Source: Obrimoposthia wandeli
Lineage: Eukaryota
Reading direction: 5' to 3'
Assembly: GCA_977020255.1 (NCBI GenBank)
Contig: CDROCS010000253.1
Span: forward strand, 310,001-374,000
DNA: 64,000 bases
Positions 1 through 64,000 of this stretch are shown piece by piece. Under the pieces are notes generated by a model that was given only the letters and a program-made list of their open reading frames with translations, had not been told where the DNA came from and ran no database searches. A program made the position numbers and the translations under genes. Position 1 is the stretch's first letter. Each line of letters begins with the position of its first letter.

Positions 1-212
1 ATAGAAGCTGCCCAGACGCTTGGTATGAAAACATTACGTTGTTTATCTACTACTATTTCTTGGGGCTTACGGTTGATGGCTCGCTCAATACCTGACCATA
101 AATCTCGTTCTGGTGTCATTTCAATGGGTAACGCTGCCACTTGCTCTGCGAGTGTTTTATCTGAAATTTCATTATTTAAATGCATGTGGTCTTGAGGGTT
201 GTATTTACTCAT
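1..212 (-). CDS. Putative anti-sigma factor, N-terminal part (gene runs off the left edge)
   Basis: Manual translation from ATG at 212: MSKYNPQDHMHLNNEISDKTLAEQVAALPIEMTPERDLWSGIERAINRKPQ..., open to the window edge. Start overlaps the ECF sigma stop (ATGAGTAA). The P-x-RDLW-x-GI motif is typical of proteins encoded after ECF sigmas in marine gammaproteobacteria. Confidence 0.7.
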   Translation of the reverse strand, partial: MSKYNPQDHMHLNNEISDKTLAEQVAALPIEMTPERDLWSGIERAINRKPQEIVVDKQRNVFIPSVWAAS

Positions 213-858
213 GATTTATTTCCTCCTCAATCGATACAAAGCCATTAGCTAGTAATGATTCCTTTAATAAACTTCTCGCTCTGTGGTATTGCGATTTACT
301 TGAACCTACTGCCATTTTTAACATTATGGAAATTTCCTCATGACGATAGCCTTCAACAGCAAACAAAACAAAAACTAAGCGTGCTCGTTCAGGTAAACGC
401 GCAATGTGCTGGTCTAATAAAGTGAGCGTTGAATCATCAGTTAAACTAACACTCGGCTCTTGGACACTTGCCCCTTGCTCTTCAATACTAAAAACACGCT
501 GTAACCAGTTTTTATGCTTGCGTAAGTGTCCCAACACTACATTGGTCGCGACACTGTGTAGCCAAGTACTAAATTTACTTTCGCCCCGAAAATTATTAAT
601 CTTTTGCCACAGCACAACAAAGACTTCCTGACAGACATCTTCAGCACTGTCTTTATCTGCCAGCATTCGCCAACACAAGGCATAAATTCGCCTATGGTGC
701 TTTTCATAGAGCTGATAAAACGCCGTTTGCGATCCTTGCTTGGTTTGTGCTATCCATGCCTGTTCATCGTCACTATCACCGCAGTAATGATCTTTATTGG
801 TACTAAAGCGTGCCTTTAGGTCGATGACTTTTTTATCTGGTCTTATTTGGCTATCCAA
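205..858 (-). CDS. ECF-type RNA polymerase sigma factor (sigma-70 family)
   Basis: Region 2 (AEDVCQEVFVVLWQKINNFRGESKFSTWLHSVATN) and region 4 (EEISIMLKMAVGSSKSQYHRARSLL) motifs. Confidence 0.93.
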   Translation of the reverse strand: MDSQIRPDKKVIDLKARFSTNKDHYCGDSDDEQAWIAQTKQGSQTAFYQLYEKHHRRIYALCWRMLADKDSAEDVCQEVFVVLWQKINNFRGESKFSTWLHSVATNVVLGHLRKHKNWLQRVFSIEEQGASVQEPSVSLTDDSTLTLLDQHIARLPERARLVFVLFAVEGYRHEEISIMLKMAVGSSKSQYHRARSLLKESLLANGFVSIEEEINHE

Positions 859-942
859 AAGCTAAAGCCTCTGTTTGGTTCAAAATAATTATCCAATATA
901 GTTATCTAAAATAGTTGTCTAAAATAATATGCAATATTAACT

Positions 943-969
943 AAGATACCTAATTCGATGAAAAGGTTT
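943..969 (-). promoter_or_regulatory. Candidate ECF (autoregulatory) promoter
   Basis: Minus strand AAACC-N16-TATCTT upstream of the ECF sigma gene. Resembles ECF -35/-10 spacing; weak and inferential. Confidence 0.3.
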
Positions 970-1111
970 AAAGAGTATTTTATTAAATGATAAAAAAGTA
1001 AACAACAGTAGTAGACGCGCCTTTTCGTCTCGATGACAAATTGTCGCTAACCTAGATGATACAATTAATTACAGTGTAAATATCGAAGTAAACTCGCTCA
1101 ATTAGCAGGCA

Positions 1112-1141
1112 CAAAAAAAGCGCCAACAGGCGCTTTTTTTA
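1112..1141. terminator. Intrinsic terminator downstream of rpmE (bidirectional geometry)
   Basis: AAAAAAAGCGCC-AACA-GGCGCTTTTTTT. Confidence 0.85.
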
Positions 1142-1167
1142 TGTCTATTACAAATAATAAGAAGTAT

Positions 1168-1380
1168 TTACTTCTTACCAATTGTAGCAAAACGTTTGTT
1201 GAATTTATCAACACGACCACCGGTCTCAGCAGCTTTTTGCTTACCAGTGTAAAATGGGTGACAAGCAGAACATACGTCTAGGTGAATATCTTTACCTATA
1301 GTAGAACGAGTTGTTACAACATTGCCACAAGAACAGGTCGCTTTAAATTCAGCATACTTAGGATGAATATCTTTTTTCAT
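1168..1380 (-). CDS. rpmE: 50S ribosomal protein L31 (zinc-binding type)
   Basis: MKKDIHPKY...CSCG...[15 protein letters not shown]...[11 protein letters not shown]. The real start is the ATG at 1380 (GAGG RBS), not the track start at 1431. Confidence 0.97.
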
Positions 1381-1526
1381 GGGAACCTCTATCTCTTTAA
1401 AGAGAAATTGGGCGCATCGCCACTTAGCCATTTACTCATTGTTTACTTTCAAAATATACTCTTGAAGAGTTCATTCTATTAAGAAAACCGAAATGCCAAG
1501 CACCATACGTAGTTAAAAATTAATGG
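1381..1526 (-). promoter_or_regulatory. rpmE 5' leader, probable bL31 autoregulatory element
   Basis: Minus strand CGTATGGTGCTTGGC...GGCTAAGTGGCGATGCGCCC...GAGGTTCCCATG resembles the enterobacterial rpmE leader as I recall it. Not computed. Confidence 0.45.
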
Positions 1527-1532
1527 GGGCGA

Positions 1533-1561
1533 ATAATAAATGATAGCCTAAATAACTGCAA
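1533..1561 (-). promoter_or_regulatory. Candidate sigma-70 promoter of rpmE
   Basis: TTGCAG-N17-TATTAT on the minus strand. Confidence 0.5.
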
Positions 1562-1697
1562 CATAAATAAGCCAAAATAGACTAATAAAAGACTAGTTAG
1601 GCTTATTTAGAAAGAAAGCAATATTGGTACTTGGCAGTATTCATTACACGGGGCAAAATAGCACTAACCATTGTTAACCAAAATCTGCTGATTAAAA

Positions 1698-3908
1698 GTG
1701 CCTGAACAATACATTCAAGTTGCGATTCCTGTCCCTATGCGACAGCTATTTACTTATCGAGTGCCAGAAGCACTATCCGATCCTGCTATTGAAGTTGGCG
1801 AGCGTGTCGCTGTATCTTTTGGCCCGCGAAAAGTGATTGGTATTGTTATTGACGCACAAGCACAATGTGATTTTGAGGTGAGTAAAGTTAAAAACATTAC
1901 CGCCCGTCTTAATGATAATTTTAATCTAAGTAAATCACTGGTTAGCTTTTTACAATTATGCGCTCATTATTACCACCACCCCGTTGGCGATGTTTTCCAG
2001 CAAGCCTTGCCGATTTTACTGCGAAAAATAGAAAATATTACCTTAAGCCCACCTATGGTATGGCAAGCGCAACCCTCAAATGAAGATAACAAAGACGTAT
2101 TATTCAAATTAGAGAAAAAAGCCGCTAAACAATACGCACTATATCAAATAATTAACAATCACCGTGGTATCAGTTGGGTAGAACTGCGCACATTGGGCTA
2201 TAGCAAAGCACAATTAAATGCATTACTGAGTAAAGACTTAATCATTGAGCAAGAACAGATAGCTAGCCAATATATGTGGCAAGAGGATACGCTTAATAAG
2301 GCTGATAAGTTAGTGCTTTCAAGTGAGCAAGCCATCATTGTCAGTGCAATAAATCATTCCTTAGCACAGTTTTCTTGTCACCTTATTGATGGGGTTACTG
2401 GCAGCGGTAAAACAGAAGTGTATTTGCAAGCCATGGAAGAGGTACTTGCCAATAATCAGCAAGTATTAGTGATAGTGCCGGAAATTGGCTTAACACCACA
2501 AACGTTAAACCGCTTTGAACAACGTTTTAACGTGCCTATTGCTCTACACCACTCAGGGCTAAATGATAAAGAACGTTTAGCCACATGGTTGAGCGCTCAC
2601 CAAGGCAGTGCGGCTATTGTTATTGGCACTCGTTCAGCAATTTTTACCCCCTTACACCGTCTTGGTTTGATCATAATAGATGAAGAACATGACTCGTCAT
2701 TAAAACAGCAAGATAGTTTTCGCTACCATGGCCGAGATATGGCGATACTTCGCGCTAGACAGCTTGATATTCCTATTGTATTGGGCACCGCTACGCCAAG
2801 CTTTGAGTCTTTACAAAATGCTTTATCAGGAAAATATAGTTACCACCAACTGCATAATAGAGCAGGTAAAAGTAACAAAGCTAAAATAGCGCTTATTGAT
2901 ATGAATCAGCAACAAGTTGAGTTTGGTTTATCTGGCACACTTAAACATGAAATGAAAAAAACCTTAGCGCGTGGTGAACAAGTATTATTGTTTTTAAATC
3001 GACGAGGTTATGCGCCAGCAATTAATTGTCAAGAATGTCATTGGCTTGCTGAGTGTCAGCGTTGTGATAAACCTTATACTTTACACCAAAAGCAACAACT
3101 GCTAATTTGTCATCATTGTGGCAGTCAACAGCGCATACCTCCACAGTGCCCTAGTTGTGGTAGTGTTCGTATAGCGCCACTTGGCCAAGGTACAGAGCAA
3201 TTAGAATCGCGTTTAGAAGAATTATTTCCTGATAGTTCTATTGTGCGTATCGATCGAGATAGCACCCGTAAAAAAGGTGAGTTAGCCAAATTATTACAAG
3301 AAGTTACTGATAAAAAACATCAATTATTGGTTGGAACACAGATGTTAGCTAAAGGACATCATTTTCCCGATGTCACTTTAGTGGCTGTGCTCGATGTTGA
3401 TGGTGCTTTATTTAGTTTTGATTTTCGCGCCAGTGAGCAAATGGCTCAGTTACTTATTCAAGTAGCCGGACGCGCCGGACGGGCAAGTAAACCCGGGAAA
3501 GTATTAGTGCAAAGTAACTTTGTTGATCACCCCTTGTTGCAAGATTTAGTACACAACGGTTATCACCATTTTGCCCACCAAGCACTCACTGAACGAAAAC
3601 AGGCACTACTACCGCCTTTTACTTTTCAAGCCTTGCTGCGAGCTGATGCAAATTATCCTTCTTACCCAGAGAAATTTTTACGCGCCTTAACACAACAACG
3701 ACTAGAGGGCTGCGAGTTTGCCGGCCCAGTGCCAGCGGCGATGGAGAAAAAAGCAGGTAAATTTAGATATCACTTGATCATTCAAGCGAAATCACGAAAA
3801 AATTTACATCGTGCTATTTTGCAGTTACTTACGCAAATACCTAAGAATGAATGGCAAGGTAAGGTTCGTTGGAGTTTAGACATCGATCCTATCGACCTTA
3901 ATTGGTAA
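1698..3908 (+). CDS. priA: Primosomal protein N' (replication restart helicase)
   Basis: Walker A GVTGSGKT, DEEH, the Cys-rich zinc cluster, GTQMLAKGHHFP and QVAGRAGR motifs; divergent from rpmE as in enterobacteria. Confidence 0.97.
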   Translation: MPEQYIQVAIPVPMRQLFTYRVPEALSDPAIEVGERVAVSFGPRKVIGIVIDAQAQCDFEVSKVKNITARLNDNFNLSKSLVSFLQLCAHYYHHPVGDVFQQALPILLRKIENITLSPPMVWQAQPSNEDNKDVLFKLEKKAAKQYALYQIINNHRGISWVELRTLGYSKAQLNALLSKDLIIEQEQIASQYMWQEDTLNKADKLVLSSEQAIIVSAINHSLAQFSCHLIDGVTGSGKTEVYLQAMEEVLANNQQVLVIVPEIGLTPQTLNRFEQRFNVPIALHHSGLNDKERLATWLSAHQGSAAIVIGTRSAIFTPLHRLGLIIIDEEHDSSLKQQDSFRYHGRDMAILRARQLDIPIVLGTATPSFESLQNALSGKYSYHQLHNRAGKSNKAKIALIDMNQQQVEFGLSGTLKHEMKKTLARGEQVLLFLNRRGYAPAINCQECHWLAECQRCDKPYTLHQKQQLLICHHCGSQQRIPPQCPSCGSVRIAPLGQGTEQLESRLEELFPDSSIVRIDRDSTRKKGELAKLLQEVTDKKHQLLVGTQMLAKGHHFPDVTLVAVLDVDGALFSFDFRASEQMAQLLIQVAGRAGRASKPGKVLVQSNFVDHPLLQDLVHNGYHHFAHQALTERKQALLPPFTFQALLRADANYPSYPEKFLRALTQQRLEGCEFAGPVPAAMEKKAGKFRYHLIIQAKSRKNLHRAILQLLTQIPKNEWQGKVRWSLDIDPIDLNW

Positions 3909-3993
3909 CAAAAAAGCCTAAGGTAACCGTGTTTTTTTATGTCAGCTCGGTTACACTAGCTAAAATTTTCCTCTTAGCGACTCTCCGCATTTC

Positions 3994-4569
3994 ATGGCTA
4001 ATCAAGATTACGTTTCCCGCGCACCTGCAAAAAAGAAAAAGAATAACCGTAATGGTAAAAAAACAGCAAACAATTCCAGCGCAATTCCATTTAAGGCAAA
4101 ATTAGTCAGCCTATTACTTCTAATATTAATTGCTGCCTTCTCTTATGGTTTATGGTCATTAAAAACCGATCCCAGCACTAAGACACCGTTAGTTGAACCG
4201 GTTAAAATCACAAAAGAAACAAAATCATTAAACAAAACCAATGAATTACCTAAGCCACCTAAAGAAAAATGGACTTATGTTAAAGATTTAGAAACCAAAG
4301 AGATTGAAGTAGGTGAGTACAAGGTTGAAGCAAAAGGCCCATATAAAATGCAATGTGGTTCATTCAAAACACAGAAGCAAGCTGAAACATTAAAAGCACG
4401 AATAGCCTTTTCAGGACTCGAAGCACAAATAAAAAGCGTGGCGGGTAAAAATGGCACCTGGCATAAAGTTTTCTTAGGCCCTTACCCTCGTAAACGCCTT
4501 GCTGAAAAAGATAAACATAAGCTTAAACGTAATAATATTAATTACTGTCAAATTTGGTTATGGCGATAA
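3994..4569 (+). CDS. ftsN: Cell division protein FtsN-like (N-terminal TM, C-terminal SPOR domain)
   Basis: MANQDYVSR N-terminus, one TM helix, SPOR-like QCGSFKTQKQAETLKARIAFSG; lies between priA and hslV. Confidence 0.8.
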   Translation: MANQDYVSRAPAKKKKNNRNGKKTANNSSAIPFKAKLVSLLLLILIAAFSYGLWSLKTDPSTKTPLVEPVKITKETKSLNKTNELPKPPKEKWTYVKDLETKEIEVGEYKVEAKGPYKMQCGSFKTQKQAETLKARIAFSGLEAQIKSVAGKNGTWHKVFLGPYPRKRLAEKDKHKLKRNNINYCQIWLWR

Positions 4570-4583
4570 TATTCATCTCAATC

Positions 4584-4610
4584 CTTGAAAAAATCATAAA
4601 GACCCCAATT
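4584..4610 (+). promoter_or_regulatory. Sigma-32 (RpoH) heat-shock promoter of hslVU
   Basis: CTTGAA-N13-CCCCAATT, close to the RpoH consensus, about 40 nt upstream of hslV. Confidence 0.8.
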
Positions 4611-4648
4611 ACATTAACATCAAAGAATTGAGTTAAAATGAGGTTAAT

Positions 4649-5167
4649 GTGACTACTATTGTTTCAGTTAGACGTAATGGCAAAGTGGCTATTGGTGGAG
4701 ATGGTCAAGTATCTCTTGGCAATACAGTAATGAAGGGCAATGCCCGTAAAGTGCGTCGTTTATATAATGGTAAAGTACTCGCTGGTTTTGCTGGTGGCAC
4801 TGCCGATGCTTTTACATTATTCGAACGTTTTGAAAGTAAACTTGAACAACATCAAGGTCACTTAACCAAAGCCGCCGTCGAGCTTGCTAAAGACTGGCGC
4901 AGTGACCGAGCATTAAGAAAACTTGAAGCCTTACTTGCTGTCGCTGATGAAACAGCATCATTAATCATTACTGGTAATGGCGATGTTATTCAGCCTGAAC
5001 ATGATCTTATAGCTATAGGTAGTGGCGGTAACTTTGCCCAATCTGCCGCAACGGCCCTCTTAGAAAATACTGACTTAAGTGCTAAAGAAATAGTAGAAAA
5101 ATCACTTACTATTGCTGGCAACATCTGTGTATTTACCAACCAAGAGCAGACTATAGACGAACTATAG
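4649..5167 (+). CDS. hslV: ATP-dependent protease peptidase subunit HslV
   Basis: N-terminal MTTI nucleophile, [20 protein letters not shown]. Confidence 0.98.
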
Positions 5168-5217
5168 CCTTAAGCTGAAACTGATTAACTGCTGCTTGAG
5201 TATGAGTAAAACACTCC

Positions 5218-5373
5218 TATAGCAATTAAATTAATAGAGCCATTTTTAGTGAGGATAGATTTTCAAAAGCAAGGCACTTGATTAAGCAATAGCGAGCTAT
5301 TGGGATTGAAAGTAACGATGTTATTGGACATTTAGAGCATTTAAAAAGATCACTTAGTTAGTTTACTTGGTAT
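5218..5373. repeat. TA-flanked intergenic repeat, medium type (156 bp)
   Basis: Imperfect terminal inverted repeats (TATAGCAATTAAATT...AGTTTACTTGGTAT). The internal GCAAGGCACTTGATT...AATAGC..GCTATTGGGATTGAAAGTAACGA..TTATTG block matches 22453-22612. Confidence 0.8.
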
Positions 5374-5396
5374 TCGGCAACAACAAGGAATAAATA

Positions 5397-6728
5397 ATGT
5401 CAAATATGACCCCACGCGAAATAGTTCATGAATTAGACAGCCACATTGTTGGTCAAAGTGATGCCAAACGTGCTGTTGCCATCGCCCTTAGAAACCGCTG
5501 GCGTAGAATGCAACTTGATAAAGATTTACGTAATGAAGTTACCCCTAAGAATATATTAATGATAGGGCCAACGGGTGTTGGTAAAACTGAAATAGCTCGC
5601 CGTTTGGCAAAGCTTGCTCATGCCCCCTTTATCAAAGTAGAAGCAACTAAGTTCACAGAAGTTGGCTATGTTGGTAAAGAAGTAGAGACTATTATTCGCG
5701 ATCTTGCCGACATGGCAATCAAAATGGTTAAAGAAAGTGAGATGGATCGTGTTAAACATCTTGCTGAAGAAGCCGCTGAAGAGCGTATTTTAGATGTACT
5801 TTTACCTCCAGCTCGTGACAATTTTGGCAATGATGAAAAAAGTGATGATAGCAATACTCGTCAAATTTTCCGTAAAAAGTTACGTGAAGGTAAATTAGAT
5901 GATAAAGAAATTGAACTTGATTTAGCCGCGTCACAAGTTGGTGTTGAGATAATGGCGCCTCCGGGTATGGAAGACATGACCTCACAATTACAAAACATGT
6001 TCCAAAGCATGTCGAGTGATAAAACCAACAAACGTAAGCTTAACATTAAAGATGCTCTTAAAGCTTTGCAAGAAGAAGAAGCCGCTAAAATAGTTAACCA
6101 AGATGACATTAAGCAAAAGGCCATTTATGCCGTAGAACAAAATGGTATTGTCTTTATCGATGAAATTGACAAAATTTGTAAGCGTGCCGATAACTCTGGT
6201 GGTGGAGATGTTTCTCGTGAAGGTGTTCAACGCGATTTACTGCCGTTAGTTGAAGGTTCAACGGTAAGCACTAAACATGGCATGATCAAAACAGATCACA
6301 TCTTATTTATTGCCTCTGGTGCCTTTCAAATGACTAAGCCATCTGACTTAATCCCAGAATTACAAGGTCGCTTACCTATACGCGTAGAATTACAGGCATT
6401 AACCGCCGATGATTTTGTTCGCATTTTAACAGAGCCTTTTGCTTCACTTACTGAGCAATATATAGCATTACTCGCTACTGAGGGTGTGTCAGTAACCTTT
6501 ACCGATGATGGTATTAAGGCTATTGCTGATTCAGCTTGGCAAGTTAATGAGACGACAGAAAATATTGGTGCTCGTCGTTTACATACGATGATGGAACGTT
6601 TGGTTGAAGACTTATCATTTAATGCAGACCAACGCAGTGGTGAGACGATCAGCATAGACAAAGCTTATGTTACTAAAATATTAAGTGAAGTTGTTAAAGA
6701 CGAAGATTTAAGTCGTTTTATTCTTTAA
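5397..6728 (+). CDS. hslU: ATP-dependent protease ATPase subunit HslU
   Basis: [47 protein letters not shown]. Confidence 0.98.
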
Positions 6729-6747
6729 TAACTATACTTATTACGTG

Positions 6748-6783
6748 ATACCAATTGGACTAATTTACTGTTCCTTTTGGTAT
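6748..6783. repeat. 36-bp minimal palindromic repeat
   Basis: ATACCAATTGGACTAATTTACTGTTCCTTTTGGTAT; near-identical to 14727-14762 and to the ends of the 32631-32896 element. Confidence 0.75.
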
Positions 6784-6827
6784 TAACTAAGTTAAAGTAA
6801 AATAATTAAATACGATGGTTTACTAGC

Positions 6828-7217
6828 ATGAAAATTACCCGCTTTATTATAGATAATGCCCTACATAGCCTAACTATCGAGTTCTCTGCTAGTGAGAATA
6901 TAGCGAATACGCAACTTAGCTTTGAATATTTGCGTATTAGCGCTGATGCAAACTCAGCTAAAAAGCTAAAAGTAGGCCAAGCTCAATCACCGACTCAAGT
7001 TACCAGCCATAAAAAAGATGTGCTTTTAGTCAATATTGAGAGTGTCGCTAAGCATGGTTATCGCTTGATTTTCGATGACGCCCATAGCGCTATTCTTAGT
7101 GAAGAATATATCCAAACATTGGCACTTGAATATAAAGAACGATGGCAAAGTTATTTAAATGAATTAAAAAGTAGCGGTCACTCCCGTGAAGCAATGATTG
7201 ATATTAAACAATTGTAA
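6828..7217 (+). CDS. DUF971 / gamma-butyrobetaine hydroxylase-like N-terminal domain protein
   Basis: LSFEYLRIS...IESVAKHGYRLIFDDAHS...WQSYLNELK pattern; position after hslU fits this family. Confidence 0.7.
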   Translation: MKITRFIIDNALHSLTIEFSASENIANTQLSFEYLRISADANSAKKLKVGQAQSPTQVTSHKKDVLLVNIESVAKHGYRLIFDDAHSAILSEEYIQTLALEYKERWQSYLNELKSSGHSREAMIDIKQL

Positions 7218-7267
7218 AGAACTAATTTAAGCGACCCTATACGGGCTTTACGTTTTAAGCCCAATAC

Positions 7268-7303
7268 CAACGCCCTAACTCTCAAAGAGTCAGGGCGTTT
7301 TTA
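7268..7303. terminator. Intrinsic terminator between convergent DUF971 and MCP genes
   Basis: AACGCCCTAACTC-TCAAA-GAGTCAGGGCGTTTTT. Confidence 0.75.
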
Positions 7304-7326
7304 TTTACCTCGTTCATAGGATAGCC

Positions 7327-9186
7327 TTAGACAGTAAAGCGGCTAACCTCTGTAGTAAGTACTTGTGCCTGTTGTGACAACTCTTCACTCATCTGCTCAT
7401 TTTGTTTAGCTGAAGCCCCTGATTGTTCTGTCACATCTCTGATCATCACTACGTGTTCATTAACTTCTGAAGCAACGGTACTTTGTTCTTGAATAGCCGT
7501 GGCAATGGCACTATTCATATCCATAATTAAAGCGACATCTTGTGTTATTTCATCAAGCATTGCCCCAGCAGAACTTGCTTGTTCAGCACTTTCTTCACCC
7601 TGATCGCGGCATTGAGCCATTAAGGAGACTATCTCTTGAGTACGCTTTTGCAATAAACCGATAATTGTTTCTATTTCTTGCGTTGAGTCTTGGGTTCGAC
7701 TGGCGAGTGTTCTTACTTCATCAGCTACGACAGCAAAACCACGACCTTGCTCTCCGGCTCTTGCCGCTTCTATTGCCGCATTTAAGGCCAGTAAATTGGT
7801 TTGTTCGGCAATCCCACGAATAACCCCTAATACCGAGGCAATAGTGACACTTTCTTTTTCTAACTCTTTAACTACATTTTCTGAATCTAATAGCTTTGCT
7901 GATAACTGACCTATTTGATTTATAGTCTGTTCTACTCCTGCCTTACCTTTTCCTGCATTGCTATTCGTTAACTCAGCTTTATGAGCGGCTTCTCGCGTAT
8001 TAGTTGCTATTTCATCTACTGTTGCCACCATTTCGGTTACTGCTGTTGCCACAAGATCAGTTTGTTGCATTTGAGTTTCTACGCCCTCGTTAGCATTGTA
8101 AATATTTTCAGCCAAGCTACCTGTAGCGGTATTGAGTGTGTTTACTGAGTGATTAACTTCTACAATAAGTGATCTGAAGTTGATTAACATTTGGTTAAAT
8201 ACGATTGCCATTTCAGATAATTCATCACCACCACTAACATCTACTTCAATGGTTAAATCATTACTCTGGGCGATACTATTCATAGTAAGCTGCAAGTTAT
8301 TAATTCGGTTCAAGATACTTTTTCCAATCAACCAAGCACTCACCAAAGCTACCACAAGAACTATGGTGAACAGGCTATAAGCCAGTGTGTTAATAAAATC
8401 AACATCTTTTTCCACCGCGGCTTCACTCTTGGATAATAGTTTTTTAAGCTCATTATCAACTTGATGCACTACATTGCGCATCTCATTCATAACGCCCATT
8501 TTCTCATTATAACCAAGCTCTTTTTGGGTTATCACTAAGTTTGAAAAAGCCTGTTGGTAGGCTTTGGTTAGGTTACTAACCTCCTGTTTTTTAGATACAG
8601 ATAAATCACTCGCCTGAACACTAGTAAGTAACTTGCTCACATTTTTATTAAGTTTATCGACATATTTTTCATCGAGGCGTAGCATAAAATCTTTTTCATT
8701 ACGTCTAAGTTGCAGCATTTCACTACGCAAACGGTAATTATCTTTGCCAATAAGTGTCTCAACGCTGTGAACGGCAGTACGAAGTTCTCCGTACAAACCT
8801 GATTTAGCATCTAAGCCGATTTTATTTTGCAAAGCTACAACATTAGTAAATTGAACTTGATATTGTCCAAGAATAGTTCTCATGCTTGCCAGCTCAGGCA
8901 TTGATAAACCAACCTTAGTAAAGTCATCAGATAACGTATTAATTTGATGCTGAACATCTTTCATCTTCTTATTGAATTGGTCTGAATATTTTAATTTTTT
9001 ACGAGCAAAAAAATCTTTTTCGTCGCGCCTTAATTCAAGTACTGAAGCTTTAATATTACCTATATTTTTTGCAATATTAATATCATGTTGTAAAGCTGAA
9101 CTTTCATAGTTAAGCAGCATTAACATTAGGATCATAGCCGACACTAAGATGGCAGTATTGGCTATTAGTTTATTTTTGATAAGCAT
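7327..9186 (-). CDS. Methyl-accepting chemotaxis protein (2 TM, periplasmic sensor, HAMP, signalling domain)
   Basis: [34 protein letters not shown] signature; HAMP-like [13 protein letters not shown]. Confidence 0.97.
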
Positions 9187-9370
9187 AGGGTTTAACCTTA
9201 AAATTTAACTTATATAGTATAAAGCGTGAATTAACGGAAGTTTAGCGTATGACTCGCCCGTTTTCACTTTACCTTTCCTATATAGTTTATTGCGATGGTG
9301 GCAACGTGATACAAAGTGTAGAAGCAAAAAATGAAGTATTGTTCAGTTTCTTTGCCGCTATTATAGATCT

Positions 9371-9397
9371 GTATCGGTAAGTATCAGTTTTTTATTA
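9371..9397 (-). promoter_or_regulatory. Candidate sigma-28 (FliA) promoter for the MCP
   Basis: Minus strand TAAT-N15-ACCGATAC versus consensus TAAA-N15-GCCGATAA. Confidence 0.35.
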
Positions 9398-9567
9398 ATT
9401 TTAAATTTTAAAGCACAACAAGTTATCTCTTTATAGCTTGTTATAACATAAGACAAAAACCTAACATTTCACATTAATAACAGTAACTTATAAGTATACC
9501 ACCTAACTTTGGAACTTGGGTTGTTGTAAGTTATTTTTTATTAAAGTATTGCACTGCATGCCCTCCT

Positions 9568-9603
9568 CAGAAGTCACAGAAGTCACAGAAGTCACAGAAG
9601 TCA
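9568..9603. repeat. Perfect 9-bp tandem repeat, 4 copies
   Basis: (CAGAAGTCA)x4, read directly from the sequence. Confidence 0.97.
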
Positions 9604-9700
9604 TCATGTGAATCTAAGCGTTAATATATAATAGGTTTTATTTTTAACATAACAATATATACTGACATAGCCCTTAATCTTCAGACGAAAGAGAACTAGC

Positions 9701-10186
9701 ATGCAATATAACACCTCTCAATTATGTGACTTTTATGCCGATTTAATTGATGTTGTTGATCCGATTTTTTGTAATTATGGTGGTCGCAGTTCATTTGCTG
9801 GCAAAGTTGTTACTTTAAAGTGTTTTGAACATTTAGGTTTGATAAATGAACTTGTTCGTATAGATGGCACAGATAAAGTATTAGTCATTGATGGTGGCGG
9901 ATCCACAAGACGAGCGCTGATTGATGTCAGTATTGCACAATGTGCAGCTGACAATGGTTGGGAAGGGATTGTTTGTTATGGCAGTGTGCGCGATGTAGAT
10001 GCTTTAGAGGTGGTCGATATTGGTATCCAAGCACTCGGGGCAATTCCTGTTGGAGCAAGTGATCAAAATATTGGAGAAACAGATATTGCGATTAATTTTG
10101 CCGGAGTGACTTTATTACCTGATGATTATATCTATGCTGATAATACTGGTATTATATTGTCACCTGAAGCACTCGATATTGAATAA
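9701..10186 (+). CDS. rraA: Regulator of ribonuclease activity A / RraA-like protein
   Basis: [10 protein letters not shown]...[12 protein letters not shown]...[12 protein letters not shown]...YGSVRDVD...[11 protein letters not shown]. Confidence 0.9.
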
Positions 10187-10246
10187 GTTATGGCTAACGT
10201 AATACATTAGCCTTATGACTTAATACCTAATAGTAACTCCTAACAT

Positions 10247-11860
10247 TTAATAGATAGAGGGCCTTACTTCTGGAGGGATTGATTCAGGGTACTGCACATA
10301 CCATTTCTCCAACCAGATTTCTATCTCCTCAGGTACGACTCCTGGATTAATAATATCACCTTGAATTAACTCTCCGCCCATCGCTGTATAAGCTTTTAAC
10401 GCTTCATGTCTGTCAATGTCAGTGCCAACAAGTGGAATTTTCATACTGCGAGTCAACGTAACAAGTGCATTGGTTATCGCCTTATCTACCCGGTTACTAC
10501 TATCATTTGTTAATTGTTGACAATTTATTTTAAGCTGATGAATTGCCATTTTTCTTATATAACGTAATGATTCATAACTGCCTGAAAAATTAGCGATGGA
10601 AACTTTTATATCCAATGATTTTAGCTGATCTATGATGACTTTCACCCGATTACTCGCACCAAGCATTACTTTCTCACTCAGCTCAATCATTAAGTATTTA
10701 CCAGAAATATCATACTCTGTTAATTGTTGTTCAATATAATCAACCAAATCCACTTCAAATAAGCTTTCACTCGACAACGTCACAGAAATACGTTGATATA
10801 TTCCCCTTCTATGCAAGGTATAAAGGGTTGAAAGCGCTTTTTTTAGCATATACTTTGTCAAGAAATATAGCTCACCACTATGTTCAGCCAGATCCGAGAA
10901 CTCATCTAACTCTAATGGTTTAACCAAGCCGCTTTCATACCAATGAAGTTTCAATTGGAAACCGACAATATTGTGGTTATTAATATTTACTTGAGGCTTG
11001 AAATAGCAAAATAACTTCTCTTCTTTAATATCTAGACGTAACACCTCCATCCGAGCAAGCTGGACTTGGTTATATAAAATACTGCTATTATCGAAATAAT
11101 TAATTGCTTGTTGTGTCTTTGAGCTATTAAGTAAAGCATCACCTGCATGGGCAATAAGTTCATCAAAGTTATCACCATTCTCACCTAAGATGGCAAGACC
11201 AAAAGCGAGTTCAAAATCCAAAGAGAAGCTCTTAAAGCTCATTGCATCAGGCACAGCATCCGCAAGTTGCCGACACAATTCATCAAGAACACTTTGATCA
11301 TCAAAGCGACAATCAGTTAAATTATAAACCACCAGAAACTGTAAACCTTGTAAACGAGCAATACGTACAGGATGAGAGCTAAAGCCAAAACTTAACAAGC
11401 TGGTATTATTCGCTACTTTCTTCTGTAAACAGTATGCAAGCTGCAATAATAATAAGTCAGAATTATGATGGCCTAGTAAACTATTGACTTGTTGGAAATT
11501 AATAGGCTTGAACACCACAGCAGCATAACGTTGTCCGCTTTCAGTCTTGATAGCGGCTTCAAAAGCTCTTAGCGCTTGCTGTGTTGTTGGTAAGTTAGTT
11601 GTAGGATCATGAGTATAAGAAAGTAGCTCTTCAAAACTAATAGCTTTACTATCATCATGTAAAGAAGTGGCGGTGAATAGTTTTTCAATAAATACTAAAG
11701 CCAACATAATAACGGTAATAACCGCAATAATATAGCTAACAATAGCGATCAAACTAATTGGAATTTTATCACTATAAAGTTGCGCAAAAAGTGCAGATAA
11801 GGCAACAATGACAATAAGAATAATAAGTAAAAAAAAGTACTTGGCGTTTAAACGGCTCAT
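10247..11860 (-). CDS. Membrane-anchored GGDEF-EAL protein with both catalytic motifs degenerate
   Basis: Two N-terminal TM helices. GGDEF-like FQQVNSLLGHHNSDLLL and RIARLQGLQF; EAL-like VGFQLKLHW and ANFSGSYESLRYI. Confidence 0.85.
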   Translation of the reverse strand: MSRLNAKYFFLLIILIVIVALSALFAQLYSDKIPISLIAIVSYIIAVITVIMLALVFIEKLFTATSLHDDSKAISFEELLSYTHDPTTNLPTTQQALRAFEAAIKTESGQRYAAVVFKPINFQQVNSLLGHHNSDLLLLQLAYCLQKKVANNTSLLSFGFSSHPVRIARLQGLQFLVVYNLTDCRFDDQSVLDELCRQLADAVPDAMSFKSFSLDFELAFGLAILGENGDNFDELIAHAGDALLNSSKTQQAINYFDNSSILYNQVQLARMEVLRLDIKEEKLFCYFKPQVNINNHNIVGFQLKLHWYESGLVKPLELDEFSDLAEHSGELYFLTKYMLKKALSTLYTLHRRGIYQRISVTLSSESLFEVDLVDYIEQQLTEYDISGKYLMIELSEKVMLGASNRVKVIIDQLKSLDIKVSIANFSGSYESLRYIRKMAIHQLKINCQQLTNDSSNRVDKAITNALVTLTRSMKIPLVGTDIDRHEALKAYTAMGGELIQGDIINPGVVPEEIEIWLEKWYVQYPESIPPEVRPSIY

Positions 11861-11957
11861 ATTTACCCACCCAACCTAGAAGATTTTATTAGGCAATTTA
11901 ATTACCTAATAAAAGTATAGCCTTTTGTACAGAAAGACTAGGTATTAAGCTGAGATT

Positions 11958-12494
11958 TTAAGATGGGCAAGTACTTTTTTGGTCTTTTGCTAACACGTTA
12001 GTGTAATCGTCTTCAAATGTAAGCAAGGCATCAACTAAAAAAAGAAATCCATTAAGATTATCACTGGACCAGTAACGCTTTAATTGCTTATCACTTGTGA
12101 CTATCAAAGCAACGAATTTTTTATAAGCTGAACTATCTTGATTTTCAAAACACTTCTGAGTAATGGCTTTAAGTCGGCCTTTTCCTTTTAAGCATTCCTT
12201 AAAAATAATACTGTAGTTATTAATTAATGGACTGATTAATTCTGCATGTTGTAGGAGTTGCTCATTCTCGTTCGCTTTAGCATAAGCTTTTAAACGCTTT
12301 AATCTCACTTTGTCAAACTCTTGCTCACGCGTAGCAACAAGCGTCAACGCATCTACTAATACCTTGTTTTCCTTGGTGGTAGACAAACTTTCACGTTGTT
12401 GGGTTAGTAGCTTTCTCTGCAGTTTTTCGGATCGGAAAAATAAATAGACACTTATGACTACAAAAAGAAGAGTCATAACTAAAAAAAAGAACAT
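11958..12494 (-). CDS. Hypothetical protein with N-terminal membrane anchor and coiled coil
   Basis: 178-aa ORF with a hydrophobic N-terminus; start overlaps the upstream stop (TAATG). Confidence 0.75.
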   Translation of the reverse strand: MFFFLVMTLLFVVISVYLFFRSEKLQRKLLTQQRESLSTTKENKVLVDALTLVATREQEFDKVRLKRLKAYAKANENEQLLQHAELISPLINNYSIIFKECLKGKGRLKAITQKCFENQDSSAYKKFVALIVTSDKQLKRYWSSDNLNGFLFLVDALLTFEDDYTNVLAKDQKSTCPS

Positions 12495-14413
12495 TAAGGT
12501 ACCTTAGTTGGGTTAACTTGTTCAATATTAACAGATTCAGCAATGCGTGCCAAAAAGAGATACGGATCAATATCTTTAAAATCAGGCATATTTAACGAGT
12601 ATTTCATCGTGACTGAAAAATCACCTAAGTTTGCAAAAGCTCTTGTATTTACAGCTTGCACTAGTTTCTCTAGCTTTGCATTAGCTTCTTGACTACTTTG
12701 GTGCTCAAAAAGCAGTAAATACTCACCTTCATTTAATAAGCCCGCAGAGTCAAACTCCGTTATTTGCTCATTGATTACGCTGGCCAAACCTTTAGTCACT
12801 TCACGAATACGTTTACTATTAAAGTGAAAAATAAGCTCCTGCCAATTCTCAACAATAAGATAACCAACATGCAAAGGGTATTGAAATTTTTTTGACTTTT
12901 TAAAGGCCAATTGATAATTAAACTTTGTTTGCATGGGGGCAGGCATAGTATAACTTGGCTTTTCAATCTCATCGTACGCTTGATTTATTCTTTGTGTCCT
13001 TAACCTCAAGAATAAGCCGACTAAGCTGAGTAGCAATAAACAAGCTAATATTGATAGACCTATAATAATGAATCGTTGTTGTTGATACTTTCCAGTAAAA
13101 CTACTCGATAACTCACTGCTTTCGGCTAATTTAACGGCAAGCCTTTTTGATTCTTCAACCGGTTCAGTTTTGAGTGTTTTACCTACCGCTAAGTGAGATA
13201 AATCTTGCACCATGCTGAAAGATTTTCTCTTGTAATTAAGACTATAAAGTAATACTTCACTATATTTTTCTCGCCAGCGATAAGCTATTTTATAATTTTC
13301 TTGTGCGAAGTGCATTTCAGCAACCATTCGATAAAAGCCAGCATAATCTAACGAAATATCTTTGCCATTAAGAAGCCGTACTACTTCAATTAATAAGGTA
13401 TAACCTTCCATAGTTTGTTTAACTTCTAACTTAGACTTTACCAGAGCAACAGAAGTTTCTATACGTTCAGCAAGCATATTATGTTGATAAAAGACTTTAA
13501 TTGCTTGTTGTAAAGGCTCAAGTGCTTGGTGAAATTGTTTTTGTGTTATTAAAACAATACCTAGCCCTTTATTGGCATGAGCGACATCAATCGAGGCCCT
13601 ATTTTCTTCCGCTGATTTCTTAGACTCCCAAAAAGCATTATAGGCATCGTCAAAGCGTTGTAAGTGAAAATAGGCATAGCCTAAGTATAAATAAGTTTGA
13701 GCAATATTTCTTTTTTGCCCCATTTCAAATCTTAATTTTAATATTTTTAACTGCATGGTTAACGATGTTTGATAATCACCCAGATGGTGATAAGCCAAAG
13801 CTAAAATAGTTAGCAATTCAATATGCTCTGTCAATTCACTTTTACTGATACCCCGTTCAACTTGCTGTAGGTCTGCTAAACCCTGCTGGTGTTTTCCCAA
13901 CATTGAAAACGCGACACTACGATAACTTAGCGACAGTAACTGGTATTTAACACTACGGCTAAGTGCGCTATTATTTACCGCATATTGAGTCAAATCTAAT
14001 AACTGTTTATATTGTTTTTTAGCAAAGTGCACATCTGCTAACTTTAATAACAACGCTAATTTAATTTTTTTATCTAGGCTATTTACCGCTAAACCATTTT
14101 GAGCAAAATCAAAGACTTGATTAATATTCCCCTGATTACTAGCAACCCTTGCAGAGAGTAAGTAGACTTTGGCGAGAATATCATTTGAGTAATGCTGTCG
14201 ATTCTTGATGATTTTTTCCGCCAATATCTTCACCGTATCTGTGTCAACAATTTCATTATTTACTTGCAATAGTTGCTGTACTTGATTACTTAACACCGCT
14301 TGCTCAGAAGGTGGTTGTGCAAACGTAGTAGTACTGACCAAAAGAAAAGAAAGTAATTGCGCTTTTAAAGTGAATACAATAAATAGAAACAACCGCTTTA
14401 TCGTCATATCCAT
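12494..14413 (-). CDS. Exported TPR-repeat sensor with one TM helix and a degenerate GGDEF-like domain
   Basis: Signal-like N-terminus, TPR-like helices (ALAYHHLGDYQTSL; LGYAYFHLQRFDDAY), TM IIIGLSILACLLLLSLVGLFL, and C-terminal AGLLNEGEYLLLF in place of R-x-GGDEF. Confidence 0.8.
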   Translation of the reverse strand: MDMTIKRLFLFIVFTLKAQLLSFLLVSTTTFAQPPSEQAVLSNQVQQLLQVNNEIVDTDTVKILAEKIIKNRQHYSNDILAKVYLLSARVASNQGNINQVFDFAQNGLAVNSLDKKIKLALLLKLADVHFAKKQYKQLLDLTQYAVNNSALSRSVKYQLLSLSYRSVAFSMLGKHQQGLADLQQVERGISKSELTEHIELLTILALAYHHLGDYQTSLTMQLKILKLRFEMGQKRNIAQTYLYLGYAYFHLQRFDDAYNAFWESKKSAEENRASIDVAHANKGLGIVLITQKQFHQALEPLQQAIKVFYQHNMLAERIETSVALVKSKLEVKQTMEGYTLLIEVVRLLNGKDISLDYAGFYRMVAEMHFAQENYKIAYRWREKYSEVLLYSLNYKRKSFSMVQDLSHLAVGKTLKTEPVEESKRLAVKLAESSELSSSFTGKYQQQRFIIIGLSILACLLLLSLVGLFLRLRTQRINQAYDEIEKPSYTMPAPMQTKFNYQLAFKKSKKFQYPLHVGYLIVENWQELIFHFNSKRIREVTKGLASVINEQITEFDSAGLLNEGEYLLLFEHQSSQEANAKLEKLVQAVNTRAFANLGDFSVTMKYSLNMPDFKDIDPYLFLARIAESVNIEQVNPTKVP

Positions 14414-14464
14414 ACCGTTAGTAGTTAAAAAATAAAATATTGGAGATTATCCAACATTACTGAC

Positions 14465-14728
14465 TATACCCGTTACCAATCAAGATGCATTTTTCAGAGT
14501 GCTTGAGCAATTTCAATTCAAGGCGCTGTGATGAAACAATGGTTATTCCCTTATAAATCACAGCAACGATGAAGTGATGTTACTCAAGCGATTCTGCGAT
14601 GGGTTTAAAGTGACTTTATTCTTCGTCAAATAATCAAAGTATAGAGTGACTATGCTTAAATTATTTGCTTTGCCTAAAGTCATTTTAATTCCCACTGAAA
14701 TCCTGCACTTTGAATGGTAACGGGTATA
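14465..14728. repeat. ERIC/MITE-like element, family A full length (264 bp)
   Basis: Terminal inverted repeat TATACCCGTTACCA(A/T)TCAA...TTGAATGGTAACGGGTATA; homologous to 24609-24788 and, inverted, to 44968-45231. Confidence 0.92.
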
Positions 14729-14762
14729 TACCAATAGGACTAATTTATTGATCCGTTTGGTA
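14727..14762. repeat. 36-bp minimal palindromic repeat abutting the family A element (shared TA)
   Basis: TATACCAATAGGACTAATTTATTGATCCGTTTGGTA. Confidence 0.78.
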
Positions 14763-14806
14763 CTACTCTTTTACCTCATAAAGGTAAACAAAAATAGCAT
14801 TTTCTA

Positions 14807-14834
14807 TTTACATTTATAGAATTCATCCTATAAT
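14807..14834 (+). promoter_or_regulatory. Sigma-70 promoter upstream of the c-di-GMP riboswitch
   Basis: TTTACA (14807-14812)-N16-TATAAT (14829-14834); start site expected near 14841. Confidence 0.75.
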
Positions 14835-14851
14835 GATTGCAGTTGAGCTTC

Positions 14852-14941
14852 AAAGCTTGATAAGGGCAAATCTAATGAAAGTTAGAGACGCAAAGTTACC
14901 GGTCTAATGGGAAACCTATGATAGCGGGACTGCAAATTTTA
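14852..14941 (+). ncRNA. c-di-GMP-I (GEMM) riboswitch aptamer
   Basis: GGGCAAA-TCTAAT-GAAA-GTTAGA-GACGCAAAG-TTACCGGTCTAA...ATGATAGCGGGACTGC. P2 has a GNRA tetraloop and P3 pairs. Equivalents of Vc2 G20 (14865), A47 (14892) and C92 (14933) are conserved. Confidence 0.93.
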
Positions 14942-15162
14942 GATATAGTGGGGGCTTATCTTAATTCGATAGTTCACTATCTGTTTCTTCCGTTTTCTTT
15001 GCGTGGCCCCTCCCCCTCATTTCTGAATTTATAACTCTCTCTTAGTTACCTATAACCTATTAAAATCTGTCCGAAATCACTAATAATAAAGACTCGTTTG
15101 AACCTAACACAGAACTCTCTGTATCAGGCTATTACTAAAACAAGCTTCAGTTAATGTTTAGA

Positions 15163-16944
15163 TTACTTATTTTGAGATTTTTTATCACTAATATAATGCA
15201 TTACTATTTTATCCAACATAGGTAATGGCATTGAGCCATGTTTCAGTAATTGATCATGAAAATCTCGTAAATCAAAGTTTTCACCTAATGTTTTTTCCGC
15301 CTCTTTTCGTAAACGCTTAATAGTTAACTCCCCCACTTTGTACGATAAAGCTTGTCCTGGCCATGAGATATAACGATCTATTTCTGTTTTTACATTATGC
15401 AGTGACAAAGCGGTATTATTGGCTAAAAAGTCTATTGCTTGTTCTCGACTCCATCCTTGCGTGTGTATTCCAGTATCAACGACTAAGCGACAAGCTCGCC
15501 ACATTTCGTACGTTAAGCGACCAAAATTATGGTAAGGATCCTCATACATGCCAGCTTCGATCCCTAAGTACTCAGAATATAAGCCCCAACCTTCACCAAA
15601 AGCCGAAATGTAGGTTCTATTCCTAAACGTCGCTACATCATTCATTTCTTTTGCGAGTGATATTTGCAAGTGATGCCCTGGCACGGCTTCATGTAATGTT
15701 AGTGCCGTTAAGACATAAAGTGGTCGACGATCTAGTCTATAAGTATTGACCCAATAATTCCCTGGTTGATCATCTCGTGATGAACCCGCATATCGTCCGG
15801 TTGTGTATTTAGGGGCTATATTGGCAGGTACTGCCATGACACCATAAGGTGTTCTAGGTAGCGTCTTAAATAACGTAGGTAATTTAGCATCCATTTTTTT
15901 GGCAATAAAGGACGCTTCTTTTAATAGTTCTGTCGGTGTAGTCGCATAAAATTGAGGATCGCTACGTAAAAACTGTACAAACTCACTAAAGTTACCTTCA
16001 AAGTTTACTTGCTCGATAATGTCGTCCATCTCGGCTCTGATACGTTTTACTTCAGTCAATCCTTGCTGATGAACTTGCATTGCCGTCATAGGTAACGTGG
16101 TATAATGCTCCAGCCTGTTTTGATAATACTTGTTACCGTTAGGAAGTGAGTTAGCAGCGATATTATCACGCGCATTGGGCTGATATTCATTAACCATAAA
16201 ACCATAATAAGCCTTATATGCAGGCATAACTTTAGTACTTAACACCTGCTTAGCTTGTCGCTGTAAATCCTTTTGTTGATTCGGAGTGACAAAAGCCGAC
16301 ATTTTATTAAACGGTTGATAATAAGTACTTTCAGTAACATTTTCTTTTATGTAAGCCGCAATAGATTGTTCAAATCCCTTAAGCACTATTTTAGGTTGGC
16401 TAATACCTTTTTTTAGTCCTAACTTCATCCAATAAATTTGCTGGGAAAAATAGGCTGGCAGTGCGGATAAGCGTGCTAAATAATCTTGATAATCAGTAAA
16501 GGTTTTAAAGTCGACTTGCTTTGAAATATTTGCTATCCAAACATGAAAACCTGATTCTGCCGTGAGCGGCATATAGTGCTCTTTGTTGGTGTAGCTATCT
16601 AACAGGTTTTTCAGGCTATAGGTAAGTACCGAAAAATTTATTTGGTTCTCTTGTGTTAGCTTTTCATTATCTAAGGCGGTTAACTGCTGATAAATGGCCA
16701 AACGTTGTTGGTATTGCGTTAACAAAAATTCTGCTGATAAATTGGGTAACTTAGCGTTATTCCCTAAAACTTCTGGCTGATTAAACGGACTTGATTTTAG
16801 ATAAAAGTCTTCATGTGCTTGGATAATATTTGCTAGTTGTTGATCTGTATTAATAGTGTTTTCCACTGAACCAGTGGCGTAGCTGTAATTTATCAGACAG
16901 ATGTTTATCAGCAGAGTCACTAGGTAAGTGGCTATATTTTTCAT
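15163..16944 (-). CDS. DUF885 family exported protein (putative metallopeptidase-like)
   Basis: Signal peptide; HEAVPGHHLQ, AFGEGWGLYSE, EIDRYISWPGQALSYKVG, FDLRDFHD motifs. Confidence 0.9.
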   Translation of the reverse strand: MKNIATYLVTLLINICLINYSYATGSVENTINTDQQLANIIQAHEDFYLKSSPFNQPEVLGNNAKLPNLSAEFLLTQYQQRLAIYQQLTALDNEKLTQENQINFSVLTYSLKNLLDSYTNKEHYMPLTAESGFHVWIANISKQVDFKTFTDYQDYLARLSALPAYFSQQIYWMKLGLKKGISQPKIVLKGFEQSIAAYIKENVTESTYYQPFNKMSAFVTPNQQKDLQRQAKQVLSTKVMPAYKAYYGFMVNEYQPNARDNIAANSLPNGNKYYQNRLEHYTTLPMTAMQVHQQGLTEVKRIRAEMDDIIEQVNFEGNFSEFVQFLRSDPQFYATTPTELLKEASFIAKKMDAKLPTLFKTLPRTPYGVMAVPANIAPKYTTGRYAGSSRDDQPGNYWVNTYRLDRRPLYVLTALTLHEAVPGHHLQISLAKEMNDVATFRNRTYISAFGEGWGLYSEYLGIEAGMYEDPYHNFGRLTYEMWRACRLVVDTGIHTQGWSREQAIDFLANNTALSLHNVKTEIDRYISWPGQALSYKVGELTIKRLRKEAEKTLGENFDLRDFHDQLLKHGSMPLPMLDKIVMHYISDKKSQNK

Positions 16945-17034
16945 TGGAGTTACTCAAAAATAGGAAGGGGCACGATAATATTGTATCTATTTTCATGCCT
17001 TAAATAAGTTGTGTCTTTAATGTTAAGATTAAAA

Positions 17035-17580
17035 CTATAAGTTAAAGAGAAGCTCTCTATATACTTTTAACTCAGCGATTGATTCTTTGATGTCATCTAA
17101 AGCCAAGTGAGCGCCAGTTTTAACTACCGCATCTAATACTTCAGGTTTCCAACGTCTTGCCAACTCTTTTATCGTGCTAACATCTATATTACGATAATGA
17201 AAATGATCTTCAAAGTCGGGCATGTATTTATTAATAAAGCGTCTATCTTGACCGATACTATTACCGCACATCGGTGATTTACCTTGAGGTACCCATGATT
17301 GAACAAAGGCTAAGCTTTGCTCCGTTGCTTGAGCCAGAGTTACTTCACTGTCGCGGCAACGTTGCGTTAATCCAGATTTACCATGATGTTCGATGCACCA
17401 CTCATTCATATTATCCAAAACATCATCACTTTGATTAATGGCAAATATTGGTCCTTGCGCGAGGGTATTTAAATGACTATCGGTAATAATGATAGCGATC
17501 TCTAAAATAACATCCTCTGCAGGCTCCAGTCCTGTCATTTCTAAATCAAGCCAAATTAAATTATTGTCATTATCCGCCAT
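17035..17580 (-). CDS. orn: Oligoribonuclease
   Basis: [55 protein letters not shown]. Confidence 0.97.
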
Positions 17581-17629
17581 AAACTTTCCTTAAAAAAAAT
17601 GCATAAACATTGCTATATAATTGTTAGTA

Positions 17630-17685
17630 TATACTCGTTGCCATTCAAAGTGCAGGAACATGCATCTTCAAGTGGAACGGGTATA
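17630..17685. repeat. Minimal family A repeat (56 bp; two ends only)
   Basis: TATACTCGTTGCCATTCAAAGTGCAG-GAACA-TGCATCTTCAAGTGGAACGGGTATA. Confidence 0.8.
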
Positions 17686-17750
17686 ATACGCCACAACCAA
17701 GTCGGGTCAAATTAAATGTTGGATCAAATTAAATCGTATGAATAAGTCAC

Positions 17751-18809
17751 TTGTCTAAGGTAAAAAAACTGACCAAAGGTCAGCAAAGGCGAATTAAAGC
17801 CAATCATGATAATAGATTACATGGTAAAACCACTAAAAATAAAGATAAAGTGCAATGGGATGACGACGACTTAGGAGCGCCTCAACAAGGTGTTATTATA
17901 AGTCGATTTGGTCAACATGCCGATGTCGAAAGTGACCTTGGTGAAATATTTCGCTGTAATTTACGCCGCTCAATTGCCTCGCTTGTCTGTGGTGATAAAG
18001 TACTGTGGCGCCTCGGCAGAGAAACTCAACATAGCATCACGGGCATAATAGAGGCCGTTCATGAACGTGACTCGGTACTAAGCCGTCCCGATGTTTATGA
18101 TGGTGTTAAGCCAATCGCGGCAAATATCAGTCAAATTCTCATTGTATCTTCAGTATTACCTGTTTTTAATAGCGATATTATTGACCGTTACTTAGTGGCT
18201 GCCGAGCAAACTGGTATTACCCCTGTTATAGTGCTGAATAAAACTGACTTGTTAGACAGTATTAGCGCTGACGAACAAGAGAAAATAGCTAAACAACTGA
18301 AAATTTATCAAGATATTGGTTATCAAGTGCTTTACGCGAGTAGTAAATCTCGCGATGGTATAAGTGAACTAAAAACGCAGCTTACACAACATACCAGTAT
18401 CTTTGTTGGGCAATCTGGCGTTGGGAAATCAACGTTAGTTAATGCGCTCATGCCAGATTTAGGGATATTAACAAAAGAAGTCTCTGATAACTCAGGTTTA
18501 GGACAACATACCACTACAGTGGCACGCTTATACCACTTTAACGAAGGCGGAGATTTAATTGACTCTCCCGGTATTCGCGAATTTGGTTTATGGCATTTAA
18601 CGCCAGCACAAGTTTGTCATGGTTTTATCGAGTTCTCTGACTTCCTTGGTTTGTGCAAGTTTAGAGATTGTAAACATCAAACAGACCCTGGCTGTGCGCT
18701 AATAGCTGCGGGAGAAAAGCAAGAAATCAATCCTGCTCGCTTAGCAAGCTTTCAGCGTATCTTAGCCAGCCTCAATGATAACAAATTAACCTCACGTTTT
18801 AATAATTAA
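17751..18809 (+). CDS. rsgA: Small ribosomal subunit biogenesis GTPase RsgA
   Basis: Circularly permuted GTPase: [26 protein letters not shown], and C-terminal [14 protein letters not shown] zinc finger. Confidence 0.97.
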
Positions 18810-18819
18810 GGAAAAATGA

Positions 18820-19713
18820 GTGTCTTCAAAAAATAGTCTTAGCGATAGAATTAAAATCACCTTGCAGTACATCATGCCTAAACACGCTATTTCACGTTTA
18901 GTTGGCAAGCTAGCCGCTGCAAAATTGGGTTGGTTAACCACTAAGCTTATCAGTATGTTTATTAAGGCTTATGGTATCAATATGAATGAGGCTAAGCTTA
19001 AAAAGGCCAGTGACTTTGAGACCTTCAATAACTTTTTCACCCGTGAATTAGAAGCAGGTGCTCGAACCATTCATGATGATGAAAATACAATCTGTTATCC
19101 CGTTGATGGTGCCATCAGTCAGCAAGGTGACATTATTGATGGTCAGCTTATTCAAGCAAAAGGCTTCAATTATAGCTTAACGTCTTTGCTCGGTGGTGAC
19201 GAAAAAACAGCCGCACCTTTTCAAGGCGGAAAATTCTCTTGTATCTACCTAGCACCAAAAGATTATCACCGTATTCACATGCCTATGGCGGCGACCTTAC
19301 GTGAAATGATTTACGTACCTGGAGAGTTATTTTCAGTTAATCCATTAACCGCTCAAAATGTGCCCGACCTTTTTGCTAGAAATGAACGCGTGGTTGCTAT
19401 TTTTGATACTGCAATGGGTGAACTTGCCTTGGTATTAGTCGGCGCAACTATTGTTGCCAGTATAGAAACAACTTGGGCAGGCACAATTACGCCTCCTGCT
19501 GGAAAAGACATCTTCAGATGGCAATATCCTAAAGATGGAGCTGATGCTATTACTTTTGAGAAGGGTGATGAAATGGGCCGCTTTAAACTAGGTTCAACCG
19601 TTGTTAGTACTTTTGCACCTAAAATGATTAATGAATTTGCACCTGATGCTGGCCCTGGCACTGTTACTCGTCTTGGTGAGCTTTATGCTTCACTAGATAA
19701 GAGTGAAAAATAG
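18820..19713 (+). CDS. psd: Phosphatidylserine decarboxylase proenzyme
   Basis: [27 protein letters not shown], and the GRFKLGST self-cleavage motif; follows rsgA. Confidence 0.96.
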
Positions 19714-19854
19714 TAAAAGTGGTCAACAAACAAAACTGTTGCTCATTTAGTGTACTCATTATAAGCTTAGAGGTAATACGATCGAATTCGTATCTCCTCT
19801 AAAACTTATATTTAATAGCAGTATAACTAAAAATATCAAATAAAGGACACGTAC

Positions 19855-20235
19855 ATGGCGCAAGAAAATTCTACAGTAAAACCCACACAGGCAGAGTTAA
19901 CGTTACTCAATGTGCTTTGGAAGATGGGTCCTGCGACTGTAAGACAAGTTCATGATGTTGTAAGCATCACACAAAAGACAGGCTATACTACCGTATTAAA
20001 AATACTTCAAATTATGCATGAAAAATCACTGGTTATACGTGATGAAAGCAATCGTGCTCATGTATATGCTGCTGCCAACAGTCAAACACATACACAATCC
20101 TCACTCATTAAAGACTTAATTAGTAAAGCTTTTGGAGGCTCTACCTCAAAGTTAGTTATGCGTGCTATTGACGACTCAACTAGCGAGCAAGAAATTAATG
20201 ATATTCGCCAGTTACTAAACTCTCTAGAAAAGTAG
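19855..20235 (+). CDS. BlaI/MecI/CopY family transcriptional repressor
   Basis: PTQAELTLLNVLWKMGPATVRQVH...YTTVLKILQIMHEKSLVIRDESNRAHVY. Confidence 0.92.
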   Translation: MAQENSTVKPTQAELTLLNVLWKMGPATVRQVHDVVSITQKTGYTTVLKILQIMHEKSLVIRDESNRAHVYAAANSQTHTQSSLIKDLISKAFGGSTSKLVMRAIDDSTSEQEINDIRQLLNSLEK

Positions 20236-20253
20236 TACAACTAAACTTTAACT

Positions 20254-22356
20254 ATGCTTGAACAATTATTTAACAGCCCTTTTTTATATAGCTTATCGCT
20301 AACCCTAGTGCATTTTTTATGGCAAGGTTTACTGGTGGCGCTTATCTTAAAGTCTTTGTTATATATAATTGATAAAAATAAATCAAAACTGCGTTACACC
20401 TTAGCAACGTTGGCAATGTTAGCAAATGCATTACTTGCCGTGCTGACCTTTTCAATGGTTTATCCTGACACAAACTCTGGCATGAATAGTTATCTCAGCC
20501 CCATTCCCCTGACAAGTTTAGTTAATGAATTAACCCAACAAAATGCCTTATTAACATATCAGGAATTGTTGCCCTCAATTTTAGCTTACTCATTACCTTA
20601 TCTCTCGTTACTTTGGCTGGCTACCATAGCTATTCTTGCCAGCAAATTACTCATTGAGATTCGTAATGTGAATAACTTACCCTTACATTCAAGCGTCTCC
20701 CCATCGTTGGCTTTATCTGCCCGCTTTGATGAATTGGCCAAACAAATAAAGTTAGTTAAAACACCAAGATTACTTATTTCATTAAAAGCTGAAGTACCTA
20801 TGGCAATAGGATGGCTAAAGCCTGTGGTATTACTACCCGCCAGTATGGTAACCGGTTTAAACGCTGCTCAACTTGAGATGCTTATTTTACACGAGCTCGC
20901 GCATATTCGCCGTCATGATTATCTAGTTAACTTTTTACAAACACTTATAGAACTGCTCTTTTTCTTCCATCCAAGTGTGCATTGGATCGGCAAACAAATG
21001 CGCAACGAACGGGAGTATTGTAGTGATGACATTGCCGTGCAACATTGCGGTGATGCAATAGCCTACGCACACACTTTAACTGATACCGCCTCTTTATGTG
21101 CTAAAAATCACTTCCATACTATTCCGACCATGGCAATGGCGGCATCTGGTGGTGACTTAAAAGAGCGAGTACTTCGACTTGTAGATCATCATTGTGCGCC
21201 AACGAATAACACCAGTAAATGGCTCGCAGCAATGAGCTTACTTTTAGCACTAACATTACTGAGCATGAATCAATTACTGACTATGCCTTTTGCTCAACAG
21301 CTAAACAATCAGTTTCCATGGCAAAAACAGCAAACACTTAACAGTAATATTACTAGCCCTGCGGCTACCTTAGTAGGCTTAGATAAACAGGCCACAACAC
21401 TCACAAGTGACTCGATTGCTCAGCAACTACTCAACCATAAAGAATCAGCACCTCATAATGCTCTTGTAAAATTAGAAAAAAATCAGAGTACATCTGCCCT
21501 ATTTATAAAAAATGAAAGCGGACTAACGACAGCGATTATTGAACCTTTAGTGCTTAGTAACTCCCAAGACGTCATCAAAACAGTAGAAGAAACGGCTCAG
21601 CATAGTCTACGAGCCACAATAGATAATAACAAACAGATAACTAAGGGTATGCATCAGGAAGTACAAACTAGTGTAGTGGTGCCAGTGCAGAATGAAAGTA
21701 GAACAATAGCCCAACTTGCCCTAGTAGAATCCAATCCGATTAACGCTAAAGAAGGCTTACAATCAGCAACTAAAGTACAGCAGTTAGCGGCTGTAAAAGC
21801 GCAAGTAACATTACCATCGATACGAGCAGTAAAACTCAAGAGACAAGCAGCTATAGTTAAATCGGCTCAAGAAGGTAATAAAAAGTTATCCCTCATAAAT
21901 GATAAAGATTTAAGCATCAAAAAAGCACCTTATCGCCAACTTGCTTATAATCAAGAAGTTAAAGGCTTGGCCGAGCAAAGTGCATTATATCAAGCCTCGT
22001 ACACCGTTAGAGCAGAAAAAAACCTGCCATTAAAAGTGGATAAAATAGGACAGTCAAAGCAAGAGTCACTACAAGCACCAAGCTCATTTGACGCTAAATT
22101 AATTAACTCTATTAATCCAGTATACCCCAGTCTTGCAAAACGCCGTGGTATTGAGATGGAAGTCAAAGTAGACTTCACTATAGATCGCGACGGGAAAGTA
22201 AAAGATATTAATTTCGACCAACAAAGTAAGCTTATTTATTTCAAATCAGCTATTCGCTCAGCTATTCGTAAATGGCGATTTAGCCCTGCTACAAAAAACA
22301 ACCGTAAGATTGAAAGTAAGATGACAAAAATATTCTCTTTTAGCTTACATGCCTAG
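20254..22356 (+). CDS. BlaR1-like M56 peptidase fused to a C-terminal TonB domain
   Basis: LVHFLWQG, ILHELAHIRRHD (HExxH) and EREYCSDD; C-terminal PVYPSLAKRRGIEMEVKVDFTIDRDGKV...KWRFSP TonB_C signature. Confidence 0.88.
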   Translation: MLEQLFNSPFLYSLSLTLVHFLWQGLLVALILKSLLYIIDKNKSKLRYTLATLAMLANALLAVLTFSMVYPDTNSGMNSYLSPIPLTSLVNELTQQNALLTYQELLPSILAYSLPYLSLLWLATIAILASKLLIEIRNVNNLPLHSSVSPSLALSARFDELAKQIKLVKTPRLLISLKAEVPMAIGWLKPVVLLPASMVTGLNAAQLEMLILHELAHIRRHDYLVNFLQTLIELLFFFHPSVHWIGKQMRNEREYCSDDIAVQHCGDAIAYAHTLTDTASLCAKNHFHTIPTMAMAASGGDLKERVLRLVDHHCAPTNNTSKWLAAMSLLLALTLLSMNQLLTMPFAQQLNNQFPWQKQQTLNSNITSPAATLVGLDKQATTLTSDSIAQQLLNHKESAPHNALVKLEKNQSTSALFIKNESGLTTAIIEPLVLSNSQDVIKTVEETAQHSLRATIDNNKQITKGMHQEVQTSVVVPVQNESRTIAQLALVESNPINAKEGLQSATKVQQLAAVKAQVTLPSIRAVKLKRQAAIVKSAQEGNKKLSLINDKDLSIKKAPYRQLAYNQEVKGLAEQSALYQASYTVRAEKNLPLKVDKIGQSKQESLQAPSSFDAKLINSINPVYPSLAKRRGIEMEVKVDFTIDRDGKVKDINFDQQSKLIYFKSAIRSAIRKWRFSPATKNNRKIESKMTKIFSFSLHA

Positions 22357-22452
22357 TAATCATAACGAATAAAATAACACTAAAACTCGTCTTATCTTAG
22401 CTGTTTGTTTTCTTACATACTTAGGCCGAACCATTATTCTAGTTGATATATA

Positions 22453-22612
22453 ATACCAAAGGCATTAAGTTGGTGATCAATTTTAAGTGAAGATAAATAT
22501 TCAAGAGCAAGGCGCTTGATTGACTAATAGCTGGCTATTGGGAATGAAAGCAACGAAGTTATTGATTATTTAGACCACTTAAAAAGATTATATATTTAAT
22601 TCCTTTGGTATA
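22453..22612. repeat. TA-flanked intergenic repeat, medium type (160 bp)
   Basis: Terminal inverted repeat TACCAAAGG.ATTAA...TTAAT.CCTTTGGTA; internal block matches 5218-5373. Confidence 0.85.
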
Positions 22613-22622
22613 AGAGAGTATT

Positions 22623-23627
22623 TTGAGTAAAGACCATTCGTTTAACCCAGAAAGTAGCCTCGAAGATAAACTACCGGATGAGATCAATTCATTTTGGCAA
22701 AAAGGCCTATTTGACTCATTCTCAGGGATTGATGGAGTAAGCATACACTATGCACAATTTATTCAGGCACAAGCTGAGTCTCCTACAATAATCATTGTAC
22801 CGGGACGCTGTGAAAGCTACTTAAAATACCAAGAACTGTCATTTGATTTATACTGCCAAGGGTACAATATTTTTATCCTAGATCATCGAGGTCAAGGGCT
22901 ATCAGGACGAATGCTTCCAAACTTAAATAAAGGCTACGTTACTAAATTTCAAGACTATATTGATGATTTTCAGTATTTTATTGAAAAAATAGTTACTCCG
23001 CATTCTTCAGGAAAACCATACCTTTTAGCACACTCAATGGGTGGCACCATAGCAACTCGCTTTATGCAAGACTTTCCCAGTGCAATCAAAGCGGCAGTAA
23101 TATCATCACCAATGCTGGGGTTTTATTCTGGCCTTTTACCTAAATTTATAGCTAAAAAACTCATCGCTATTAAAGTAGTAATCAATAATGCCATCAGTAA
23201 AACCCCTTGGTATTTTGTAGGGCAAAAAGACTATTCTCCTGTTAATTTTACCGAGAATAAACTAACCCACTCAATAAAGCGCTATCAATATTTTGTTAAT
23301 TTGTATAAAAACAACAAAGTCATTCAGCTTGGCGGGGTTACCAGTCACTGGTTAGCACAAAGTATTGCAGCCCAAAAAGAGCTTTTCGCTAAAATACTTC
23401 AGCTTAAAACACCTATATTGTTGCTTCAAGCTAGTGGTGATACTGTAGTTTGCCAACAAGCACAAAATGATTTTTGTCAGCAATTACATGCATTACAACC
23501 ACAATCATGCCCAAATGGCATACCAAGTAGAATTGATAATGCTTACCATGAGTTGTTTTTTGAGACAGATGAGCAGAGAAATAGTGCAATAGCACAAAGC
23601 CTTGCGTGGTTTAAACAGCATAACTAA
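22623..23627 (+). CDS. Alpha/beta hydrolase, lysophospholipase L2-like
   Basis: PGRCESYLKY, DHRGQGLSGR, nucleophile elbow AHSMGG, AYHELFFE. Confidence 0.85.
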   Translation: MSKDHSFNPESSLEDKLPDEINSFWQKGLFDSFSGIDGVSIHYAQFIQAQAESPTIIIVPGRCESYLKYQELSFDLYCQGYNIFILDHRGQGLSGRMLPNLNKGYVTKFQDYIDDFQYFIEKIVTPHSSGKPYLLAHSMGGTIATRFMQDFPSAIKAAVISSPMLGFYSGLLPKFIAKKLIAIKVVINNAISKTPWYFVGQKDYSPVNFTENKLTHSIKRYQYFVNLYKNNKVIQLGGVTSHWLAQSIAAQKELFAKILQLKTPILLLQASGDTVVCQQAQNDFCQQLHALQPQSCPNGIPSRIDNAYHELFFETDEQRNSAIAQSLAWFKQHN

Positions 23628-23658
23628 TGTTTAAAGCAAGGCTACTGACAGCTTCAGT

Positions 23659-24564
23659 CTATTTTGACTGCTCACTTTGAACGACAGAACTTGGGTCTTG
23701 GTGAATAAACACCTCACAGGGAGCTAAAGCTTGGCAAATTTCCGCCTCAATTTCATCGCCGATGCTATGTGCTTCCAATAGAGATAAGTCATCACTCAAT
23801 TCTAAATGAAACTGTATAAACTTCTGCACGCCAGACTGTCTAGTGCGTAACTCATGAATGCCTTTTGCTTGTTTATGTTTCAACACAATAGTTTTTATTT
23901 GCGCCAATTCTTCATCACTTAACTCACTATCCATTAACTGCGAAACACTTTGTACCATGATTTGGCCAGCCCCAAAGACGAGATAAAGAGCGACGAGTAT
24001 GGTGAAAACACCATCAGCTTGTAACCATATGCCCTGACTCAAAATAATTGCTGCTAAAACACCTAAATTTAGAAATAAATCAGATTGATAATGCAATGCA
24101 TCACCACTAATAATAATAGAGCCAGTACGCTTTATTACGTACCGCTGAAAGGCAACTAAAATAAGCGTTAAAACAATAGAGATAATTGTTACCCAAATAG
24201 CAACTTCACTATGCACTATCACTTGCGGATTAAGCAGTCGAGATACGCCATTAAAAATAAGTATGATGGCAGAGCCAAGTACAAACGAAGCTTGCACCAA
24301 TCCAGCTAAACTTTCAGCCTTACCGTGACCAAAGCTGTGCTCTTTGTCCGCCGGAGCTAAAGCAAAGCGTAAAATAACGATACTCATTATTGAAGCAAAT
24401 AAATCTAAAATAGAATCTGTAGTGGAAGCGAGCATGGCACTAGAGTCAGTGACCAACCAAGCATACAGTTTAATCACCACTAAGATGAAAGCGGTAGAAG
24501 TAGAAAATATTGCTGCTAATCGCACCCAAAATGCATAATCGTCTGTTGCGCTTTTTATAGCCAT
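23659..24564 (-). CDS. fieF: Cation diffusion facilitator, FieF/YiiP-like
   Basis: DSILD, EHSFGHGKAESLAG, DALHYQSD, HELRTRQSG...FIQFHLEL, VFIHQDP. Confidence 0.88.
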   Translation of the reverse strand: MAIKSATDDYAFWVRLAAIFSTSTAFILVVIKLYAWLVTDSSAMLASTTDSILDLFASIMSIVILRFALAPADKEHSFGHGKAESLAGLVQASFVLGSAIILIFNGVSRLLNPQVIVHSEVAIWVTIISIVLTLILVAFQRYVIKRTGSIIISGDALHYQSDLFLNLGVLAAIILSQGIWLQADGVFTILVALYLVFGAGQIMVQSVSQLMDSELSDEELAQIKTIVLKHKQAKGIHELRTRQSGVQKFIQFHLELSDDLSLLEAHSIGDEIEAEICQALAPCEVFIHQDPSSVVQSEQSK

Positions 24565-24608
24565 AGCTAATCCTTGGAAAAAATTAAGACTGATAAGTCA
24601 TTATTAGT

Positions 24609-24788
24609 TATACCCGTTACCATTCAAGATGCAAGTTCAGAGTGCTTGAGCAATTTCGATGGGTTTAAAATGACTTTATACTGCGTTAAATAATCCAAAC
24701 ATAGAGTGACTATGCTTAAATCATTTTCCTTGCCTAAAGTGATTTTAATTCCCACTGAAATCCTGCACTTTGAATGATAACGGGTATA
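24609..24788. repeat. Family A element lacking the internal module (180 bp)
   Basis: Same ends as 14465-14728 but joined GAGCAATTTC|GATGGG, so the ~84-bp internal hairpin module is missing. Confidence 0.92.
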
Positions 24789-24809
24789 TAATAACAAAAA
24801 TTTTATCAC

Positions 24810-25286
24810 ATGATGATTGTTATGCTAGATGTTGTTCTTTTTCAACCCCAAATTCCACCAAATACCGGTAATATAATTCGCTTATGTGCAAATTCCGGCT
24901 TTCGTTTACACTTAATAGAGCCATTAGGTTTTGATTTAGAAGATAAAAAATTACGTCGTGCCGGTTTAGACTACCATGAATTTGCCGCTATACAGCGCCA
25001 TGCAAACTTCAATGCTTTCATGGAGAAAGAGCAGCCAAAACGTGTATTAGCAATTACCACCAAAACCAATAATTTTTATGGTGATATCAGCTTTGCCGCC
25101 GGTGATTATTTATTATTTGGTTCAGAAACAGCAGGGTTACCTGAGGAAGTTCGTGCACAAATTCCTGATGAGAATAAAATTAGAATCCCAATGCTAAAAG
25201 AGAGTCGTAGCATGAATTTATCAAACGCCACAGCAGTGATCGTTTACGACGCATGGCGTCAGCTAGGTTTTCCTAACGCGGTATAA
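24810..25286 (+). CDS. trmL: tRNA (cytidine/uridine-2'-O)-methyltransferase TrmL (start may be 24822)
   Basis: [47 protein letters not shown] motifs. Confidence 0.95.
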
Positions 25287-25410
25287 TCGACTCAGTATAA
25301 ATAAGCGCAGTAAAAAATAGATGATAAGGTAACTGTAAATCAAGCTATAACAAAATTTACAGTTATTATGTCAGTCTTTCTTTAGCGTTTTTCTTTTCAA
25401 TATGATGAGA

Positions 25411-26421
25411 TTATTCAAACGTCTTATCACGAGAAAGCAAGTCAGCCGCCGCTAATCTGGCATCTTTTCCACGATAAAGTACTTGATAAACTTGCTCAAC
25501 AATAGGCATTTCAACATCATGTCGCTGGGCAAGCATATAAACTTCTTTCGTGTTTCGGTAACCTTCAACGACTTGACCAATGTCAGTTATAGCTTGTTCA
25601 ACTTCATTGCCCTGACCTAACGCTAAACCAAATCGACGATTACGCGATTGATTATCCGTACAAGTCAAGACCAGATCACCTAAACCTGCCATGCCCATAA
25701 AAGTAGCTGGTTCAGCATTTAACGCTAAACCTAAGCGGGTCATTTCAGCTAATCCACGGGTAATTAACGCAGTACGTGCATTTGCACCAAAGCCAATACC
25801 ATCAGCTATACCTGCGGCAATAGCGATAACATTTTTAACTGCACCGCCGAGCTGCACGCCAATGAAATCTTTGTTAGCGTAAACTCGAAAACGTTTTTCA
25901 CAATGCAGTAAGTCAGATAATTCAGCAACAAACTCATCATCTTCAGAAGATAACGAAATGGCAGTTGGTAACCCTGAAGCCATTTCTTTAGCAAACGTTG
26001 GTCCAGATAAAACAGCTAAAGACACATTATCGCCGAGTACTTTTCTTGCTACATTTTGCAATAAATCACCGGTTTGTGGATCTAAGCCCTTCGTGGCCCA
26101 GGCAATTTTTGCATTACTTGTTAACATCGGCTTAATTTGTTTAAGCATATCTGCAAAAGCATGACTTGGCACTACCACTAAAAGGTTATCACTCGCTTGC
26201 ACTGCTTTTGCTAAATCAGCTTCTAGAGCCAAATTTTCAGGAAAAGGGCAGTCGGCAAGATACTTATTATTTTCTCTATCTTGCTCCATTACGGCGACGT
26301 GATTAGCATCACGCCCCCATAACAAGGTTTTATGACCATTTCTGGCTAAACAAATTGCTAGAGCGGTGCCATAAGACCCTGCACCCAGCACTGTTATTTT
26401 TGCAGCTAAAGACATATACAA
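25411..26421 (-). CDS. gpsA: NAD(P)H-dependent glycerol-3-phosphate dehydrogenase
   Basis: [48 protein letters not shown]. Confidence 0.97.
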
Positions 26422-26463
26422 CCCTATTTATAAGCTAATGTCACCTTGGTAATATATGGCTAA

Positions 26464-26961
26464 CTAGTGTGTTTCGATACTTTGTGGGACGTTGTCTTGT
26501 GCTGCACGTTGCTGTACATAAGAAGCATATAAGCCTTCAAAGTTAACCGGTGTTAAGTTAAATTGTGGGAAAGAACCACGGTTAACTAAACTTGCTACTG
26601 TTTCACGAGCATATGGAAACAATGTCGTAGGGCAGAAAGCACCAATAGTATGCGCTAGTTGTGCTTCAGGTAAGTTACCAATAGTAAAAATACCGGCTTG
26701 TTGTACTTCAGCTAAAAAGGCAGTTTTATCTTCTACTGTAGCCGTAACTGTTACCGATAAAACAACTTCATAGGTGTTATCAGCTAACTTAGTTGAACGC
26801 GTATCAAGATCTAATTTGATTTCTGGCTTCCAATCTGATTGAAAGACGGCTGGAGAGTTAGGCGTTTCAAAAGAAACATCTTTAGTGTAAATACGTTGTA
26901 TGGCGAACTCTGGAGATTGTTGTGCTGCTTCACTGTTGTCTACTTGATTTTCTTCAGCCAT
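26464..26961 (-). CDS. secB: Protein-export chaperone SecB
   Basis: [33 protein letters not shown]. Confidence 0.97.
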
Positions 26962-26996
26962 GAGTGGCTCCTTTATTATAGTTTTTCTAATTGAAT

Positions 26997-27257
26997 TTAT
27001 TGTGCGTCTAAAAGCGCATCTAATTGATTATTTCTTTCTAAGGCAACTAATTGATCACAACCGCCAATATGAACATCATTAATAAATACTTGTGGCACTG
27101 TATAGCCACCATTACTGCGTTCAATCATGGTGTTACGCATTTCCATATCACCATCAATCTTAATTTCATTATAATCCGGCTGCTTGCTCTTTAATAAAGC
27201 AAGAGCATGAGTACAATAAGGGCAGTATGCTTTGGTATATATTTCAACTTTTGCCAT
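26997..27257 (-). CDS. grxC: Glutaredoxin 3
   Basis: CPYC active site, TVPQVFI, IGGCD; position in the rhodanese-grxC-secB-gpsA operon. Start at ATG 27257 preferred over the track start. Confidence 0.92.
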
Positions 27258-27311
27258 TTCAATCACTCTTTATTTTCTATTTTAACGGATAGCGAAATTG
27301 CACTAAATGTA

Positions 27312-27737
27312 CTATTTTGCTACAGGTAAACCTGCGCTAGTCCAGCTATTCATGCCACCTTTAAGTACGCTGACTCGAGTGAAACCACCTTTAAATAAAT
27401 CAGTAGCAATTTGTACAGCACTCATACCTGCAGCACATACTACTATGATGGGCTTGTCTTTATATTTTTCAAGACTAGTAAAGCCATTTTTGCTGATTTT
27501 TTCACTTGATACATTAATTGCGTCAAGGATATGTCCCGCTTTAAATTCATTTTCCTTGCGGATATCAAGGGCAACACCTTCTTCTCTATTCATCAAAAAA
27601 GTTAAATCTTGAGTACTGATTTGTTTAACTGGTGACATTTGCATTTTAACTGTCGTGAAGATTATCATTACCACTAAGGCAACCCAAACCGCGCTCAGCA
27701 TGCCATTATCGCTTGCAAAAGTAATTAATTGTTCCAT
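27312..27737 (-). CDS. Rhodanese-like membrane protein (YibN-like)
   Basis: N-terminal TM, LDIRKENEFKAGHI, IIVVCAAG, LKGGMNSW. Confidence 0.88.
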   Translation of the reverse strand: MEQLITFASDNGMLSAVWVALVVMIIFTTVKMQMSPVKQISTQDLTFLMNREEGVALDIRKENEFKAGHILDAINVSSEKISKNGFTSLEKYKDKPIIVVCAAGMSAVQIATDLFKGGFTRVSVLKGGMNSWTSAGLPVAK

Positions 27738-27930
27738 AAATAAAAGCCCTTTTTTATCAAATTTCGAATCGGCACATTATACCCAAATGACTTAGAATTG
27801 CGAGCATATACCGCGAGCTAACACTTAGTAACCCTACACGGAACATTTCTATGTTAAATCCTTAGTGAATAACACAATTTGAGGGTGTACAATACTTGCT
27901 CATAAAACACTAAATTTAACGGGTAAAATA

Positions 27931-29493
27931 ATGGCGAATAAAAAATCAACGGTACTGATGATTCTAGATGGTTGGGGATATAGAGAAGAAACGAGTTCGA
28001 ACGCTATTCATCAAGCGAATACACCAGTATTAGATGATTTAAAAGCCAACTATCCAAATATGCTTATTGATACTTCAGGCATGGCCGTGGGCCTACCCGA
28101 AGGGCAAATGGGTAACTCTGAAGTGGGTCATGTAAATTTAGGTGCTGGCCGGGTGGTATATCAAGACTTCACCCGTATCACTAAAGCGATAAGTGATGGG
28201 GACTTTATTGAAAACCCTACGCTTTGCCAAGCAGTAGATACCGCAGCATCAACCAATAATGCCGTGCACATTTTTGGTTTACTTTCCCCCGGTGGCGTCC
28301 ATAGCCATGAAGAACATATCTTTGCCATGATGGAACTAGCCAAAAACCGCGGTGCTCAAAAAGTTTACTTACATGCCTTTTTAGACGGCCGAGATACACC
28401 ACCACGTAGTGCTCAAGCTTCTTTAGAAAAAGCCCAACAAAAGTTTTCCACCTTATTTACTGAAAACGACACTGGCGAAGGTCAAATAGCTTCAGTTATT
28501 GGCCGATACTATGCCATGGATAGAGATCAGCGCTGGGATCGGGTTGAAGCCGCTTATAACCTGCTGGTGAATGGCGAAGGCTTACACCAATACAATAGTG
28601 CCTTGGATGCCCTTGCTGGAGCCTATGAACGCAATGAAAATGATGAGTTTGTTGGTGCTAGCACGATAACAAAACCATCAGGTGAAACTATCCAAGTAAA
28701 TGATGGTGACGCATTAATTTTTATGAACTTTAGAGCAGACCGAGCGCGTCAATTTAGTCGTTGTTTTACCGAAAGAAACTTTGAAGGCTTTGAGAGAAAG
28801 CGCATTCCAGCCATAAGCAACTTTGTTATGCTGACACAGTATGCTGCCGATATTGATGCACCATCAGCTTTTGCTCCCACACCGCTCAATAACGTCATGG
28901 GTGAATGGTTAGCGAAACATAATAAAACTCAATTACGTATCTCTGAAACGGAAAAATATGCTCATGTCACCTTTTTCTTTAGTGGTGGTCAAGAAGACAC
29001 CTTTGCTGGCGAAGACCGTATTTTAGTGCCCTCCCCTGATGTTGCCACCTACGATTTACAGCCTGAAATGAATTCAACGCTACTTACCGATAAACTCGTT
29101 GGTGCCATTGAAAGTGGTAAGTATGACTTTATCGTTTGTAATTACCCTAATGGGGACATGGTTGGCCATACCGGTAGTTTTGATGCGGCAGTAAAAGCCT
29201 GTGAAGCAGTAGATACTTGTGTTGGTCGTGTTGTTAAAGCATTAAAAGATAACGATGGTGAATGTTTCATCACTGCGGATCACGGCAATGCGGAACAAAT
29301 GCAAGATCCTATATCAGGGCAAGCACATACGGCTCATACCTGCGAACCTGTACCACTTATCTATGTTGGTCGAAATGCCATGCCTGCAGCGGCTGGCACT
29401 TTAAGTGATATTTCGCCAAGCGTATTACACTTAATGGGAATGGAACAACCGGAAGAAATGACTGGCTCGGTACTAATGCAGTTAACTAAGTGA
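27931..29493 (+). CDS. gpmI: 2,3-bisphosphoglycerate-independent phosphoglycerate mutase
   Basis: [61 protein letters not shown]. Confidence 0.98.
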
Positions 29494-29540
29494 TAGTAGC
29501 ATAAAGTAAGTGATATTAAATCAATAAGCTAAGTGATATA

Positions 29541-30758
29541 TTGGCTTTTGATTTATTTCCATCACCGATTATGAGATTGTTTATCCACACGTATTTAGCA
29601 AATAAGCACCTTCAACATATAGCGACAGCAAGCTTAATAATACTAAGTTTACTGTTTGCTTTTCCCTTGCAAGCAGAACAAAGTAAACGCAATGAAAGTG
29701 CGCAACAACAAAACCGCGCTAAGCTCAGCGATGTTCAAAAAGCCATCGCTAAACAAGAGTCAAATATTTTTGATGCGAATAAACAACGTAGTAGTTTAGA
29801 ACAACAATTAAAAAGTGATGATTTAGCGATTGCAAAAGTAGCCAAAGCAATCAATAAAATAGAAACAGATTTAAAAACTACTCAAGAAAAAATTTCTGCC
29901 TTAGCGATAAAGAAAAAAAAACTAACCATCGCCAAACAAAGACAAGAATATTTATTAGCACAACAACTTAGAGCGGCCTACACCACTGGTCAACATGATT
30001 ACCTCAAATTATTACTAAACCAAGATCAAAGTGAAAAAATCCAGCGTACCATCAGCTATTATCAATACTTAAATCAAGCAAGAACAAAAGAGATTGATAG
30101 TTTTCAAGCGACCATAGCACAGCTTCTACAAGTAAGTACGGAGCATCAAACACAAATTGAATATTTACAACAACTCAAAGACGATCAATTACAACAAGAC
30201 ACTCAATTTCGAAGCCGTAAAACACAACGAAGCAATACTCTAAAGAAATTAAGTCGTAAGTTACTCTCCAGCCAACAGCAATTAAATAAACTTAAAGCAG
30301 AAGAGAACAACTTAAACCAAGCATTAAAGAAGCTAGCTGCGATTATCCAAGCCGAAATTGATTTAACGGGTTTAAGTAAGTTAAAACGAAAGTTATCTTG
30401 GCCAGTCAAAGGACGTATGCTACATAGCTTTGGCACTCGAAAACAAGGTTACTTAAAATGGAAAGGGGTATTAATTGCTGCTCCGATAAGCCGCCAAGTA
30501 CAAACTATTCATAATGGTAAGGTCTTATTTTCAGATTGGCTTAAAGGCTACGGTTTATTAACGGTGATTGATCATGGCAATGGCTATATGAGCCTTTATG
30601 CCCACAACCAAACTTTGTTAAAGTCCGTAGGTGATCGTGTAGAAACAGGTGAGCCCATTGCATTGATTGGTCAAAGTGGTGGCTTAGAGCAATCAGGTCT
30701 TTATTTTGAAATTCGTCATCAAGGCAAAGCGCTTAACCCCAAACTTTGGTGTAGGTAA
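29541..30758 (+). CDS. envC: Murein hydrolase activator EnvC (coiled coil + M23/LytM); true start may be downstream
   Basis: Long coiled coil, then WPVKG...GVLI...GYGLLTVIDHG..YMSLYAHNQ...LYFEIR. Confidence 0.9.
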   Translation: MAFDLFPSPIMRLFIHTYLANKHLQHIATASLIILSLLFAFPLQAEQSKRNESAQQQNRAKLSDVQKAIAKQESNIFDANKQRSSLEQQLKSDDLAIAKVAKAINKIETDLKTTQEKISALAIKKKKLTIAKQRQEYLLAQQLRAAYTTGQHDYLKLLLNQDQSEKIQRTISYYQYLNQARTKEIDSFQATIAQLLQVSTEHQTQIEYLQQLKDDQLQQDTQFRSRKTQRSNTLKKLSRKLLSSQQQLNKLKAEENNLNQALKKLAAIIQAEIDLTGLSKLKRKLSWPVKGRMLHSFGTRKQGYLKWKGVLIAAPISRQVQTIHNGKVLFSDWLKGYGLLTVIDHGNGYMSLYAHNQTLLKSVGDRVETGEPIALIGQSGGLEQSGLYFEIRHQGKALNPKLWCR

Positions 30759-30763
30759 TTATC

Positions 30764-31510
30764 ATGCGTTCTTTTTTAATACTTTGTTTGACGCTATTTA
30801 GTGCCCAAAATAATGCACAAACTAACCGAGTTGCTATCGTCATTGATGATATGGGCTACCGTTACACCGACAAACATGCGTTAACTTTACCGGGGGCAAT
30901 TACTTATGCTTTTTTACCCCATACCACTTACGGTAAAAAACTTGCCATACAAGCGAACAGCACTCATCACGATGTGTTAATTCATGTTCCAATGGAGTCT
31001 GAAAAGAGAAAAAAATTAGGTCCTGGGGCGCTCACAAGTAATATGGATGAGCACGCGTTTAGCGAAAGCTTAACTAAATCCTTCGCTGAAATTCCGTTTG
31101 CCATTGGCATTAATAATCACATGGGAAGCTACCTCACGCAACTTTACCAACCCATGGCTTGGACTATGGCATTTTTAAAGCAAAATAATTTGTTTTTTTT
31201 AGACAGTAAAACCAGTCCTCATTCAAAAGCACAACAAGCAGCTATCGACTTTGGCGTACCAGTTCAAGCAAGGCATATATTTTTAGATAATGAATTAACT
31301 GATAAGTATATTAGTCAGCAATTTAAGCAACTCATTAATTTCGCTCAAAAGCACCAAACAGCCATTGCTATCGCCCATCCACATCCTGAAACTGTAGCAG
31401 TATTAAATAAGCTAATTCCTACCTTAAAGTTACATGGTATAGAGTTAGTGCCATTATCCCGTTTATATCAAGTACCAAATATCAGTAAAGTCATCGCTAT
31501 TAGCGAATAA
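30764..31510 (+). CDS. Divergent polysaccharide deacetylase family protein (YibQ-like)
   Basis: AIVIDDMG, IHVPME, GINNHMGS, FFLDSKT, IFLDN, AIAHP. Confidence 0.92.
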   Translation: MRSFLILCLTLFSAQNNAQTNRVAIVIDDMGYRYTDKHALTLPGAITYAFLPHTTYGKKLAIQANSTHHDVLIHVPMESEKRKKLGPGALTSNMDEHAFSESLTKSFAEIPFAIGINNHMGSYLTQLYQPMAWTMAFLKQNNLFFLDSKTSPHSKAQQAAIDFGVPVQARHIFLDNELTDKYISQQFKQLINFAQKHQTAIAIAHPHPETVAVLNKLIPTLKLHGIELVPLSRLYQVPNISKVIAISE

Positions 31511-31570
31511 TATTTGTATTTATAGAATTTAGAGCAACAAGTGACACTACACAACAATAGGACCGTTTGC

Positions 31571-32335
31571 TTATAATTTAATATTATTTTCTTTAAGCAC
31601 TTGATGTAAGTACTTCACCGGTATTGCGTAAGTGATACCACTAGGGTTACTAATAACCGCCTCTTTAGTTCCTTGTACAAAAACTTTATTGATTATGCCT
31701 ACTACTTCTCCTTTTTTCATATCATACATAGCACTGCCACTGTTTCCAGGATAGGCCGTCGCATCAAGTTGATAAACCAAGTAAGGGTTGCGCATACGTT
31801 TAAGCATTTTTAAATTAATTTGCCCCGCAGAAACGGCAGGAATAACGGTCGGTGTAATACTGGCAATCATACCTCGATGAGTCACTGGGTACAGACCCAG
31901 CACTCCGCCTATCGGAAAACCAGTAAAAGCAATATAACTACCATCCGCATAAAAATCAGCATTGGCTAACTTCATCGCGGGTAAGGCAGGTCCAGATACT
32001 TTTAAAATCGCTAAATCATATAAACTGGAAGTCGCCACAATTTCAGCTTCTCTCACTTTAGCATTTTTACCTGAACCAACAAAAACGGCCATTTTTTGCA
32101 ATAAGCTTTCATTTAATAAGGTTGGCAGTACATGCTCATTAGTAACAATGTAACGACCATCACCGATGACAAAACCTGTGCCACGTAAAATATTTTGTGG
32201 TCGACTCGTAGGTGTATGTATACCTATACCAACGACGGAAGGCTTGATTTTAGCAACAATGTCAACAAAATCGGCTTGAGCGTACGGCATAAATAAAGAA
32301 GCAAGAACTAGCAGTAAAGGTATATGTCTAGACAT
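31571..32335 (-). CDS. Exported trypsin-like (S1) serine protease
   Basis: Signal peptide; triad motifs VTNEHV, DLAIL, PGNSGS. Similar proteases occur in PEP-CTERM/exosortase loci. Confidence 0.88.
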   Translation of the reverse strand: MSRHIPLLLVLASLFMPYAQADFVDIVAKIKPSVVGIGIHTPTSRPQNILRGTGFVIGDGRYIVTNEHVLPTLLNESLLQKMAVFVGSGKNAKVREAEIVATSSLYDLAILKVSGPALPAMKLANADFYADGSYIAFTGFPIGGVLGLYPVTHRGMIASITPTVIPAVSAGQINLKMLKRMRNPYLVYQLDATAYPGNSGSAMYDMKKGEVVGIINKVFVQGTKEAVISNPSGITYAIPVKYLHQVLKENNIKL

Positions 32336-32630
32336 AATTTTTCCTAAGTAAAATAAGCGATATTTGTTATCGAAAAGAAATACTATCTTAAACTATGCTT
32401 CATACAAAATACTTTAATATTATAGCTAGCAAAGAATATTTTTATAAAAATCACTAACCTTGTCCATAATTAAGGCTTGAAGCTACTAATAAAAACCTAA
32501 CTTGGAATTATTCATATCATAATTAACAGGCTAACTCATGGTATAGTCCATTAAATTATAAGGATTTAATTTATATCCACTTGCCTATGCATTGCTTTCA
32601 CAGTCATAATAACATTGCTAAGAAGTGCCT

Positions 32631-32896
32631 TATACCAAACGGATTAATTTATTGGTCAGCTTAGAGCTACATTAGCGAGCTTAAAACAAGCAAAATGAGT
32701 TAACCATAGTTATTCTATATTTCATTCATTTTGTGATGTTATCAGTTTGCTAAAGAGCTCCCAAAGGGTGAGTTTAAAAGGCTTACATGCAGCGTTATTG
32801 ATTTTGACAATAGAATAACTATTCTCTGCAATCAATGCCTTGCCTCTAAGCCTTTTAATTCTCGCTAAGTGAGTAATAAATTAGTCCGATTGGTAT
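32631..32896. repeat. TA-flanked element, family B (266 bp)
   Basis: Terminal inverted repeat TATACCAAACGGATTAATTTATT...AATAAATTAGTCCGATTGGTAT; reverse complement aligns with 54021-54333. Confidence 0.9.
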
Positions 32897-32919
32897 TATA
32901 TTAATTTTCAGGATGATAA

Positions 32920-34326
32920 ATGACTACCTTTGTTCACGAGCTTATAAGCCATAGTGCACAACGCTCTCCCGAAGCAATTGCGCTGCAAACAAAAAACATT
33001 AAGCTTAGTTATGCCCAGCTTAATAAAAAGGTAACCAAAGTAGCGCAAGGCTATGCATCACTAGCCATTACACCAGGCGACCGCATTGGTGTTTACTTAG
33101 CAAAAAATCAAGAAAATGTTCAAAGTATGTTTGCCTGTTCTTTACTCGGCGCAGTCTTTGTCCCCATCAACCCGGTATTAAAAGCCCAACAAGTTTACTA
33201 TATCGCTAACGATTGCCAAATAAAGTTACTGGTCACTAACCGTGCAAGACTTACTGCCCTGATTCCTTTATTAGATAAGCTCCCTGAGCTAAGTACTATT
33301 GTTGTCATTGATGCTGACGAGCAAGAAATAGAAAAAATAGCCTGTTATAAATCAGTTAACCTGCTTAGTTGGCAATATTTTATCTCTCCAAAATCGATGA
33401 CGAACAACCAACAATGCTCAATGTCGGCTAATGACATTGCTGCCATTTTGTATACTTCAGGCAGTACCGGTCAACCAAAAGGTATTATGCTCAGTCATAC
33501 TAATATCGTGCTGGGTGCAAAATCTGTTAGCCAATATCTCGAGCTGACCTCTCATGACAATATTCTTACTGTATTACCGTTAAGTTTTGATTATGGCCTA
33601 AACCAATTAACCAGTTGTTTCTTAGTAGGCGCCAAATGTGTATTACTCGATTACTTATTGGCTAATGATGTAGTAAAAGCCATCGCCACGTATGAAATTA
33701 CCGGTTTAGCTGCTGTACCACTGCTGTGGATGCAATTAGTAAAAGCAAACTGGCCAAAAAATTCGGCCAAAACAATGCTATATTTTACCAATTCTGGGGG
33801 CGTATTACCTTTGGTAACTCTAACAGAATTGAGAGAAAATATGCCTCAAGCTAAGCCTTATCTTATGTATGGTTTAACAGAGGCTTTTCGCTCCAGCTTT
33901 TTGTCTCCGGCTGAGATAGACAATAGGCCCAACTCAATGGGTAAGGCTATTCCTCACGCAGAAATTCTTGTGTTACGAGAAGACGGTAGTAATTGTGATG
34001 ACGATGAAGTGGGTGAGTTGGTGCATATTGGTCCATTAGTGACTTTAGGTTATTGGTACAATGAGACTGCCACTACAGAAAGATTTAAAGTAATACCTAA
34101 ACAAGCAATAAATACTCAAAACACTGATCTAGCTGTATTTTCAGTAGATTATGTTAAGCGCGATAGTAACGGTTTTCTCTATTTTGTTTCCAGAAAAGAT
34201 GCCATGATAAAGACCTCAGGCTATCGGGTAAGTCCAACAGAAGTAGAGTCTGTACTATTACAGCTGCCTCAAGTTAGTGAAGCGGTAATAATTGCCAGCC
34301 CAAAAGACTTTCTTAGCCAGCCGTAA
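32920..34326 (+). pseudogene. Acyl-CoA ligase (AMP-forming), exosortase A system-associated type, C-terminally truncated
   Basis: YTSGSTGQPKG and YGLTEAFRS are present, but the SGD motif reads SVD. The ORF stops at ...ASPKDFLSQP, before the catalytic-Lys (PxxxxGK) motif, and no continuation follows in another frame. Confidence 0.75.
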
Positions 34327-34435
34327 GTGAGTGAGGTCTTACTTTAAATCTTATTTTTGCATAATTACAGCTAAGTACTCTTAACGACTATACTGAAATT
34401 GGTCTAGTTAATTATAATCTCATCATGGAAGAAAC

Positions 34436-35260
34436 ATGAACTGGAATAGACGATTATTAGACACACCCGTTATTGGTGATATCACCAAAATAATTGTCTC
34501 TGCTAAGGCAAGTAGAGAAGCTCATAATATTTCAGATCATTTCACCCAATTTTTACAGCCTTATGTTGCTGTCAGTCAAAGATTAAAAGAAGAAGCATTT
34601 AAAATTCGTCATGAGGTTTACTGTGAAGAATTAGCTTTTGAAGAGGTTAGAGACAATGGCCAAGAAACAGATGAATTTGATCATCGTTCAATTTTTTCTT
34701 TAATCAAACATAAACCGTCAGAAACATTCACTAGCTGTGTGCGCTTAGTCACATCAAATGGCCCAGATGAATTACTTCCCATTGAAAAATATTGTATAGA
34801 TTCAATTACTAACGAAGAGCTTCACCCTAAAAACTTTAATCGTGATGAAATAGCAGAAATATCACGCTTAGCGGTTAAGTCTCATTTTCGCCGACGTAAA
34901 GCCGATAATTATAAAGGCTCGAGTACTGGGGTTATCAGTGAAAGCAGCTATTTAGAAACCGGAATACGTTGCTTCCCCTTTATTTCCATCGGTTTATATA
35001 TGGCGGCAGCCATTATGTGTATAAATACAGGTATTCGTCATGTTTATGTCATGATGGAACCAAAACTTGCCCGCAGCATGAGAGTTATTGGTATTAATTT
35101 TCAGCCACTCGGTGCCCCTATTGACTATCATGGTTTACGTGTTCCTTATTATATTAGCCCTGAAATTTTTATAAATAACCTTTCTCCTGGTTTTAAGAGT
35201 CTTTTTAAAACCATTGAAAAAGACATCTGCTTGCAATTAAAGCAATTAGATTTAACCTAG
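34436..35260 (+). CDS. N-acyl amino acid synthase (PEP-CTERM/exosortase-associated acyltransferase, FeeM-like GNAT fold)
   Basis: EEAFKIRHEVYCEELAFE...ETDEFDHRS...CVRLV...EISRLAV...VMMEPKLARSMRVIGINFQPLGAPIDYHGLRVPY. Confidence 0.85.
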   Translation: MNWNRRLLDTPVIGDITKIIVSAKASREAHNISDHFTQFLQPYVAVSQRLKEEAFKIRHEVYCEELAFEEVRDNGQETDEFDHRSIFSLIKHKPSETFTSCVRLVTSNGPDELLPIEKYCIDSITNEELHPKNFNRDEIAEISRLAVKSHFRRRKADNYKGSSTGVISESSYLETGIRCFPFISIGLYMAAAIMCINTGIRHVYVMMEPKLARSMRVIGINFQPLGAPIDYHGLRVPYYISPEIFINNLSPGFKSLFKTIEKDICLQLKQLDLT

Positions 35261-35285
35261 CAAAATTACAGCGGATAGCCGCTAA

Positions 35286-36968
35286 GTGCCACCTATGTCA
35301 CAGCAACTTATCTCTCTCATTGAAAATATATTAGCAACTGATTCGAGTTTATCGTTTGAGCCTCAGCAACTTTCCCTCTTTATGCTTGGCACTGAAGGGT
35401 TCGCGTGTTTGGAGAATAAACAAAGGGAGTTATTGGCCGTGATCACATTAACTCAATCCCATGAGATTAAAGCGCTACTTGATTTAGCCAACCACTGTGC
35501 GACAGATGAAAAACTCGCTTTTTCCCTTTACCCTATAAGCACAGGAAAAAACTGGGGTTATGGTTCTAGCCAGCCTGCTGGCATAGCTAAAAACATTATT
35601 CTGTTAGATTTAGGTCAGTTAACAGATATAAAACACTTCGACAGTGAGCTGGGCTTGGTCACGATTGAGCCGGGAGTCACTCAACAGCAATTGAGTGATT
35701 ATTTACAGCTAAATAATCATGACTATATGGTGCCTGTGACTGGTGCAGGACCCGACTGCTCTATACTAGCCAATGCCTTAGAGCGCGGTTACGGTATAAC
35801 GCCTTATACCGACCACTTTAGTGCTGTTAACAGTATTCAGGGCTATTGGGCCAATGGCACGCCTTATCAGTCGGCAGTCAATGAACTAGATGCCAGTGAT
35901 GAAAAGTTTGTAGATAAAACCTTTAAATGGGGGCTTGGTCCTTATTTAGAAGGGCTATTTACTCAGTCTAACCTTGGCATAGTTAGCCAAATGACGATTC
36001 GTTTAGCAAAAAAGAAAGCTGATTTCACATCCTTTTTTATCCAAATGGAAGATGATGCCTTACTTGAAAAAGCGGTGCCATTAATACGACAAGTATTACA
36101 AGACTATGAAGGTATTGTTGGCTCAATTAACTTAATGGATCAACGCCGTTTATTGTCAATGTTTGCTAAGAACCCCAAGGGTAACGATGCCCATCAAGTA
36201 ATGAACAATCAAGATATTGAAAGGTTAGCTAAAGAATTACAAAGTCCTAATTGGACCATTGTTGGTAGTATCTACGGCAGCGTAGGCGTTGTTAAAGCAG
36301 TAAAAAAAGAGATTGACCTCATCTTTAAATACCTGCCATGTAAGCGAATATATTCAAATAGCCCAACAATAGTGCTAGCGAATAAGATTATTAAGTACAT
36401 CCCCTCTAAATTGATTAGTAAAATTCCTGCTTTATCTGTGGCTACAGCACAGCTTGATTCGTTTAATAAGGGCAAGGAAATTATGTTAGGCAAGCCAAAC
36501 AAGGTCGCCTTAAAACTTGCTTATTGGCGTAATAAAGAGACGGAAGGCGTTGATAATGAGAATTTATCACCAGGAGAAGATGGCTGTGGTTTACTTTGGT
36601 ATGCTCCTTTAATAGCGATGAAAGCAAATAAAATGCGAGAGTTTGTCGAGTTTATTAGAGCGACTTGTCCAAAATATAATATTGAGCCTTTCATCACCTT
36701 TACCAATCTAAAACACGACTGTGTTGATAGCACAATTCCTATTGTCTTTGATTTAAGTAATCCTCAGGCTGTCACCGATGCTCATAATTGCTTAAAAGCA
36801 CTGGTAGAGGAAGGACTAAAAAAAGGCTTTGTACCCTATCGTCTAAACATAGATCAACAACAGTGGTTACTCAATAAAAACAGTGACTTTTGGCAAACAG
36901 TCAATAAAATAAAAAACAGTTTAGATCCCCATAATATCCTAAGCCAAGGAAGGTATAACCCTAAGTAA
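35286..36968 (+). CDS. FAD-linked oxidoreductase, VAO/PCMH (4-phenol oxidising) family
   Basis: PISTGKNWGYGS, VTIEPGVT, NALERGYGITPY, LFTQSNLGIV, VPYRL, LDPHNILSQGR. Confidence 0.88.
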   Translation: MPPMSQQLISLIENILATDSSLSFEPQQLSLFMLGTEGFACLENKQRELLAVITLTQSHEIKALLDLANHCATDEKLAFSLYPISTGKNWGYGSSQPAGIAKNIILLDLGQLTDIKHFDSELGLVTIEPGVTQQQLSDYLQLNNHDYMVPVTGAGPDCSILANALERGYGITPYTDHFSAVNSIQGYWANGTPYQSAVNELDASDEKFVDKTFKWGLGPYLEGLFTQSNLGIVSQMTIRLAKKKADFTSFFIQMEDDALLEKAVPLIRQVLQDYEGIVGSINLMDQRRLLSMFAKNPKGNDAHQVMNNQDIERLAKELQSPNWTIVGSIYGSVGVVKAVKKEIDLIFKYLPCKRIYSNSPTIVLANKIIKYIPSKLISKIPALSVATAQLDSFNKGKEIMLGKPNKVALKLAYWRNKETEGVDNENLSPGEDGCGLLWYAPLIAMKANKMREFVEFIRATCPKYNIEPFITFTNLKHDCVDSTIPIVFDLSNPQAVTDAHNCLKALVEEGLKKGFVPYRLNIDQQQWLLNKNSDFWQTVNKIKNSLDPHNILSQGRYNPK

Positions 36969-36994
36969 CCCCCAATATACCCGCTACCAAATGA

Positions 36995-37027
36995 AAAAAG
37001 CCAATAAGTTTGTGCTTATTGGCTTTG
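36995..37027. terminator. Intrinsic terminator between convergent flavoprotein and HDOD genes
   Basis: AAAGCCAATAAG-TTTGTG-CTTATTGGCTTT; preceded by a lone repeat end TATACCCGCTACCA at 36976. Confidence 0.75.
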
Positions 37028-37056
37028 CTATAAATAAATTTTTACTTAAATGAATA

Positions 37057-37908
37057 CTAATAAATCATAGAAGCGCCAGGGTTTAAAATTGACAACAAAC
37101 CTAAGCGTTCTAAATCACAATAATCAACGGCATTTTCTAGCATAGATTTATCAAGGCAGAGCTGTTCTAGCTGCTCTTTAGTTAACAAGTCACCATAATC
37201 TAAGTTTTGCTCTTTAAAAACTTGGTGCATACTCATCACCCGTTTAGCGACATATAACAGCTGTGTTTCTGTGTTATATTGACTTAGATCTTCAACATCT
37301 TGATATCGAATAGGCGCAAAAATACTATAAGGTAATTGCCATTGTTTTAATAACTCAGCAGAACATTGACCAAAAGTAAATCCTAAAACGTCTTGTTGTT
37401 TTACCCAAGGTAATAAGTTGATGTCCTGACTATCGCAAGCACGCTGCTTTTCCGTGGTAATTTGGTGAATAACTAATTCACCTAAATTATGCAACAAACC
37501 TAAAATGAATAGGCGTTCAGCATGAACAAGGCCTAAACTAGTACCTAAGAACTTCATCAACAAAGCGCAATCAACACTTTTTATCCAAAAATCATCGAGA
37601 TAATCTTGGTTCGCATCAATATTTTTAAAAGCTTCCGTGGTAAAGTAGGCAATAACAAGATTATAAACTTCCGTAATCCCCAACACCAAGACGGCCTTAG
37701 AGATAGTATCTATTTTACCTGGATAACTAAAAAAGGGACTATTCGCCAATTTTAATACCGTCCCCGAGAGAGCTGGATCGAGTAGGATAACCTCTGAAAT
37801 ATCATCTATGGTAGATGATTCATCATCAATTAATTCCCTAATTCTAATAAAAGAATCTGATAAAACAAAAATTTCTTCGGCTTGTTCTACATAATCATCT
37901 GCGGTCAT
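37057..37908 (-). CDS. Stand-alone HDOD domain protein
   Basis: DPALSGTVLKLANSPFF...TISKAVLVLG...GLLHNLGELV...ELLKQWQLP. Confidence 0.9.
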   Translation of the reverse strand: MTADDYVEQAEEIFVLSDSFIRIRELIDDESSTIDDISEVILLDPALSGTVLKLANSPFFSYPGKIDTISKAVLVLGITEVYNLVIAYFTTEAFKNIDANQDYLDDFWIKSVDCALLMKFLGTSLGLVHAERLFILGLLHNLGELVIHQITTEKQRACDSQDINLLPWVKQQDVLGFTFGQCSAELLKQWQLPYSIFAPIRYQDVEDLSQYNTETQLLYVAKRVMSMHQVFKEQNLDYGDLLTKEQLEQLCLDKSMLENAVDYCDLERLGLLSILNPGASMIY

Positions 37909-37992
37909 ATTATTACCTTAAATACTGCAGTCTAGAAGTTCGACATATGAGCTAAAGAGCAAATATCATGAGTCATTTTCAAGTTCACGTTA

Positions 37993-38844
37993 CTAATAGT
38001 CAATGCTTATCTGATATGAGCTAAATTTTCTCATATTTATTACGCCTTTATCAAAAATTAAATACTGGCCTTTAATTCCCAAAAGTACGCCTGATACAGT
38101 ATCCGTTTTATCAAAATTAAAAGAACTAATTTTGGTTAAATACTCACTTACTGGGTAATTAATTTCTTGCACACTTTCATTTAACTCTTGAATTGCATCA
38201 CTACCAAACTTAAGCCTAAGTTGCGATAAACGCAAACTAATCTCTGGGATTAACTCTTCTGCTTTGGCTTTTAAATCTAAAGGCTCTGGCTCACCTTTTA
38301 ACATAGCGCGCCAATTGGTTTTATCACTAATAAATTCAGCCAATGCAGTTTCTACAAGACCTGACTGCAAACGAGTGCTCACTTTGAATATTGGCAACGC
38401 TTGACAAGCCCCTTGGTCAATCCAGCGGGTAGGTAACTGAGTGTGTCGCGTTATGCCGACTTTCAAACCAGAGCTATTGGCCAAGTAAACATAATGATCA
38501 ACCATACAGTTACTTTCCCCCCACTCAGGCTCACGACAAGTTCCTAAATGAAAATGACACGTTTCAGGTTTCATAATACATAAATCACATTGAGCAAGTT
38601 TACTCATACATGGGTAACAATATCCCTGCGAGTAACTTTTTTTAATCCGTTTTCCACAATGCTTACAGGCTATAGTGCCAGAAAAGTGTAAGCTTATTTG
38701 TTTTCCTATTAAAGGATTTAACGCGATACTCTGTTTAGTGCCATCACCATTAAGGCTCACCAACGGTAGCTGATATTGAACTAAATTATTACTATCAAGT
38801 TGTGCGGTAAGTTTTTCGACCGCTCCGACTTCACTAATTGGCAT
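37993..38844 (-). CDS. DUF2797 family protein
   Basis: CKHCG..KKSYSQGYCYPC, CDLCIMKPETCHF..GTCREPEWG, KVGITR..QLPTRWIDQGA, LLGIKGQYL. Confidence 0.88.
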   Translation of the reverse strand: MPISEVGAVEKLTAQLDSNNLVQYQLPLVSLNGDGTKQSIALNPLIGKQISLHFSGTIACKHCGKRIKKSYSQGYCYPCMSKLAQCDLCIMKPETCHFHLGTCREPEWGESNCMVDHYVYLANSSGLKVGITRHTQLPTRWIDQGACQALPIFKVSTRLQSGLVETALAEFISDKTNWRAMLKGEPEPLDLKAKAEELIPEISLRLSQLRLKFGSDAIQELNESVQEINYPVSEYLTKISSFNFDKTDTVSGVLLGIKGQYLIFDKGVINMRKFSSYQISIDY

Positions 38845-38967
38845 AGTTGCTCTCTATTTTGTATTAGGTTTTATATTTATTTTTTCGTAAAGGACTTTTT
38901 AATGTGATTTTTTATCATATGAAGCTTAACATCATAAAAAAGCAGTATTGATAGCTATTATTCACCA

Positions 38968-39381
38968 CTAAAACTGAACTTTTTTTCGTGTTTGTTTAAC
39001 ATCTTTTCTATTTGACTTCCCTGTTAAACGTCTTTGCACTGAGCCTCTGGTAGGCTTAGTCTCTCGTCGATTTTTTTGCACTACCATGACAGCTTTAATA
39101 AAATCTTTCAGTCGAGTTAGCGCATCTTCCTTATTCATTTCTTGTGTTCTAAAGCTCTGCGCTTTAATAACCACTACACCGTCTTTGGTCACACGGCTAT
39201 CTTTAGAAGCAAGTAGACGCTCTTTATAAATAGCGGGTAAAGATGATCGCTTAATATCAAACCGTAAGTGAATAGCAGTTGCTACTTTATTAACACGTTG
39301 ACCACCATTGCCCATCGAACGTATCGCACTAAGCTCTATTTCCCAATCAGCCAAGCTGACATTATTTGATATCTCAAGCAC
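38968..39381 (-). CDS. arfB: Alternative ribosome rescue peptidyl-tRNA hydrolase ArfB
   Basis: GGQ motif (SMGNGGQRVNKVATAIHLRFDI) and basic C-terminal tail RRETKPT. Confidence 0.95.
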   Translation of the reverse strand: MLEISNNVSLADWEIELSAIRSMGNGGQRVNKVATAIHLRFDIKRSSLPAIYKERLLASKDSRVTKDGVVVIKAQSFRTQEMNKEDALTRLKDFIKAVMVVQKNRRETKPTRGSVQRRLTGKSNRKDVKQTRKKVQF

Positions 39382-39435
39382 TTTTATTTACCATTTAGAT
39401 ACCTTCAAAATATTTAATAGTAATTATCACGTTAT

Positions 39436-39723
39436 ATGATAGAAAAAAACAAGACGAGTACCTGGTGGGTTTATTTATTACGCTGTAATGATAATAGCTT
39501 ATACGCGGGTGTTACCACAGATATCCATCGTCGCATTGACGAACATAATAACAGTAAACTTGGTGCAAAATATACCCGTGCAAGGCGTCCAGTGAGCTTG
39601 GCCTACCTTGAAGAGGCTAATAACAAAAGCATCGCGTGCCAAAGAGAGTATCAAATTCGCCATCTAGCTAAACCCAAGAAAGAGCTATTAGTCAGCAAAT
39701 ATAGTCAAGCCTTACAGATCTGA
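39436..39723 (+). CDS. GIY-YIG nuclease family protein (UPF0213-like)
   Basis: WWVYLLRC.DNSLYAGVTTDI.RR..EHN...GAKYTRARRPV. Confidence 0.92.
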   Translation: MIEKNKTSTWWVYLLRCNDNSLYAGVTTDIHRRIDEHNNSKLGAKYTRARRPVSLAYLEEANNKSIACQREYQIRHLAKPKKELLVSKYSQALQI

Positions 39724-39819
39724 CCAGTCAATTTTATGCACTTTATTTCGATTTAGCACCGAAGTGCTGTTAGAATGCTGCGATCGAATATCGTTTACTC
39801 ACCAAATGAAGTTGCATAG

Positions 39820-40542
39820 ATGTCTATAAAAGAAATGTTTATTGAGAATTTTTGCCCTCTTAGTGCTGATAAAATCAGCTTCACACGTCAGCAAGGTAGT
39901 GATTTTGCCAAACAAGTGGCAGATGACTTTAACCCACTACATAATATTGATGCTAAACGTTTTTGCGTACCTGGAGACTTGCTTTTTTCAATAATAATCG
40001 CAAAATCAGGACTACATAAAAATATGACCTTCGACTTTTCAGGCATGGTTAGTGACAATGTCAATCTTACCTTTCCCCAGAAAATTGATGATAGCTTCGA
40101 TATAAAAGACGATAAAGATAAAACCTGCCTAAGTGTGCATGTTAGTGGTGATAAAACGCATAACTCTACGCTAATCAATACACTGACAAAAGCCTATGTA
40201 GACTTTTCTGGACATACTTTCCCCGATATACTGATCAAACTAATGTCTGAAAATAGTGTCATGATCAACCCTGCTCGTCCTATGGTAATGTATCAATCAA
40301 TGTCTATCGATTTACATACATTCGACGCTGAGTCAGTAACACTAAAGCTTGCAAAAACCAGCTTAAGTATTGACGGTAAGCGCGGTGATGCCTGGCTTGA
40401 GTTTGATTTATTATCAAATGGTAATGTGATTGGTCATGGTAAGAAACATATGTTATTAAGTGGTCTTCGTTCGTATGAGCAAGAATCAATAGACGCCATG
40501 GTTAAGCAATACAGTGAGAGCAAGAGAAGTTACCTGCCTTAA
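39820..40542 (+). CDS. DUF3581 family protein
   Basis: FTRQQGSDFAKQVADDFNPLHNIDAKRFCVPGDLLF, VMINPARPMVMY. Confidence 0.8.
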   Translation: MSIKEMFIENFCPLSADKISFTRQQGSDFAKQVADDFNPLHNIDAKRFCVPGDLLFSIIIAKSGLHKNMTFDFSGMVSDNVNLTFPQKIDDSFDIKDDKDKTCLSVHVSGDKTHNSTLINTLTKAYVDFSGHTFPDILIKLMSENSVMINPARPMVMYQSMSIDLHTFDAESVTLKLAKTSLSIDGKRGDAWLEFDLLSNGNVIGHGKKHMLLSGLRSYEQESIDAMVKQYSESKRSYLP

Positions 40543-40553
40543 ATTCATTAGTG

Positions 40554-40591
40554 AGTTAAGTTAACTAAATTGAACATTAGTTAACTTAACT
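40554..40591. repeat. Perfect 15-bp inverted repeat between convergent genes
   Basis: AGTTAAGTTAACTAA-N8-TTAGTTAACTTAACT. Confidence 0.9.
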
Positions 40592-40618
40592 ACATCAGTT
40601 TAACTAATAGCAAACGAA

Positions 40619-41176
40619 TTAATCACGATATACTTTATCAAACTCACTTTGTTGCTGCATTTTATTTTCACTGCAATAAGCGAATACTGACATACTTTTG
40701 GGGCGCTGACACTTAATAGGCTGACTATAAAACTGTAACCAAGCCCGCTGCTTACTCCCTTGATATTTTGATCGAATAACAATGGCACTACTTTGATTAA
40801 ACGTTATCATATTCTTTTGTGAGTTAGATGATACTTTATTAATTTTTGTATAATAAGTTTTATTTTTCAATGCTTTATTTTTATTTGATTTTTTATTCTT
40901 CTTAGTCTTCTTTTTTTTATCCCCATATTGAGCTCGAAACTTTGCCAACGAGCTACGTTCACATCGCCACCATTTATCTCTCGCTTTATCTTCTTTAGCC
41001 CTTAAACTCTCTCCTCGCTTTAAAGAGTAACCTTTACGTTGCATCGTTTGAATATTATGCAATTTTTCCAGAAAGGGCTTACATCGTTTTTTAGCAAATG
41101 CGGTAGAGCTATACGCAAAAGAAAAGAGCACAACAGCGAAACAAAAGATAACGAGTGAAGTAAATATTTTCATCAT
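40619..41176 (-). CDS. Exported, very basic hypothetical protein with four Cys
   Basis: Signal peptide ending in AFA; Lys/Arg-rich, including DKKKKTKKNKKSNKNK; Cys pairs in the N- and C-terminal segments. Confidence 0.8.
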   Translation of the reverse strand: MMKIFTSLVIFCFAVVLFSFAYSSTAFAKKRCKPFLEKLHNIQTMQRKGYSLKRGESLRAKEDKARDKWWRCERSSLAKFRAQYGDKKKKTKKNKKSNKNKALKNKTYYTKINKVSSNSQKNMITFNQSSAIVIRSKYQGSKQRAWLQFYSQPIKCQRPKSMSVFAYCSENKMQQQSEFDKVYRD

Positions 41177-41314
41177 AGCAATCCTTGCTAAATTTCATTA
41201 ACTTCGCCAAATAAAGCTCAGTCATTGACCTAATAATTCTTAATAGTTAAGGTCTCCATTGTTAAAATATAGACTAAACTTTAATTTTTACCAGTAGCAA
41301 TTACACGGAGGTTA

Positions 41315-42187
41315 GTGATGAATAAGCATTATTCGCTGGTTTTATTTGTTCTTATTTTTAGCGTCCCTTGCTCTTTAACAGCACAAAAAACGTCTCAATC
41401 ACTTAAGCCTGATATCCAACATGGAGTAACATTTCATAAAGTAGCTGACATCAGTCAATATTATGTTTCTGAAAAACTTGATGGTATTCGTGGCTATTGG
41501 GATGGAAAAAACTTACTCACCCGCCAAGGGAATTTGATTAATAGCCCTAGCTGGTTTACTCAATATTGGCCTACATTCCCTATTGATGGTGAGCTATGGC
41601 TTGATAGAGGAAAATTCCAAACATTACTTTCTTGTGTCAGTAAACATAGTGCTGAAGAAAGTAAATCGCTTAGTTGTTGGATAAACATACGCTTTATGAT
41701 GTTTGACCTTCCTAAACATCAAGGGGATTTCAATGAACGAGTAAATAAGATGCAGCATTTATTACTACAGTTCCCCTCTCCTTATTTAGCTATGATCAGC
41801 CAAGTGAAGCTTAAAGATGTAAGCGCTCTAGATAAAAAACTAAATGAAGTTATTACAGCACAAGGCGAAGGAATTATGTTACACCTTGACAGTGCCCACT
41901 ATCAAACAGGCAGAAATTCAGCATTAATGAAACTAAAGAAACATCAAGATGCAGAAGCAATCGTCATTGGCTACACAAAGGGCAAAGGTAAATACCAAAA
42001 CCAACTAGGGGCAATTAAAGTCAAAACAAGCGACGGGATAATTTTCAAGATTGGCTCTGGTTTTAGCGATGTTCAACGTGCCAACCCGCCAAAAGTAGGC
42101 ACTATCATCACCTTTAAATACAATGGACTTACCAATGCTGGCATACCAAGATTTGCCCGTTTTTGGCGTATAAAGGCCACAGAGTAA
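41315..42187 (+). CDS. Minimal ATP-dependent DNA ligase with signal peptide (Lig E type)
   Basis: Motif I SEKLDGIRGYW, GELW, MFDLP, GEGIML, LMKLK, OB domain ending GIPRFARF; N-terminal signal. Confidence 0.92.
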   Translation: MMNKHYSLVLFVLIFSVPCSLTAQKTSQSLKPDIQHGVTFHKVADISQYYVSEKLDGIRGYWDGKNLLTRQGNLINSPSWFTQYWPTFPIDGELWLDRGKFQTLLSCVSKHSAEESKSLSCWINIRFMMFDLPKHQGDFNERVNKMQHLLLQFPSPYLAMISQVKLKDVSALDKKLNEVITAQGEGIMLHLDSAHYQTGRNSALMKLKKHQDAEAIVIGYTKGKGKYQNQLGAIKVKTSDGIIFKIGSGFSDVQRANPPKVGTIITFKYNGLTNAGIPRFARFWRIKATE

Positions 42188-42203
42188 TTCAGCACAATAT
42201 CAA

Positions 42204-43121
42204 CTAACTATCAATTTGAACATTATCTGATTGATAAGTAAAAATCAAAACTTTAAGCCCCTTGCCTTCATAAGCTTCCTTGAAAACTTCAGGGTTTTTA
42301 AGACGTTGTTCAAAGTGGCAATCAGGACACTCTCGTTCAACTTCTGCTTTTAAAAAATTTTCATCTAAATCAGGTGAATTTAAACATAACATCAAGATAG
42401 CACCCGGGTTCATCCACTGTGGAATACGGCGAATTATTTTAGCGTAATCACGTTCGATATTAACACTGCCCTTTTGAAATGACGGCGGATCGCAGACTAA
42501 AATATCATAAGGGCCATACTTTTTAATACGGCTATTCGACTTGAAAATATCAACACCTTCAAAGACAATTTGCTTACCTTGTTTTTTCGCCAACTGGTTA
42601 AGTTGATGGTTTTCTCTACCTTTACTTAATGATGCTTTACTTAAATCAATATTAACGACTTTACTGGCACCACCTGCAATGGCACTTAAAGAGAAAGCAC
42701 AAGTATAGGCAAAGAGGTTAAGTACATTTTTACCTTCTGAGCGCTGCTTTAACCATTCACGACCATTACTCATGTCCAAAAACAAACCACTGTTCTGCGC
42801 TTTGCCAAATTCGATATGATAATTAAGTCCCTGCTCGCTCACGATAGTATTACTTATTGACTCTCCTAGTAATAACTCAGTAGGTGCAAACTTTTCATAA
42901 CGATGCTGTACTTGTACAGAGCGGCACTCTTTAATCAAGGCTTTTAATGCACTAGCTTGTACCGCGAGCCATTCACTATCAACGGCTTGATATAAGGTGA
43001 TAAGAATAACAGGAGAGAACCAATCAACATTAATGTGGCTCAAGTTAGGATATGCATGTCCTCGACCATGAAATAGTCGTTGGGCATCAGTAAAATCAGT
43101 GCTAGTAATATGTTCTATCAT
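42204..43121 (-). CDS. Class I SAM-dependent methyltransferase, RlmI/RlmK-like
   Basis: GLFLDM, VLNLFAYTCAFS, NIDLSK, DPPSF. Confidence 0.85.
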   Translation of the reverse strand: MIEHITSTDFTDAQRLFHGRGHAYPNLSHINVDWFSPVILITLYQAVDSEWLAVQASALKALIKECRSVQVQHRYEKFAPTELLLGESISNTIVSEQGLNYHIEFGKAQNSGLFLDMSNGREWLKQRSEGKNVLNLFAYTCAFSLSAIAGGASKVVNIDLSKASLSKGRENHQLNQLAKKQGKQIVFEGVDIFKSNSRIKKYGPYDILVCDPPSFQKGSVNIERDYAKIIRRIPQWMNPGAILMLCLNSPDLDENFLKAEVERECPDCHFEQRLKNPEVFKEAYEGKGLKVLIFTYQSDNVQIDS

Positions 43122-43147
43122 GGCTAAGGTATCGGATAATTAATAAT

Positions 43148-43186
43148 AAAAAACGCCCAATAATAACATTAACTATTGGGCGTTTA
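43148..43186 (-). terminator. Intrinsic terminator of the sodium-dependent transporter
   Basis: AAACGCCCAATA...TATTGGGCGTTT with a T-run on the minus strand. Confidence 0.75.
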
Positions 43187-43215
43187 TATCGTTTAAATCT
43201 AGTAATACGTTTTAA

Positions 43216-44640
43216 CTAAAAACCAAAGAGGTTAGCCGCAAAAAACTTTGTTGCCACGGTATTAATAAAAATAAGTAGCACAATCACAGGGATAAAAGTA
43301 CCTAATGAAAAGTTAATATATTTTTCTACCCATGAACCTTTGTAGTTTTCATTGCCGATACTTAGCTCTTCAGATAATTGTTTTTTCTTCCAGCGGTAAC
43401 TCACAAAAACACACAGTAAAAAACCATTAAGCGGTAAAATCGTATCGTAAAAAACGTCATAAATAACATCGAATAATGACTTAGTACCGCCAGCGTACGA
43501 GGTAAACTCGGTAAAAAATGGCACCATACCAAAAGATGCTGTAGCAAATAAGGTTAGTACTCCAGCAGTTACCGTTAAGTAACCTAATGCTTTTTTACGA
43601 CTGTGTTTTTTCTCAGTCACTAAATATGAGACGGGTACTTCAATAATGGAGACTAACGAAGTAATAGCTGCAAAAAATACTAATAAGAAAAAGAATGCAG
43701 CAACAGCACTAGCGCCAACATAACCCAGTGATATTTGTAGTGCTAAAAATATTTTAGGTAGGAAGGTAAAAATCAATGACACTGAACTATCACTTAATTC
43801 ACTTGGATTCACTTCAGGGTTAAATGAAAATACCGCAGGTAAAATCATCAAACCGGCAATAAACGCCACGCTAGTATCCGTAATGGCCACTAACTTAGCT
43901 GAATTAGGGATATTGGTTTGTTTATTAATATATGAGCCATAGGTTATTAATATCCCCATACCCAAAGACAATGAGAAAAAGGCCTGTGATAAGGCACCGT
44001 TAATTACGCTTGGCGTTATTTTATTAATATCAGGTACTAAGAAAAAGGTAACCCCTGCCATAGCATTATCCAAAGATAATACAAACAAAACCATTATAAT
44101 AAGCATGACTAACAAGGCTGGCATTAATATTTTAGCGGCCTTTTCAATACCGTCTTTCACCCCTGCAGCCAAAATAAAACTGACAATACCGGCAACAGCT
44201 ACTAAAGCAATGTATAAGTATGGACTGTTAATGAATTCGCCAAAACCAGCATCACTTGCTAAGTAGTCTAAATGGCCAGTTACTGTTAAAGCAATATAAC
44301 CAAAAATCCAAACGGTGATCACCATATAGAAAACAGCAATCATAAAGGGAGTTAATACCCCTAAAAAACCAGCGGCTCCCCATAAATTACTGCCTTTACT
44401 CAATGTTTTGAATGCGCCAACAGGCTCTTTAGCCGTATTACGTCCTACAGCCATTTCAGCAATCATCACAGGTAAACAAATAAGAAACACAAATAGTGCA
44501 TAAAGCAATAAAAATGCTCCGCCACCATTTTTAGCGGCGTTAACCGGAAAACCAACTAAATTACCTATACCTACTGCAGAACCTGCTGCGGCTAAAATAA
44601 AGCCAATTCGTGAGCTAAAATGCTCTCTAGAAGCTGTCAT
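43216..44640 (-). CDS. Sodium-dependent transporter, NSS/SNF family (LeuT-like)
   Basis: REHFSSRIGFILAAAGSAVGIGN, GGGAFLL, QAFFSLSLGMG, FAAITS. Confidence 0.95.
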   Translation of the reverse strand: MTASREHFSSRIGFILAAAGSAVGIGNLVGFPVNAAKNGGGAFLLLYALFVFLICLPVMIAEMAVGRNTAKEPVGAFKTLSKGSNLWGAAGFLGVLTPFMIAVFYMVITVWIFGYIALTVTGHLDYLASDAGFGEFINSPYLYIALVAVAGIVSFILAAGVKDGIEKAAKILMPALLVMLIIMVLFVLSLDNAMAGVTFFLVPDINKITPSVINGALSQAFFSLSLGMGILITYGSYINKQTNIPNSAKLVAITDTSVAFIAGLMILPAVFSFNPEVNPSELSDSSVSLIFTFLPKIFLALQISLGYVGASAVAAFFFLLVFFAAITSLVSIIEVPVSYLVTEKKHSRKKALGYLTVTAGVLTLFATASFGMVPFFTEFTSYAGGTKSLFDVIYDVFYDTILPLNGFLLCVFVSYRWKKKQLSEELSIGNENYKGSWVEKYINFSLGTFIPVIVLLIFINTVATKFFAANLFGF

Positions 44641-44755
44641 ACTTACCCTTTTTTTATAATTATTATGATAACGTGATAAATCGGAACTTTCGATGCTAAC
44701 AAGCTTTGCTGACTTTGTCTTCTTTTTAGCTAAGCTTTGCTATTACCAAGAAAAG

Positions 44756-44790
44756 TGTAAATTTGTAAAGTGTAAAGTGTAAACTGTAAA
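44756..44790. repeat. Array of five TGTAAA hexamers at 7-8 bp spacing
   Basis: TGTAAA starts at 44756, 44764, 44771, 44778 and 44785. Confidence 0.9.
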
Positions 44791-44967
44791 GTTGAATTTG
44801 AAGTGCTCTTGATCGATAGTGTAAAAACCTCTGCCTAATTAACTCAAGCCGCGAATTTTTCTCTTCAAGTATTAAGTAATCATCTAACAACTATAGCAAT
44901 AACATCGTTAGAAGTTACAGCTTCTTCTGACGCTATTATTGGTTATGTAACCTGCAATAAACGGGTG

Positions 44968-45231
44968 TATACCCGTTACCAATCAAAGTGCAGAACTTCA
45001 GTGGGAATTAAAAGCACTTTAGGCAAGACAAATAATTTAAGCATAGTCATTCTATGGTTTGATTATTTAACGCCGACTAAAGTGATTTTAAACCCATCGA
45101 AGAAGCGTTTGAGCAATATCACTTCATCGTTGCTGTGACTTATAATGGAACAACCATTATTTCATCACAGCGCCTTGAATTGAAATCGCTCAAGCACTCT
45201 GAAACCTGCATCTTGAATGATAACGGGTATA
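44968..45231. repeat. Family A element, full length (264 bp), inverted relative to 14465-14728
   Basis: TATACCCGTTACCAATCAAAGTGCAG...TGCATCTTGAATGATAACGGGTATA; same length and internal module as the first copy. Confidence 0.92.
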
Positions 45232-45319
45232 GAGTAAGAGATTATCAAATATATTAATAATGCACTACAAAAAATGAGCATGCGATATAACTCGTTTTAT
45301 TAGCACAAGCTAACTTAAA

Positions 45320-46168
45320 TCACTTAGAAAAAAGTTTAGGGTTCATAATAGATAAAATACTAGTCGCTTCTTTTTCGGCAAACTCGGCAGCTTGCGTTAA
45401 ATCATCCACTGACAACCCTAACGGTCGACATAAAGATTCATCAATCACATCAGCATAAGAAAACTCCTCAGCGTGACTATCAATAAGTGCCAACCTAGAA
45501 GCTAAATTCAAAATTTTAACATCTTTATTAATTTCTATAGATGATGCTGCATTGAAGTGCCTAATTGGTAAAATAATTTTTTCAGGGATTTGCCAAATTT
45601 TTAATAAATCAGCGGAGATCTCAGTGTAAGTGTAGCCCAACACAAGCTCTTGCAATTGCCATGGCAGCTGATCTTTACCGTATGTTTCACATTGTTGGGC
45701 AATTTCAGGACTTATTTTAGCCACTAATAACTCACCAAAGTTTTGTAATAAGCCAGCAATGAATAAGCGCTCTATATCACGTATACCAGCAGTAATAGCT
45801 AGATTTTTTGATGCTAGCCCACAATAAACACTCATACGCCAAAAACGCTTTAAATCAATGGCCTGATTTTCAAAGTGCTTAAAAGCGGTGGCAGCAACAT
45901 CAACTAACATCATATTATAAATGGCTTGCGTGCCAATGATGGTGATGGCCCGTGAGATGGTACTGATTTCACCTGGGAAGCTGTAAATGGCACTATTAGC
46001 TATTTGTAACAAACGAGAAGTCATTGAAGGGTCGATACCAATAACATCAGCAAAATCAGAAATTTCCGAGCTTTCATCAGCCATTAATGCTTTTATTTTA
46101 AAACAAGCATCAGGTAAAGCAAACGAGCCATTGGCTTGTAATGCATAATCATGTGCATTCATAGTCAT
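45320..46168 (-). CDS. Stand-alone HDOD domain protein (paralogue of 37057-37908)
   Basis: DPSMTSRLLQIANSAIY...TISRAITIIG...GLLQNFGELL...LLKIWQIP. Confidence 0.9.
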   Translation of the reverse strand: MTMNAHDYALQANGSFALPDACFKIKALMADESSEISDFADVIGIDPSMTSRLLQIANSAIYSFPGEISTISRAITIIGTQAIYNMMLVDVAATAFKHFENQAIDLKRFWRMSVYCGLASKNLAITAGIRDIERLFIAGLLQNFGELLVAKISPEIAQQCETYGKDQLPWQLQELVLGYTYTEISADLLKIWQIPEKIILPIRHFNAASSIEINKDVKILNLASRLALIDSHAEEFSYADVIDESLCRPLGLSVDDLTQAAEFAEKEATSILSIMNPKLFSK

Positions 46169-46308
46169 CCTTAGTAGTTCATCCCTTAAAAATAAGGCCT
46201 TTAAAGTGGAGCGGATATATATAGCAAAAGCTTATCAGGTTAACAATGTTAATCTTTTTACTGAAAGTGACTTCATACGGGATCAGAGAAAAATTACCAC
46301 AAATAACA

Positions 46309-46785
46309 TTAGTTAAACGGTACACCACCATCTTGCTTTATGTGCTCAGTCACTATGTAAGTACTTGTTTGCGCAATATCCGTCAGCCCGCCAATTTTTT
46401 CTAACACTAATCTATAGCTTTCAATATCAGCAAATCGTATTTTTAACAGGTAGTCATATCCACCAGCGACTAAATGACACTCAACGACCTCTTTTATAGT
46501 AACCACTTCTTTGTTAAATAATCTGAAAGAATCTGAGGTTGTTCTGCTTAACGTTACTTGAACAAAAGCACTCATACCATAGTTGAGTTTACTGGCGTTT
46601 AAAAAGGCACCGTAACGCTCAATATAACCTTCAACCTCCAAGCGCTTTACTCTATCTAAACAAGGGCTTGCACTTAGGTTTACTTTTTTAGCCAAATCGA
46701 CATTTGAAATTCTACCATCTGCTTGTAAGGTAGAAAGGATCATTAGATCAATACGATCCAATGGTTTTGTTTTGTTATTACTCAT
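46309..46785 (-). CDS. Lrp/AsnC family regulator, probable proline utilisation regulator PutR
   Basis: LDRIDLMILSTLQADGRISNVDLAKKVNLSASPCLDRVKRLE; adjacent to putA. Confidence 0.88.
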   Translation of the reverse strand: MSNNKTKPLDRIDLMILSTLQADGRISNVDLAKKVNLSASPCLDRVKRLEVEGYIERYGAFLNASKLNYGMSAFVQVTLSRTTSDSFRLFNKEVVTIKEVVECHLVAGGYDYLLKIRFADIESYRLVLEKIGGLTDIAQTSTYIVTEHIKQDGGVPFN

Positions 46786-46845
46786 AATTACACTACTTAG
46801 TAGGGGATATAAGAGATATTGCCATAGTAAATCAAGTGAAAATAG

Positions 46846-46887
46846 TAAAAAAACGCGAACATTACCCTAAGGTAATGTTCACGTTTT
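46846..46887 (-). terminator. Intrinsic terminator after putA
   Basis: Minus strand AAAACGTGAACATTACC-TTAG-GGTAATGTTCGCGTTTTTTT. Confidence 0.8.
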
Positions 46888-46918
46888 ATTTAATTAACGA
46901 TTAAATTACTCTGCTAAC

Positions 46919-49900
46919 TTAGTCTTCTTCAACCAGAGTCATCAGTGAGGTGTTACCGCCTGAAGCAGTAGTATCGATACTGATTGTCTTTTCTGTAACC
47001 AAGCGTTGAATCATATTATCAAAATATTCAGAGCTTATTACTGGTAAAATAGCGCCGTGACGTAGTGCTAATTTTTCACTAATGTAATGTTTGCATTCAC
47101 AGCCACTATCAACAACAACACCAGATAAAGCAGGATGCGCCAGCATCTCTGCTAAGTGACATTGTTTAGCCACCTGGAAGACATCTTTACCTGCGCCTGT
47201 GGCAACAAATTTATCTCTAAATTCCAATGCTTCTTGATAAAACAAATCAGCAACAACAGCAATAACGGTATTACCTGTAGCAAGCGACGTCACAATAGAC
47301 TGCACCCAGAAATGAAAACTTACGTTTTCATCCGCATAACAAATAATATTACCGCGATTTTCCAAATAAATAATATTTGACTCACCTGTTGGCCCTGGCA
47401 ATTGTTTCGGTTTTTTCAAACGTTTTTCAATATCAATAAGCTGTGCACGTGCCAATACTAAGGTGTGGTTTAAATCGTCAGCTAAATCATCAATAATTTC
47501 TACGTGTGCTATCTTCGCAAGTAATTGGCGAACACAAGAAATTCGGGTATTTAGCTCTGTTGAGCGCCACTCTTTCTCAGCCCAATTAGCTTTATCCATC
47601 AAATGATTTGCTACATGATTCTCAGCCGAACTGCCTGATAAGGTAGTCATCTTATCAGCTGTAAAATTAAAGTCTTTTTCATCTGGTGTTGATTTTTCTT
47701 TAACTAAACGTGTTAAGTAATTAGGGCCACCAGCTTTAGGTCCTGTTCCAGAAAGACCACGGCCACCAAAAGGTTGCACGCCGACAACAGCGCCAATCAT
47801 GTTACGGTTTATATAAATATTTCCCGCACGTGATAATTTAGCTAAATCAATGGCTCTGTGTTCTATACGCGTATGAATACCCATAGTTAAGCCAAAACCA
47901 GTGCCATTAATTTTATCAACAACACTTTCTATCTCATTACCTTTAAAACGAACAATATGTACGCAAGGACCAAATACTTCTTGCTTTAACACACTTATGT
48001 CATCAATTTCATACAAACGCGGTGCAAAGAAAAAGTGACCATCTTCATCTATAACATCGTCAGAAAATTCACATTGATATAATAACTTACCGTGTAATTT
48101 CATATAATCGCTATGTGCATTTAAGGCATTAAGTGCTTTTTGGTCAATAACAGGACCAACATCAGTACTTAATTTTGCCGGATTACCTATATGTAACTCA
48201 GCTAACGCACCTTGTAGCATCGCAATAACATTATCGGCAATGTCTTCTTGTAAAAAGAGTACACGCAGTGCTGAACAACGTTGGCCTGCACTTTGAAAGC
48301 CCGATGAAATAACATCATCAACAACTTGTTCAGGTAATGCTGTCGAGTCAACAATCATACAGTTTTGGCCACCCGTTTCCGCGATGAATGGCACTTGATC
48401 GCCACCACGGGCGGCTAGGGTTTGTGAAATATGTGTGCCTGTTTCTGTTGAACCAGTAAACATGACGGTTTGAATACGGCTATCTGGAATAATAGTATTA
48501 CCTACCGCACTACCACGAGCAATAACTGCCTGTACTACGTTTTCAGGTAAACCAACAGACTTCATCAATTCAATAGCACGCAGCGCAATTAAACCTGTTT
48601 GTTCTGCAGGTTTTGCTAAAACAGTATTACCCGTAGCAATTGCTGCGGCAACTTGTCCTAAGAAAATAGCAAGCGGGAAATTCCATGGGCTAATACATAA
48701 CACCACACCACGAGCTTCAAGTCTTTCATCTTCACTTAATTCTAATGCTCTAGCAGCATAGTATCGACAAAAATCAACGGCTTCACGCACTTCATCAATA
48801 CCATCTTGCGCAACTTTACCCGCTTCTTTGATACATAATGCAATAAGCTCATCTATATGGCGCTCTAAAATATCACCAATACGACAAAGTAATGCAGCGC
48901 GCTCAGTAGCGGGGGTTTTTGACCAAGTACTAAAAGCAGCTTCGGCATTATCAATCATTGCCAACATATCATCTTTCGTCGCATGCTGATGAAAACCAAT
49001 AATTTCACTACGGTTTGCCGGATTCATTACCGCATGAGCCCCTTCAGGCACTTCATTTTTATTTAATAAATGTTCTACAAACCAAGTATCTAGCGTTGCT
49101 TTTAATGGCGTAATTTCATTAATATCGGTTAAATCTAAGCCTTTAGAATTATCGCGACCTGCCCCTTCACCACGATAGAGGTCAATAGGCATGATGATTT
49201 GATTATTGTACTTAAGCTTAAGGCGTTGCGTTTTTTCTACCGGATCTTCTAGTAATGATTCAACCGGTTGTGATTCATCAACAATAGCATTAACAAATGA
49301 TGAGTTAGCACCATTTTCTAATAAACGACGTACCAAATAGGCAAGTAAGTCTTCATGATGACCTACTGGCGCATAAATTCGACATTGAATACTTTCTTCT
49401 CTAACAATTTGGTCATACAAAGAGTCACCCATGCCATGTAGACATTGGAATTCAAAGCCAGCCTTATCATCGCCAGCTAATTCAACGATGGTTGCTGCTG
49501 TATAAGCATTATGTGTAGCAAATTGTGGATAGATGGTATCGCGATATTCTAATAATTTATTGGCACAAGCATGGTAAGACACATCAGTAGATGACTTACG
49601 GGTAAACACAGGGAAGTGATTCAAGCCATCTTTTTGAGCATTCTTAATTTCAGTATCCCAATAAGCACCTTTAACCAAACGAACCATCATTTTGCGTTCA
49701 GTACGCAATGTCAAATCACGTAACCAGTCAACGACATGAATTGCGCGTTTTTGGTAAGCTTGTAGTGCTATACCAAAACCTTGCCAATCACCCAAGTCGC
49801 TATCAGTAAATACCGCTTCAATGATATCTAATGAAATATCTAAACGCTCTGACTCTTCAGCATCAACCGTTAAACCAATATTGTATTGCTTAGCTTGTAA

Positions 49901-50743
49901 ACATAATGCCTTTAATTTAGGCACTATTTCTGTCATTACCCTTTCGCTATGTGAAAATTCATAACGTGGGTGAATAGCAGACAATTTAATTGAAATACCA
50001 GGTACTTTACGAGGATTGTTCTTACCTGAAGCTACTGCTACTTCACCAATAGCAGTAATGGCTTTTTTATACGCTGCAAGATACATATCGGCGTCAGCCA
50101 TGGTACGCGCACCTTCACCAAGCATATCGTATGAATAAACATAACCTTGTTGCTCTTTAGTGGCGGCACGTTCGGTAGCAGCTTTAATTGTTTCGCCCAT
50201 AACGAACTGCTTACCCATGACTTTCATGGCATAATTCATTGCTTTGCGAATAACAGGCTCGCCTAAGCGACCTACAATTTTCTTTAATAAACCAAATTGA
50301 TTTGTTTTACGTTTATCGGCGTAATTAACCATAGAGCCGGTAAGTAATAACCCCCAAGATGAGGCATTAACAAATATTGAATCACTGGCACCTAAATGTG
50401 AACTCCACTGCCCTTGGGAAATTTTATCGCGAATAAGCTCATCTTGCGTATGCTTATCTGGCACACGTAATAACGCTTCAGCCAAACACATCAAGACCAC
50501 ACCTTCTTCTGAAGAAAGTGAATATTCATTAAGTAGTGAATCAATTGCGCCATTACCTTCTTGGTCTTGACGAATTTGTAAAACCATTTTACGTGCACGT
50601 TCCCATGCACGGCTTCTTGCACTCACATTTACTTCTGCAGCAGGTAAAATATGATCAACGGCAATATTTTCGTCAATTCGATAAAATTCACGAATTTTTT
50701 TTCTTATCGGGCAATCTGTAATCAATGAACCAGTAAATAGCAT
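46919..50743 (-). CDS. putA: Bifunctional proline dehydrogenase / P5C dehydrogenase (no N-terminal ribbon-helix-helix)
   Basis: LMCLAEALLRVPD, SYDMLGE, RLVKGAYWD, QFATHN, YLVRRLLENGANSSF, ETGGQN, FQSAGQRCSALR, EVFGP. Confidence 0.97.
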   Translation of the reverse strand: MLFTGSLITDCPIRKKIREFYRIDENIAVDHILPAAEVNVSARSRAWERARKMVLQIRQDQEGNGAIDSLLNEYSLSSEEGVVLMCLAEALLRVPDKHTQDELIRDKISQGQWSSHLGASDSIFVNASSWGLLLTGSMVNYADKRKTNQFGLLKKIVGRLGEPVIRKAMNYAMKVMGKQFVMGETIKAATERAATKEQQGYVYSYDMLGEGARTMADADMYLAAYKKAITAIGEVAVASGKNNPRKVPGISIKLSAIHPRYEFSHSERVMTEIVPKLKALCLQAKQYNIGLTVDAEESERLDISLDIIEAVFTDSDLGDWQGFGIALQAYQKRAIHVVDWLRDLTLRTERKMMVRLVKGAYWDTEIKNAQKDGLNHFPVFTRKSSTDVSYHACANKLLEYRDTIYPQFATHNAYTAATIVELAGDDKAGFEFQCLHGMGDSLYDQIVREESIQCRIYAPVGHHEDLLAYLVRRLLENGANSSFVNAIVDESQPVESLLEDPVEKTQRLKLKYNNQIIMPIDLYRGEGAGRDNSKGLDLTDINEITPLKATLDTWFVEHLLNKNEVPEGAHAVMNPANRSEIIGFHQHATKDDMLAMIDNAEAAFSTWSKTPATERAALLCRIGDILERHIDELIALCIKEAGKVAQDGIDEVREAVDFCRYYAARALELSEDERLEARGVVLCISPWNFPLAIFLGQVAAAIATGNTVLAKPAEQTGLIALRAIELMKSVGLPENVVQAVIARGSAVGNTIIPDSRIQTVMFTGSTETGTHISQTLAARGGDQVPFIAETGGQNCMIVDSTALPEQVVDDVISSGFQSAGQRCSALRVLFLQEDIADNVIAMLQGALAELHIGNPAKLSTDVGPVIDQKALNALNAHSDYMKLHGKLLYQCEFSDDVIDEDGHFFFAPRLYEIDDISVLKQEVFGPCVHIVRFKGNEIESVVDKINGTGFGLTMGIHTRIEHRAIDLAKLSRAGNIYINRNMIGAVVGVQPFGGRGLSGTGPKAGGPNYLTRLVKEKSTPDEKDFNFTADKMTTLSGSSAENHVANHLMDKANWAEKEWRSTELNTRISCVRQLLAKIAHVEIIDDLADDLNHTLVLARAQLIDIEKRLKKPKQLPGPTGESNIIYLENRGNIICYADENVSFHFWVQSIVTSLATGNTVIAVVADLFYQEALEFRDKFVATGAGKDVFQVAKQCHLAEMLAHPALSGVVVDSGCECKHYISEKLALRHGAILPVISSEYFDNMIQRLVTEKTISIDTTASGGNTSLMTLVEED

Positions 50744-50941
50744 AATGTTTCCTCAAAATGCAACAGGTAAGAATCCTGCTTTAGTTATAGTCTTTTTTTC
50801 TACTAATACATATATGATACCAATCGGATAAATATTATTAGTAGGTGACGGTATTAAATTTATGAGCGCATTTTAGGATAACAGCCACAGGATGTGCTGG
50901 TTATTTTCCGACTTTTGAGAGATTTCATAGGGTGATTGATG

Positions 50942-50975
50942 AAAAAAGCAGTACAAAGTACTGTATTATTTTTTG
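50942..50975 (-). terminator. Probable intrinsic terminator after the GGDEF/EAL gene
   Basis: Minus strand TACAGTAC-TTT-GTACTGC-TTTTTT. Confidence 0.6.
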
Positions 50976-51005
50976 TTATTACTGGTGGGGAATGTCCGTG
51001 GGCTA

Positions 51006-53630
51006 TTATTTACTCATTTGTTGAATAATATAATCTCTTGTGTGCTGAGACGACATAGGTTTGGCAAAGTAGTAACCTTGGCCGTATACACAGTCCATTT
51101 GTTGTAACAACTGGGCATCGGCTAAATTTTCAATTCCTTCGCCAACGGTAGACATCTGTAAATTACTAGCCAAATCAACAATAGTTCTAATAATGGCACG
51201 ATGATTATCGTGCTCGTGAACATTACTGATAAAGGATCTATCTATTTTCAGTACATCAATAGGAAAACGATGTAAATAGCTTAAGCTTGAGTAGCCAGTA
51301 CCAAAATCATCGAGTAATATTTTTACCCCCATATTTTTCAAAGCTTGCATATTAGTCAGTACTATCTCAGCATTTTCCAACAGTGCACGCTCAGTTAACT
51401 CTACGCGTAAATGATGGGGAGCTAAGCCGGTATTTTTTAATATTTTTTCAATATCTTGCGGTAAGCTGCTACTAAAAAACTGCTTGGAAAATAAATTACA
51501 ACTGACATAAAGATCATCACAGCCTAGCTCCTCCTGCCAACGTTTCAACTGCTGACAGGATTTTTCAATAATTTGAATATCAATTTCTTGAATTAAATCA
51601 GTTTCCTCAGCCAGCGGAATGAAATCATTAGGGTAAACAAAACCACGCTTAGTGCTTTTCCAACGTGCGAGTGCTTCAAAACCTTTAAGTTCTTGGTTAT
51701 CCAGTTTAAGTATTGGCTGGAAATAAGGAATAAATTCCTGCCAACCAATCGCTTCTCTGATATCAGCCTCAAGGCTTAAAGCATTTTGTACCTTTTGATG
51801 CATACTGTCATCAAAGACTTCATAACGCCCCCTACCATTGTCTTTAGCATGGTACATAGCCGTATCTGAATCTCTGAGCATAGTATTGGCATCAGCATAG
51901 CGTTTATTACTAAACGATATGCCAATACTAGTACCTGTATATACTAACTGATTATCGATAGTGAAAGGCTGTTGAAGAAAAGTAGTGATGCGTTTTGCTA
52001 CATCAAAGGCTTCTTCGTTTGTTTTCAAGTCTTCAATTAAAATAACAAATTCATCACCACCTAAGCGAGCAACGGTATCTTTGCCGCGAACAATAGCTAA
52101 TAATTCTCGAGCTATTATTTTCAACAAAAGATCTCCAGCATGATGCCCTAAACTGTCATTAACCACTTTGAAGCGGTCTAAGTCTAAAAACAGTACGGCA
52201 AAAGAAAAATCATTTTTGCGCTTAGCACAGGCAATGGCATGATTGAGTAAATCAAGAAACAAGGCTCTGTTAGGTAGCCCGGTCAAACTATCATGGGCAG
52301 CGGTGTGTTTTAATAATTTTTCAGCTTGTTTACGATGGCTAATTTCATCTTCAAGGGCAAGGGTACGTAGCTTAACTTGCTGTTCTAATAGCTCATGACT
52401 GCGTCGTTCAAAATCAGCGAGTTCTCTACGTTTAATGGCTGTCGAAACATGGTTAGAAACAAAGTTAAGTAACTCAGCATCTTGTTGATTATAAGTGGTT
52501 TTATAGTCATAGCTTTGTAAAACCATGACACCAAGTAACTGCCCTGAATAAATTAATGGCACACCTAACCAAGAATGGATGTCAGCTTGCGGCTTTGTCG
52601 TTTCACCTTCCAGATGTAGGCCCATCATATCTTGATAGGTAAGTAATACGGTTTCACGACGTCGCAGCACTAAGTCTGAATAGAGGTTTGAAAGCTTTCT
52701 TGGCTGGAAATCAGTGGCTAAACCAGATGAATTTTCATCTACATAATAGGAAAAATGTAAGGTATTGCTTATTTGTTCATATTTGGCAATAAAAAAATTC
52801 TTAGCATTGATCAACTGGCCGATAATATTGTGAACCTTACTATAGAAAGTATCTATATCCAGTTCAATATCTGTGGTTAGTTCCGATATTCGATATAAAG
52901 ATTCTTGTAATAACTCAGATTTTTCTCGTTCACGAATTTGTGCCATCAATTCTTTAGTACGCGCATTAACGGCATTTTTCAAACGTTGTTGATCTTGTAA
53001 GCGCACCATAGCGCCAACAATGTGCTGAGCAGCAAAGGTAAGTAAATTCAAATCGTTTTCATTATAACGAATTTTTTCATCATAACTTTGTACGGTAATC
53101 GTACCAATAACTAAGCCATTTTGAAGTAAAGGCACCCCCAACCAGTCTGTACCACGGGCGCCAAACCGCTTAATTTTATAATGATCAAAGAGTTGTTTTT
53201 CTAATTCTGGGGTTAACAGTAGCGGCTGTTTTGATTCTATAACTAAATTAGTACATGAACCTTCATAATCTTGATAATCAATGATGCCTGACGGTTTTTC
53301 ATCTTTTTCATCAAGATAATAAACAAACTCTAGTGTTTCAAACGTTTGATCATAAAGCACAATAAAGAAGTTTTTCGCGGTCATTAACGAAGCGATAGTA
53401 TTATGTACTTGTGGATAAAAGCGATCCAGATCATCACATTCTTGTGATAGTTGGTTTAATTTAAAAAGTGCAGTGTAGCGAGCTTGCAAGTCAGCATTTT
53501 TTTTCTCTAGACAATCCACATTCCCAGAGAGATCAGCAATGCTTGCCTCTTTGGCACGTATTAACAGCTCTGCAGCTCTAGTCGTGTTAGCTTGTTGATT
53601 TTCTGGTTTCAAAATGACCACACCGTTCAA
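51006..53630 (-). CDS. GAF-GAF-GGDEF-EAL diguanylate cyclase/phosphodiesterase, motifs intact
   Basis: Two GAF repeats (WLGVPL...IGTITVQSY; WLGVPL...LGVMVLQSY), RGKD I-site five residues before GGDEF, FEALARW, DDFGTGYSS. Confidence 0.95.
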   Translation of the reverse strand: MNGVVILKPENQQANTTRAAELLIRAKEASIADLSGNVDCLEKKNADLQARYTALFKLNQLSQECDDLDRFYPQVHNTIASLMTAKNFFIVLYDQTFETLEFVYYLDEKDEKPSGIIDYQDYEGSCTNLVIESKQPLLLTPELEKQLFDHYKIKRFGARGTDWLGVPLLQNGLVIGTITVQSYDEKIRYNENDLNLLTFAAQHIVGAMVRLQDQQRLKNAVNARTKELMAQIREREKSELLQESLYRISELTTDIELDIDTFYSKVHNIIGQLINAKNFFIAKYEQISNTLHFSYYVDENSSGLATDFQPRKLSNLYSDLVLRRRETVLLTYQDMMGLHLEGETTKPQADIHSWLGVPLIYSGQLLGVMVLQSYDYKTTYNQQDAELLNFVSNHVSTAIKRRELADFERRSHELLEQQVKLRTLALEDEISHRKQAEKLLKHTAAHDSLTGLPNRALFLDLLNHAIACAKRKNDFSFAVLFLDLDRFKVVNDSLGHHAGDLLLKIIARELLAIVRGKDTVARLGGDEFVILIEDLKTNEEAFDVAKRITTFLQQPFTIDNQLVYTGTSIGISFSNKRYADANTMLRDSDTAMYHAKDNGRGRYEVFDDSMHQKVQNALSLEADIREAIGWQEFIPYFQPILKLDNQELKGFEALARWKSTKRGFVYPNDFIPLAEETDLIQEIDIQIIEKSCQQLKRWQEELGCDDLYVSCNLFSKQFFSSSLPQDIEKILKNTGLAPHHLRVELTERALLENAEIVLTNMQALKNMGVKILLDDFGTGYSSLSYLHRFPIDVLKIDRSFISNVHEHDNHRAIIRTIVDLASNLQMSTVGEGIENLADAQLLQQMDCVYGQGYYFAKPMSSQHTRDYIIQQMSK

Positions 53631-53686
53631 TTATCACTCACTCATCTATCACGTATTTGATAAAACTATTATTAAGAATTAGTGAC

Positions 53687-53989
53687 TTATTGCTGAGCTT
53701 CGGCTTTAGCAGACTTAATAATTTCTTTAACTTTATGTTTGTTACCACAAATTGCCGCTTGTTTTTCATCACGATAATAACGAATATCAATACAATCTTG
53801 TTGGTAACGGCGTTCTAATTCAGTGCGAATAAGTACATCACCTTTGGCATTAATAATACGTTTATGTAAGGCTTGGCACTCTTGAATTTGCTCCGAGGCT
53901 AAAGTGACATCTTCACAAGTATTTTCAACACTTGAGCAACTTGCTAACAAGGTGATAAAAGGCACCACTAATAAAACTAATTTATTCAT
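53687..53989 (-). CDS. Small lipoprotein, hypothetical
   Basis: Lipobox LLASC; four further Cys in a 100-aa protein. Confidence 0.8.
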   Translation of the reverse strand: MNKLVLLVVPFITLLASCSSVENTCEDVTLASEQIQECQALHKRIINAKGDVLIRTELERRYQQDCIDIRYYRDEKQAAICGNKHKVKEIIKSAKAEAQQ

Positions 53990-54020
53990 TTAACTATTCC
54001 ATTTACATTAAGAAACAATT

Positions 54021-54333
54021 TATACCAATTCCAATAAGTTTCTTGCCACTCAGCGAGAGTTAAAAAGCTTAGAGGCAAGGCATTGATTGTAGATAATGGT
54101 TATTCAGGAGAATATACTCCTGCATTCTCTAATAAGCTGCATCCATGCAGCGTCCTTATCAAAATTAATAACGCTGCATGTAATCCTTTTAAACTCGCCC
54201 CTTGGGAGCTTTCCAGCGATTCGATAACCGCACAAAATTTCTTTCATATAGAGTGACTATATGCAAAAAAATTCTATTTGTTCTCAAACCGCTGATAAGC
54301 TCTGAATGGGAACTAACTTAATGGATTTTGTAT
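54021..54333. repeat. Family B element carrying an extra ~50-bp double-hairpin insert
   Basis: Aligns with the reverse complement of 32631-32896 except for an insert containing CAGGAG-AATATA-CTCCTG and GCTGCAT-CC-ATGCAGC. Confidence 0.85.
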
Positions 54334-54349
54334 TATTACTGCAAGCCAT

Positions 54350-54415
54350 TATACCCAAGCAATACCAAATTGCGAGAGCCGATATTGTTATTAACAATAT
54401 CAATTGGTTAGTATA
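54350..54415. repeat. Short TA-flanked palindromic remnant
   Basis: TATACCCAAGC...GATATTGTTA-T-TAACAATATC...GGTTAGTATA. Confidence 0.5.
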
Positions 54416-54453
54416 AACACTATTCTTTAGTGCTTTATTTTTAACCACTTACC

Positions 54454-55176
54454 TTAACTATTTATGCTATTCACTTCCAATATAGTTAACACTCTACTCT
54501 CACCACACTTAAGTGTCTTATCTAAACTTAATTGTCCTATTGAGTGACGATGCAAACCAACAACAGGATTACGAAAACGGCCAAACATACGCTTTATTTG
54601 ATGATACCGACCTTCGGTTAAGATCACCTGTGCTTTAAAAGGAGAAATAATGTGCAACGTTGCAGGTTTCGTCGTTATTTTTTCATAGGGAAAATACATA
54701 CCTTCAGCAAACGCATCAATATATGCAGATGTTAAAGCGTTTTCGAGCGTCACTTGATAACATTTCGCTACTTTATGTTCAGGCGATGTTAATCGTTCAG
54801 ACCAACGGCTATCATTGGTTAATAACACCAGTCCTGAAGTATTTAAATCGAGTCGTCCAACGATATGCAAACTATCACGGATTTCTTGGTCAAACTGTCC
54901 GACGAGTAAATCAATCACCGTTTTATGTTTTTCATCTTTGGTCGCACAAACCACACCAGTAGGTTTATTAAGCATAATATAATGTGTCTGATTAGACTGC
55001 AGTACTTCATCATCCATAACAACATGTGAAAATTGATCAACAATCTGGTCAATATCAAATGCTAATATTCCATCAACTGTTACCCGCTTCTGCGCCAGAA
55101 TCAATCGCACTTTTTTTCGATTAATTTGGCATAAGTCACTAATCAAGCGGTCTAACCGTGTAGTATTAATAGCCAT
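54454..55176 (-). CDS. RsuA-family pseudouridine synthase (S4 + catalytic domain)
   Basis: RLDRLISD S4 domain, LNKPTGVVC, catalytic VGRLDLNTSGL, LTEGRYHQIKRMF. Confidence 0.92.
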   Translation of the reverse strand: MAINTTRLDRLISDLCQINRKKVRLILAQKRVTVDGILAFDIDQIVDQFSHVVMDDEVLQSNQTHYIMLNKPTGVVCATKDEKHKTVIDLLVGQFDQEIRDSLHIVGRLDLNTSGLVLLTNDSRWSERLTSPEHKVAKCYQVTLENALTSAYIDAFAEGMYFPYEKITTKPATLHIISPFKAQVILTEGRYHQIKRMFGRFRNPVVGLHRHSIGQLSLDKTLKCGESRVLTILEVNSINS

Positions 55177-55198
55177 AATTTTTAGAAATGCCCATTAA

Positions 55199-55627
55199 TT
55201 AAATACTGGTCAAAGATTGCTGCTGCGCAATTAAATTAAGTACTTTATGCAATTTAGCCTGTATATAACCCGTTAATAACCTTGGCTGTAATGCCAATAA
55301 GTTCAGCTCTGAAACCGTCATGGCAATAGTGCAAAGTAATTGTTTCTCGCCCTCGTTAAAGCAACAAACCACATCATCAGAAAAGTGGTTAATCATAACT
55401 TCAGTACCCGATAATTTATCCAACGCCTCCTTACATTGCTCGAAACTTGCTGGTGTTTCTAAGGACAATTGAATAATTAAAATGTCATCTTCATTGCCAT
55501 ACCAATTGGCCGTTAAGGTTTGAAAATTAAACTGTGCTGCTAGTTTATTGCTCACTGATTTTATGGTGGTAAACTTATCGATTAAGTCTTTATTTACCTT
55601 AATTGTTATGGGTAGCGCTTCGGTCAT
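55199..55627 (-). CDS. Hypothetical protein
   Basis: 142-aa ORF co-oriented with the pseudouridine synthase; no motif recognised. Confidence 0.7.
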   Translation of the reverse strand: MTEALPITIKVNKDLIDKFTTIKSVSNKLAAQFNFQTLTANWYGNEDDILIIQLSLETPASFEQCKEALDKLSGTEVMINHFSDDVVCCFNEGEKQLLCTIAMTVSELNLLALQPRLLTGYIQAKLHKVLNLIAQQQSLTSI

Positions 55628-55999
55628 CTTTTATGCTCTTCATCTTATAATCAATAAAACTGCGGTAAATTAGCTGATATACCCTAAACTCAATTTTAAT
55701 AGCTCTTTGCTGTATTTCATATAATAACCGCGTTGCACCAAAACTTCAGCTTGTTCACTCAATATCATTAAATGACTTTCATTACCCTACTTCAACTATT
55801 AAAAAAATAACATGACAGTGTATTACAAAACCTACTTAATTAAGGTCGTGAGGTGGGTTCCTATTACTTATTTCAATTTATTGAACACAAAAATTACTTT
55901 CGAACATATTACCTTTAAAAACGAACAAAATTAGCTTACAAAAAAACATAATAAAATAAAATAAAACATAAACAACTAATTTAAAAGGAATTTTATACT

Positions 56000-56015
56000 T
56001 GGCATGATTTTTTCA
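56000..56015 (+). promoter_or_regulatory. Candidate sigma-54 promoter for the exporter operon
   Basis: TGGCATG-N4-TTTCA versus TGGCACG-N4-TTGCA. (C)GAACA direct repeats at 55883, 55902 and 55923 and an AT-rich IHF-like stretch lie upstream; a sigma-54 activator is encoded downstream. Confidence 0.6.
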
Positions 56016-56053
56016 TTACTTATAATATCAGTTTAGAATAACAGTGAAACTTT

Positions 56054-57292
56054 ATGAAAATCGCATTAACTAAAAAACAACCTTGGAAAAAATGGACTGC
56101 TATCGCTAGCTTTACCTTATTAATAGGCTATGCCGGTTATAGCGTTAGCGGTAAAGCAAAAAAATCTATTGCGTTAAGCCAACTAAGCTTTCAAACGGTC
56201 ATTCAAGGCGACTTAGATATTTATGCTAATGCCTATGGTGAATTTGCTTCAGCAAAAGAACGTTTATTAACCGCGCCCGCATTAGGTAAGGTATCTGAAA
56301 TTTTAGTTCGTCCAGGCACTAAAGTAACACCTGACACTATAATTCTCCATTTATCAAACCCTAAGTTAGTACAAGAAGTTAACGCTGCCAATGGTCAACT
56401 TGCTCAACAATTAGCGCAAAGAGAAGCCTTTAAATATGAACAACAAAGTGAACGTTTAAACTATCAAGGTCGCATTGCAGACATTGAAGCCGAGATAGAA
56501 AAAGCACAGCTTGAATTATCAGTAAATAAAAACCTGATGGACTTAGGTGTTTCTTCAAAAATAGAATTACAACGCGCCAAATTAGCCGTTAAACAAGAAA
56601 GTAAAAAGCTGGGTTTTGAAAATAAAAAATACAAACAATTTATCGAAATGCAAGGCTATCAGCTTACTCAGCGTGATATCACCATCAAACAGCAACAAGC
56701 ACAAGTTAGCTTACTTGAACAACAACTTGATGACATGAAAGTAAAAGCAGGTATTAATGGCTCATTACAAACCTTAGAAATTGAATTAGGTCAAAGCGTT
56801 CAATTAGGTGAGTCATTAGCAAAAGTTGGTAGTGATAAAGTACTTATTGCCCGTTTACGCTTACCACAAAACAAAGCAGATCAAATTGATATAAATGCTC
56901 CTGTATTAATTGATACCCAGAAAGGTATTATCAAAGGTCACATCACGCGAATAGAAAGTGTGGTTAGTAACGGTTCGGTTCTTGCTGAGGCAGTTATTGA
57001 CGAAGCACTAACCTCAAATGCCCGCCCTGCATTATCAATATCAGCACAAGTATTTGTTAGCCATAAAAAAGACATTAGCTATATAAAACAAGTGCCTGGA
57101 TTTCGACCTCGCAGTATACAAAGTATTTTTGTCCGCAACACTAACAACACATTAACCCAAAGAGATGTCATCTTTGGCGAGTTATCAAAAAATAAATTAG
57201 TGATCACTTCCGGATTAAAACCTGGCGAGCAGCTAGTGAGTAGTGACACACAAAAATATAATGAATATCCGCAACTTTTAATAACTGAATAA
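56054..57292 (+). CDS. Periplasmic adaptor (membrane fusion protein, MacA/HlyD-like)
   Basis: N-terminal TM, lipoyl-like APALGKVSEIL..PGTKV, long coiled coil, SGLKPGEQLV. Confidence 0.88.
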   Translation: MKIALTKKQPWKKWTAIASFTLLIGYAGYSVSGKAKKSIALSQLSFQTVIQGDLDIYANAYGEFASAKERLLTAPALGKVSEILVRPGTKVTPDTIILHLSNPKLVQEVNAANGQLAQQLAQREAFKYEQQSERLNYQGRIADIEAEIEKAQLELSVNKNLMDLGVSSKIELQRAKLAVKQESKKLGFENKKYKQFIEMQGYQLTQRDITIKQQQAQVSLLEQQLDDMKVKAGINGSLQTLEIELGQSVQLGESLAKVGSDKVLIARLRLPQNKADQIDINAPVLIDTQKGIIKGHITRIESVVSNGSVLAEAVIDEALTSNARPALSISAQVFVSHKKDISYIKQVPGFRPRSIQSIFVRNTNNTLTQRDVIFGELSKNKLVITSGLKPGEQLVSSDTQKYNEYPQLLITE

Positions 57293-57374
57293 CGTTTAAT
57301 AGTTCAATAAAAATAATTGATAAAGGCGAATATGCAGCCGTCGCCATACAACAAAATACATTAAGGAAAACCTA

Positions 57375-58130
57375 ATGAAAAATATAGTTACCATGTCAAA
57401 TATCCACAAACGTTACGACGGTCAGCAAATAGAAACCCATGCGCTACAAGGTGTTAGTTTAGAAATAAATCAAGGCGAGTTTGTTGCTATTACTGGCCCT
57501 TCTGGTTGTGGTAAATCTACCTTACTTTCTATTATGGGTTTAATGGACTCTGCCACTGAGGGAGCATATCAACTAGCCAATATTTCCACGGCAGGCTTAA
57601 AAGTAGACCAACGCACACAAATTCGTAATGAGCATATTGGTTATGTTTTTCAATCGTTCAACTTAATAGATAACTTGACTGTATTTGAAAACGTCGCATT
57701 GCCACTTGAGCATAGAGGTTGCGCTAAAAGCGAGATAAAAACCCGTGTTGAGGCGGTATTAACGCAAGTTGATATGTTACATCGCCAGCACTATCGTCCA
57801 AACCAATTATCGGGTGGTCAGCAACAACGTATTGCTATTGCTCGTGCCCTTGTTGGCAAACCCGATCTTATTTTAGTTGATGAGCCAACGGGTAACTTAG
57901 ACAGTAAAAATGGCGACCAAGTGATGTCATTATTAGAGCAACTTAACAAAGGTGGCTCTACCATTGTTATGGTAACCCATGACAGCCGTTATTCACGCTG
58001 TGCTAGTCGCCAAATTCAACTGCTCGATGGTCAAATTGTTTCAGAGATTAATACTGGGCTAAGTTCACAGCCAAGCTCACAGCTAAAAAATCTTGATATA
58101 AATGAAAAGTCGTTGCAGGGGGTTGCATGA
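57375..58130 (+). CDS. ABC transporter ATP-binding protein (MacB/LolD-like)
   Basis: GPSGCGKS, LSGGQQQR, VDEPTGNLD, VTHD. Confidence 0.96.
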   Translation: MKNIVTMSNIHKRYDGQQIETHALQGVSLEINQGEFVAITGPSGCGKSTLLSIMGLMDSATEGAYQLANISTAGLKVDQRTQIRNEHIGYVFQSFNLIDNLTVFENVALPLEHRGCAKSEIKTRVEAVLTQVDMLHRQHYRPNQLSGGQQQRIAIARALVGKPDLILVDEPTGNLDSKNGDQVMSLLEQLNKGGSTIVMVTHDSRYSRCASRQIQLLDGQIVSEINTGLSSQPSSQLKNLDINEKSLQGVA

Positions 58131-60619
58131 GTTTATTCAAAAAATCATTCTATCAAGGCATAACACGGGTATTTTCATTACCGCGTTTAAGCGTGCCACT
58201 AATATTAACACTTGGCTTAACGTTAGGTGCGGTATTAAGTGTTATTTCAATTTCATCGACCTTGTTGCATCAACCACTGCAAGGAGTTAAGAATGAGGGT
58301 TCACTGCAAACCTTTGACTATCGCTTTAACATGTCAGAGACCTTAAGTGTTTCTTATTGGAACATGAACCGTTTAGTCGATTTTAGTGAGCAGTTTAGCG
58401 ATTTAGGTGAATGGGCTGGTATTGCTCCTTCAGAGCAAGATGTGGTGATAAACAACACTACTTTTGCGACTACCCGTTATGATGCTTCAAGTAATATTCT
58501 GTCGGTATTAGGTAGTCAGTTATTACTTGGCGAGAATGTCACTATTGAATCAACAGAAAAATATGTGTGGATATCTAGAAGCCTTTGGCAAAATGCCTTG
58601 GCTGGCGTTAAATCAGTCATTGGTAAACAAGTAACTATTAACAATAAAAATTATATTATTGCCGGTGTCATTGAAGATGTGATGGCGATAAAAAGTAGAC
58701 GTTCAATTTTGCCGCAGCAAGTGTGGTTTATCGCCAATTTAGCTAAAGTAAAGACGCAAACGGATGCCGTGGGTAATATTAGCAACGATATTGATACCCT
58801 CATACTAAAGTCAACTAATGGCCAAGCAGAATTACCATCACAAGCACAAGTTGATGCATGGTTAGAAGATTACGTCACTCGAAATGTTGATGGCGAACAA
58901 GTACAAATGTTTTTGGACTTCATGAATAATACCAAAAAAATAGCTAAAGGTAACCGTTACCGCAGCAATATGTTAGGTGAAACTGAAAGTCTACTTATCG
59001 CCTTATTTACTGCAGTTATTGGACTGTTATTAATGGCGACCCTTAATTTACTCAATTTATTTATTGCCCATTATCAAGGTAGAACTAAAGAGTTTGCCAT
59101 TCAAATCAGCTTAGGCGCAAGTCTAACAAAAGTAAGATTACTGGTCTTACTTGAGAACCTACCAAGTTTTATTTTAGCGGCATTAACGGGGTTATTAGTT
59201 ACCGGTTGGGCGATAAAAAGTTTACCGTTAATTGCTGGTGATAGTTTACCTATGATAGATGCCATTGGTATTGATAGCACCACCATCTTCGCTTCAATCG
59301 CTATCATCTTAGTGTTAAGCATACTATTTAGTTCCCTCGCACTGGTTGATATTGATAAGCAAGCACTAGGCAATAACCTAAATAGTAGTGGTAAAGGAAT
59401 ACAGGCACAAAGTAATCAATGGCTGAGCCGAGTATTAATGGTGTTACAACTTTCAATTGCCTCGATATTACTAACCGCTTCAGTAATGATAGCGATGCAA
59501 AGCTATCAAGCGGTATATCAAGAGACGGGTTATGATATTGGCAATAGTTATGAAATTGGCATCACAGTTAGCGATGAAGAATACATTACGCAATTAAACA
59601 CTTTTGACTCTTATGGGAAAAGCGAAGCTAAACAATTGCTTGATGGTGTAGCAAGTTTAATAGAGCAAGAAGTAAGCAACAGCCAAGTGGTTGTGCCTAA
59701 CTATGGCCCTTTGTCTGATTCTTTACGCGTAAACGCCTTTCGTGATGAAGACTCCGGAGAGCGAGTTATTCACCAAATAAAGACCTTAGGCGCAAACTAT
59801 TTTTCAACCTTTAAAATCCCTATGCTTGCTGGCGCTAATGTAAGCCAAGCACAAATTGATCATGATGAAGATAGAATTGTTATTGATGAAAATATGGCAA
59901 AAACCTTATTTTCAAACTTAAGCTACCAAGATATTATCGGTAAAACTATTCAAATGAATCCTGATAGTTCCACACCACCGTCAATTGTTACCGGGGTAGT
60001 TGCCAATACCTTAAGTCAGACAGGTATTGCCGATTCATTAGGTTTACCTTCAGTATATTCTCATCGGGTAAGACCTGGTTCTACCATGCAATTTACTGTG
60101 ATGTTACCGCCAGGAAAAACCATTACACCGGCGATGCTAGCAAGCGAACTTAAACGTCAATTCCCGCGTTTAACTAACTTGACCGTACAATCATTAGCAG
60201 ATATTTGGCAGAGACAAACATTGAATCAACGCCTTAGTTTATGGATAGTACTCGCCATGACAGGTCTAACTCTATTTCTTGCCGCTATTGGTGTTGCGGG
60301 TCTAACACAAATGACTACAAACCATCGAAAATATGAACTTGCTGTGCGTATGGCAACGGGCGCCAAACAAGCTAAACTGGTCAAATTTATTTTAAAAGAT
60401 GCTTTGTCTATGTTAGTGGTGGGGTTAGGTTTAGGTTTTATTATCTCTGCCTTTGGTTATCAACAAGTCTCACAAAGCTTAGAAATATTACCTGACTTCA
60501 AATGGTTAGCGATGGCTTTGTTAGATACCGCTTTAGTCATTATTGTTATCTTGTCGGTAATTATGCCAGCATGGCGCGTGATTAGTAGTGACCCTATGCA
60601 AGCGTTACGGGAAGAGTAA
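58127..60619 (+). CDS. ABC transporter permease, duplicated MacB/FtsX type
   Basis: Two periplasmic-core plus FtsX-like repeats (RTKEFAIQISLGAS; RKYELAVRMATGAK), ending SSDPMQALREE; ATGA overlap with the ATPase. Confidence 0.92.
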   Translation: MSLFKKSFYQGITRVFSLPRLSVPLILTLGLTLGAVLSVISISSTLLHQPLQGVKNEGSLQTFDYRFNMSETLSVSYWNMNRLVDFSEQFSDLGEWAGIAPSEQDVVINNTTFATTRYDASSNILSVLGSQLLLGENVTIESTEKYVWISRSLWQNALAGVKSVIGKQVTINNKNYIIAGVIEDVMAIKSRRSILPQQVWFIANLAKVKTQTDAVGNISNDIDTLILKSTNGQAELPSQAQVDAWLEDYVTRNVDGEQVQMFLDFMNNTKKIAKGNRYRSNMLGETESLLIALFTAVIGLLLMATLNLLNLFIAHYQGRTKEFAIQISLGASLTKVRLLVLLENLPSFILAALTGLLVTGWAIKSLPLIAGDSLPMIDAIGIDSTTIFASIAIILVLSILFSSLALVDIDKQALGNNLNSSGKGIQAQSNQWLSRVLMVLQLSIASILLTASVMIAMQSYQAVYQETGYDIGNSYEIGITVSDEEYITQLNTFDSYGKSEAKQLLDGVASLIEQEVSNSQVVVPNYGPLSDSLRVNAFRDEDSGERVIHQIKTLGANYFSTFKIPMLAGANVSQAQIDHDEDRIVIDENMAKTLFSNLSYQDIIGKTIQMNPDSSTPPSIVTGVVANTLSQTGIADSLGLPSVYSHRVRPGSTMQFTVMLPPGKTITPAMLASELKRQFPRLTNLTVQSLADIWQRQTLNQRLSLWIVLAMTGLTLFLAAIGVAGLTQMTTNHRKYELAVRMATGAKQAKLVKFILKDALSMLVVGLGLGFIISAFGYQQVSQSLEILPDFKWLAMALLDTALVIIVILSVIMPAWRVISSDPMQALREE

Positions 60620-60798
60620 GTTTAAGTTTAATGGAACAACTTTAATACTAGCCAAGCCACTACGGTAATTGGCATACTAAGACCAAGTGATTTAATGAAT
60701 GATTCACTTGCTCTAATAAAAGAAACGACTGCATTCTTTCCTTTTAGTCACTTTATTTTAGTTACTTTATTTCAGTAAAGTAACACCGCTTAATTTTT

Positions 60799-62163
60799 AT
60801 GGAAATCCCTATGACAAATGCCACTATTTTAATTGCTGATGATGATGAAGATATTCGTTTAGCATTAAATTTATTACTCAGCGCACAAGGGTATCAAATT
60901 ATTGAAGCGGCTAACGCTAAAGAAATCATCATAGAAAGTAACCGACAACAGCCTGACTTAGTACTGCTGGACATGAATTTTTCTCGGGATACTACCAGTG
61001 GTCAAGAAGGCTTAGCCATTTTAGAGCAGTTGCAGCCATTAAATATCCCGGTGATTTTAATGACCGCGTGGGGCTCAATAGAGCTTGCGGTACAAGGATT
61101 ACAAAAAGGCGCTAATGACTTTATAGAAAAACCATGGAACAAACTTAAGCTACTAAACAGTATTACACAGCAGTTAAGTTTTTCTCGCGTAAAAGAGCAA
61201 AATCAAGGTTACCGACAATTACTTGCGCCAGAGAATAAAAAAACCTGGGTATGCCAATCACCTAGCATGCAAGCCATTGAAACATTAGTAGAGCAAATAG
61301 CACCAACTGACGCCAATATATTAATATTAGGTGAAAATGGTACCGGTAAATCACTGCTAGCCGAGCGAATTCACCAATTATCATCACGCCAGCAAGCGCT
61401 ACTAATTACCGTTAACATGGCCGCTATTCCTGATAACTTATTTGAAAGTGAACTCTTTGGCCATCAAAAAGGCGCTTTTACCGATGCCAAACAAAACCGC
61501 GTCGGCCGCTTTCAACTTGCTGATAAAGGCACCTTGTTTTTTGATGAAATTGGCTCGCTACCACTAACACTGCAACCTAAGTTATTACGGGTGTTAGAAA
61601 CTGGCCAATATGAGATTTTAGGCTCAAGCCAAACGCAAGTCGCTGACGTTCGTTTAATTAGTGCGACCAATGCCGATCTTAACCAACTGGTCAGTGAACA
61701 AGGGTTTCGGCAAGATTTATTATACCGTTTAAATACTCTCGTTATTACCATACCGCCATTACGTCAACGACTCGAAGATATTGAAGCCTTAGCAACAAGC
61801 TTTATTGCTAAATTCAGTGAAAAGTATGGTAAACAAGCATTAATCATCAGCCCTTGTGCGCTCAGAAAATTAAAAAAACACAGTTGGCCGGGCAATATTC
61901 GTGAATTTAGTCATGTGATTGAACGTGCGGTATTGCTGACTGCTGGAGATGAAATGACTGCACTGCAACTGTTACTAGAAAGTACCGATAGCGCAAATGA
62001 TTCGGTAATATTACAACCACTTGAACAAGCAGAGAAGCAACTGATTGAAAAAGCGATGACGGTCACTGGCGGTCAAGTTATTGAGGCGGCAAAGTTACTC
62101 GATATTTCTCGTAATGCACTTTACCGACGTTTAGAGAAGTTTGCCATTCAACATGCCGAATAA
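60799..62163 (+). CDS. Sigma-54-dependent response regulator (REC-AAA+-HTH)
   Basis: IADDD, LLDMN, GENGTGKS, ESELFGHQKGAFTDA, FRQDLLYRL, WPGNIRE. Confidence 0.96.
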   Translation: MEIPMTNATILIADDDEDIRLALNLLLSAQGYQIIEAANAKEIIIESNRQQPDLVLLDMNFSRDTTSGQEGLAILEQLQPLNIPVILMTAWGSIELAVQGLQKGANDFIEKPWNKLKLLNSITQQLSFSRVKEQNQGYRQLLAPENKKTWVCQSPSMQAIETLVEQIAPTDANILILGENGTGKSLLAERIHQLSSRQQALLITVNMAAIPDNLFESELFGHQKGAFTDAKQNRVGRFQLADKGTLFFDEIGSLPLTLQPKLLRVLETGQYEILGSSQTQVADVRLISATNADLNQLVSEQGFRQDLLYRLNTLVITIPPLRQRLEDIEALATSFIAKFSEKYGKQALIISPCALRKLKKHSWPGNIREFSHVIERAVLLTAGDEMTALQLLLESTDSANDSVILQPLEQAEKQLIEKAMTVTGGQVIEAAKLLDISRNALYRRLEKFAIQHAE

Positions 62164-63511
62164 CAGGCAGAACAATATGAATAAGCCGACAAAGTCCTTC
62201 AAGTTAAAGTTAAGCCTAAAACTTAGCCATGAACAGTGGTTGATCTTTAGTTTAGCTAGTACTTTATTGGTGGTCTTGGCTTTAATTACTGCACTAACTT
62301 ACAGCATCGGCTGGAGTAAATTAGCGATCGCTACGTTAATTTTTTTTATGTCTTATCCGCTCATTTGGCTTGCTTGGCGTAGTTATAGTTTTTGGCGACA
62401 AGCCATTATGCAACTGACTACCTATACGCAAGTTATCCGCGAAGGTGAAACAAATCTACGCTTTAAAGTACAACACCAAGACAACTTGTTGGCTGAATTA
62501 CAACAGGAAATATCGGCTTTAGCTATAGGTAATACACATAAAGTACAACAAAACCAAACACTGGAAAATGTACTTAGCCATATCCTCGATTCTTGGCCTA
62601 TTCCTGTGTGCTTATTTGATGAAAATAATCAGTTAAGTTATCGCAATATCGCCATGAAAGAAAAAATCCAACAACCTATGCTTATTGGTGCCGCCGCAAA
62701 AGACTTAGGCTTCTCTATGGAAAATGGTAACTTAAGCCACAGCCAGTTCAATCAACAATGGCAGTGCCAGAGCATCAGTTACCTCTTTCAGCAAAAAAAG
62801 TGTCATATTTTTTCAGCTTTAGATATCTCTCAACCCTTGCATCAACAACAAAGTATTACCCAGCAAAACCTTATTCGCGTACTAGCCCATGAACTGCGTA
62901 ATTCCTTAACGCCAATGGCCTCCATGGCCGACACCCTATTATGCCATGACAGTTTTAACGAAGATCAGGTTCGCTTAGTATTAAGTCGGATAAGACAGCG
63001 AAGTAATCGCTTACTGAGCTTCATTGAACAGTACAGTCAGTTGAGTCACTTACCTACTCCGCAATCAAGCTGGTTTGATTTTAATGATTTACTTGATGAA
63101 GCCAAAGCCATGATCACCGAGCCTTGCACCATACATTATCAAGGCAATAACCAATGTTTTGCTGACGCACAACAAATGGCGCAAATACTCATTAATATTT
63201 TCAAGAATTCTCAAGAAGCTTGTGATGAAGAACATTGTCAGATTGACGTTAGTCTATTCTACCGACAAGTGAATGCTGGAGGCCACCAACAAACCAAACA
63301 GATAATTGAAATTACCGACAATGGCCCTGGTTTTGCTAACCTTGATAATGCTTTAACCCCTTTTTATACCACTAAAAGTCATGGTTCAGGTATCGGGCTA
63401 TCACTGTGCGCTGAAATAACGCGCAATCATGGTGGTGAGTTTGTTTTAGAAAATATCGACAATGGCGCAAAAATCACTATGTCATGGCCAGTAGACAATA
63501 CAATCCACTAA
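62141..63511 (+). CDS. Sensor histidine kinase (start possibly ~62177)
   Basis: Two TM helices, H-box LAHELRNSLTP, N-box NIFKN, DNGPGF, FYTTK..GSGIGL. Confidence 0.93.
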   Translation: MPFNMPNNRQNNMNKPTKSFKLKLSLKLSHEQWLIFSLASTLLVVLALITALTYSIGWSKLAIATLIFFMSYPLIWLAWRSYSFWRQAIMQLTTYTQVIREGETNLRFKVQHQDNLLAELQQEISALAIGNTHKVQQNQTLENVLSHILDSWPIPVCLFDENNQLSYRNIAMKEKIQQPMLIGAAAKDLGFSMENGNLSHSQFNQQWQCQSISYLFQQKKCHIFSALDISQPLHQQQSITQQNLIRVLAHELRNSLTPMASMADTLLCHDSFNEDQVRLVLSRIRQRSNRLLSFIEQYSQLSHLPTPQSSWFDFNDLLDEAKAMITEPCTIHYQGNNQCFADAQQMAQILINIFKNSQEACDEEHCQIDVSLFYRQVNAGGHQQTKQIIEITDNGPGFANLDNALTPFYTTKSHGSGIGLSLCAEITRNHGGEFVLENIDNGAKITMSWPVDNTIH

Positions 63512-63572
63512 GGTATGCAAGGTGTTTAAACTTGAATTTATTGATAATAGCTAAAACTTAAGTTATGCACAT

Positions 63573-63607
63573 AAAAAAATCCGATGAATATTATTCATCG
63601 GATTTTT
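63573..63607. terminator. Bidirectional intrinsic terminator
   Basis: AAAAAAATCCGATGAATA-T-TATTCATCGGATTTTT. Confidence 0.85.
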
Positions 63608-63855
63608 ATCTAATCGCCATTACCCAACTGTTTGGGAGGACGATAAGCTAACTAAATTACAGAGATTACTTTAGACAAATAAATGGGTAACTCCTATTCG
63701 TCTCGCCATCGCCACCATCAACCTTTATTAGTCAGTCATTGAAACACACACATTGTGTGATTCAATGACTTATTCAACTATCTTAGAGAAAATTTGATAG
63801 GCATATTTAAGAATGTAAATCATCCTCTTGTTTGTCTGCCTCTTATTTTCCTGTG

Positions 63856-64000
63856 CTATTTAATACAAATAGATAGATAGAGATTCGAAATAGTGTGACC
63901 ATCTGTTATGCGCCACACGGAGGCGAGCCACATATCGTATATTATCGCTTTTTTGCTTTCAGCTATCCAATATTTTTCCTCTGCTAGGCCTAAAGTGTTT
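63856..64000 (-). CDS. Possible C-terminal end of a gene entering from the right edge
   Basis: Open frame ...NTLGLAEEKYWIAESKKAIIYDMWLASVWRITDGHTISNLYLSICIK*; cannot be identified from this fragment. Confidence 0.35.
   Translation of the reverse strand, partial: NTLGLAEEKYWIAESKKAIIYDMWLASVWRITDGHTISNLYLSICIK

Follow-up and report, generated by a model that had tools for sequence, protein, structure and literature searches.

The c-di-GMP-I riboswitch described here is very probably a conserved autonomous RNA with an aptamer/anti-aptamer switch. Within the window, the whole 64,000 nt stretch of DNA that was analysed, it is an independently transcribed unit of ~175 nt or more and is not the leader of any gene, the role in which riboswitches are almost always read. 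The unit consists, in order, of a promoter, a protective 5' hairpin, the aptamer, a GGGG-loop hairpin, an anti-aptamer strand and a pyrimidine tail (Table 1). With its own promoter, no conserved open reading frame downstream and conservation that reaches beyond the aptamer, it is, at the level of sequence, a stand-alone non-coding RNA.

Table 1. Parts of the RNA unit and neighbouring genes (positions are those of the window)
Feature	Position	Strand	Description	Evidence
sigma-70-type promoter	14807-14834	+	-35 TTTACA 14807-14812, 16-nt spacer, -10 TATAAT 14829-14834	scan, conservation
5'-terminal hairpin P0	14843-14860	+	stem GAGCU/AGCUU, loop UCAA	RNAalifold
c-di-GMP-I (GEMM-I) aptamer	14855-14937	+		RF01051 match, covariation among 86 homologues
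hairpin H1	14942-14960	+	stem GAUAUAGU/GCUUAUC, invariant GGGG loop	comparative alignment
hairpin H2	14968-14981	+	lineage-specific; GAUAG-UUCA-CUAUC	RNAalifold
anti-aptamer strand X	14990-15004	+	CCGUUUUCUUUGCGU	inverted repeat I7; complementary to aptamer core ACGCAAAG...CCGG (14888-14902)
pyrimidine-rich tail	15005-15025	+	GGCCCCUCCCCCUCAUUUCUG	composition, duplex energies
DUF885 gene	15163-16944	-	convergent	Pfam PF05960, E 4.9e-167
orn	17035-17580	-	oligoribonuclease (RNase_T), same strand as DUF885 and upstream of it	Pfam PF00929, E 5.7e-36
TPR-protein gene	12494-14413	-	divergent	Pfam TPR_12
GGDEF-EAL gene	10247-11860	-	in TPR-headed operon	Pfam GGDEF + EAL

Aptamer, promoter and 5' hairpin

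Judged by its sequence and covariation, the aptamer is a genuine member of the c-di-GMP-I class. The initial annotation had called it a complete GEMM-I aptamer and proposed a scan with the Rfam c-di-GMP-I model; that scan returned a full-length match to RF01051 (model positions 1-87 of 87) at 75.7 bits against a gathering score of 35 (E 4.6e-13), the best of its clan and the sole Rfam hit in the window. No other Rfam family appears at E<=1 within 14780-15180, a segment that includes the platform 3' of the aptamer. The three-helix architecture is kept through compensatory changes in the 86 homologues, with 96.9% of helix cells paired and 13 pairs (95 cells) changed on both sides; none of 500 shuffles reached these values, and slid controls had 29-44% of cells paired. 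The consensus blocks GGGCAAA, ACGCAAAG and AGCGG are all present and near-invariant across homologues, and we take them to be the holders of the Vc2 ligand contacts G20, A47 and C92. At the outer end of P1 the window has G.A, and in 36 of 82 sequences this pair does not form.

The TTTACA-N16-TATAAT promoter noticed at the outset also holds up. It scored 11/12, with a predicted start at ~14841, in a scan that found 5 such sites against 4.6 expected, so a lone site is not above chance; we nevertheless take it as real because the hexamers are conserved across loci. Both are invariant in 20/20 Colwellia loci around a spacer of varying sequence, and 78 of the 86 family loci match T[TG][TG]AC[AT]-N15-19-TA[N]AAT, 77 of these with a 16-nt spacer. 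Hairpin P0 lies directly 3' of the predicted start and occurs in every predicted fold state. Across 86 sequences 92.7% of its cells are paired and two pairs carry compensatory changes (variants GAGCC/GGCUC and GAGUA/UACUC).

The platform 3' of the aptamer

Comparison of homologues upheld the suggestion of a conserved non-coding block, ~90 nt long, behind the aptamer; alignment conservation of the unit ceases near 15020. Its first element, H1, is 99.3% paired by cells, with compensatory changes in three pairs and an invariant GGGGGCUU in 86/86 sequences; stem variants among the family hits are GACA/UGUC, GGUA/UACC and GAAA/UUUC. The H1 G-run has an alternative partner in the pyrimidine tail (helix T), a helix that the minimum free energy (MFE) structure of the platform alone shows in many lineages. 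For the 3' arm of H2 there are two possible partners, the 5' arm of the same hairpin and GAUAG of the aptamer (14920-14924); RNAalifold pairs 14920-14924 with 14977-14981, supported by a compensatory GACAG/CUGUC change in two loci (L021, L022). In other lineages the H2 region is replaced by a longer anti-aptamer strand.

The anti-aptamer strand sequence within the RNA unit is CUUUGCGU, and 14997-15004 is complementary to aptamer positions 14888-14895. Pairing of strand X with the aptamer core is predicted in 86/86 sequences, in all of which UUUGC of X is invariant. The median energy of this duplex is -18.6 kcal/mol (range -12.5 to -26.1, n=87 sequences), and in a first pass against a shuffled-5'-part control 78% were better by >2 kcal. 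Pairing in the anti-aptamer helix reaches 95.9%; the helix is extended in a lineage-specific way and in many lineages comprises 13-14 contiguous pairs. Of the alternative pairings proposed initially, GATAG with CTATC and GGGGC with GCCCC do exist, but the main anti-aptamer strand at 14997-15004 had been missed.

The tail, too, has two possible partners, the aptamer 5' AAGGGC at the base of the rod described below and the H1 G-run in helix T. The 12-nt tails of 86 sequences hold 454 U, 391 C, 141 G and 46 A, and their duplexes are stronger than those of random 12-mers both with the G-run (median -9.1 vs -5.4 kcal) and with the 5' strand of P1 (-5.8 vs -2.5 kcal). Three pairs of the base helix form in ~90% of sequences via G-C/G-U exchange. 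What had been described as a C-rich, 'anti-SD-like' tract is conserved as a pyrimidine-rich stretch only, its sequence not being kept. The 30 nt after strand X contain 45-52% U and 27-32% C, and U-runs of >=5 follow the tail in 32-33% of cyclase-bearing types vs 8% in the Colwellia type. A scan of both strands of 14300-15400 gave no terminator-like site, and the platform yielded neither an SD-sequestering element nor a canonical terminator, with no conserved start codon or SD behind it.

Two mutually exclusive folds

Structure modelling shows two mutually exclusive predicted folds of the platform, aptamer and anti-aptamer. In the first the aptamer would be closed, with H1 standing alone or its G-run clamping the pyrimidine tail; in the second, strand X and the tail would invade the aptamer core and 5' strand to form one long rod. 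The rod is both the MFE structure and the alifold consensus, at a predicted -50.5 kcal/mol vs -33.4 with the aptamer enforced, a difference of 17 kcal/mol in its favour over the closed-aptamer fold. Because of this difference, the choice between the two would have to fall during transcription. Folding of successive prefixes gives the aptamer first, H1 next and the invasion last, and c-di-GMP bound before X emerges would trap the aptamer closed, the rod forming when ligand is unbound. The stability of the single-sequence fold is not unusual (z -0.68), and the argument therefore rests on the comparative data.

Evidence for transcription

That the region is transcribed, as first supposed, is borne out by part-length contigs from RNA libraries that cover the RNA without its neighbours. 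Four studies contributed contigs spanning 14854-15005; 14855-15008 and beyond; 14865-15071 (no mismatches); and 14867-15010 plus a piece at 15100-15139. Seven metatranscriptome runs from four studies hold >=57% of the 180-nt RNA, some in libraries of only 30-150 Mb, and the same set covers only ~0.2 of a 621-nt stretch. The DUF885 and TPR genes have no matching contig; the contigs, which reveal neither strand, ends nor level, nor rare species, reach 15071 to ~15150 and not 15163. They extend 60-140 nt past the tail, suggesting that termination there is not tight. Contig breaks coincide with strain-variable sites, which fall precisely at either edge of the conserved block, and contig ends were consequently rejected as evidence of RNA ends. 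In one run an Illumina adapter abuts 14855, the only hint of a true RNA end.

Distribution, genomic context and history

We searched a sample of 401 genomes of the Colwellia family using a 20-mer of H1 as probe, which is single-copy in 100 of them vs 2 for the reversed control. The RNA unit is single-copy in at least 86 of the 401, and the 86 loci fetched are true homologues sharing promoter and platform. It is one of only 2-4 GEMM-I copies per Colwellia genome. What lies behind it differs. A co-directional GGDEF cyclase gene follows directly in 28 loci (type A), 187-417 nt past the H1 start; convergent DUF885 and then the cyclase follow in 18, and convergent DUF885 without cyclase in 38; in two loci (type O; L053 and L064) a convergent orn comes directly behind the RNA, in the order Orn(-), RsgA(+). 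Cyclase absence, judged within 3 kb, applies to 39 loci in two separate groups: the Colwellia/window type accounts for 26 and a second group for 13, among which one locus has no DUF885 match. Spacers behind the RNA range from ~5 to 680 nt, and the cyclase carries a conserved motif of its own upstream, CTAGA[GA]AAT, whether adjacent to the RNA or beyond DUF885.

No co-directional gene lies between the aptamer and the DUF885 stop codon in the window, 225 nt past the aptamer end, so the initial statement that no plus-strand gene follows is correct up to 15163, a small unconserved ORF aside. DUF885 is convergent to the RNA in 19 of 27 Colwellia loci, with gaps of 108-551 nt, and also in type B, C and D loci. 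The most constant neighbour is the TPR gene, with a TPR match upstream in most type A, B and C loci; it heads an operon with a 178-aa ORF (p178) and the GGDEF-EAL gene, all three of which are kept in Colwellia.

The window's chromosome (contig C253) holds no orthologue of the cyclase, the best hit being 27% identical, and relocation of the gene elsewhere in the chromosome was rejected on this ground. A hit of 38% identity sits on contig C6174, from a second bacterium, in the order RNA-DUF885-cyclase. In a tree of the neighbouring TPR gene the downstream-context types are interleaved, and from these sequence comparisons the most parsimonious history appears to be repeated differential loss from an RNA/DUF885/cyclase/orn ancestor; the tree being only midpoint-rooted, the ancestral gene order is not established. 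At least five Colwellia loci that keep TPR and DUF885 are without the RNA (L018, L024, L025, L028, L029), and no remnants of it were found in Colwellia loci without RNA. Among Colwellia species with DUF885 proteins 63-90% identical, promoter hexamers, aptamer, H1 and X are near-invariant, and the flanking sequence to either side of the unit cannot be aligned. The comparative evidence indicates that the cyclase gene is lost in the window's lineage and that the RNA is kept there under purifying selection.

Search for targets in trans

Complements of the H1 core (<=2 mismatches) in five complete or large genomes were as numerous as those of a reversed-pattern control. RNAduplex runs of the tail and H1 against the window's 49 translation-start regions did not set any focal gene apart: DUF885 ranked 2nd and GGDEF-EAL 4th, in either case with a single probe, and the tail will bind any SD. 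As its sequence is not conserved, the tail would make a poor seed. A trans-acting RNA working through the C-rich tract, as first proposed, found no backing, the tract lacking sequence conservation and the target scans yielding no target, though we rest no conclusion on either scan.

Possible functions

Our leading interpretation, held tentatively, is that the functional product is the RNA itself, an abundant c-di-GMP-responsive small RNA, and that regulation of DUF885 is not its purpose. Such an RNA would present or hide strand X and the tail, and/or soak up c-di-GMP; DUF885 and orn would be mere followers after loss of an ancestral neighbouring GGDEF cyclase. The retention of one platform and promoter while downstream genes and spacers differ argues for autonomy. 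This conclusion must be tempered by the empty target scans, by the dispensability of the RNA in the Colwellia loci that have lost it, and by the GGDEF synthase gene behind it in 28 relatives, which resembles a natural cis target; an anti-aptamer platform is moreover a hallmark of cis-acting switches. The two original suggestions, a riboswitch-gated small RNA and an RNA antisense to DUF885, both remain live.

Somewhat less probable in our view is that the RNA is a cis-acting read-through switch in which the choice between aptamer and rod decides whether RNA polymerase passes the tail. Free X and tail, C/U-rich and G-poor, could serve as a Rho loading site, Rho-acting riboswitches being known from mgtA and ribB, or the rod or helix T together with the U-rich sequence could act as a weak terminator. 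Read-through would then run antisense into DUF885/orn here and into the GGDEF cyclase, as feedback, in relatives; Orn degrades pGpG from c-di-GMP turnover. The classical anti-aptamer strand, the same-strand cyclase gene of type A loci, the U/C-rich sequence after X, the U-runs commoner in cyclase-bearing types and the contigs beyond the tail are all consistent with this, as is a published survey that lists the RNA-DUF885 arrangement and finds antisense tendency to be strongest in c-di-GMP riboswitches (152 antisense, P 4.6e-62; PMC9943018). Against it, the scan showed no terminator-like sites, no RNA contig enters the DUF885 coding region, the cyclase owns an upstream motif, and the RNA is just as well conserved whichever of three downstream genes follows and whatever the spacer length. 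Nor is the association with DUF885 evolutionarily stable: the RNA lies <500 nt from the convergent 3' end, as an antisense-acting riboswitch would, but it occurs without DUF885 (28 type A loci, 2 type O) and DUF885 occurs without it (at least five loci). The mutually exclusive platform befits a cis-acting riboswitch; a co-directional gene directly downstream is absent in the window and in the 39 cyclase-less relatives.

Within the leading interpretation, of an RNA that is itself the product, one specific version is unlikely: a constitutive 'c-di-GMP recorder' RNA used across the family, each molecule locked at synthesis as either ligand-bound or rod. The ligand-bound form would expose strand X, in which the invariant CUUUGCG matches as complement the core ACGCAAAG shared by all GEMM-I aptamers. 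The RNA could therefore act in trans on the few other c-di-GMP riboswitches of the cell, on further targets or on a protein partner of the GGGG-loop hairpin, and could also buffer the ligand in the way proposed for merRNA.

We consider it improbable that the unit is a decaying relic, the functionless remnant of the leader of a GGDEF cyclase gene that the Colwellia lineage has lost. The initial annotation had allowed that its orphan riboswitch might simply have had a gene deleted from behind it, and this is partly so, as related genera carry the cyclase (28 directly, 18 beyond DUF885) and the window's chromosome does not. Outright loss of the RNA in several Colwellia lineages, the rarer U-runs after the tail in the Colwellia type and the poor outer P1 pair point the same way. 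Yet the unit is near-invariant in cyclase-less lineages amid unalignable flanks, is kept by the 39 loci of two separate groups, has helices maintained by compensatory changes and is present in RNA libraries of several studies, so simple deletion leaving a relic is not the best reading.

Translation of a small protein under riboswitch control is scarcely credible: the window does contain a lone 38-codon ATG ORF (14918-15034) enclosing the 28-codon GTG ORF from 14948, but no ORF of the unit is conserved among 87 sequences, GTG and the invariant TTTGC are 0/2/1 apart, counted modulo 3, in 34/32/21 of them, the frame stops after 6 codons in 37/87, GCG replaces GTG in seven, the ATG lies inside the conserved aptamer consensus and helices rather than codons are conserved, and with neither frame nor start kept the small-peptide reading was rejected.

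Relation to known systems

Proven antisense-acting riboswitches include the S-box antisense RNA of the Clostridium acetobutylicum ubiG operon and the B12-gated AspocR of Listeria, and EutX/Rli55 is a B12 switch that gates a sponge RNA. With Vc2 of V. cholerae (upstream of tfoY; RF01051) the present RNA shares aptamer fold, full-length consensus and core motifs, and differs in having no downstream gene in the window, its own near-consensus promoter, a 5' hairpin and a 90-nt platform with the invariant GGGG-loop hairpin. In V. cholerae, bioRxiv 10.1101/617340 describes the output of the Vc2 aptamer as an effect on the stability of an upstream small RNA; there the aptamer makes up the 3' end of an RNA that precedes tfoY, and here it sits close to the 5' end with the conserved part 3' of it. 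SreA of Listeria is given as a trans-acting SAM riboswitch in what PMC3627812 relates of it (its reference 36). As proposed here, the ligand state in SreA and EutX/Rli55 sets which RNA exists or what is exposed; those systems have known cis genes or a protein partner, whereas our target scans gave none.

The arrangement was already catalogued in 2023 (PLoS One, PMC9943018) as a candidate antisense-acting riboswitch, a c-di-GMP-I aptamer <=500 nt from the 3' end of COG4805/DUF885, in six Colwellia/Cognaticolwellia genomes: C. psychrerythraea 34H (CPS_4378), PAMC 21821 (Fig 3C), MT41, Arc7-635, Arc7-D and Cognaticolwellia beringensis. In 34H the RNA occupies 4612610-4612692 and the bases that follow. 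That survey is a positional catalogue, with no platform or expression data and no recognition of the cyclase and orn contexts; compared with its entry, the link between RNA and DUF885 is here non-obligatory and the contigs show no transcript into DUF885. No earlier description of the extended RNA, of its switch or of its history seems to exist.

Closest in kind is merRNA of Bdellovibrio bacteriovorus, a stand-alone, massively expressed c-di-GMP riboswitch RNA of 445 nt, proposed as a ligand reservoir and reported conserved only in Bdellovibrio (PMC3627812). Both are non-coding c-di-GMP riboswitch RNAs without a conserved downstream ORF, and the RNA described here appears without its neighbours in small metatranscriptomes. 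It differs in its ~175 conserved nt, its occurrence in a different class, where at least 86 genomes have it, and its defined anti-aptamer switch.

Significance

One c-di-GMP riboswitch of this family behaves like a gene of its own: the unit is kept in at least 86 genomes, and its neighbours come and go. 'Antisense-acting riboswitch' entries in catalogues can thus hide autonomous RNAs. If the RNA is a read-through gate, these loci would form a clean natural series for studying how one platform serves different outputs, set before a cyclase gene, an antisense gene or no gene at all. If it is autonomous, whether as regulator, sponge or recorder, it would be the second case after merRNA, and a far more widely conserved one. 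Either reading is testable in a culturable model, C. psychrerythraea 34H.

The aptamer and its setting

An Rfam scan of the window returned a single hit, a full-length match to the c-di-GMP-I (GEMM-I) family RF01051 (75.7 bits; gathering score 35), with no additional family around it at E<=1, in agreement with the complete aptamer recognized in the initial annotation. The promoter proposed there scores 11/12, a value at chance level in the promoter scan alone (5 such sites found, 4.6 expected); comparison among species upholds it, as both hexamers are invariant around a variable spacer in a 20-sequence Colwellia alignment, and the pattern recurs in 78 of 86 homologues family-wide (16-nt spacer in 77, TATAAT in all 78). 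Both genes flanking the RNA lie on the minus strand. The only plus-strand ORF has 38 codons and starts within the aptamer, so that no gene follows on this strand before DUF885, as initially described. The 28-codon GTG ORF suggested earlier is ruled out as a conserved coding sequence: its GTG-to-TTTGC distance takes all three residues modulo 3 (34/32/21), its frame stops after six codons in 37/87 sequences, and GCG replaces GTG in seven.

Divergent from the RNA in Colwellia is a conserved apparent operon: the TPR gene, a 178-aa ORF that has no Pfam match and overlaps the TPR stop codon by a single nucleotide, and a GGDEF-EAL gene. The riboswitch locus is c-di-GMP-related on both sides. Colwellia genomes carry only 2-4 GEMM-I copies each. 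The other copy of this chromosome (C253:2486854-2486957, minus strand, fetched as locus L007:1501-1604; 53.7 bits) lies 17 nt upstream of a same-strand 133-aa GTG ORF and is conventional, unlike the orphan.

Features of the locus, predicted rod pairings and metatranscriptome contigs (window positions)
Feature	Position	Strand	Remarks
Apparent operon	10247-14413	-	GGDEF-EAL, 178-aa ORF, TPR
TPR protein	12494-14413	-	639 aa; starts upstream of promoter
MITE-like element	14465-14734		270 bp; between TPR gene and promoter
Promoter	14807; 14834	+	TTTACA, 16 nt, TATAAT
P0 (5' hairpin)	14843-14860	+	
Aptamer	14855-14937	+	RF01051
H1 (GGGG-loop hairpin)	14942-14960	+	
Strand X (anti-aptamer)	14990-15004	+	
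Tail	15005-15025	+	pyrimidine-rich
DUF885 protein	15163-16944	-	593 aa; end 225 nt past aptamer
orn	17035-17580	-	behind DUF885
rsgA		+	behind DUF885, with orn
Rod pairing	14997-15004; 14888-14895		CUUUGCGU with ACGCAAAG
Rod pairing			CCG with CGG
Rod pairing			UUUCUU with GGGAAA
Rod pairing	14977-14981		CUAUC with GAUAG of aptamer
Rod pairing			tail start with AAGGGC at aptamer 5' side
Contig	14854-15005		whole contig 152 nt, no mismatch
Contig	14855-15008		Illumina adapter abuts 14855; continues 142 nt into C. demingiae-like sequence
Contig	14865-15071		whole contig 208 nt, no mismatch, one extra C in C-run
Contig	14867-15010		plus piece at 15100-15139

Conservation of the unit

Among 27 Colwellia-like loci found via the DUF885 protein, 19 keep the aptamer at the same place, always convergent to DUF885 and ending 108-551 nt from its stop codon. 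Besides the hexamers, the 20-sequence alignment conserves the 5' hairpin, the aptamer, the 20-mer GATATAGTGGGGGCTTATCT (14942-14961) and CTTTGCG (14997-15003). The non-coding block 3' of the aptamer, whose conservation the initial annotation had left to a comparison across Colwellia/Thalassotalea, is thus retained to near 15020, where similarity stops; DNA on either side is unalignable outside the closest relatives. Searched with <=2 mismatches in a sample of 401 genomes of the GTDB family containing Colwellia, the 20-mer occurs in 100, one copy each (reversed control: 2). True homologues with every feature make up 86 of the 90 loci fetched, and GGGGGCUU, CGCAAAGU and UUUGC are invariant in all 86. 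In one subgroup of 13 genomes (L091-L103), 20-50 nt are inserted apically in aptamer helix P3, and some members have GCGGGGGC in place of GUGGGGGC in H1; DUF885 is convergent in 12/13, with no TPR or cyclase match nearby.

Two mutually exclusive folds

With the aptamer closed and P0 and H1 formed, 96.9% of cells in the 86-sequence alignment pair, and 13 pairs (95 cells) have changed on both sides; 0/500 shuffles equal the closed-aptamer values, and slid controls reach 29-44% of cells. H1 (stem GAUAUAGU/GCUUAUC, loop GGGG) pairs in 99.3% of cells, and three of its pairs show compensatory changes. For the whole RNA, the thermodynamic and alifold consensus is not the aptamer but a rod, in which strand X and the tail pair with the aptamer core and 5' strand. 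Its core helix is 95.9% paired; with both strands invariant, covariation is impossible there. The extension is lineage-specific: many lineages show 13-14 uninterrupted pairs (type CGGUA(U)ACUUUGCG), and Colwellia proper has the split arrangement listed in the table. Over 87 sequences the duplex energy has a median of -18.6 kcal/mol. GAUAG/CUAUC becomes GACAG/CUGUC in two species. The tail is 82% pyrimidine, in keeping with its pairing to two purine segments, AAGGGC and the H1 G-run; in platform-only folds AG.GGGGGC pairs with GCYYYC.CU in many lineages. Predicted energies (rod -50.5 kcal/mol versus -33.4 with the aptamer enforced) and prefix folds, in which the aptamer forms first, H1 next, and invasion follows once strand X is made, lead us to infer that the RNA is a kinetic, co-transcriptional switch.

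Genomic context and history

The window sits in a Colwellia chromosome (contig C253, >=4.6 Mb) within an assembly of 1.35 Gb and 6912 contigs, so a bacterial genome is embedded in what is presumably a eukaryotic or mixed assembly of far greater size. C6174:82108-85199 comes from a second, related bacterium and has a GEMM-I aptamer, ~2 kb between, then a cyclase (GGDEF gene) orthologue. The element upstream of the promoter is MITE-like (~264 bp, bordered by 25-nt inverted repeats, TATACCCGTTACC...), and recurs in the window at 44964-45231, with partial copies at 24609-24790. C253 has at least 30 near-full-length copies (76-97% identity), and Colwellia sp. 75C3 has one (L010:4030-4299); the element is absent from the RNA locus site in L009, L019 and L031. 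In a Colwellia MAG (L018:6780-6860) the DUF885-TPR spacer is only 81 nt, the riboswitch RNA is gone, and GTAACGGGTATA within that spacer matches the end of the MITE's inverted repeat, which suggests a MITE-associated deletion.

Downstream contexts were classified from tblastn searches whose queries were the proteins of the window and an ORF of L037. Type A (28 loci) has TPR(-), RNA(+) and a GGDEF protein(+) of 325-334 aa whose start lies 187-417 nt past that of H1; type B (18) has this GGDEF gene(+) after RNA(+) and DUF885(-); type C (26, Colwellia proper including the window) has RNA(+), DUF885(-), orn(-), rsgA(+) and no cyclase; type D (13) has RNA(+) and DUF885(-) with no TPR or cyclase match, one lacking a DUF885 match; and type O (2) has RNA(+), orn(-). 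The initial annotation's caveat that relatives might carry a gene directly after the aptamer therefore applies to the 28 type A loci, but not to type C relatives. The window's chromosome has no cyclase orthologue (best match 27% identical).

In types A and B the motif CTAGA[GA]AAT is conserved ~55-65 nt upstream of the cyclase start, so the cyclase has a control element of its own, separable from the RNA. Often preceded by (T)GGYAC/TAGCAC-like sequence, it follows the cyclase whether adjacent to the RNA or past DUF885 (L036, L037, L066-L124), and probably serves as a promoter or operator of the cyclase itself. Context types are interleaved on the tree of the neighbouring TPR protein, where L052 (type A; RNA, cyclase(+), orn(-)) nests in the window's clade with support 99/96. 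The simplest account, on a tree that is midpoint-rooted only, is an RNA-DUF885-cyclase-orn ancestor with repeated loss. At least 5 loci retaining TPR and DUF885 have lost the RNA, with no remnant in them.

Expression

Logan contigs from four metatranscriptome studies fall on the RNA, and none matches the DUF885 or TPR genes. The 14865-15071 contig, lacking mismatches except for the extra C, indicates a strain like the window's. Seven RNA runs from four studies (some libraries only 30-150 Mb) contain 57% or more of the 180-nt RNA and only ~0.2 of a 621-nt stretch, figures to be read knowing that contigs reveal neither strand nor ends nor level and break at strain-variable sites, which flank the conserved block. 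DNA carry-over is possible in RNA libraries, but would not enrich the RNA relative to the neighbouring genes.

Function of the RNA

The unit is a genuine, conserved riboswitch RNA with its own promoter and an anti-aptamer fold that excludes the closed aptamer, and in the window's genome no gene lies behind it. The bare riboswitch-DUF885 arrangement is already catalogued: a published survey places c-di-GMP-I at the DUF885/COG4805 3' end for six Colwellia and Cognaticolwellia genomes, one of them shown as its Fig 3C (PMC9943018). The literature searched yielded no description of the extended RNA with its P0, H1, strand X and tail, of its occurrence as a single copy across the family, of its history in relation to the cyclase gene or of its presence in metatranscriptomes.

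We tentatively prefer to see the RNA as the functional product, in the role of regulator, ligand buffer or both. Its indifference to downstream genes favours this, as do the near-consensus promoter, the hairpin at the 5' end, the invariant H1 with its GGGG loop, the separate motif upstream of the cyclase and the RNA-only contigs; searches of five genomes and of 49 translation-start regions in the window found no trans target. It is possible, if doubtful, that the switch instead gates read-through, which would run antisense into DUF885-orn in this genome and in the sense direction into the cyclase in others, plausibly via Rho on the freed C/U-rich strand. The anti-aptamer design, the 28 relatives with a same-strand cyclase, a 3' region rich in C/U and poor in G, contigs extending past the tail and the antisense tendency of c-di-GMP riboswitches (PMC9943018) point that way; the terminator scan found no canonical terminator in 14300-15400, and the contigs of the four studies show no transcript into DUF885. 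A functionless relic is unlikely given purifying selection on the unit across species with scrambled flanks. As a product in its own right, the RNA would resemble the Bdellovibrio merRNA, which is proposed to act as RNA itself, as a ligand reservoir (PMC3627812).
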